Virus record (IMG/VR): IMGVR_UViG_2660238153_000004
Span: 1 to 31,424 of that record
Source of the DNA: a virus
Taxonomy: Duplodnaviria > Heunggongvirae > Uroviricota > Caudoviricetes
Reading direction: 5' to 3' (one strand)
DNA: 31,424 nt
Part shown: piece after piece, positions 1 to 31,424 of the stretch
How the letters are laid out: the number at the start of each line of letters is the position of its first letter
How positions within the stretch are numbered: the stretch's first letter is position 1
The notes under the pieces: model-generated
What the model saw: only the letters and a program-made list of their open reading frames with translations
The model's database searches: none
Told to the model about the DNA's origin: nothing
Made by a program: the position numbers and the translations under genes

Positions 1-237
1 ATGACAAGGTCATCGGGCATTATCTGAACATAAAACACTATCAGTAAGTTGGAGTCATTACCTGAAAATGTGGTAATTTATTAAATCTGTAATAAAAGCG
101 TAAACAACTGCCGCTACGCTTGCTGATCCCGCGCAACAAAACGCCATGCTTTGCTCGCAGATGGTTGGCAACCGACGACAGTCCTGCTAAAACGTTCGTT
201 TGATATCATTTTTCCTAAAATTGAATGGCAGAGAATC

Positions 238-1341
238 ATGAGTGACAGCCAGACGCTGGTGGTAAAACTCGGCACCAGTGTGCTAACAGGCGGATCGCGC
301 CGTCTGAACCGTGCCCATATCGTTGAACTTGTTCGCCAGTGCGCGCAGTTACATGCCGCCGGGCATCGGATTGTTATTGTGACGTCGGGCGCGATCGCCG
401 CCGGACGTGAGCACCTGGGTTACCCGGAACTGCCAGCGACTATCGCCTCGAAACAACTGCTGGCGGCGGTAGGGCAGAGTCGACTGATTCAACTGTGGGA
501 ACAGCTGTTTTCGATTTATGGCATTCACGTCGGGCAAATGCTGCTGACCCGTGCTGATATGGAAGACCGTGAACGCTTCCTGAACGCCCGCGACACCCTG
601 CGTGCGTTGCTCGATAACAATATCGTTCCGGTAATCAATGAGAACGATGCTGTCGCTACGGCAGAGATTAAGGTCGGCGATAACGATAACCTTTCTGCGC
701 TGGCGGCGATTCTGGCGGGTGCCGATAAACTGTTGCTGCTGACCGATCAAAAAGGTTTGTATACCGCTGATCCGCGCAGAAATCCGCAGGCAGAACTGAT
801 TAAAGATGTTTACGGCATTGATGACGCACTGCGCGCGATTGCCGGTGACAGCGTTTCAGGCCTCGGAACTGGCGGCATGAGTACTAAATTGCAGGCCGCT
901 GACGTGGCTTGCCGTGCGGGTATCGACACCATTATTGCCGCGGGCAGCAAGCCGGGCGTTATTGGTGATGTGATGGAAGGCATTTCCGTCGGTACGCTGT
1001 TCCATGCCCAGGCGACTCCGCTTGAAAACCGTAAACGCTGGATTTTCGGTGCGCCGCCGGCGGGTGAAATCACGGTAGATGAAGGGGCAACTGCCGCCAT
1101 TCTGGAACGCGGCAGCTCCCTGTTGCCGAAAGGCATTAAAAGCGTGACTGGCAATTTCTCGCGTGGTGAAGTCATCCGCATTTGCAACCTCGAAGGTCGC
1201 GATATCGCCCACGGTGTCAGTCGTTACAACAGCGATGCATTACGCCGTATTGCCGGACACCACTCGCAAGAAATTGATGCAATACTGGGATATGAATACG
1301 GCCCGGTTGCCGTTCACCGTGATGACATGATTACCCGTTAA
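238..1341 (+). CDS. proB: Glutamate 5-kinase (proline biosynthesis)
   Basis: ORF translation from internal Met ([16 protein letters not shown]...) is a 367-aa amino-acid kinase with PUA-like C-terminus; the track start at 151 is an in-frame upstream extension. Immediately followed by proA. Confidence 0.93.
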
Positions 1342-1352
1342 GGAGCTGGCCG

Positions 1353-2606
1353 ATGCTGGAACAAATGGGCATTGCCGCGAAGCAAGCCTCGTATAAATTA
1401 GCGCAACTCTCCAGCCGCGAAAAAAATCGCGTGCTGGAAAAAATCGCCGATGAACTGGAAGCACAAAGCGAAATCATCCTCAACGCTAACGCCCAGGATG
1501 TTGCTGACGCGCGAGCCAATGGCCTTAGCGAAGCGATGCTTGACCGTCTGGCACTGACGCCCGCACGGCTGAAAGGCATTGCCGACGATGTACGTCAGGT
1601 GTGCAACCTCGCCGATCCGGTGGGGCAGGTAATCGATGGCGGCGTACTGGACAGCGGCCTGCGTCTTGAGCGTCGTCGCGTACCGCTGGGGGTTATTGGC
1701 GTGATTTATGAAGCGCGCCCGAACGTGACGGTTGATGTCGCTTCGCTGTGCCTGAAAACCGGTAATGCGGTGATCCTGCGTGGTGGTAAAGAAACCTGTC
1801 GCACTAACGCGGCAACGGTGGCGGTGATTCAGGACGCCCTGAAATCCTGTGGCTTACCGGCGGGTGCCGTGCAGGCGATTGATAATCCTGACCGTGCGCT
1901 GGTCAGTGAAATGCTGCGTATGGATAAATACATCGACATGCTGATCCCGCGTGGTGGCGCTGGTTTGCATAAACTGTGCCGTGAACAGTCGACAATCCCG
2001 GTGATCACAGGTGGTATAGGCGTATGCCATATTTACGTTGATGAAAGTGCAGAGATCGCTGAAGCATTAAAAGTGATCGTCAACGCGAAAACTCAGCGTC
2101 CGAGCACATGTAATACGGTTGAAACGTTGCTGGTGAATAAAAACATCGCCGATAGCTTCCTGCCCGCATTAAGCAAACAAATGGCGGAAAGCGGCGTGAC
2201 ATTACACGCAGATGCAGCTGCGCTGACACAGTTGCAGGCAGGCCCTGCGAAGGTGGTGGCGGTTAAAGCCGAAGAGTATGACGATGAGTTTCTGTCATTA
2301 GATTTGAACGTCAAAATCGTCAGCGATCTTGACGATGCCATCGCCCATATTCGTGAACACGGCACACAACACTCCGATGCGATCCTGACCCGCGATATGC
2401 GCAACGCCCAGCGTTTTGTTAACGAAGTGGATTCGTCCGCTGTTTACGTTAACGCCTCTACGCGTTTTACCGACGGCGGCCAGTTTGGTCTGGGTGCGGA
2501 AGTGGCGGTAAGCACACAAAAACTCCACGCGCGTGGCCCAATGGGGCTGGAAGCACTGACCACTTACAAGTGGATCGGCATTGGTGATTACACCATTCGT
2601 GCGTAA
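1353..2606 (+). CDS. proA: Gamma-glutamyl phosphate reductase
   Basis: 417-aa aldehyde dehydrogenase-family protein; AGGAG RBS 8 nt upstream; 11 nt after proB stop (proBA operon arrangement). Confidence 0.93.
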
Positions 2607-2720
2607 ATAAAACCGGGTGATGCAAAAGTAGCCATTTGATTCACAAGGCCATTGACGCATCGCCCGGTTAGTTTTAACCTTGTCCACCGTGATTCACGTT
2701 CGTGAACATGTCCTTTCAGG

Positions 2721-2796
2721 GCCGATATAGCTCAGTTGGTAGAGCAGCGCATTCGTAATGCGAAGGTCGTAGGTTCGACTCCTATTATCGGCACCA
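2721..2796 (+). tRNA. thrW: tRNA-Thr (anticodon CGU), thrW-like; prophage attachment tRNA
   Basis: 76 nt with 7-bp acceptor stem GCCGATA/TATCGGC, D-arm AGCTCAGTTGGTAGAGC, anticodon loop TTCGTAA (CGT), T-arm GGTTCGACTCC, 3' CCA. Integrase gene ends 15 bp downstream. Confidence 0.9.
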
Positions 2797-2810
2797 TTTA
2801 AATCAATAAG

Positions 2811-3971
2811 TTACCTCGCATTTAAGTAAACCACGTTCTCCTCTTGTGCCGTATTTGTGCCATTGCGACTTATAATCGCATCGATTTTGCTTGCGTGCTC
2901 GGTGAGATGCCCGGCTGAAAGGTGGGCGTATCTTTGAACCATTTCGAGAGTTTCCCATCCTCCCATCTCTTTAAGTGCAAGAAGAGAGACACCGGACTGA
3001 ACCAGCCAGCTTGCCCAGGTATGCCTCAGATCATGGAAGCGGAAGTTGCTAATGCCTGCCCGCTTTAACGCTCCCTTCCATGCCTTGTTGCTGTCGGTTC
3101 TCATCTTCCTTACCGCTGCTGTTTTTGTTCCGTCGCTTCGGTAGGCAGGTTTGGTGTGGACAAATACCCATCTCTTATGGAGCCCCTGCTGTTTTCTTAA
3201 TATCTGGCATGCGGTTTCGTTAAGAGGAACTCCGATCGCATTGCCAGCTTTTGTTTCATCAGGGTGCATCCATGCCATTTTCTTATCCAGATCGACCTGT
3301 GACCACTCAAGGTCTGTAACGTTGGAACGGCGAAGGCCTGTCGTGATTGCAAACATGACCACAGGGAAGAAGTGAGGAGCAATTTCTGCAAACAGGCGCT
3401 TCGATTCCTCCTCTGTAAGCCATCTGATGCGTCCATTCTTAACGCGTGGTGTTGATATTTTGGGTGCCCTGTCAAGCCATCCCCATTCAACAGCCATATT
3501 GAGAATGGCGCGAAGTATTGCCAGATGCCTCGTCTTCGTTCCTTTGCTTGCAAGCTTTGGTTTATACTCCGGCACCGGATTGCCAAGTCGCAAACACCTG
3601 TCCCGGCTCATCTCCCAGTTCAGGCGATGGCGGCGGTTTTCCATCCCGTCTACCGCCTCCATTATTTTTTCTGTTGTTATGTCAGAGAGAATGGCTTCTC
3701 TGAAGTGCAACATCCAGAACGATATAATGCTCTTGTCATCATCAATGGACTTCTTATCCGATTTCTCACGCAGCCACCGTATGCAGGCTTCCTTGAATAG
3801 CTTTTTCGGTGATTCCCCGAGATTTTTTACTCTCCACGCTTCTGCTTTCAGACGATCGTGAAGTTCTTGCGCTTGCCTTTTGTCCGATGTTTCAAGAGAG
3901 CGTCTAACTCTTGATCCATCTGGCGCGACGAAATCGCAGTGCCACGTGCCACCGCGTAGTTTGATTGACAT
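2811..3971 (-). CDS. int: Phage integrase, tyrosine recombinase (P22 Int-like)
   Basis: 386-aa ORF with C-terminal catalytic region ...FRFHDLRHTWASWLVQSGVSLLALKEMGGWETLEMVQRYAHL... (R..HxxR..Y signature); lies directly beside a tRNA gene. Confidence 0.9.
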   Translation of the reverse strand: MSIKLRGGTWHCDFVAPDGSRVRRSLETSDKRQAQELHDRLKAEAWRVKNLGESPKKLFKEACIRWLREKSDKKSIDDDKSIISFWMLHFREAILSDITTEKIMEAVDGMENRRHRLNWEMSRDRCLRLGNPVPEYKPKLASKGTKTRHLAILRAILNMAVEWGWLDRAPKISTPRVKNGRIRWLTEEESKRLFAEIAPHFFPVVMFAITTGLRRSNVTDLEWSQVDLDKKMAWMHPDETKAGNAIGVPLNETACQILRKQQGLHKRWVFVHTKPAYRSDGTKTAAVRKMRTDSNKAWKGALKRAGISNFRFHDLRHTWASWLVQSGVSLLALKEMGGWETLEMVQRYAHLSAGHLTEHASKIDAIISRNGTNTAQEENVVYLNAR

Positions 3972-4195
3972 GCTTTAACCTCCTGCACATCAACCGCATT
4001 CACCGCGCTATTGTGTCTCACAGACTTAAGCGCCGCAATGCAGTCTGACTTGCAAATGCGATATGGGCTTTTAGGTTTATCTGGATTTATCTTTGCGGCC
4101 TGAAGTCGTCCACTTCGTATCCACTGCGTGATAGTGCCTTTGTCTACCTTCAGATACGACGCTGCCTCTTCACGAGTGAAGATTTCTTCTTCCAC
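3848..4195 (-). CDS. xis: Excisionase-like DNA-binding protein
   Basis: 115-aa ORF immediately upstream of and overlapping int; GTG start preceded by GGAG; N-terminal segment (REEAASYLKVDKGTITQWIRSGRL) looks like an HTH; start codon uncertain. Confidence 0.6.
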   Translation of the reverse strand: MEEEIFTREEAASYLKVDKGTITQWIRSGRLQAAKINPDKPKSPYRICKSDCIAALKSVRHNSAVNAVDVQEVKACQSNYAVARGTAISSRQMDQELDALLKHRTKGKRKNFTIV

Positions 4196-4285
4196 CTGGA
4201 ATCTCCATTTATTGGATTGGTATTATTGCGGTAGGTCTGGATATCATTGAGCAATGAACAGGCCTCATCGAGTATGAGGCTGTGG

Positions 4286-4630
4286 TTAGTCCTTGCGTAA
4301 CTCGCTAATTCTTCTGTAAGTCTCTGGTGCTTTGTTTCCGTGTATCTTCATTTCAGACTTCAACAGATCAACGAGGGAATCCCATTCGTTGAGGATGCCT
4401 TTGAATGCCGGAACGCGCTTTGCAACCTTGTCGAATGAATCTCTGATTTCTGGGATCTGCTCAACAAGTGCAACGCATCGTCTGAAATCGGCTGCGTCAT
4501 GTGGAGCGCCGAAGTGATGACCATAGATATTCTTTTTCAGTCCACATGCGATTGAGGCAAGAGTTGCGCTACTGATGCCGACATCGCCAGTCGATTGCCA
4601 TTTCAAAACCTTCATAGCCAAATCTGACAT
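4286..4630 (-). CDS. Hypothetical prophage early-left protein
   Basis: ORF in the track; the ATG at 4630 (MSDLAMKVLKW...) is preceded by GGAG, so it is preferred over the track start at 4657. Confidence 0.55.
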   Translation of the reverse strand: MSDLAMKVLKWQSTGDVGISSATLASIACGLKKNIYGHHFGAPHDAADFRRCVALVEQIPEIRDSFDKVAKRVPAFKGILNEWDSLVDLLKSEMKIHGNKAPETYRRISELRKD

Positions 4631-4642
4631 TTCTTGTCTCCA

Positions 4643-4666
4643 ATAAAAAACCGCCATCAGGCGGCT
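4643..4666 (-). terminator. Putative intrinsic terminator / RNA hairpin
   Basis: Minus-strand GCCGCC-TGAT-GGCGG hairpin followed by TTTTTTATT; overlaps the stop codon of the 55-aa ORF and precedes the RBS of the next gene. Confidence 0.4.
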
Positions 4667-4824
4667 TGGTGTTCTTTCAGTTCTTCAATTCGAATATTGG
4701 TTACGTCTGCATGTGCTATCTGCGCCCACAGCATCCAGTGGTCATAGCAGTCGCTGATGTTCTCGGCTTCGATAACTCTGTTGAATGGTTCTCCATTCCA
4801 TTCACCTGTAACTCGGAAGTGCAT
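4657..4824 (-). CDS. Small hypothetical protein (55 aa)
   Basis: Hand-translated ORF (MHFRVTGEWNGEPFNRVIEAENISDCYDHWMLWAQIAHADVTNIRIEELKEHQAA), below the track length cut-off; GGAG 7 nt upstream of ATG. Confidence 0.4.
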   Translation of the reverse strand: MHFRVTGEWNGEPFNRVIEAENISDCYDHWMLWAQIAHADVTNIRIEELKEHQAA

Positions 4825-4912
4825 TTATCATCTCCATAAAACAAAACCCTCCGTAGCGAGTTCAGATAAAAGAAATCCCCGCGAATGCGAGGATTGTTAT
4901 GTAATATTTGGT

Positions 4913-5194
4913 TTAATCATCTATATGTTTTGTACAGAGAGGGCAAGTATCGTTTCCACCGTACTCATGATAATAATTTTGCACGGTATCAGTCATTTCT
5001 CGCACATTGCAGAATGGGGATTTGTCTTCATTAGACTTATAAACCTTCATGGAATATTTGTATGCCGACTCTATATCTATACCTTCATCTACATAAACAC
5101 CTTCGTGATGTCTGCATGGAGACAAGACACCGGATCTGCACAACATTGATAACGCCCAATCTTTTTGCTCAGACTCTAACTCATTGATACTCAT
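4913..5194 (-). CDS. Cysteine-rich hypothetical protein (93 aa) in AT-rich moron
   Basis: ORF with AAGGAG RBS; sequence visibly AT-rich relative to flanks; several Cys including a terminal CPLC pair (possible zinc ribbon). Confidence 0.6.
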   Translation of the reverse strand: MSINELESEQKDWALSMLCRSGVLSPCRHHEGVYVDEGIDIESAYKYSMKVYKSNEDKSPFCNVREMTDTVQNYYHEYGGNDTCPLCTKHIDD

Positions 5195-5396
5195 TTATAA
5201 ACTCCTTGCAATGTATGTCGTTTCAGCTAAACGGTATCAGCAATGTTTATGTAAAGAAACAGTAAGATAATACTCAACCCGATGTTTGAGTACGGTCATC
5301 ATCTGACACTACAGACTCTGGCATCGCTGTGAAGACGACGCGAAATTCAGCATTTTCACAAGCGTTATCTTTTACAAACCCGTATTCCTGCTCATC

Positions 5397-6293
5397 TCAC
5401 TCTCCTTTGATGCGAATGCCAGCAAGCCAGTTTCTTATGCCGATATATTCAGCGTTCCTGAAACCGCCATTTACATATATAAATGGCAAGCGAAGATTGT
5501 GACCATTGGCTGCCAGGTAGTCTTTACAACCCTGTTCGGTGAAACAGCAGGTAACGAATTCATCAATATCTTTCACAGCAACGCGCCGCCATTTTTCTGG
5601 TGGCTCTCGAAAGTTTTCGTGAAGTAGTTCGAGACGACGACTTTGGCGTTTATTGGCTTCATTGCCATCTTCATCAACCCAGACAATCCGGTCATAGTCA
5701 TAATCAGCATCAACAACGATTTCGCGCTTTTGATACACACAAAACATAGGGTCTGACGTTATTCGATTATCCTGTGTTCGAATATTTTCACCGATGATGC
5801 CAAACGAATCTGGTGCAGATTTTGTCTGCAACTCTTCGATACGTTCAGCCATCGCAGCACACTCTTCAAAGTTGCTTAATGCTTTTCGCTCCCATTCGGC
5901 GCATTGTTTTCCAAGCTCTGCAATCAGCTTGTCTTTGCCTTCCAGCTCAACACGCAGCTTCCCTACCGTTAACGCAATCTCCTCGTTCTCCTGGTCACGG
6001 CGTTTGATGTATTGCTGGTTTCTTTCCAGCTCATCCAGCAGCGCCAAGACGGTAGCTGGATTGGCTGCGGCGATGAATTCAGCATTGGCCTGCTGTTCTA
6101 TTTGGAAATCTTCATCGAAACCGCTTTCAGGATGCGCTCCTTCAATTCTGCAAATGGGAAGATATCCAACAACGTCACGATGAATTAGCGCATCATCACC
6201 ATCAAATTGGCCCTCTCCATATTCGAGCGACCACTCACCACACGTTGCTTTTTCTGCCGCCTCACGCAGTGCCTGATAGTCAATCTTGCTCAC
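5397..6293 (-). CDS. Hypothetical prophage protein with central coiled-coil (resembles Ead/Ea22-type accessory proteins)
   Basis: 298-aa ORF; central heptad-like, charge-rich segment; ATGA start/stop overlap with the upstream gene. Family assignment is from memory of the N-terminal pattern and is tentative. Confidence 0.6.
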   Translation of the reverse strand: MSKIDYQALREAAEKATCGEWSLEYGEGQFDGDDALIHRDVVGYLPICRIEGAHPESGFDEDFQIEQQANAEFIAAANPATVLALLDELERNQQYIKRRDQENEEIALTVGKLRVELEGKDKLIAELGKQCAEWERKALSNFEECAAMAERIEELQTKSAPDSFGIIGENIRTQDNRITSDPMFCVYQKREIVVDADYDYDRIVWVDEDGNEANKRQSRRLELLHENFREPPEKWRRVAVKDIDEFVTCCFTEQGCKDYLAANGHNLRLPFIYVNGGFRNAEYIGIRNWLAGIRIKGE

Positions 6294-6772
6294 TGGTTGC
6301 CTCCTTTGCGAAGCTGGTCGGCGAACAAACGTACACTAGATGCTTCACTGCGTAGAAACTTAACGGCATAATCAAAACCACCTCGTTCTGCGTCGTCTGC
6401 TCCGTTGTCGAGGTTATCTGCGTACATCTCTACCCCCTGCGCCCGTACTTCAGCCAGGAAAGCATCGGTGGCTGGAGTTTCAGTAACATCATCTTCCCAT
6501 TCGCTAAACTCCTCACGACAAAAGTCATTAAATTCCTTCTCAGATTGCTTAAGTGAGGTATTTTCAGCAGCCATCTTCGCGCATTTAGCCTCAAGGTTAT
6601 CAATCGTGATTCCAGCAGAACGACACTCCCGCAACGCCGTTTCTAGTTTTGATTCAAGTTCACCGAACTTACGCACAAGATATTCAGCGTTTGTTTCGTT
6701 AACCTTTAAATCTCGTGGGATGCATTTACCTTTCAGAAAACCATCCATCTCAATTAGTGTCATTTGTTTCAT
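6290..6772 (-). CDS. Hypothetical prophage early-left protein (160 aa)
   Basis: ORF translationally coupled (ATGA) to the downstream gene; acidic C-terminal half. Confidence 0.6.
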
Positions 6773-6933
6773 TTCTTCCCACTCCGCAACATCGCATTCA
6801 GATACTTGTTTTGATTCACTGATGGAAAAGAATTTCTCTTAAGCAATTCCTCTCTCGATGGCATTGGCTTTACGCGTTGGCGAATAATCATTTCTGCCGG
6901 AAGAATGCCGGGGTTGTATGCAAGTCCTCTCAT
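6769..6933 (-). CDS. Small hypothetical protein (54 aa; start uncertain)
   Basis: The track ORF 6769..7083 begins at TTG and overlaps the well-supported 6944..7237 gene in another frame; the internal ATG at 6933 has a GAGGA RBS 7 nt upstream. Confidence 0.4.
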
Positions 6934-6943
6934 GGTAAATTCC

Positions 6944-7237
6944 TCAGTCATTACTGATAGCGCCATAGCGTGAGCGGTAATTACGCAGGCGCGGGTCAAT
7001 TTCAGGGAAGTGGGTATATGTGGCTTTGCGGAATGGTCGGATTGATGTCTGGTAAATTCGCTCGCGTTCTTCTTTCTCTGCAAGCCATATACAGTGGCGA
7101 AATTCCTTTTCCTCTTTCGTTTCCTGCGGTAGCGACATTATCCGATCGTAGTTTTTTCTGAATTTATCCAGCACCTCCGATACGGAATTGCCGGAACAGC
7201 GGCGCGGGGCATCCGCACCATACAGAGGCGCTGGCAT
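6944..7237 (-). CDS. Hypothetical prophage protein (97 aa)
   Basis: ORF with AAGGA RBS 7 nt upstream of ATG. Confidence 0.55.
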
Positions 7238-7260
7238 AATGGAATCCTTATGTTGCTACT

Positions 7261-7644
7261 TTAGAAGGGAATTGAATCGTCGTATTCAGGATGATTTTGA
7301 TGATTGCTACTTTGCTGCTGTTGGCTGTTTCCTGAGGTTGCAAATCCAATCTTTGCATTCAGTAATTCAAGAGTGATTGATTGACCATTTTGCCCCTGAT
7401 AAACATCAACCCTGATGTTTTCTCCGGTAATTTCTACAATGCCACCTTCAACAAGAACACTACGGTAGTAATCCGCTTGCGCTCCCGGCTTGGCAAATAC
7501 AACGGCGCTGTAGTTTGTCCATTCTTTCTTTTTTGTCTGGCGATCGTAATACTGAACGCCAGCACGGATGTTGAATCCGATATTTTCCCCGGCCTGAAAC
7601 TCTCTTGCGGGCTTGTTTAGTCTTACAGTAATCGAATGTGCCAT
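7261..7644 (-). CDS. ssb: Phage single-stranded DNA-binding protein (SSB-like)
   Basis: 127 aa from the ATG preceded by AAGGAG; Gly/Gln-rich linker and acidic C-terminal tail ending DDSIPF (the canonical SSB tail is DDDIPF); 1-nt TAATG overlap with the upstream erf. Confidence 0.75.
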   Translation of the reverse strand: MAHSITVRLNKPAREFQAGENIGFNIRAGVQYYDRQTKKKEWTNYSAVVFAKPGAQADYYRSVLVEGGIVEITGENIRVDVYQGQNGQSITLELLNAKIGFATSGNSQQQQSSNHQNHPEYDDSIPF

Positions 7645-8249
7645 TAAGCAGCCGCTCCTTCTAATTCGTCTCGTCTGATGTTGTAAACGTCCTGCGCTTT
7701 GTGCTGCTCCGGTGTGCCTTCGAGCATCTTCCACGCTTTGGCGAACGCCTGTTTAAGCTCTTCCACGGTGTTTTTCTGCAATGCTGCGTCAGTGAATGCT
7801 TTTAGAACCTGTTCAGGTGTAGGTGATGGTTTTGATTGCTTTGCTGCTGCGTTCTGCTGATGTTTATGCTCGTCGGTATCTGCATCTTTCGCATCATCAA
7901 TGCCGAACAAACCATTGAGGCAATACTTGCGTGCATAAGAGCTTGTAGCTCCCGTAACTTGTGCAGAATCCATTCCTTTCTTGCTTTCTTCCTCTCGTGC
8001 AAGAGCGGTTGCTGTATGACTGTTTTCGCCATCAGTAATAGTTGCCGTTGCTTTCACGTAATACCGATCACCAATCAACACAACTTCATCGCTGATTGAT
8101 AAAAACAGGCCATTCAGTAACGGCTTAACGCCTTCAAGAATGTCTTCGCAGCTTCTGTATTTATATTTACCGAATGAGTTGTACTGATTCTTTGGCGCGT
8201 TCAGATTCTCCTGAATGGCTGCCAGCCTTGCATAAAATTCTTTGCTCAT
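7644..8249 (-). CDS. erf: Erf-family single-strand annealing recombinase
   Basis: N-terminus MSKEFYARLAAIQENLNAPKNQYNSFGKYKYRSCEDILEGVKPLL... matches my memory of P22 Erf; start placed at the internal ATG rather than the TTG track start. Confidence 0.75.
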   Translation of the reverse strand: MSKEFYARLAAIQENLNAPKNQYNSFGKYKYRSCEDILEGVKPLLNGLFLSISDEVVLIGDRYYVKATATITDGENSHTATALAREEESKKGMDSAQVTGATSSYARKYCLNGLFGIDDAKDADTDEHKHQQNAAAKQSKPSPTPEQVLKAFTDAALQKNTVEELKQAFAKAWKMLEGTPEQHKAQDVYNIRRDELEGAAA

Positions 8250-8350
8250 ATGTTTGATCTCAGAATGGACACGGCCCAAGAAAATAACGCTGATTTAATA
8301 CTTCGACTCGGGACAAATTAAGGCATACCCGCATTCCTTCGCGGTCGCCA

Positions 8351-8509
8351 TTATGGCGATACCAGAGAGCTTTCTGCGTGTACATGCGTCTCTGTAACCT
8401 GCTCTCCTTCACTGTGGTTGCAAGTGACATGAATATCTCCTTCGTTACCGATTAATTCTTTCATATGACGAATGAATTCTTCGTCTGACCAGTTATCTGT
8501 AAAACTCAT
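8351..8509 (-). CDS. Small hypothetical protein (52 aa), Kil/Arf position
   Basis: Internal ATG of the track ORF 8351..8539; ATGA overlap with the upstream cIII-like ORF. Confidence 0.35.
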   Translation of the reverse strand: MSFTDNWSDEEFIRHMKELIGNEGDIHVTCNHSEGEQVTETHVHAESSLVSP

Positions 8510-8676
8510 GGACGGCCTTGTTGTTTCAAAATATCCCAAAGCTTTTCGAGCAAACTTTTCATTCTTGGTTGTTTAAAGTCTGCTCCGGTTAAAATGTTTT
8601 TTCGTGAATGCTGTACCGATAAAATCGGGTTGAAAGGGCGAACCGATGCCGCCCCTGCAATAGCGAACTGTTGCAT
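8506..8676 (-). CDS. CIII-like regulator (56 aa)
   Basis: Hand-translated ORF MQQFAIAGAASVRPFNPILSVQHSRKNILTGADFKQPRMKSLLEKLWDILKQQGRP with GAAGGAG RBS; N-terminus and the LLEKLWDIL helix resemble lambda CIII (MQYAIAG...LIDILNQPG), from memory. Confidence 0.5.
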   Translation of the reverse strand: MQQFAIAGAASVRPFNPILSVQHSRKNILTGADFKQPRMKSLLEKLWDILKQQGRP

Positions 8677-8752
8677 AGGATGCTCCTTCTGTTTTATTGC
8701 ATAACGAAAAACGCCTCGAGTGAAGCGTTATTGGTATGCGGTAACGCAGCGC

Positions 8753-9121
8753 TCAGACGGCTTTGATAGTCATATCATCTGAATCAAATATTCCTGATGT
8801 ATCGATATCGGTAATTCTTATTCCTTCGCTACCATCCATTGGAGGCCATCCTTCCTGACCATTTCCATCATTCCAGTCGAACTCACACACAACACCATAT
8901 GCATTTAAGTCGCTTGAAATTGCTATAAGCAGAGCATGTTGCGCCAGCATGATTAATACAGCATTTAATACAGAGCCGTGTTTATTGAGTCGGTGTTCAG
9001 AGTCTGACCAGAAATTATTAATCTGGTGAAGTTTTTCCTCTGTCATTACGTCATGGTCGATTTCAATTTCTATTGATGCTTTCCAGTCGTAATCAATGAT
9101 GTATTTTTTGATGTTTGACAT
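8753..9121 (-). CDS. Hypothetical prophage protein (122 aa)
   Basis: ORF with GAGGA RBS; acidic; no family recognised with confidence. Confidence 0.55.
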   Translation of the reverse strand: MSNIKKYIIDYDWKASIEIEIDHDVMTEEKLHQINNFWSDSEHRLNKHGSVLNAVLIMLAQHALLIAISSDLNAYGVVCEFDWNDGNGQEGWPPMDGSEGIRITDIDTSGIFDSDDMTIKAV

Positions 9122-9140
9122 CTATTCATATCCTCATAGA

Positions 9141-9167
9141 TAAAAAATCGCCCTCACACTGGAGGGC
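9141..9167 (-). terminator. Putative intrinsic terminator in the pL operon
   Basis: Minus-strand GCCCTC-CAGTGT-GAGGGC hairpin followed by GATTTTTTAT. Confidence 0.45.
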
Positions 9168-9284
9168 AAAGAAGATTTCCAATAATCAGAACAAGTCGGC
9201 TCCTGTTTAGTTACGAGCGACATTGCTCCGTGTATTCACTCGTTGGAATGAATACACAGAGCAGTGTTTATTCTGTTTTTTATG

Positions 9285-9312
9285 GCAAAAATAAAAGCTG
9301 CCATTAGGCAGC
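9285..9312 (-). terminator. Putative intrinsic terminator in the pL operon
   Basis: Minus-strand GCTGCC-TAAT-GGCAGC hairpin followed by TTTTATTTTT. Confidence 0.45.
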
Positions 9313-9582
9313 CTTGTTGTTCTGTTTACCAAGTTCTCTGGAAATCATTGCCGTCGTTCGTATTGTCCACACCATTGATTTTTATCAATAGTCGTAGTCA
9401 TACGGATAGTCCTGGTATTGTTCCATCACATCCTGAGGATGCTCTTCGAACTCTTCAAATTCTTCTTCCATATATCACCTCAAATAAGTGGTTTGCTGCC
9501 TAATTTCATTTTCTGGCGACCAACACAAGTCACACCCATTTCACTGCGTGGCTTGCGGTAGTAAATTAGGTTTGTTCAGACA

Positions 9583-9604
9583 ATAAAAAACCCACCGAAG
9601 TGGG
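9583..9604 (-). terminator. Putative intrinsic terminator (tL-like) after the first gene downstream of N
   Basis: Minus-strand CCCAC-TTCG-GTGGG hairpin followed by TTTTTTATT, starting right at the stop codon of the 9605..9943 gene. Confidence 0.5.
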
Positions 9605-9943
9605 CTATGACCATTTTTTATTTGGATTTCGTTGGTGAGCGTGATTAACAACTCTGTGCATTACATCCTCATATTTTTCATCTTCAATTTTTTCGACATC
9701 GCGAGGAAATGGTGTTGCTAATGCTTTGTCAACTTTGTCCATTGGGTCTTCATTAATCTTATATTCAGGGCCATCATCTATAGCATTAAATCCAGGTGTT
9801 ACACCGTTTTTTAATGCATATGCTATCCTTTTTTCCCATCTCGCTATTCTCCTCCTGTCTCGAGATGTAAGACCTCTATCAGATACTTTTCTGTTTTGTC
9901 CGCGGTCAGGATTAACATAAATAGTCTTTTTCACCATAAGCAT
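9605..9943 (-). CDS. Hypothetical protein downstream of N (112 aa)
   Basis: ORF; first ATG (MLMVKK...) lies 5 nt after the N stop; the track start at 9949 is TTG. Basic N-terminal half, acidic C-terminal half. Confidence 0.5.
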   Translation of the reverse strand: MLMVKKTIYVNPDRGQNRKVSDRGLTSRDRRRIARWEKRIAYALKNGVTPGFNAIDDGPEYKINEDPMDKVDKALATPFPRDVEKIEDEKYEDVMHRVVNHAHQRNPNKKWS

Positions 9944-9945
9944 AC

Positions 9946-10251
9946 TCAATAAGCACCGTACGGTAGTTTACTGTACAATTTTATTTTTTGGACTGCATGT
10001 ATTTTGTTTCCTAATGGGTTTGAATCTTTGTAATAAATACTTCTATTTTTTCGAACGACTTCTTCTTTCTTCTTGCAGCAAAGGCATCCTAGCGATGCTG
10101 CTTTGTCTGCTCTGACGCAACCAGAGAGCTTTAGCGCAATTTTTCGCGCCAGTGCTTCATTACTGCGTCGCTCGGCAATAAGTTCTGCTCTGCGAGCTTT
10201 GTAGCGGCTTTTTGCCGTACCTTTGGATTCTTTCCAGACAATGGTTACCAT
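9946..10251 (-). CDS. N: N-type transcription antiterminator (phage 21 type)
   Basis: Start at MVTIVWKESKG with AAGGAG 6 nt upstream; arginine-rich motif GTAKSRYKARRAELIAERR matches the phage 21 N boxB-binding peptide as I recall it; lies between nutL/pL and the early-left genes. Confidence 0.75.
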   Translation of the reverse strand: MVTIVWKESKGTAKSRYKARRAELIAERRSNEALARKIALKLSGCVRADKAASLGCLCCKKKEEVVRKNRSIYYKDSNPLGNKIHAVQKIKLYSKLPYGAY

Positions 10252-10361
10252 GATGGTCTCCTTTAAGTGGCTTTGGCGCATGACGCGTCGAGGTGCTTAT
10301 CTTCTCGATCGCTGTCTTGCAGCTGCAATTCGCGCCATCCCCAAAACCACTCAAGTTCTGG

Positions 10362-10401
10362 TCTCAACGGTTAGGTTGAGAGTCCGTCGATGTTAAAGAG
10401 C
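10362..10401 (-). promoter_or_regulatory. nutL (boxA + boxB) antitermination site
   Basis: Minus-strand GCTCTTTAACA (boxA-like), then a TCTCAAC-CTAACC-GTTGAGA hairpin (boxB) upstream of N; the same boxA and a CTAACC-loop hairpin recur after cro. Confidence 0.6.
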
Positions 10402-10440
10402 CTGCCAATCTGTTCCGTTTGGCTTCCAGCGTCCTGCTGA

Positions 10441-10476
10441 TGGCTTAAATTTAAGACTTCTTAATTTATTGGTCAA
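10441..10476 (-). promoter_or_regulatory. pL promoter with oL operator
   Basis: Minus-strand TTGACC, 17-bp spacer, TAAATT; palindromic operator TTAAGACTTCTTAA (10451..10464) overlaps the spacer and -10. Confidence 0.5.
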
Positions 10477-10541
10477 GTGCATTTTTGAAGAAAACTTAAT
10501 TTTATGGGCGTGAATTTAGTTTGTCTTTGATTTTTAACGGG

Positions 10542-10565
10542 AAATAAAAAAGGGGCGAAAGCCCC
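10542..10565 (-). terminator. Intrinsic terminator after cI
   Basis: Minus-strand GGGGC-TTTC-GCCCC hairpin abutting the cI stop, followed by TTTTTTAT. Confidence 0.65.
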
Positions 10566-11216
10566 TTAAGGAAGGTTTGCTAGCTTGGCATCAACGACAA
10601 CGCCAATGATTTTACAGTTCCCATTGATTTCAATCATTGGGTATTGTGGATTGAGTGGTTTCAGGAATTTTCTACCGGCATCAATAACTAACTTTTTGAA
10701 TGTCGCCTCGTTTTCTCCTTCAAGTTTGGCGACTACCAACTTTCCATTACGTGGTTCGACTTCTGGGTCGACGAGAATAATCATCCCCTCAGGAATACTC
10801 AGTCCTGCCGGGGCAGTCATTGAATCGCCTTTAACGTCGAGCCAAAAAGAGTCTTCAGAACAATCTACCGTTGTGTCGTACCAGTTATCTATTGCACGCC
10901 TATGATATGGCTCTACAGCTTCCATCCAACATCCTGCGCTTACCCAACTAATTAGAGGATACGAACCTCTTGGATCATGCCTGCTGTGATAGGCAATGTT
11001 TGAAAGACTATCCTCTCCTTTCAACAGGTAATCAGGGGAGCACTGCAAAGCCTTGGCTAAGGCCAATAGGTTTTCGCCATTGGGCTCAGTTTCAGATCGC
11101 TCCCATTGGGAAATAGCAACATTAGACACGCCAACCATCTTGCCAAGGGCAGCCTGCCTAATCTTGAGTTCTTTTCTGCGAGCGCGAATACGCTCACCCA
11201 TCAGTTGTGTATTCAT
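10566..11216 (-). CDS. cI: CI-type prophage repressor (HTH + LexA-like S24 peptidase domain)
   Basis: 216 aa; N-terminal HTH (QAALGKMVGVSNVAISQWERSE); C-terminal GDSM...K Ser/Lys dyad and Ala-Gly in the linker; no Shine-Dalgarno before the ATG (leaderless-type start); operator abuts the start codon. Confidence 0.85.
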   Translation of the reverse strand: MNTQLMGERIRARRKELKIRQAALGKMVGVSNVAISQWERSETEPNGENLLALAKALQCSPDYLLKGEDSLSNIAYHSRHDPRGSYPLISWVSAGCWMEAVEPYHRRAIDNWYDTTVDCSEDSFWLDVKGDSMTAPAGLSIPEGMIILVDPEVEPRNGKLVVAKLEGENEATFKKLVIDAGRKFLKPLNPQYPMIEINGNCKIIGVVVDAKLANLP

Positions 11217-11270
11217 AGTTAAGACATCTTAAATAAACTTGACTTAAGATTCCTTTGGTGGATAATTTAA
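11217..11270 (+). promoter_or_regulatory. oR operators with pR promoter (divergent PRM region)
   Basis: Palindrome TTAAGACATCTTAA (11219..11232) plus two degenerate copies; TTGACT (11239..11244) with GATAAT 16 bp downstream, ahead of cro. Confidence 0.55.
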
Positions 11271-11296
11271 GTGTTCTTTAATTTCGGAGCGAGTCT

Positions 11297-11482
11297 ATGT
11301 ACAAAAAAGATGTTATTGACCACTTCGGAACCCAGCGTGCTGTTGCTAAAGCACTAGGCATTAGCGATGCAGCAGTCTCTCAGTGGAAAGAAGTTATCCC
11401 AGAGAAAGACGCCTATCGATTGGAAATCGTTACAGCTGGCGCCCTGAAGTATCAAGAAAGTGCTTACCGCCAAGCGGCATAA
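11297..11482 (+). CDS. cro: Cro-type repressor
   Basis: 61-aa HTH protein (TQRAVAKALGISDAAVSQW) transcribed divergently from cI; GGAG RBS. Confidence 0.8.
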   Translation: MYKKDVIDHFGTQRAVAKALGISDAAVSQWKEVIPEKDAYRLEIVTAGALKYQESAYRQAA

Positions 11483-11488
11483 GCAAAT

Positions 11489-11530
11489 TGCTCTTTAACA
11501 GTTCTGGCCTTTCACCTCTAACCGGGTGAG
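11489..11530 (+). promoter_or_regulatory. nutR (boxA + boxB)
   Basis: TGCTCTTTAACA boxA followed by a TCACC-TCTAACCG-GGTGA hairpin, which matches my memory of the phage 21 boxB; between cro and cII. Confidence 0.6.
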
Positions 11531-11597
11531 CAAACATCAGCGGCAAATCCATTGGGTGTGCCGCTATAACTCAATATCAATATAGGAAAATTAACAA

Positions 11598-11894
11598 ATG
11601 GCACAAGCAAGCTACAGCAAGCCAACACAGCGAGAAATTGATCGCGCTGAAACTGATTTACTCATCAACCTGTCAACGCTTACCCAGCGCGGTCTGGCAA
11701 AGATGATTGGCTGTCATGAATCGAAGATAAGCAGAACGGACTGGAGATTTATTGCTTCGGTCTTGTGTGCTTTCGGAATGGCATCAGACATCAGTCCGAT
11801 TAGCAGGGCTTTTAAGTATGCGCTTGATGAAATCACAAAGAAAAAATCCCCGGCCGCCACCGAGGATTTTAAGCAAATTGATATGCAATTCTGA
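11598..11894 (+). CDS. cII: CII-type transcriptional activator
   Basis: 98 aa; C-terminus ...[18 protein letters not shown] parallels lambda CII ...KKRPAATERSEQIQMEF (from memory); position cro-nutR-cII. Confidence 0.7.
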
Positions 11895-11926
11895 GGGAAT
11901 TACTGGATCAATCCACAGGAGTAATT

Positions 11927-12073
11927 ATGACAAAACAACTCAGTCCTTACCAGGACAAAATTCACAAACACATACTACGTGATCGCTTCCTGTCCAGCTT
12001 CAAGCAGCCTGGTCGATTCCGGGCTGAGTTGGAAAAAGTGAAGCTGATGCAGAAGGAGAAAGGTCATGAGTAA
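11927..12073 (+). CDS. Small hypothetical protein (48 aa) between cII and the replication genes
   Basis: Hand-translated [24 protein letters not shown]... with AGGAG RBS; overlaps the start of the O-like gene by 8 nt. Confidence 0.4.
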
Positions 12074-12965
12074 CATATCTAATCTAGCCGAAGCCAGAGA
12101 GGCCAGAAGGCTACAACAACCGCATCAAAGCAGCGGTAAGGGGTATGCCTTGCTGCACCGTAAAATTATGGATGTGCCGTTTTACAAGGATGCAGAAGCA
12201 GCGCATCTGTGGGTTCACTTAATCCTCAAAGCAAAGCATACGCCTGAGTATGTAATGACTGACGCAGGAGAAATTCTGGTAGGCAGAGGGAAGCTACTTG
12301 GCGGTAGAAACTCTCTGGCGTTTGAAACAGGACTCAAACCAGATCGCGTTCAGTACCTGCTTAGAAAGTTCAAAAAACTCGGCATGATTGACTGGGTTTC
12401 ACACGGTAAATTCTCAGTTTTCTCAGTAGAGAAATATGACGATTATCAGTCAAATTTTGTACCAGCAGATTACCAGCAAATTACCACCTCAAAGCCAGCA
12501 ATACCAATGCCTGTAAGCAATGCTGTACCAGCAGATTACCAGCAAATTACCACAGATAAAGAATATAATAATATTATCTCTAATACTGACGTATTAGAGA
12601 GTGCCACAGCAGACAAAAAGTCTGACAAGAAAAAACCTTCCGTCAGCTGTCAGGATGTTGTCGATGCTTACCACGAAATCCTTCCTGAAGCTCCAAGAAT
12701 CCGCGCACTGAATGACAAGCGTAAAAACCAGATCCGAACGTTCTGGCGCAAAGCCGGAGTGATAACCCGCCAGCTTGACGGGCATGGGTTCACGATGCAG
12801 GACTGGAGAAATTATTTGAGCTACGTTGGCGAAAATTGCCGATGGATGTTCGAAGAGCGCCCAAACCATCAACGCGGAACCGTCTGGCACAAAAAGGGAT
12901 TTGATTTCCTGCTTAACGATAATACCTACCTGAAAGTTCGTGAGGGTGAACACGATGACCGATAA
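12066..12965 (+). CDS. Replication initiator, O-like (origin-binding)
   Basis: 299-aa ORF directly upstream of the helicase; contains the iteron repeats, which appear in the protein as duplicated [10 protein letters not shown]. Confidence 0.7.
12459..12553 (+). repeat. Putative replication origin iterons inside the O-like gene
   Basis: Two identical 29-bp units GTACCAGCAGATTACCAGCAAATTACCAC at 12459..12487 and 12525..12553 (period 66 bp), each built of TTACCA-type sub-repeats; AT-rich stretch follows. Confidence 0.6.
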
Positions 12966-14391
12966 TTTTTATGCGCCGCCCCATAGCATCGAGGCAGAGC
13001 AGGCGGTGATTGGTGGATTGCTTCTGGATGATGACAGCAGTGAGCGCGTCCAGAAAGTTCTGGCGATGCTGAAGCCCGATTCATTTTACAGCCGACCACA
13101 CAAAATCCTTTTCGAAGAAATAACCAGAATGCACCGGGAGCAAAAGCCAGTAGATGGCCTGACGCTTTTCGATGAACTGGAGCGTAAATCGTTAACGGCG
13201 TCTGTTGGCGGTTTTGCTTATATCGCTGAGATCGCAAAGAACACGCCGAGCGCCGCAAACATCGTTGCCTATGCAATGCAGGTTCGCGAAACCGCAATGG
13301 AACGCTACGCCATAAACCGCATGACTGAAGCGACGGAATTGCTCTATTCCCGCAACGGAATGACTGCAACGCAGAAGTACGAAGCTATTCAGGCGATTTT
13401 CACGCAACTGACAGACCATGCAAAAACCGGATCGCGTCGCGGCCTTCGCTCATTTGGTGAGGTCATGGAAGACTGGGTTAGCGACCTTGAGAAGCGATTT
13501 GACCCGTCAGGCGAACAACGAGGAATGAGCACAGGGATCCCATCTCTGGACAGGATGCTGTCACCGAAAGGTCTGGTGAAAGGCTCTCTGTTCGTCATTG
13601 GCGCTCGCCCTAAGATGGGGAAAACGACGCTATACAGCCAGATGGCAATCAACTGCGCAGTGCATGAGAAAAAGCCCGCTCTGATGTTCAGTCTTGAAAT
13701 GCCAGGCGACCAGATACTGGAAAAGCTGGTAGGACAGAAGTCAGGTGTTAACCCGAATATTTTTTACCTTCCGGCGACAAATGACGCTGATGACGGCTAT
13801 CAGGGTGATTACGATGGTGACTTCAACAGGGCGATAGAAACAGCAAATCGCTTGAGTGAAATCGACATGCTTTACATCGACGACACGCCGGGATTATCTC
13901 TGGCTCAAATCGTCAGCGAAAGCCGTCGAATCAAGCGAGAAAAAGGATGTGTTGGCATGATTCTGGTCGATTACCTGACACTAATGACCGCTGAGAAGGC
14001 CGATCGCAACGACCTTGCTTACGGTATGATCACCAAAGGACTGAAGAACCTTGCCAAAGAGCTTGATTGCGTTGTTGTGCTTCTGACACAGCTTAACCGC
14101 GCACTGGAAAGCCGAACCAATAAACGCCCATTACCAAGTGACTCACGAGATACAGGGCAGATTGAACAGGATTGCGATTATTGGGTCGGGATCCATCGTG
14201 AAGGCGCTTTTGATGACAGTGTTCCACCTGGTGAAACTGAACTAATCCTTCGTCTCAATCGTCATGGCAATACCGGCACGGTGTATTGCATTCAGGCAAA
14301 TGGCGCTATTTATGACACAGACCAACAGTCTGCTGAAATGCGCCGCCGTGAACGCGAGGAACCGCAGTCCAAGAAGAAAGGAGGATTCTGA
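12955..14391 (+). CDS. Replicative DNA helicase, DnaB-like
   Basis: Start at [25 protein letters not shown] (DnaB N-terminal motif) with GAGGGTGA RBS; Walker A GARPKMGKTT; ILVDYLTLM motif. Confidence 0.85.
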   Translation: MTDNFYAPPHSIEAEQAVIGGLLLDDDSSERVQKVLAMLKPDSFYSRPHKILFEEITRMHREQKPVDGLTLFDELERKSLTASVGGFAYIAEIAKNTPSAANIVAYAMQVRETAMERYAINRMTEATELLYSRNGMTATQKYEAIQAIFTQLTDHAKTGSRRGLRSFGEVMEDWVSDLEKRFDPSGEQRGMSTGIPSLDRMLSPKGLVKGSLFVIGARPKMGKTTLYSQMAINCAVHEKKPALMFSLEMPGDQILEKLVGQKSGVNPNIFYLPATNDADDGYQGDYDGDFNRAIETANRLSEIDMLYIDDTPGLSLAQIVSESRRIKREKGCVGMILVDYLTLMTAEKADRNDLAYGMITKGLKNLAKELDCVVVLLTQLNRALESRTNKRPLPSDSRDTGQIEQDCDYWVGIHREGAFDDSVPPGETELILRLNRHGNTGTVYCIQANGAIYDTDQQSAEMRRREREEPQSKKKGGF

Positions 14392-14420
14392 TGACATCTA
14401 CATCACTGAGATAATAACAG

Positions 14421-14450
14421 GGGCTATTTACACAGTAGCCCTTTTTTATT
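14421..14450 (+). terminator. Intrinsic terminator after the replication genes
   Basis: GGGCTA-TTTACACAG-TAGCCC hairpin followed by TTTTTTATT. Confidence 0.6.
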
Positions 14451-14474
14451 GGATTAAGAACGAGGGGGCTTCTG

Positions 14475-14687
14475 ATGGACACCGTTAACGGAATGTGTTC
14501 AGACGCACCGCATGCCAAAAAATGTAAATGCGGAAAATCACCGACAATATTCGACATGGAGAACGGGTGCCAAATCTACTGCGCTAACCATGCCGCTGTG
14601 GCGGCCGCGAATTATCGCAGTGCGGTAACGGAGTGGAATAACCTGAAATCTGTTAGAGAGGGGAGTCATGAAAAAACTAACCTTTGA
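14475..14687 (+). CDS. Cysteine-rich hypothetical nin-region protein (70 aa)
   Basis: ORF with GAGGGGG RBS; CKCG...C...YC pattern; overlaps the ninB start by 20 nt. Confidence 0.45.
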   Translation: MDTVNGMCSDAPHAKKCKCGKSPTIFDMENGCQIYCANHAAVAAANYRSAVTEWNNLKSVREGSHEKTNL

Positions 14688-15108
14688 AATTCGATCTCCA
14701 GCACATCAGCAAAACGCTATTCACGCAGTACAGCAAATCCTTCCAGACCCAACCAAGCCAATCGTAGTGATCATTCAGGAGCGCAACCGCAGCTTAGACC
14801 AGAATCGGAAGCTTTGGGCTTGCCTTGGTGACGTCTCTCGTCAGGTTGAATGGCATGGTCGCTGGCTGGATGCAGAAAGCTGGAAGTGTGTGTTTACCGC
14901 AGCATTAAAGCAGCAGGACGTTGTTCCTAACCTTGCCGGGAATGGCTTTGTGGTAATAGGCCAGTCAACCAGCAGGATGCGTGTAAGCGAATTTGCGGAG
15001 TTATTAGAGCTTATACAGGCATTCGGTACAGAGCGTGGCGTTAAGTGGTCAGACGAAGCGCGACTGGCTCTGGAGTGGAAAGCAAGATGGGGAGACAGGG
15101 CAGCATGA
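14668..15108 (+). CDS. ninB: NinB recombination protein
   Basis: 146 aa, [31 protein letters not shown]...; matches lambda NinB in length and sequence as I recall it. Confidence 0.8.
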
Positions 15109-15278
15109 TGCGATGTTATCGGTGCGGTGAATGCAAAGAAGATAACCGCTTCCGACCAAATCAACCTTACTGGAATCGATGGTGTCTCCGGTGTGAAAGA
15201 ACACCAACAGGGGTGTTACCACTACCGCAGGAAAAGGAGGACGTGTGGCGAGACAGCGACGAAGTATCACCGACATAA
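15105..15278 (+). CDS. ninD: NinD-like zinc-ribbon protein (57 aa)
   Basis: In-frame part of the track ORF 15045..15278 starting at ATGATG overlapping the ninB stop; CYRCGEC...CLRC motif; same size as lambda NinD. Confidence 0.55.
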
Positions 15279-15421
15279 TCTGCGAAAACTGCAAATACCT
15301 TCCAACGAAGCGCTCCAGAAATAAACGCAAGCCAATCCCAAAAGAATCTGACGTAAAAACCTTCAACTACACGGCTCACCTGTGGGATATCCGGTGGCTA
15401 AGAAATCGTGCGAGGAAATGA
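15245..15421 (+). CDS. ninE: NinE-like protein (58 aa; GTG start)
   Basis: Hand-translated third-frame ORF (V/M)[57 protein letters not shown], which resembles lambda NinE from memory; AGGAGG upstream; below the track cut-off. Confidence 0.5.
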
Positions 15422-15783
15422 CAATGGATTATTCACAGTTAAGTGATTTTGAAATTAACGTGGCGGTATTCGAAGCCATTCATAACGGATCACCGGATTA
15501 CAAAGAAGGTAAGAATGGCGCGATGGTGTTTATCTCATTTGAGGGAGACATTGTAAACGGAGACGCAGTTGAAGTAGAGGTTGAGCGCGGATCCTTTAAC
15601 CCATGCGCAAACCCAGCAGACGCATGGCCGATTATTGAAAAATACAGGATTAGCATTATCAATCTCGATGAAGACGAGTGGGGTGCACGCGGTGTGACCT
15701 ACCGTAAATCTAAGCGAGCTATACATGAAAATCCCCTTCGCGCCGCCATGATTGTCTTTCTCATGATGCAGAGAATCCAATAA
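15418..15783 (+). CDS. Hypothetical nin-region protein (121 aa; possibly NinX-like)
   Basis: Start at [20 protein letters not shown] with GAGGAAATG RBS overlapping the ninE stop; the track start at 15382 is an extension. Confidence 0.55.
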
Positions 15784-15956
15784 TGCTTAGCCCATCCCAA
15801 TCCCTTCAATACCAGAAAGAAAGCGTCGAGCGAGCTTTAACGTGCGCTAACTGCGGTCAGAAGCTGCATGTGCTGGAAGTTCACGTGTGTGAGCACTGCT
15901 GCGCAGAGTTAATGGCAGACCCTAACGGACAAATGCTGGAGGAAGATGATGAGTGA
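15783..15956 (+). CDS. ninF: NinF-like protein (57 aa)
   Basis: Hand-translated [60 protein letters not shown], close to my memory of lambda NinF; below the track cut-off. Confidence 0.6.
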   Translation: MLSPSQSLQYQKESVERALTCANCGQKLHVLEVHVCEHCCAELMADPNGQMLEEDDE

Positions 15957-16251
15957 GTTACGCGCAGGTGGCATCGCAATAGTCATTTTTTCAGAAAACA
16001 AACCCGAAATTGGCAGATGCGTTGAGTTAATCGAAAAAGTAACAAACGGATATGTATTTAATTTTCCTGGTGCAGGTAAGCATAGTTGGCGTGATGACAC
16101 CCCTGGGTGGCTAGTTAAAGGCGATGTATCGATTTATACAAACGAGCCTTCAGGTGGTTTCTCTTATTTTTACAGTGATGAACTCATGCCAATCGACGGA
16201 GAAGACTTCTCTCACGAAGATGAGCAACAGAAGGAGCTGGCAAATGGCTAA
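15946..16251 (+). CDS. Hypothetical nin-region protein (101 aa)
   Basis: ORF in the track; overlaps the ninF end and the downstream start; no family recognised. Confidence 0.5.
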   Translation: MMSELRAGGIAIVIFSENKPEIGRCVELIEKVTNGYVFNFPGAGKHSWRDDTPGWLVKGDVSIYTNEPSGGFSYFYSDELMPIDGEDFSHEDEQQKELANG

Positions 16252-16534
16252 TCTACGCAAAGAAGCGCGCGGAAGAGAATGTCAGGTGCGTATTTACGGC
16301 GTATGCAATGGCAATCCTGAAACTACAGTTCTGGCACATTACCGGATGGCTGGAATTTGCGGAACGGGAATGAAGCCTGACGACCTGATCGGCGCATGGG
16401 CTTGTAGCGCGTGTCACGATGAAATCGACCGACGCACCCATAATCTCGACAACAAAGACGCCAGACTTTACCACCTCGAAGGCGTGATCAGGACGCAGGC
16501 GATACTGCTGAAGGAGGGGAAGATTAAGCCATGA
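16244..16534 (+). CDS. DUF1364/YbcO-like putative nuclease (96 aa)
   Basis: Internal ATG (MANLRKEARGRECQVRIYGVCNGNPETTVLAHYR...) with AAGGAG RBS; conserved Cys/His pattern; sits upstream of rusA as YbcO-like genes do in lambdoid prophages. Confidence 0.6.
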   Translation: MANLRKEARGRECQVRIYGVCNGNPETTVLAHYRMAGICGTGMKPDDLIGAWACSACHDEIDRRTHNLDNKDARLYHLEGVIRTQAILLKEGKIKP

Positions 16535-16893
16535 ACGAATATCAGTTTGTGCTTCCATACCCGCCGTCGGTGAACACCTACTGGCGAAGACGGGGAAGCC
16601 AATACTACATCAGCGATAAAGGCCAGAAATACCGAAAAGACGTTCAGAAAATCATCCGCCAACTCAAGTTAGACATTTTCACCAAATCACGACTCCGCAT
16701 CAAAGTCATCGCAGACGTTCCAGACTCCCGCCGCCGCGACCTCGATAACATCCTGAAAGGTTTACTCGATTCCCTTATCCACGCCGGATTTGCGGAAGAC
16801 GACGAGCAATTCGATGACATTCGCGTAATTCGTGGTGTGAAAGTACCAGGCGGACGGCTTGGAATAAAAATCACCGAACTGGAGAACGTATGA
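16531..16893 (+). CDS. rusA: RusA Holliday-junction resolvase
   Basis: 120 aa, MNEYQFVLPYPPSVNTYWRRRG...; RusA-family signature with catalytic Asp residues; AAGGAGGGGA RBS. Confidence 0.85.
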   Translation: MNEYQFVLPYPPSVNTYWRRRGSQYYISDKGQKYRKDVQKIIRQLKLDIFTKSRLRIKVIADVPDSRRRDLDNILKGLLDSLIHAGFAEDDEQFDDIRVIRGVKVPGGRLGIKITELENV

Positions 16894-17078
16894 ACGCCAC
16901 AATTCAAACGATACCAGAGCTTCTTATCCAGACACGAGGAAATCAGACCGAAGTGGCGAGGATGCTTTCCTGCGCAAGAGGAACAGTGCTCAAGTACAAC
17001 CGAGACAGCAAAGGCGAGCGTCACGTAATAGTTAACGGCGTCCTGATGGTCAAACAGGGCAAGAGGGGAAGACGATGA
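16890..17078 (+). CDS. ninH: NinH-like small DNA-binding protein
   Basis: 62 aa; ...GNQTEVARMLSCARGTVLKY... HTH resembling lambda NinH (from memory); ATGA overlap with rusA. Confidence 0.65.
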   Translation: MNATIQTIPELLIQTRGNQTEVARMLSCARGTVLKYNRDSKGERHVIVNGVLMVKQGKRGRR

Positions 17079-17593
17079 GCATAAGAGAACTAAACCTCAC
17101 CAAAGAACAGCACGATTGGCTGAATGGCTGGCTTGAACTGTGGGGTGCATGGGTTTACTCAGGTCGCCTGGAAAAGCGCATGAGCAGCGTAATAGCGAAG
17201 TTCATGGAGAGCGTAGAGCCGGGAAGAGTTATGACAAGGCCAATGTGTAATGATGATGATGGAATGTTGATTTCTCAGGTCGTCGATTCCGTCATGTACA
17301 TTGACAAGAAAGCCTTTGGCATCCTCCTCAGCTACTACGCTCATGGTTCATCTAAGCGAGCAATTGCATCCTACTATCACGCGACTGCAAAGCCACGCAA
17401 GATGTGTGGGCGTGGTGGTGAGGGATGGAGAAAACCTTCACTGGCAACCTGTAGAAATGAAATTGACGACATCCTGAAAGCGTCGTTATTTGTTTTGTAC
17501 CAACCAATGCAAAATGCTTTCAAAATGCGTAAACGTGTTGAGAAAGTTAAGCATGTTGCCGTTAAAAGCCTTGACATGCAATTAGCCATTTAG
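17075..17593 (+). CDS. Q: Late-gene antiterminator Q (phage 82-type family)
   Basis: 172 aa; WLELWGAWVYSG...RPMCNDDDGMLIS... parallels phage 82 Q (LERWGAWAANN...RPQCCDDDAMII) from memory; last nin-region gene before the late promoter region. Confidence 0.7.
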   Translation: MSIRELNLTKEQHDWLNGWLELWGAWVYSGRLEKRMSSVIAKFMESVEPGRVMTRPMCNDDDGMLISQVVDSVMYIDKKAFGILLSYYAHGSSKRAIASYYHATAKPRKMCGRGGEGWRKPSLATCRNEIDDILKASLFVLYQPMQNAFKMRKRVEKVKHVAVKSLDMQLAI

Positions 17594-17600
17594 CCATAAT
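17571..17600 (+). promoter_or_regulatory. Putative late promoter pR'
   Basis: TTGACA (17571..17576), 18-bp spacer, CATAAT (17595..17600), spanning the Q stop codon; terminator-like hairpin and T-run follow within about 50 nt. Confidence 0.4.
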
Positions 17601-17610
17601 TAGAGGGTAA

Positions 17611-17656
17611 GCTGCCGTTAGTGACTCTTAAGTTGCAACGGTGGCTTTTTTTATTT
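17611..17656 (+). terminator. Putative tR'-like terminator
   Basis: GCTGCCGTT...AACGGTGGC stem (two G-U pairs, large loop containing CTTAAG) followed by TTTTTTTATTT. Confidence 0.4.
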
Positions 17657-17731
17657 GGGTCAGTCGTATAAAGGTCATTACGGAAGGCTGTTAACCTTCT
17701 TATCGTGGTTCGAGTCCACGCTGTCCCGCCA
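17657..17731 (+). tRNA. Phage tRNA-Asn (anticodon GUU) candidate
   Basis: 75 nt; acceptor GGGTCAG/CTGTCCC (one T-T mismatch), anticodon stem GAAGG/CCTTC with loop CTGTTAA, T-arm CGTGG-TTCGAGT-CCACG, 3' GCCA; D-stem imperfect. Confidence 0.5.
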
Positions 17732-17736
17732 AACAT

Positions 17737-17812
17737 GCTGGTTTAGCTCCAATGGTAGAGCAGTCGCCTTGTAAGCGAATGGGTAGCGGTTCAAGTCCGT
17801 TAACCAGCACCA
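17737..17812 (+). tRNA. Phage tRNA-Thr (anticodon UGU) candidate
   Basis: 76 nt; perfect 7-bp acceptor GCTGGTT/AACCAGC, D-arm GCTC-CAATGGTA-GAGC, anticodon loop CTTGTAA, T-arm AGCGG-TTCAAGT-CCGTT, 3' ACCA. Confidence 0.65.
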
Positions 17813-17899
17813 TAACTGAGCCGTAGCCACTGGCTATCCTGAATTCATCAGTGATAGTTACGCTGCGGCCTTCTACACATGACCTTCGTGAAAGTGGGT

Positions 17900-17935
17900 G
17901 GCAGGAGGTCGCGCTAACAACCTCCTGCCGTTTTG
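17900..17935 (+). terminator. Terminator-like hairpin in the late leader
   Basis: GGCAGGAGG-TCGCGCTAACAA-CCTCCTGCC followed by GTTTTG, about 120 nt upstream of the holin start. Confidence 0.4.
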
Positions 17936-18054
17936 CCCGTGCATATCGGTCACGAACAAATCTGATTACTCAACACAGTAGCCTGGATTTGTTCTATCAG
18001 TAACCGACCATATTCCTAATTAAATAGAGCAAATCCCCTTATTGGGGGTAAGAC

Positions 18055-18378
18055 ATGAAGATGCCAGAAAAAAATGACCTGTTAGCCGCCATTCTCGCGG
18101 CAAAGGAACAAGGCATCGGGGCAATCCTTGCGTTTGCAATGGCGTACCTTCGCGGCAGATATAATGGCGGTGCGTTTACAAAAACAGTAATCGACGCAAC
18201 GATGTGCGCCATTATCGCCTGGTTCATTCGTGACCTTCTCGACTTCGCCGGACTAAGTAGCAATCTCGCTTATATAACGAGCGTGTTTATCGGCTACATC
18301 GGTACTGACTCGATTGGTTCGCTTATCAAACGCTTCGCTGCTAAAAAAGCCGGAGTAGAAGATGGTGGAAATCAATAA
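18055..18378 (+). CDS. S: Holin, lambda S-type (dual start, antiholin/holin)
   Basis: 107 aa [39 protein letters not shown]...; Met1-Lys-Met3 dual-start motif; upstream CCCCTTATTGGGGG hairpin over the RBS as in lambda. Confidence 0.9.
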
Positions 18379-18838
18379 TCAACGTAAGGCGTTCCTCGAT
18401 ATGCTGGCGTGGTCAGAGGGAACTGATAACGGACGTCAAAAAACCAGAAATCATGGTTATGACGTCATTGTTGGCGGAGAGCTATTCACTGATTACTCTG
18501 ATCACCCTCGCAAACTTGTCACGCTAAATCCGAAACTCAAATCAACAGCCGCCGGACGCTACCAGCTTCTTTCCCGTTGGTGGGATGCCTACCGTAAGCA
18601 GCTTGGCCTGAAAGACTTCTCTCCGAAAAGCCAGGACGCTGTGGCACTGCAACAGATTAAAGAGCGTGGCGCTTTACCGATGATTGATCGCGGTGATATT
18701 CGTCAGGCTATCGACCGTTGCAGCAATATCTGGGCTTCACTGCCTGGCGCTGGTTATGGTCAGTTCGAGCATAAGGCTGACAGCCTGATTGCAAAATTCA
18801 AAGAGGCAGGCGGAACGGTCAGAGAGATTGAGGTATGA
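18362..18838 (+). CDS. R: Endolysin, lambda R-type lytic transglycosylase
   Basis: 158 aa [39 protein letters not shown]...; overlaps the S end. Confidence 0.9.
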
Positions 18839-19272
18839 GCAAAGTAACCGCGATTATCTCCGCTCTGGTTATCTGCATCATCGTTTGCCTGTCATGGGCT
18901 GTTAATCACTACCGTGATAACGCCATCGCCTACAAAGAGCAGCGCGATAAGGCCGCATCCACAATTGCTGACATGCAGAAGCGTCAACGTGATGTAGCAG
19001 AACTCGATGCCAGATATACAAAGGAGCTTGCTGATGCTAACGCGACTATCGAAAGTCTCCGTGCTGATGTTTCTGCTGGGCGTAAGCGCCTGCAAGTCGC
19101 CGCCACCTGTGCAAAGTCAACGACCGGAGCCAGCAGCATGGGCGATGGAGAAAGCCCAAGACTTACAGCAGATGCTGAACTCAATTATTACCGTCTACGA
19201 AGCGGAATCGACAGGATAACCGCGCAGGTTAACTACCTGCAGGAGTACATCAGGACGCAATGCCTTCGATGA
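18835..19272 (+). CDS. Rz: Rz i-spanin
   Basis: 145 aa with N-terminal transmembrane segment ([18 protein letters not shown]) and coiled-coil periplasmic domain; ATGA overlap with R. Confidence 0.85.
19034..19219 (+). CDS. Rz1: Rz1 o-spanin lipoprotein (embedded in Rz, +1 frame)
   Basis: 61 aa from the ATG preceded by AAGGAG; signal peptide with lipobox-like VSAC and Pro-rich mature part ([16 protein letters not shown]); lies wholly within Rz. Confidence 0.7.
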
Positions 19273-19446
19273 TAGCGATAATTTTACTCATCATCCTTCA
19301 CATCTGGCTCTGTAGACAGGGTGATGATCACTTCTGGAGTGAATCCAGATTAAACATCTCATTGCTGATGCTTGATATTGAGCATCTGGCGCGCGGTAAG
19401 GGGCTGCGTTGAGATAAGAGCCAGTCATTACAAATACCAGGATTTA

Positions 19447-19470
19447 GCCTCGCATTTGCGGGGCTTTTTT
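19447..19470 (+). terminator. Putative intrinsic terminator downstream of the lysis cassette
   Basis: GCCTCG-CATTTG-CGGGGC hairpin (one G-U pair) followed by TTTTTT. Confidence 0.45.
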
Positions 19471-19616
19471 ACATCTGCAGTAAACCGCGCATCGCAGCGC
19501 GTAACAATCCCGAGTCTTTCAGAAAGCTGAGCCTGAGAATTGCCGTATATGGTGGCGACCATCTCGGGGGCGGCTTTTCTGTGCGAACAGGCTCATCTTT
19601 CTAAAAGGTAAACGCT

Positions 19617-20102
19617 ATGAATAACTTTGTTGAAATTACCTCAAGAATTGGTCGCATGTACCAAGATTTTCTTATAAGTGGAAAGGGGTCTGGCGACATC
19701 ATAGAGGAAATTGACAAGCTAAGTGCAGAGCTGAGAAGGAATGGGTGTGTTAATTCTATCTTTTTTGAAACTTTGCTAAAGCAAGGCTTTATGTTTGACA
19801 TGATTAATTACAACAAAGTCGCACCCAGTGCTTCGCAAAAATCATATGTGTACGTTCTGCATGCTGAAGATAGTGGGCTAACAAAAATAGGGTTTAGTCG
19901 CAGGGTTAATAAACGAATTTCAGAGATATCTCGCATGAGTGGTGGGAAGCTAAATCTAATTGCAAAGATTCCGGCCGATAGAGAGCTTGAAACCAAATTG
20001 CACCAAAAATATTACAACTATAGGTCGCACGGGGAGTGGTTTAGCCTCAATCGTTGTCATTTGAAAGAGCTAAAAGAAATGCCTGGTAACGAACTGAAAT
20101 AA
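19617..20102 (+). CDS. T5orf172/GIY-YIG-like domain protein (moron; candidate nuclease)
   Basis: 161-aa ORF in a visibly AT-rich segment; C-terminal half SYVYVLHAEDSGLTKIGFSRRVNKRISEISRMSGG...RELETKLHQKYYNYRSHGEWFSLN fits the YVY...KIG...R...E..LH...EWF pattern of the T5orf172 domain; AAGG RBS. Confidence 0.65.
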   Translation: MNNFVEITSRIGRMYQDFLISGKGSGDIIEEIDKLSAELRRNGCVNSIFFETLLKQGFMFDMINYNKVAPSASQKSYVYVLHAEDSGLTKIGFSRRVNKRISEISRMSGGKLNLIAKIPADRELETKLHQKYYNYRSHGEWFSLNRCHLKELKEMPGNELK

Positions 20103-20350
20103 TCCCCGGACTCACTAATTAACGGCAGTACAGCGAAACAACCCAAGCCAGTAAGTGGGGAAATAACACTGGCAGCCACTGAAAGATGAACCTCCTGCCT
20201 TATGGCAAAAAAAGATTCTTTGTGGTGGCGGACTGATGGAAAGACATCGGTTATTGCAGAGACCATTCAATGAGTGGTCTCGACAATGGCTTATACCCTA
20301 CACGGGATAACTTAACTGATATCCCTTTTAACGGATAAACGGAGCCAACA

Positions 20351-20593
20351 ATGGCAGAGATTACCCCCATGACTGAAGAACAGAAATTCCAGTTAGAGAT
20401 TTATAAACTGGTCATGAACCAGAACGCAGCCGCAGAGGAAGCATTTCAGTTCATTGGCACTGACGAACTGAAGCTTGAGCTATTCAAAATTCACTTCCAG
20501 TCAGGCGGCGCTAATTCAGATATCACGACCCGCACTATCGAAGCGGTGCGTAAATCGAAGGAAGCGTTAGACCTGTTCACTGCTGGAGAATAA
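20351..20593 (+). CDS. Hypothetical protein (80 aa)
   Basis: ORF with GGAG RBS; first of three tightly packed genes ahead of the small terminase. Confidence 0.55.
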   Translation: MAEITPMTEEQKFQLEIYKLVMNQNAAAEEAFQFIGTDELKLELFKIHFQSGGANSDITTRTIEAVRKSKEALDLFTAGE

Positions 20594-20595
20594 CC

Positions 20596-20883
20596 ATGGA
20601 ACAACAAGAATTACCTCGCTGGCAGTGTCACAAGCAGGTATGGGCGTTAAAGATTCGACATATCGACCACAAACCAAACCCAGACCTTTCTGGCGTGTCG
20701 GGCGCATCAAGCTATGGGGCCACCATTCACCCGGAAGATGGCACATACGCGCCATTCGATGTAAGCCCTGAGTACGTTAACAAACATCAACCGGTCGCTG
20801 GCGGGTATTACGTTGTGTATGAGGATGGCTATGCATCCTTCTCTCCTGCTGACTCGTTTGAATCCGGGTACACGAAAATCTGA
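20596..20883 (+). CDS. Hypothetical protein (95 aa)
   Basis: ORF starting 3 nt after the previous stop; Tyr/Gly-rich C-terminal half. Confidence 0.55.
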   Translation: MEQQELPRWQCHKQVWALKIRHIDHKPNPDLSGVSGASSYGATIHPEDGTYAPFDVSPEYVNKHQPVAGGYYVVYEDGYASFSPADSFESGYTKI

Positions 20884-20894
20884 CGGAGCCTCTG

Positions 20895-21383
20895 ATGACT
20901 ACAGTCGCATGGGATGGAAAGACACTGGCATCTGACACCCAGGCATCAACTGGCAGTGTCGTTTGCTCCCTTTCTGAACAGAAGATATACACCCCGCCAG
21001 AGTCAGGTTGGGAGATTTACGGAAGCAAAGTCCTTGCCTTCGGTTGCTCTGGTGACTGCGGCGCAGAGATGGAATTACAGGATCTGCTTAAGCACAACCT
21101 CACGTATGCCTCCGAGTTCCTGCCGACATTCTCCTTCACGGCTCTGGCTATCATCGGTGCTGGGCGAGCATACATCATCACCAAAGAGAAAGGCGAAACG
21201 CGGGCGAGCATATCGCTACAGGTTGAGCCATACGCAATAGGCAGTGGCGACCTGATCGCGCGCACTGCCATGCACTGTGGCAAAAATGCGAGAGAAGCGG
21301 TACAAGTCGCAATTGATCTTGACTGCTATTCCGGCGGCAGCGTTGATTCGTTCCCCGCTGGGAAGCAAACAGAAGGGAAATAA
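20895..21383 (+). CDS. HslV-like N-terminal-threonine hydrolase (proteasome beta-type fold), phage-encoded
   Basis: 162 aa beginning MTTVAWDGKTLASDTQASTGSVV; parallels to HslV (MTTIVSV...DGQATLGNTV; ...AIGSGGPYA...ALDIAGDI versus ...AIGSGDLIA...AIDLDCYS) from memory; GGAG RBS. Confidence 0.6.
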   Translation: MTTVAWDGKTLASDTQASTGSVVCSLSEQKIYTPPESGWEIYGSKVLAFGCSGDCGAEMELQDLLKHNLTYASEFLPTFSFTALAIIGAGRAYIITKEKGETRASISLQVEPYAIGSGDLIARTAMHCGKNAREAVQVAIDLDCYSGGSVDSFPAGKQTEGK

Positions 21384-21388
21384 TCAAT

Positions 21389-21814
21389 ATGGCGACTGAG
21401 AAAAAGAAAGGTGGTCGCCCCTCTGATTATATGCCGGAGGTGGCTAATGACATTTGCGCATTGCTTTCCTCCGGTGAGAGTCTGCGCAAAGTTTGCGAAC
21501 GCCCAGGAATGCCGAGCAAAACATCAGTTTTTCGCTGGCTGGCTGAACATCAGGAGTTTCGTGACCAGTACGCGAAGGCAACAGAGACTCGGGCCGACTC
21601 TATTTTCGAAGAGATATTCGAAATTGCTGACGGCGTAATCCCTGATGCCGCCGAGGTGGCAAAGGCAAGACTTCGCGTTGATACCCGCAAATGGGCGCTG
21701 GCCAGAATGAATCCCCGTAAGTATGGCGACAAGGTAACTAATGAGCTTGTCGGCAAAGACGGCGGCGCAATCCAGATTGAAACATCACCGATGAGCACTC
21801 TATTCGGAAAATGA
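21389..21814 (+). CDS. Terminase small subunit (Sf6 gp1-like)
   Basis: 141 aa MATEKKKGGRPSDYMPEVANDICALLSSGESLRKVCERPGMPSK... with N-terminal HTH; immediately upstream of the large terminase with 4-nt overlap. Confidence 0.8.
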   Translation: MATEKKKGGRPSDYMPEVANDICALLSSGESLRKVCERPGMPSKTSVFRWLAEHQEFRDQYAKATETRADSIFEEIFEIADGVIPDAAEVAKARLRVDTRKWALARMNPRKYGDKVTNELVGKDGGAIQIETSPMSTLFGK

Positions 21815-23223
21815 CCTCGATTAATCCTATCTTTGAACCGTTCATTGAGGCGCATCGCTACAAAGTCGCCAAAGGCGGTCGAGGTAGCGGTAAATCATGG
21901 GCAATTGCGAGGCTGCTTGTTGAAGCGGCGCGCCGACAGCCTGTGCGTATTCTCTGCGCTCGTGAACTGCAAAACAGTATCAGCGATTCGGTAATCCGGT
22001 TGCTTGAAGACACCATCGAGCGGGAAGGGTATTCGGCTGAGTTTGAAATTCAGCGTTCAATGATTCGTCATCTCGGAACTAATGCTGAATTCATGTTCTA
22101 CGGCATCAAAAACAACCCGACGAAGATTAAATCGCTCGAAGGCATTGATATCTGCTGGGTGGAAGAAGCGGAAGCGGTAACGAAGGAATCATGGGATATC
22201 CTGATTCCAACCATCCGTAAGCCGTTCTCTGAAATATGGGTGAGCTTTAACCCGAAGAACATCCTCGACGATACCTATCAGCGATTCGTCGTAAATCCTC
22301 CTGATGATATTTGTCTGCTGACGGTGAACTACACCGACAACCCGCACTTTCCTGAAGTTCTCCGTCTGGAGATGGAAGAGTGTAAACGCAGAAATCCGAC
22401 ACTGTATCGTCACATCTGGCTTGGTGAGCCAGTAAGCGCAAGTGATATGGCAATCATCAAACGTGAATGGCTTGAAGCCGCAACCGATGCGCACAAGAAA
22501 CTCGGATGGAAAGCGAAAGGCGCTGTTGTTTCTGCACATGACCCATCAGATACAGGGCCGGATGCCAAAGGTTATGCATCGCGCCACGGTTCGGTAGTTA
22601 AGCGCATTGCCGAAGGTCTGCTGATGGACATCAACGAGGGTGCTGACTGGGCAACTTCGCTGGCGATTGAAGACGGTGCTGACCATTACCTGTGGGATGG
22701 TGATGGTGTTGGTGCCGGGCTACGCAGACAGACAACGGAAGCGTTCTCCGGCAAGAAAATCACCGCCACGATGTTCAAGGGCAGCGAATCGCCATTCGAT
22801 GAAGATGCTCCGTATCAGGCCGGAGCATGGGCTGATGAAGTCGTACAGGGTGACAACGTTCGCACTATTGGCGATGTGTTCCGCAATAAGCGAGCACAAT
22901 TCTATTACGCGCTGGCTGACAGGCTGTATCTGACATATCGGGCGGTTGTTCACGGTGAGTATGCAGACCCAGACGACATGCTGAGTTTCGACAAAGAAGC
23001 GATAGGCGAGAAGATGCTGGAGAAGCTGTTTGCAGAACTGACGCAGATTCAGCGCAAATTCAATAACAACGGGAAGCTGGAGCTAATGACTAAGGTCGAA
23101 ATGAAGCAGAAGCTCGGTATTCCATCTCCTAACCTGGCTGATGCGCTGATGATGTGTATGCATTGCCCGGCATTGGTCCGCGAAGAAACAGAAATATACG
23201 TTCCCTCATCCTCCGGTTGGTAA
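21811..23223 (+). CDS. Terminase large subunit
   Basis: 470 aa; Walker A KGGRGSGKSW near the N-terminus, ATPase and C-terminal nuclease domains; precedes the portal gene. Confidence 0.9.
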   Translation: MTSINPIFEPFIEAHRYKVAKGGRGSGKSWAIARLLVEAARRQPVRILCARELQNSISDSVIRLLEDTIEREGYSAEFEIQRSMIRHLGTNAEFMFYGIKNNPTKIKSLEGIDICWVEEAEAVTKESWDILIPTIRKPFSEIWVSFNPKNILDDTYQRFVVNPPDDICLLTVNYTDNPHFPEVLRLEMEECKRRNPTLYRHIWLGEPVSASDMAIIKREWLEAATDAHKKLGWKAKGAVVSAHDPSDTGPDAKGYASRHGSVVKRIAEGLLMDINEGADWATSLAIEDGADHYLWDGDGVGAGLRRQTTEAFSGKKITATMFKGSESPFDEDAPYQAGAWADEVVQGDNVRTIGDVFRNKRAQFYYALADRLYLTYRAVVHGEYADPDDMLSFDKEAIGEKMLEKLFAELTQIQRKFNNNGKLELMTKVEMKQKLGIPSPNLADALMMCMHCPALVREETEIYVPSSSGW

Positions 23224-23260
23224 ACATGGCAGAGACATTAGAGAAAAACATGAGCGGATC

Positions 23261-25351
23261 ATGCTCAGGTTTGACCGCGCCTATTCTCCACAGAAGGAAG
23301 TGCGCGAAAAGTGCATTGAAGCTACGAGGTTTGCTCGTGTCCCCGGAGGTCAATGGGAAGGAGCAACGGCGGCTGGAACTAAGCTTGATGAGCAGTTCGA
23401 GAAGTATCCTAAGTTTGAAATCAATAAGGTAGCAACTGAACTTAACCGCATCATTGCAGAATACCGCAATAACAGAATCACTGTTAAGTTTCGTCCTGGT
23501 GACAGAGAGGCAAGCGAAGAGTTAGCCAATAAATTAAATGGTCTGTTCCGTGCTGACTACGAAGAAACTGATGGCGGTGAGGCTTGCGATAATGCATTTG
23601 ACGACGCTGCTACTGGTGGTTTCGGTTGCTTCCGTTTGACGTCGATGCTGGTCAATGAATACGACCCCATGGACGATCGTCAGCGTATTGCTATTGAACC
23701 AATATACGACCCGTCGCGCTCTGTGTGGTTTGACCCTGACGCTAAGAAGTACGACAAATCTGACGCGTTGTGGGCGTTCTGTATGTATTCGTTGTCACCT
23801 GAAAAATATGAGGCTGAATACGGGAAGAAACCTCCTACTTCTCTGGATGTAACGTCTATGACCAGTTGGGAATATAACTGGTTTGGTGCAGATGTTATTT
23901 ACATAGCGAAGTATTACGAAGTTCGTAAAGAGTCTGTTGACGTCATCAGTTATCGACATCCAATCACTGGAGAGATTGCAACATACGACAGTGATCAGGT
24001 TGAAGATATTGAAGATGAACTGGCAATAGCTGGATTTCATGAAGTGGCAAGGCGCTCAGTGAAGCGCCGTCGTGTGTATGTATCCGTAGTGGATGGTGAT
24101 GGTTTCCTTGAGAAACCTCGACGTATTCCTGGTGAGCATATCCCCCTCATCCCGGTTTATGGAAAACGCTGGTTCATTGATGACATTGAGCGTGTCGAAG
24201 GGCACATTGCAAAAGCAATGGATCCACAGCGTTTGTATAACCTTCAGGTATCAATGCTGGCTGATACTGCAGCGCAAGACCCCGGTCAGATCCCTATAGT
24301 TGGCATGGAGCAAATTCGTGGACTTGAGAAGCACTGGGAGGCTCGCAACAAGAAACGACCAGCGTTCTTGCCGTTGCGCGAAGTGAGAGATAAATCTGGC
24401 AACATTATCGCTGGAGCTACCCCGGCAGGATATACACAGCCTGCGGTTATGAATCAGGCATTGGCTGCATTACTACAGCAAACCAGTGCAGATATTCAGG
24501 AGGTTACAGGCGGCAGTCAGGCCATGCAGCAGATGCCAAGTAATATTGCTCAGGAAACGGTTAACAACTTGATGAACAGAGCAGATATGGCTTCGTTTAT
24601 CTATCTGGACAATATGGCGAAAAGTCTTAAACGCGCTGGTGAAGTATGGCTGTCAATGGCGCGTGAAGTGTACGGTTCAGAACGTGAAGTGCGCATCGTT
24701 AACGAAGATGGAAGTGATGATATCGCTGTCCTGAGCGCACAGGTTGTTGACAGGCAAACAGGGGCTGTTGTTGCGTTAAATGACCTTTCTGTCGGTCGAT
24801 ACGATGTGACGGTTGATGTTGGACCAAGCTACACAGCACGACGTGATGCAACGGTTTCTGTACTGACAAATGTCCTTAGCTCTATGCTTCCAACAGACCC
24901 AATGCGCCCGGCAATTCAGGGTATTATTCTGGACAATATCGATGGCGAAGGCCTTGATGACTTCAAAGAGTACAACCGAAACCAACTGCTGATATCTGGT
25001 ATTGCAAAACCACGCAATGAGAAAGAGCAGCAGATTGTTCAACAGGCGCAAATGGCAGCACAAAGCCAGCCAAATCCTGAAATGGTTCTCGCTCAGGCGC
25101 AAATGGTAGCAGCGCAGGCAGAAGCGCAAAAAGCAACTAACGAAACTGCTCAAACTCAAATCAAAGCATTTACTGCCCAGCAGGATGCGATGGAGAGTCA
25201 GGCAAACACTGTCTATAAACTGGCTCAAGCCAGAAACATCGATGACAAAGCAGTGATGGAGGCAATACGCCTTCTGAAAGATGTCGCCGAGTCACAACAA
25301 CAGCAATTCCAGTCACCACCACAGTCACCGGCAGACTTAATGCCGAGTTAA
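23261..25351 (+). CDS. Portal protein (P22 gp1-like); 5' end may be frameshifted
   Basis: 696-aa ORF; conserved portal core ...VKRRRVYVSVVDG...GEHIPLIPVYG... with Gln-rich C-terminal barrel region; an ATG at 23226 directly after the terminase stop opens a different frame (see findings). Confidence 0.8.
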   Translation: MLRFDRAYSPQKEVREKCIEATRFARVPGGQWEGATAAGTKLDEQFEKYPKFEINKVATELNRIIAEYRNNRITVKFRPGDREASEELANKLNGLFRADYEETDGGEACDNAFDDAATGGFGCFRLTSMLVNEYDPMDDRQRIAIEPIYDPSRSVWFDPDAKKYDKSDALWAFCMYSLSPEKYEAEYGKKPPTSLDVTSMTSWEYNWFGADVIYIAKYYEVRKESVDVISYRHPITGEIATYDSDQVEDIEDELAIAGFHEVARRSVKRRRVYVSVVDGDGFLEKPRRIPGEHIPLIPVYGKRWFIDDIERVEGHIAKAMDPQRLYNLQVSMLADTAAQDPGQIPIVGMEQIRGLEKHWEARNKKRPAFLPLREVRDKSGNIIAGATPAGYTQPAVMNQALAALLQQTSADIQEVTGGSQAMQQMPSNIAQETVNNLMNRADMASFIYLDNMAKSLKRAGEVWLSMAREVYGSEREVRIVNEDGSDDIAVLSAQVVDRQTGAVVALNDLSVGRYDVTVDVGPSYTARRDATVSVLTNVLSSMLPTDPMRPAIQGIILDNIDGEGLDDFKEYNRNQLLISGIAKPRNEKEQQIVQQAQMAAQSQPNPEMVLAQAQMVAAQAEAQKATNETAQTQIKAFTAQQDAMESQANTVYKLAQARNIDDKAVMEAIRLLKDVAESQQQQFQSPPQSPADLMPS

Positions 25352-25364
25352 CCAGGAGTAATCA

Positions 25365-26249
25365 ATGGAAAACGAACTGATCATCGACGGTCAGGTTATT
25401 GACCTGTCTGAAACACAGGAAAATGCAGAAGAAACCATCATCCAAACAGAGTCACAGCCTGAGAATGAAAGCCAGGATGACAACGGTAAAGAGGTGGCAA
25501 CTGAGCCTGAAAAAACCGAAGAGACACCAGAAGATTACGCCTTGCGTATTGGTGATGAAGAAATTCAGCTTAACGCTGACGATGATGATCACATTGACGG
25601 GCAACCTGCACCACAATGGGTGAAAGATCTTCGCAAAGGCTTCAAAGAAACACAGAAAGAAAACCGTGAGTTGCGCCGCCAGCTTGAGGAAGCATTAGCC
25701 AAGCCTGCGGAACATCAGCAACCACAACCAGACGCTATTCCACCAAAACCGACTCTTGAGTCGTGTGATTATGACGAACAGGCGTTTGAACAGGCATTGA
25801 CTGATTGGCATGAGAAAAAAGGCCGTGTCGAACAGCAGCAGCAACAAAAACTACGTCAGCAACAGGAATACCAACAGCGTTTCCAGCAAAGGGTAGAAGC
25901 GCATAAACAACGGGCAGCCAAACTTCCTGTGAAAGATTATCAGGAAATGGAGGCCATTGTTCTTAGTGAGCTACCACCAATTCAGCAGGAAATCATCATT
26001 CACTGTGCAGACGAAGGCTCTGAACTACTCGCCTATGGCTTAGGTAAGAGCCAGCAATTACGCCAGCGTGTAGCCGCTGAGACAGATCCAATTCGCGCAG
26101 CATTCCTCTTGGGGCAGATTAGCAAACAGGTAAGCCTTGCTCCAAAACCAAAGAAAGCCATCAAGCCAGAGCCGGAAGTACGTGGTGGCGGTGCTGATGC
26201 GAAACAAGACGAATTCAACAAATTATGCCCCGGCGCAAAAATCGAATAA
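25365..26249 (+). CDS. Scaffolding protein (P22 gp8-like)
   Basis: 294 aa; highly acidic N-terminus, Gln/Glu-rich coiled-coil middle, basic C-terminal segment; sits between portal and coat. Confidence 0.75.
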   Translation: MENELIIDGQVIDLSETQENAEETIIQTESQPENESQDDNGKEVATEPEKTEETPEDYALRIGDEEIQLNADDDDHIDGQPAPQWVKDLRKGFKETQKENRELRRQLEEALAKPAEHQQPQPDAIPPKPTLESCDYDEQAFEQALTDWHEKKGRVEQQQQQKLRQQQEYQQRFQQRVEAHKQRAAKLPVKDYQEMEAIVLSELPPIQQEIIIHCADEGSELLAYGLGKSQQLRQRVAAETDPIRAAFLLGQISKQVSLAPKPKKAIKPEPEVRGGGADAKQDEFNKLCPGAKIE

Positions 26250-26260
26250 GGAAAAGATAA

Positions 26261-31424: not shown

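Follow-up and report, generated by a model that had tools for sequence, protein, structure and literature searches.

What is the AT-rich gene that separates the lysis genes from the packaging genes in a P22/Sf6-like prophage, and why does it occupy that place in some phages and not in their close relatives? The window, by which we mean the whole stretch of 31,424 nucleotides analysed here, is such a prophage, integrated at proA/tRNA-Thr and carrying an intact CI-type repressor.

The gene and its setting

The Q gene (17075-17593) lies ahead of both the lysis genes and the gene in question, which sits within the Q-dependent late operon of the integrated prophage. Upstream, Rz/Rz1 (18835-19272) are followed by a small conserved ORF of 50 aa (19260..19412, + strand), a homologue of epsilon34 gene 67 and Sf6 gene 65, which is the final gene of the lysis block and is kept whether or not the nuclease gene is present. 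The packaging side begins at 20351 with a DUF2560 gene (20351..20593, + strand), the conserved right-hand neighbour, and continues with an Sf6-type small terminase and the large terminase; the backbones of carriers diverge downstream of the DUF2560 gene. The placement given in the original prediction, between Rz/Rz1 and the head and packaging genes, is therefore borne out.

The gene runs on the + strand from an ATG at 19617 to 20102, encodes 161 aa, and is preceded by the Shine-Dalgarno sequence AAAGG (19604-19608). Its GC content is 0.389 (GC3 0.395), against 0.46-0.53 for the neighbouring genes and 0.480 for the window as a whole; only 1.9% of all 486-bp windows are this AT-rich (z = -2.3), and the trough, at 19572-20122, coincides with the ORF, which confirms the foreign composition attributed to it at first sight. 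Its product matches gp68 of Salmonella phage epsilon34, gp64 of g341c and an NM-3 protein at 100% identity, and the gene differs from the epsilon34 copy by one synonymous nucleotide. Judged by sequence, this is the same gene as epsilon34 gp68; it is already catalogued, in RefSeq as a 'GIY-YIG nuclease family protein' (WP_001058931.1, from E. coli) and as PHROG 4284, and hence is not new. The original statement that it is not a characterised system holds in the experimental sense, in that our literature search found no experimental study of the gene and the epsilon34 genome paper (PMC2629481) gave no match to 'gene 68' or 'gp68', but it does not hold for the databases, which list the gene under all of these names. 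We stress that the gene is ordinary: it belongs to the T5orf172/GIY-YIG family, has its annotation from automatic pipelines, and lies at a junction where P22-like phages are well known to be mosaic. We are highly confident that the locus is a free-standing two-domain nuclease gene in an exchangeable one-gene slot of the late operon of lambdoid phages, in the interval from Rz/Rz1 to packaging.

A GIY-YIG domain fused to an acidic helical domain

The C-terminal half of the protein matches two Pfam families above their gathering scores: MUG113 (PF13455; aa 90-154, E=4.2e-13, 50.1 bits against a cut-off of 22.3) and T5orf172 (PF10544; aa 77-154, E=1.1e-9, 39.2 bits against a cut-off of 20). The canonical GIY-YIG model, PF01541, gave no match to the protein at E<=0.1, and a profile search of the PDB with the protein family returned only a borderline UPF0213 GIY-YIG chain (E=0.001) and no other solved GIY-YIG protein. 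A confident structure prediction gives the C-terminal domain the GIY-YIG alpha/beta fold, a three-stranded sheet with flanking helices, so that the T5orf172/GIY-YIG assignment made from the sequence pattern is upheld by the profiles and by the predicted fold. The core (aa 77-154; 19845..20078, + strand) lies within a basic C-terminal region (aa 69-161, pI 9.7). Its family-invariant residues are Y79, K90-I91-G92, R100, E125, H129 and E140-W141-F142, among which Y79, K90, R100, E125, E140 and W141 are invariant across 51 sequences. By motif order and spacing, together with a published alignment (PMC8263062), Y79, R100 and E140 are probably the counterparts of I-TevI Y6/R27/E75 and of Odn E180.

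The N-terminal domain (aa 1-68; 19617..19820, + strand) is predicted to form an acidic three-helix bundle (helices 3-21, 25-41 and 47-68; pI 5.2). The description of this part as unrecognised proved apt, since some 68 aa have no family in Pfam, NCBIfam or the PDB, and structure matches to the fold are to generic helical bundles only. The domain has one cysteine and no zinc finger or other zinc-binding motif; of 18 family members compared, most share its acidic character. It occurs only fused to a T5orf172-type nuclease domain or as the decay remnant of a two-domain gene; tblastn with the domain against phages returned the same gene only, and its apparent status as an independent family (phrog_875) was rejected when, in a search of 5.8 billion proteins, every match to the N-terminal domain alone turned out to be a truncated, frameshifted or internally deleted two-domain copy. 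Two further candidates were discarded. A likeness of aa 17-56 to designer PPR proteins amounts to about 5 bits per repeat, its low E-value being the sum over eight copies of one weak match, and Pfam finds no PPR; and a search for a module shared by the N-terminal domain and the Rha or KilA-N/ORF11CD3 genes that alternate with this one was negative.

Because the N-terminal domain is acidic, dimerisation, partner binding or autoinhibition is a likelier role for it than DNA recognition. Activation of SLX1 requires a helical partner domain (SLX4), and the SLX1-SLX4 pairing is a possible analogy for the N-terminal domain. An acidic N-terminal module under selection is at odds with the usual design of homing endonucleases, in which the nuclease is joined to a DNA-binding domain.

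A conserved slot, and no transcription signals found for the gene itself

The left edge of the slot is an intrinsic terminator (19446..19471, + strand; stem-loop 19446-19465 of 8 pairs, 6 of them G-C, followed by a T-run), which is common to the Rha, GIY-YIG and HK106-type alleles and whose equivalent is annotated as a rho-independent terminator in the epsilon34 and HK106 records. The gene had been credited with a terminator-like hairpin of its own; the hairpin is there, but every allele of the slot has it. Then follows a conserved structured leader (19472..19616, + strand) dominated by a long hairpin (~19515-19608), which encloses an inner hairpin followed by a U-rich tract and whose 3' base pairs with the Shine-Dalgarno sequence; an Rfam search of the leader found nothing. 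To the right, a conserved spacer (20103..20350, + strand) joins the cassette to the DUF2560 gene and is common to Rha-carrying phages. Within it, at ~20309-20337, lies a second variable point, the site of pid in phage BTP1; the window has no pid. We considered whether the spacer is a remnant of pid that supplies a lysogen promoter and rejected this, as it has no pid homology (tblastn E>5) and BTP1 pid is a separate insertion at the second variable point. The Sf6 'bsq7 boundary sequence', considered as a cassette junction, lies inside Rz and is irrelevant.

Scanning 19100-20500 for sigma-70-like promoters gave 0 sites, where 2.5 are expected by chance, using a simple consensus that may miss a weak or non-sigma-70 promoter. 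No + strand terminator follows the stop codon of the gene; the sole + strand terminator is the upstream one shared by other alleles. For all its deviant composition, the ORF substitutes start-to-stop for another ORF (Rha, KilA-N, gene 66 and others) and adds no DNA. The earlier view of the gene as a moron with its own transcription signals is thus not supported, as the upstream terminator and the leader belong to the slot, and the lack of a promoter-like site or of a downstream terminator also weakens any reading that depends on expression in the lysogen.

The main such reading is that of a nuclease with which the prophage defends its host or excludes superinfecting phages. It would be produced in the lysogen, or very soon after some trigger, and would cut incoming phage DNA as the one-gene GIY-YIG systems PD-T4-3 and SNIPE (PD-lambda-1) do, the acidic domain serving as a sensor or as an autoinhibitor released by a phage protein. 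We regard it as improbable. In addition to the missing promoter-like site, a terminator, a second hairpin with its U-tract and a structure that would occlude the Shine-Dalgarno sequence lie directly upstream. The gene also belongs to the Q-dependent late operon, and the prophage is integrated with its CI-type repressor intact, so that no expression is expected in the lysogen. PADLOC gave no significant system match (the best, PDC-S57, had E=4e-4 and 18 bits and covered the nuclease domain only), and the protein has neither a transmembrane segment nor DUF4041. There is no co-varying modification or immunity partner; the neighbours on both sides are also found in non-carriers. Carrier-specific 'immunity' polymorphisms were also sought in the flanks, and none was found outside 19613-19616. 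The suggestion in the original prediction that the gene is a candidate defence system is not supported on these grounds, and the gene should not be presented as a new one.

Exchange of the ORF and its recent spread

Carriers make up 56 of 5426 complete E. coli genomes, and 5 of 362 phage records with matching flanks, these 5 representing 3 distinct phages, so that the variable presence expected among P22/Sf6-like phages is indeed observed. In all 29 IMG/VR carriers the gene lies at the identical position. Homology to Rha-carrying phages ends at 19621 and restarts at 20100, and the exchanged unit is the ORF itself, ~19613-20099. In 60 evenly sampled E. coli genomes, what comes after the leader is Rha in about 35, a GIY-YIG gene in 16 and KilA-N in 1, and the Rha and GIY-YIG cassettes are each found behind two diverged leader lineages. 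The slot is framed by the conserved terminator and structured leader on the left and by the conserved spacer on the right, and recombination there swaps the ORF, mainly between Rha and GIY-YIG. Other occupants include an HNH+AP2 homing-type gene in phage Dewey and a Tad2-like anti-defence gene in phage Huey, and relatives of the GIY-YIG protein at ~60% and 31% identity occupy the corresponding place in other lambdoid phages.

Among the 29 carriers the ORF is 99.4-99.9% identical, the flanks 98.0-98.6% and the DUF2560 gene 96.6%, and beyond the DUF2560 gene homology is left in only 2-3 of the 29; the peak of identity is centred on the ORF. Synonymous diversity (piS) is 0.021 for the GIY-YIG cassette, 0.095 for Rz of the same genomes, which served as the comparator, and 0.149 for the Rha cassette, so that the GIY-YIG value is 4-7 times below those of Rz or Rha. 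The carriers nevertheless comprise 10-20 flank haplotypes, and flank SNPs show no association with cassette type more than 4 nt from the ORF, the only associated sites in the leader being 19613-19616. These data show that the GIY-YIG cassette is young and has recently spread across diverse backbones.

Selection on both domains

Measured against a homologue with 62% identity, dN/dS is ~0.14 in each of the two domains, and within the GIY-YIG allele piN/piS is 0.0009/0.021 (~0.04); by these sequence measures both domains are under purifying selection. They bear on the reading of the gene as a decaying relic, or as an ORF that arose by chance and does nothing today. The databases contain many copies that are frameshifted, truncated or deleted for the nuclease domain, and the majority of phages lack the gene, which makes it dispensable; the degenerate copies lie in degraded prophages, where any gene decays. 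Set against this, at least 29 viral contigs and 56 complete E. coli genomes have the ORF intact and at full length, its active-site residues are invariant and the predicted fold is confident. We consider a relic very improbable, and the selection analysis effectively refutes it.

A proposed homing-like nuclease or a possible late accessory factor

We infer late expression, nuclease activity, a target and homing, and take a late-expressed, homing-like selfish nuclease to be the best reading of the gene, although we hold it at somewhat short of an even chance. Late expression is suggested by the preceding Q and lysis genes, by the lack of a promoter-like site and by the upstream terminator. On this proposal, the gene would be silent in the lysogen; after induction or infection, Q-antiterminated RNA polymerase would read through the upstream terminator and transcribe it, and the leader hairpin over the ribosome-binding site may limit its translation. 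The protein would then cut DNA by the one-metal GIY-YIG mechanism, with Y79 and R100 positioning and stabilising the scissile phosphate and E140 binding Mg2+, by analogy with I-TevI and two T5orf172 nucleases, Odn (E180A) and SNIPE (E414A). The targets would be co-resident genomes of related phages or prophages that carry an alternative cassette, and when the break is repaired from the nuclease-carrying genome, with homology supplied by the leader and the spacer, the rival would acquire a copy of the cassette. The outcome would be intronless homing, or marker exclusion.

Several observations speak for such a nuclease. The gene occurs sporadically at a fixed site among close relatives, and its recent horizontal spread is independent of backbone, as the piS values show; the spread over diverse flanks and backbones supports the original inclusion of a homing-type function among the reasonable candidates. 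In a survey of T5orf172 homing genes, a terminase gene was present in 35% of neighbourhoods (PMC10448857), and by analogy the position of the GIY-YIG gene beside terminase genes may count in favour of homing. So may the frequent decayed copies, the homing-type gene in the Dewey slot and the placement of the ~60% and 31% relatives in other lambdoid phages.

Other observations count against it. No sequence-specific DNA-binding domain is recognisable on the nuclease, whose extra domain is acidic and without a family, and this leaves site-specific targeting without an explanation. The alternative alleles are a different functional gene, Rha, and not empty sites, and the presence of both cassettes behind two diverged leader lineages could reflect a long-term balanced polymorphism rather than drive. 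The breakpoints are tight, with no extended co-conversion tract, and lambdoid mosaic recombination combined with selection fits them equally well. Low diversity indicates youth and says nothing of its cause, and prophage decay alone could yield the degenerate copies.

A second reading, which we consider rather unlikely, is that of a non-selfish late accessory factor of the phage's own lytic cycle, interchangeable with Rha and KilA-N ('Bro network') genes; it might bind or process DNA and so modulate late expression, or it might be a nuclease that nicks host DNA (as T4 EndoII does), or a weapon against satellites that hijack late genes (PICIs, in the way that ICP1 Odn acts against PLE). Rha (pRha+ORF11CD3) and KilA-N+ORF11CD3 genes do alternate with the GIY-YIG gene at exact start and stop positions behind the same leader, and a relative of the GIY-YIG protein directly adjoins Bro-N and pRha genes. 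An earlier report (PMC8096241) links T5orf172 historically to Bro-N and KilA-N proteins. The persistence of both cassettes behind the two leader lineages suggests that each is useful, and the strong purifying selection on both domains and the anti-defence gene in the slot of Huey point the same way, as does the repurposing of T5orf172 proteins as an anti-satellite nuclease (Odn, PMC8263062) and as a repressor (CapR, PMC8096241). The link to the Bro network is, however, one of shared position and neighbourhood only: Pfam finds no Bro-N, KilA-N, pRha or ORF11CD3 domain in the GIY-YIG protein, and BLASTP and hhalign comparisons with the Rha and KilA-N/ORF11CD3 alternates were negative (probabilities 0.1% and 4%). 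Furthermore, the protein has no domain for specific DNA binding of the kind that RepA_N provides in Odn, the invariance of its catalytic residues speaks against domestication to a role in DNA binding only, and a nuclease without specificity would put at risk the unmodified DNA of the phage itself. The cassette is also much younger than Rha, which fits an invader better than an equivalent resident.

A further idea is that the two-domain family forms a separate class of late 'allele-drive' or inter-phage competition nucleases of temperate lambdoid phages, guided by a partner of the N-terminal domain or by dimerisation instead of a DNA-binding domain of their own, and rivalling Rha for a slot framed by a structured RNA leader; in a variant, they would be anti-satellite (anti-PICI) or trigger-activated exclusion nucleases. 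We think this version unlikely.

Comparison with known systems

Close parallels are the T5orf172 homing endonuclease genes of Vibrio phage ICP1 and of T5-like phages (PMC10448857). Like the gene in the window, these are free-standing, encode a C-terminal T5orf172-type GIY-YIG domain, vary among close relatives, are often decayed, and are located next to genes for terminase and structural proteins, at the borders of exchanged segments. Their products are larger, however, and 87% of those surveyed have at least one N-terminal zinc-finger DNA-binding domain (CapR-like, DUF723 or DUF4397; PMC10448857), where the window protein has a 68-aa acidic three-helix bundle with no zinc-binding motif; moreover, they belong to lytic phages, whereas the window gene lies in a temperate late operon and takes the place of a gene instead of inserting where none was. 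ICP1 Odn (Gp88) and CapR of PLE illustrate how mobile elements in conflict exchange T5orf172-type genes and put them to new uses (PMC8263062, PMC8096241), and the neighbours of odn include Rha-like and Bro-N genes. The inactivity of Odn E180A establishes T5orf172 as a working nuclease domain (PMC8263062). Odn is targeted by a RepA_N DNA-binding domain and CapR consists of the zinc-finger DNA-binding part only; the window protein has neither domain.

The resemblance to the defence nucleases SNIPE (PD-lambda-1) and PD-T4-3 (PMC13190303; PDB 9u75) is more distant. SNIPE combines a transmembrane segment with DUF4041, both absent here, and PD-T4-3 is similar at the level of the fold only; PADLOC matches the window protein to neither. 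Both systems act in uninfected cells, whereas the window gene sits in a repressed late operon. In I-TevI and the T4 Seg proteins, which are classical GIY-YIG homing endonucleases, and in SLX1, an N-terminal catalytic domain is followed by the DNA-binding modules to which it is tethered; in the window protein it is C-terminal and its partner domain acidic.

The nearest relatives share both architecture and setting. In epsilon34 and g341c, too, the gene comes after Rz/Rz1, gene 67 and the terminator and is followed by the DUF2560 gene, in backbones that differ in Q, terminase, portal and other genes. HK106 gp64 (31% amino-acid identity) and the ~60% alleles (58-62%) have the same two-domain architecture, the same invariant residues and the same slot after Rz, the terminator and a homologous leader, although they come from siphoviruses and from phages whose lysis and terminase genes differ. 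Work on whether exchange of cassettes is driven by T5orf172 nucleases has so far dealt chiefly with lytic Vibrio phages; the one-gene slot described here, which has defined homology arms, Rha and GIY-YIG as its two main alleles and a clear mark of recent spread in the population, offers a tractable case of the same question in temperate phages of E. coli and Salmonella.

Genomic setting of the nuclease gene

The window opens with proB (amino-acid kinase and PUA domains) and proA (aldehyde dehydrogenase family), followed by a tRNA-Thr(CGT) gene (2721-2796) and an integrase gene (2811-3971, minus strand), from which we conclude that it is an integrated P22/Sf6-like prophage. A CI-type repressor is encoded at 10569-11216 (minus strand) and a Q antiterminator at 17075-17593, after which come phage tRNA genes Asn-GTT (17657-17731) and Thr-TGT (17737-17812), both on the plus strand, and the lysis genes (holin, lysozyme, Rz/Rz1). 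The nuclease ORF (19617..20102, plus strand; 161 aa, ATG start, ribosome-binding site AAAGG at 19604-19608) precedes genes for DUF2560, a 95-aa ORF, an HslV-like peptidase, an Sf6-type small terminase, the large terminase, P22 portal and P22 coat protein. Given this order of Q, lysis and packaging genes, we infer that the nuclease gene lies inside the Q-dependent late operon.

The original prediction described a moron in an AT-rich segment. The composition is confirmed: the GC content of the ORF is 0.389 (GC3 0.395), against 0.46-0.53 in neighbouring genes and 0.480 over the whole window. Values this low occur in just 1.9% of 486-bp windows, and the AT trough (19572-20122) falls on the ORF. 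The gene does not fit a moron defined as a transcription unit: scanning 19100-20500 by consensus gave no sigma-70-like promoter (chance expectation 2.5), and no plus-strand terminator turned up past the stop codon.

Two other AT-rich loci were observed. AT content in the window is highest (GC as low as 0.36) around two adjoining genes (9608-9949 and 9949-10281, both minus strand), which encode a Nun-like transcription termination factor (phrog_5632, E=5e-71) and an N-like antiterminator; because HK022 Nun excludes phage lambda, the Nun-like gene could have a true role in prophage exclusion. Near the integrase end, within an AT trough at 4727-5500, a 130-aa ORF (4757-5149, plus strand; GC ~0.38) matches nothing in PHROG or PADLOC and is a candidate orphan accessory gene.

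Domain organization and conservation

The C-terminal half matches MUG113 (PF13455, E=4.2e-13) and T5orf172 (PF10544, E=1.1e-9), both of the GIY-YIG superfamily and both above curated cut-offs, which bears out the predicted T5orf172/GIY-YIG likeness; the first ~68 residues match no Pfam or NCBIfam family, as had also been anticipated. An AlphaFold model (51-sequence alignment, mean pLDDT 91) has helices at 3-21, 25-41 and 47-68, followed by a beta-beta-alpha-beta-alpha core and, last, a C-terminal helix; UPF0213, Eco29kI, UvrC and T4 EndoII come lower in the ranking. Profile, fold and motifs place the protein in the T5orf172/MUG113 GIY-YIG subfamily, as a catalogued but uncharacterised member. 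Its sequence matches gp68 of the Salmonella phage epsilon34, g341c gp64 and one NM-3 protein at 100% identity; RefSeq names the phage copies and E. coli WP_001058931.1 'GIY-YIG nuclease family protein', and PHROG 4284 (function unknown) matches its full length. The earlier remark that it was not recognised as a characterised system thus holds experimentally, as a literature search found no experimental work on the gene and neither 'gene 68' nor 'gp68' was matched in the epsilon34 genome paper, but the gene had already been catalogued.

An exhaustive HMMER search found the C-domain (the nuclease half) in 5717 cluster representatives and the two-domain architecture in about a dozen. Invariant in this two-domain family are Y79, K90-I91-G92, R100, E125, L128, H129 and E140-W141-F142, of which Y79, K90, R100, E125, E140 and W141 remain so across 51 sequences; the corresponding Glu is needed by the T5orf172 nucleases Odn (E180A; PMC8263062) and, likewise, SNIPE (E414A; PMC13190303). 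The ratio dN/dS is ~0.14 in both domains against a 62% homologue (dS saturated), and within the window-type allele piN/piS is 0.0009/0.021. These comparisons indicate purifying selection on both domains and refute the reading of the gene as a relic, which we consider extremely improbable.

The N-domain (residues 1-68) is acidic (pI 5.2; 4.5-6.8 in most family members) with a single Cys, and the C-domain is basic (pI 9.7). Direct comparisons of the N-domain with Rha, KilA-N and ORF11CD3 revealed no relationship. As a free-living family it was rejected: in 5.8 billion sequences, all N-domain-only proteins are truncated, frameshifted or internally deleted copies. We observed a decay series (P0204-P0209) in the HK106-type allele, at locus L015 (3001-3213; E. 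coli GCA_002283465.1) and on 21 other contigs, including a recurrent deletion in which the nuclease domain is lost and the N-domain reads on in frame into the spacer downstream (P0209); the L015 copy lies in a degraded prophage adjoining fimbrial genes.

An exchangeable one-gene slot

Compared with the Rha-carrying phages Sf101 and BTP1 (Rha being Phage_pRha plus ORF11CD3), homology ends on the left at 19621 (the ATG and two bases) and resumes on the right at 20100 (the stop codon). The same slot holds KilA-N in HK620, Emek and Dewey (with ORF11CD3 where scanned, in Dewey), gene 66 in Sf6, and a distant HK106 allele of 31% aa identity between the same flanks. Presence of the nuclease gene among Sf6/P22-like phages is variable. 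Dewey has an additional HNH_3+AP2 gene, the 'IPA-HNH' homing architecture (PMC10448857). In the slot, Escherichia phage Huey carries a gp49/gene-66 family gene and a Thoeris anti-defence 2-like gene (Tad2-like; L004, 1695-2192; PF11195, E=2e-24), so this late-operon slot is also able to hold counter-defence cargo. A 35% relative lies elsewhere, in a siphovirus accessory island between tail chaperone and tape measure (order Arc, Bro-N, pRha, T5orf172, superinfection-immunity gene).

The 182-nt terminator and leader occur in 505 of 5426 complete E. coli genomes, and the window-type allele in 56. In an evenly spaced sample (n=60) the following gene was Rha in ~35, GIY-YIG in 16, KilA-N in 1 and a 'hypothetical protein' in 2, while the remaining 6 lacked an annotated feature there; leader lineages of at least 96% and of ~86% identity each carry both Rha and GIY-YIG types. 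This dimorphism would suit a late accessory factor that is not selfish, can stand in for Rha or KilA-N and possibly acts against satellites, a reading we think rather unlikely.

A second variable point was seen 3' of the cassette (20103-20350, especially about 20309-20337), where BTP1 and, going by its annotation, phage P6 have the lysogen-expressed pid on the opposite strand; pid is absent from the window, which has a minus-strand terminator-like hairpin at 20212-20191. Between DUF2560 and the small terminase lie the 95-aa ORF (20596-20883, plus strand), whose phrog_11049 match is confined to the first half of that profile (positions 1-94 of 182), and the HslV/proteasome-like peptidase gene (20895-21383, plus strand; phrog_1040, E=7e-35); being common to only 2-3 of 29 other nuclease carriers, the segment is another variable block.

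Recent spread of the cassette

IMG/VR contains 29 carriers of a 99-100% allele and 4 at about 60%; for Rha we used the best 80 of 336 encoding stretches. Across the 29, identity to the window peaks in the ORF (99.4-99.9%) and falls to 98.0-98.6% in adjacent flanks and 96.6% in DUF2560, and the sequence just downstream, common to only 2-3 carriers, implies diverse backbones. Nucleotide diversity is 0.005 in the GIY-YIG ORF and 0.043 in the Rha ORF, with equal flank diversity in both carrier classes (0.018/0.019, 0.036/0.037, 0.020/0.028, 0.047/0.055). Since piS is 0.021 for the cassette against 0.149 for Rha, and Rz gives 0.095 in the cassette's own carriers and 0.084 in those of Rha, low cassette diversity reflects youth and not constraint alone. 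Flank SNPs are tied to cassette type at 19613-19616 only, the largest frequency difference at others being 0.21 upstream and 0.34 downstream. Together these data describe a young cassette set in numerous older flank haplotypes and bounded by breakpoints at the ORF ends, a pattern for which PMC10448857 uses the phrase 'nuclease genes occupy boundaries of genetic exchange'. It would follow equally well from ordinary mosaic recombination among lambdoid phages combined with selection.

Terminator, leader and proposed mechanism

An intrinsic-terminator-like hairpin (19446-19465) followed by a T-run is annotated as a terminator in the epsilon34 and HK106 records; the predicted hairpin is thus present, but it is not the gene's own, as it also precedes Rha and others. 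The leader (~150 nt, 19472-19616) is conserved before either cassette and matches no Rfam family. Its long, stable hairpin (about 19515-19608; MFE -66.7 kcal/mol, z = -3.0) is predicted to pair the Shine-Dalgarno (19604-19608) with its 3' base, and an inner stem followed by a U-rich tract could form a second terminator. Compensatory changes affect 6 of 43 predicted pairs (7 sequences). The leader may control translation or transcription at the slot. In the ~60% alleles of other lambdoid phages, homologous terminator and leader have diverged as much as the ORF.

We tentatively favour a selfish, homing-like nuclease that is made late. In this scheme Q-modified polymerase would pass the terminator, with translation perhaps held back by the leader hairpin. 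Rival genomes bearing the alternative cassette would then be cut by the GIY-YIG domain and would acquire the gene during repair that uses the conserved leader and spacer. The originally proposed defence or exclusion role, which would have the nuclease made in the lysogen, is weakened by the terminator directly upstream, the late-operon position, the negative promoter scan of 19100-20500 and the fact that PADLOC gave no significant match, and we regard it as improbable. The homing-like function, also proposed originally, fares well on distribution; its main weakness is the lack of a DNA-recognition domain. Zn-finger DNA-binding domains occur in 87% of published T5orf172 homing endonucleases (PMC10448857), whereas here the acidic, single-Cys N-domain more likely serves dimerisation, partner binding or autoinhibition.

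The slot offers a tractable test system for T5orf172-driven cassette exchange in temperate coliphages. The protein belongs to none of the known defence systems and stands outside the Bro network. Its gene is distributed like a free-standing homing gene but lacks the DNA-binding domain expected of one.
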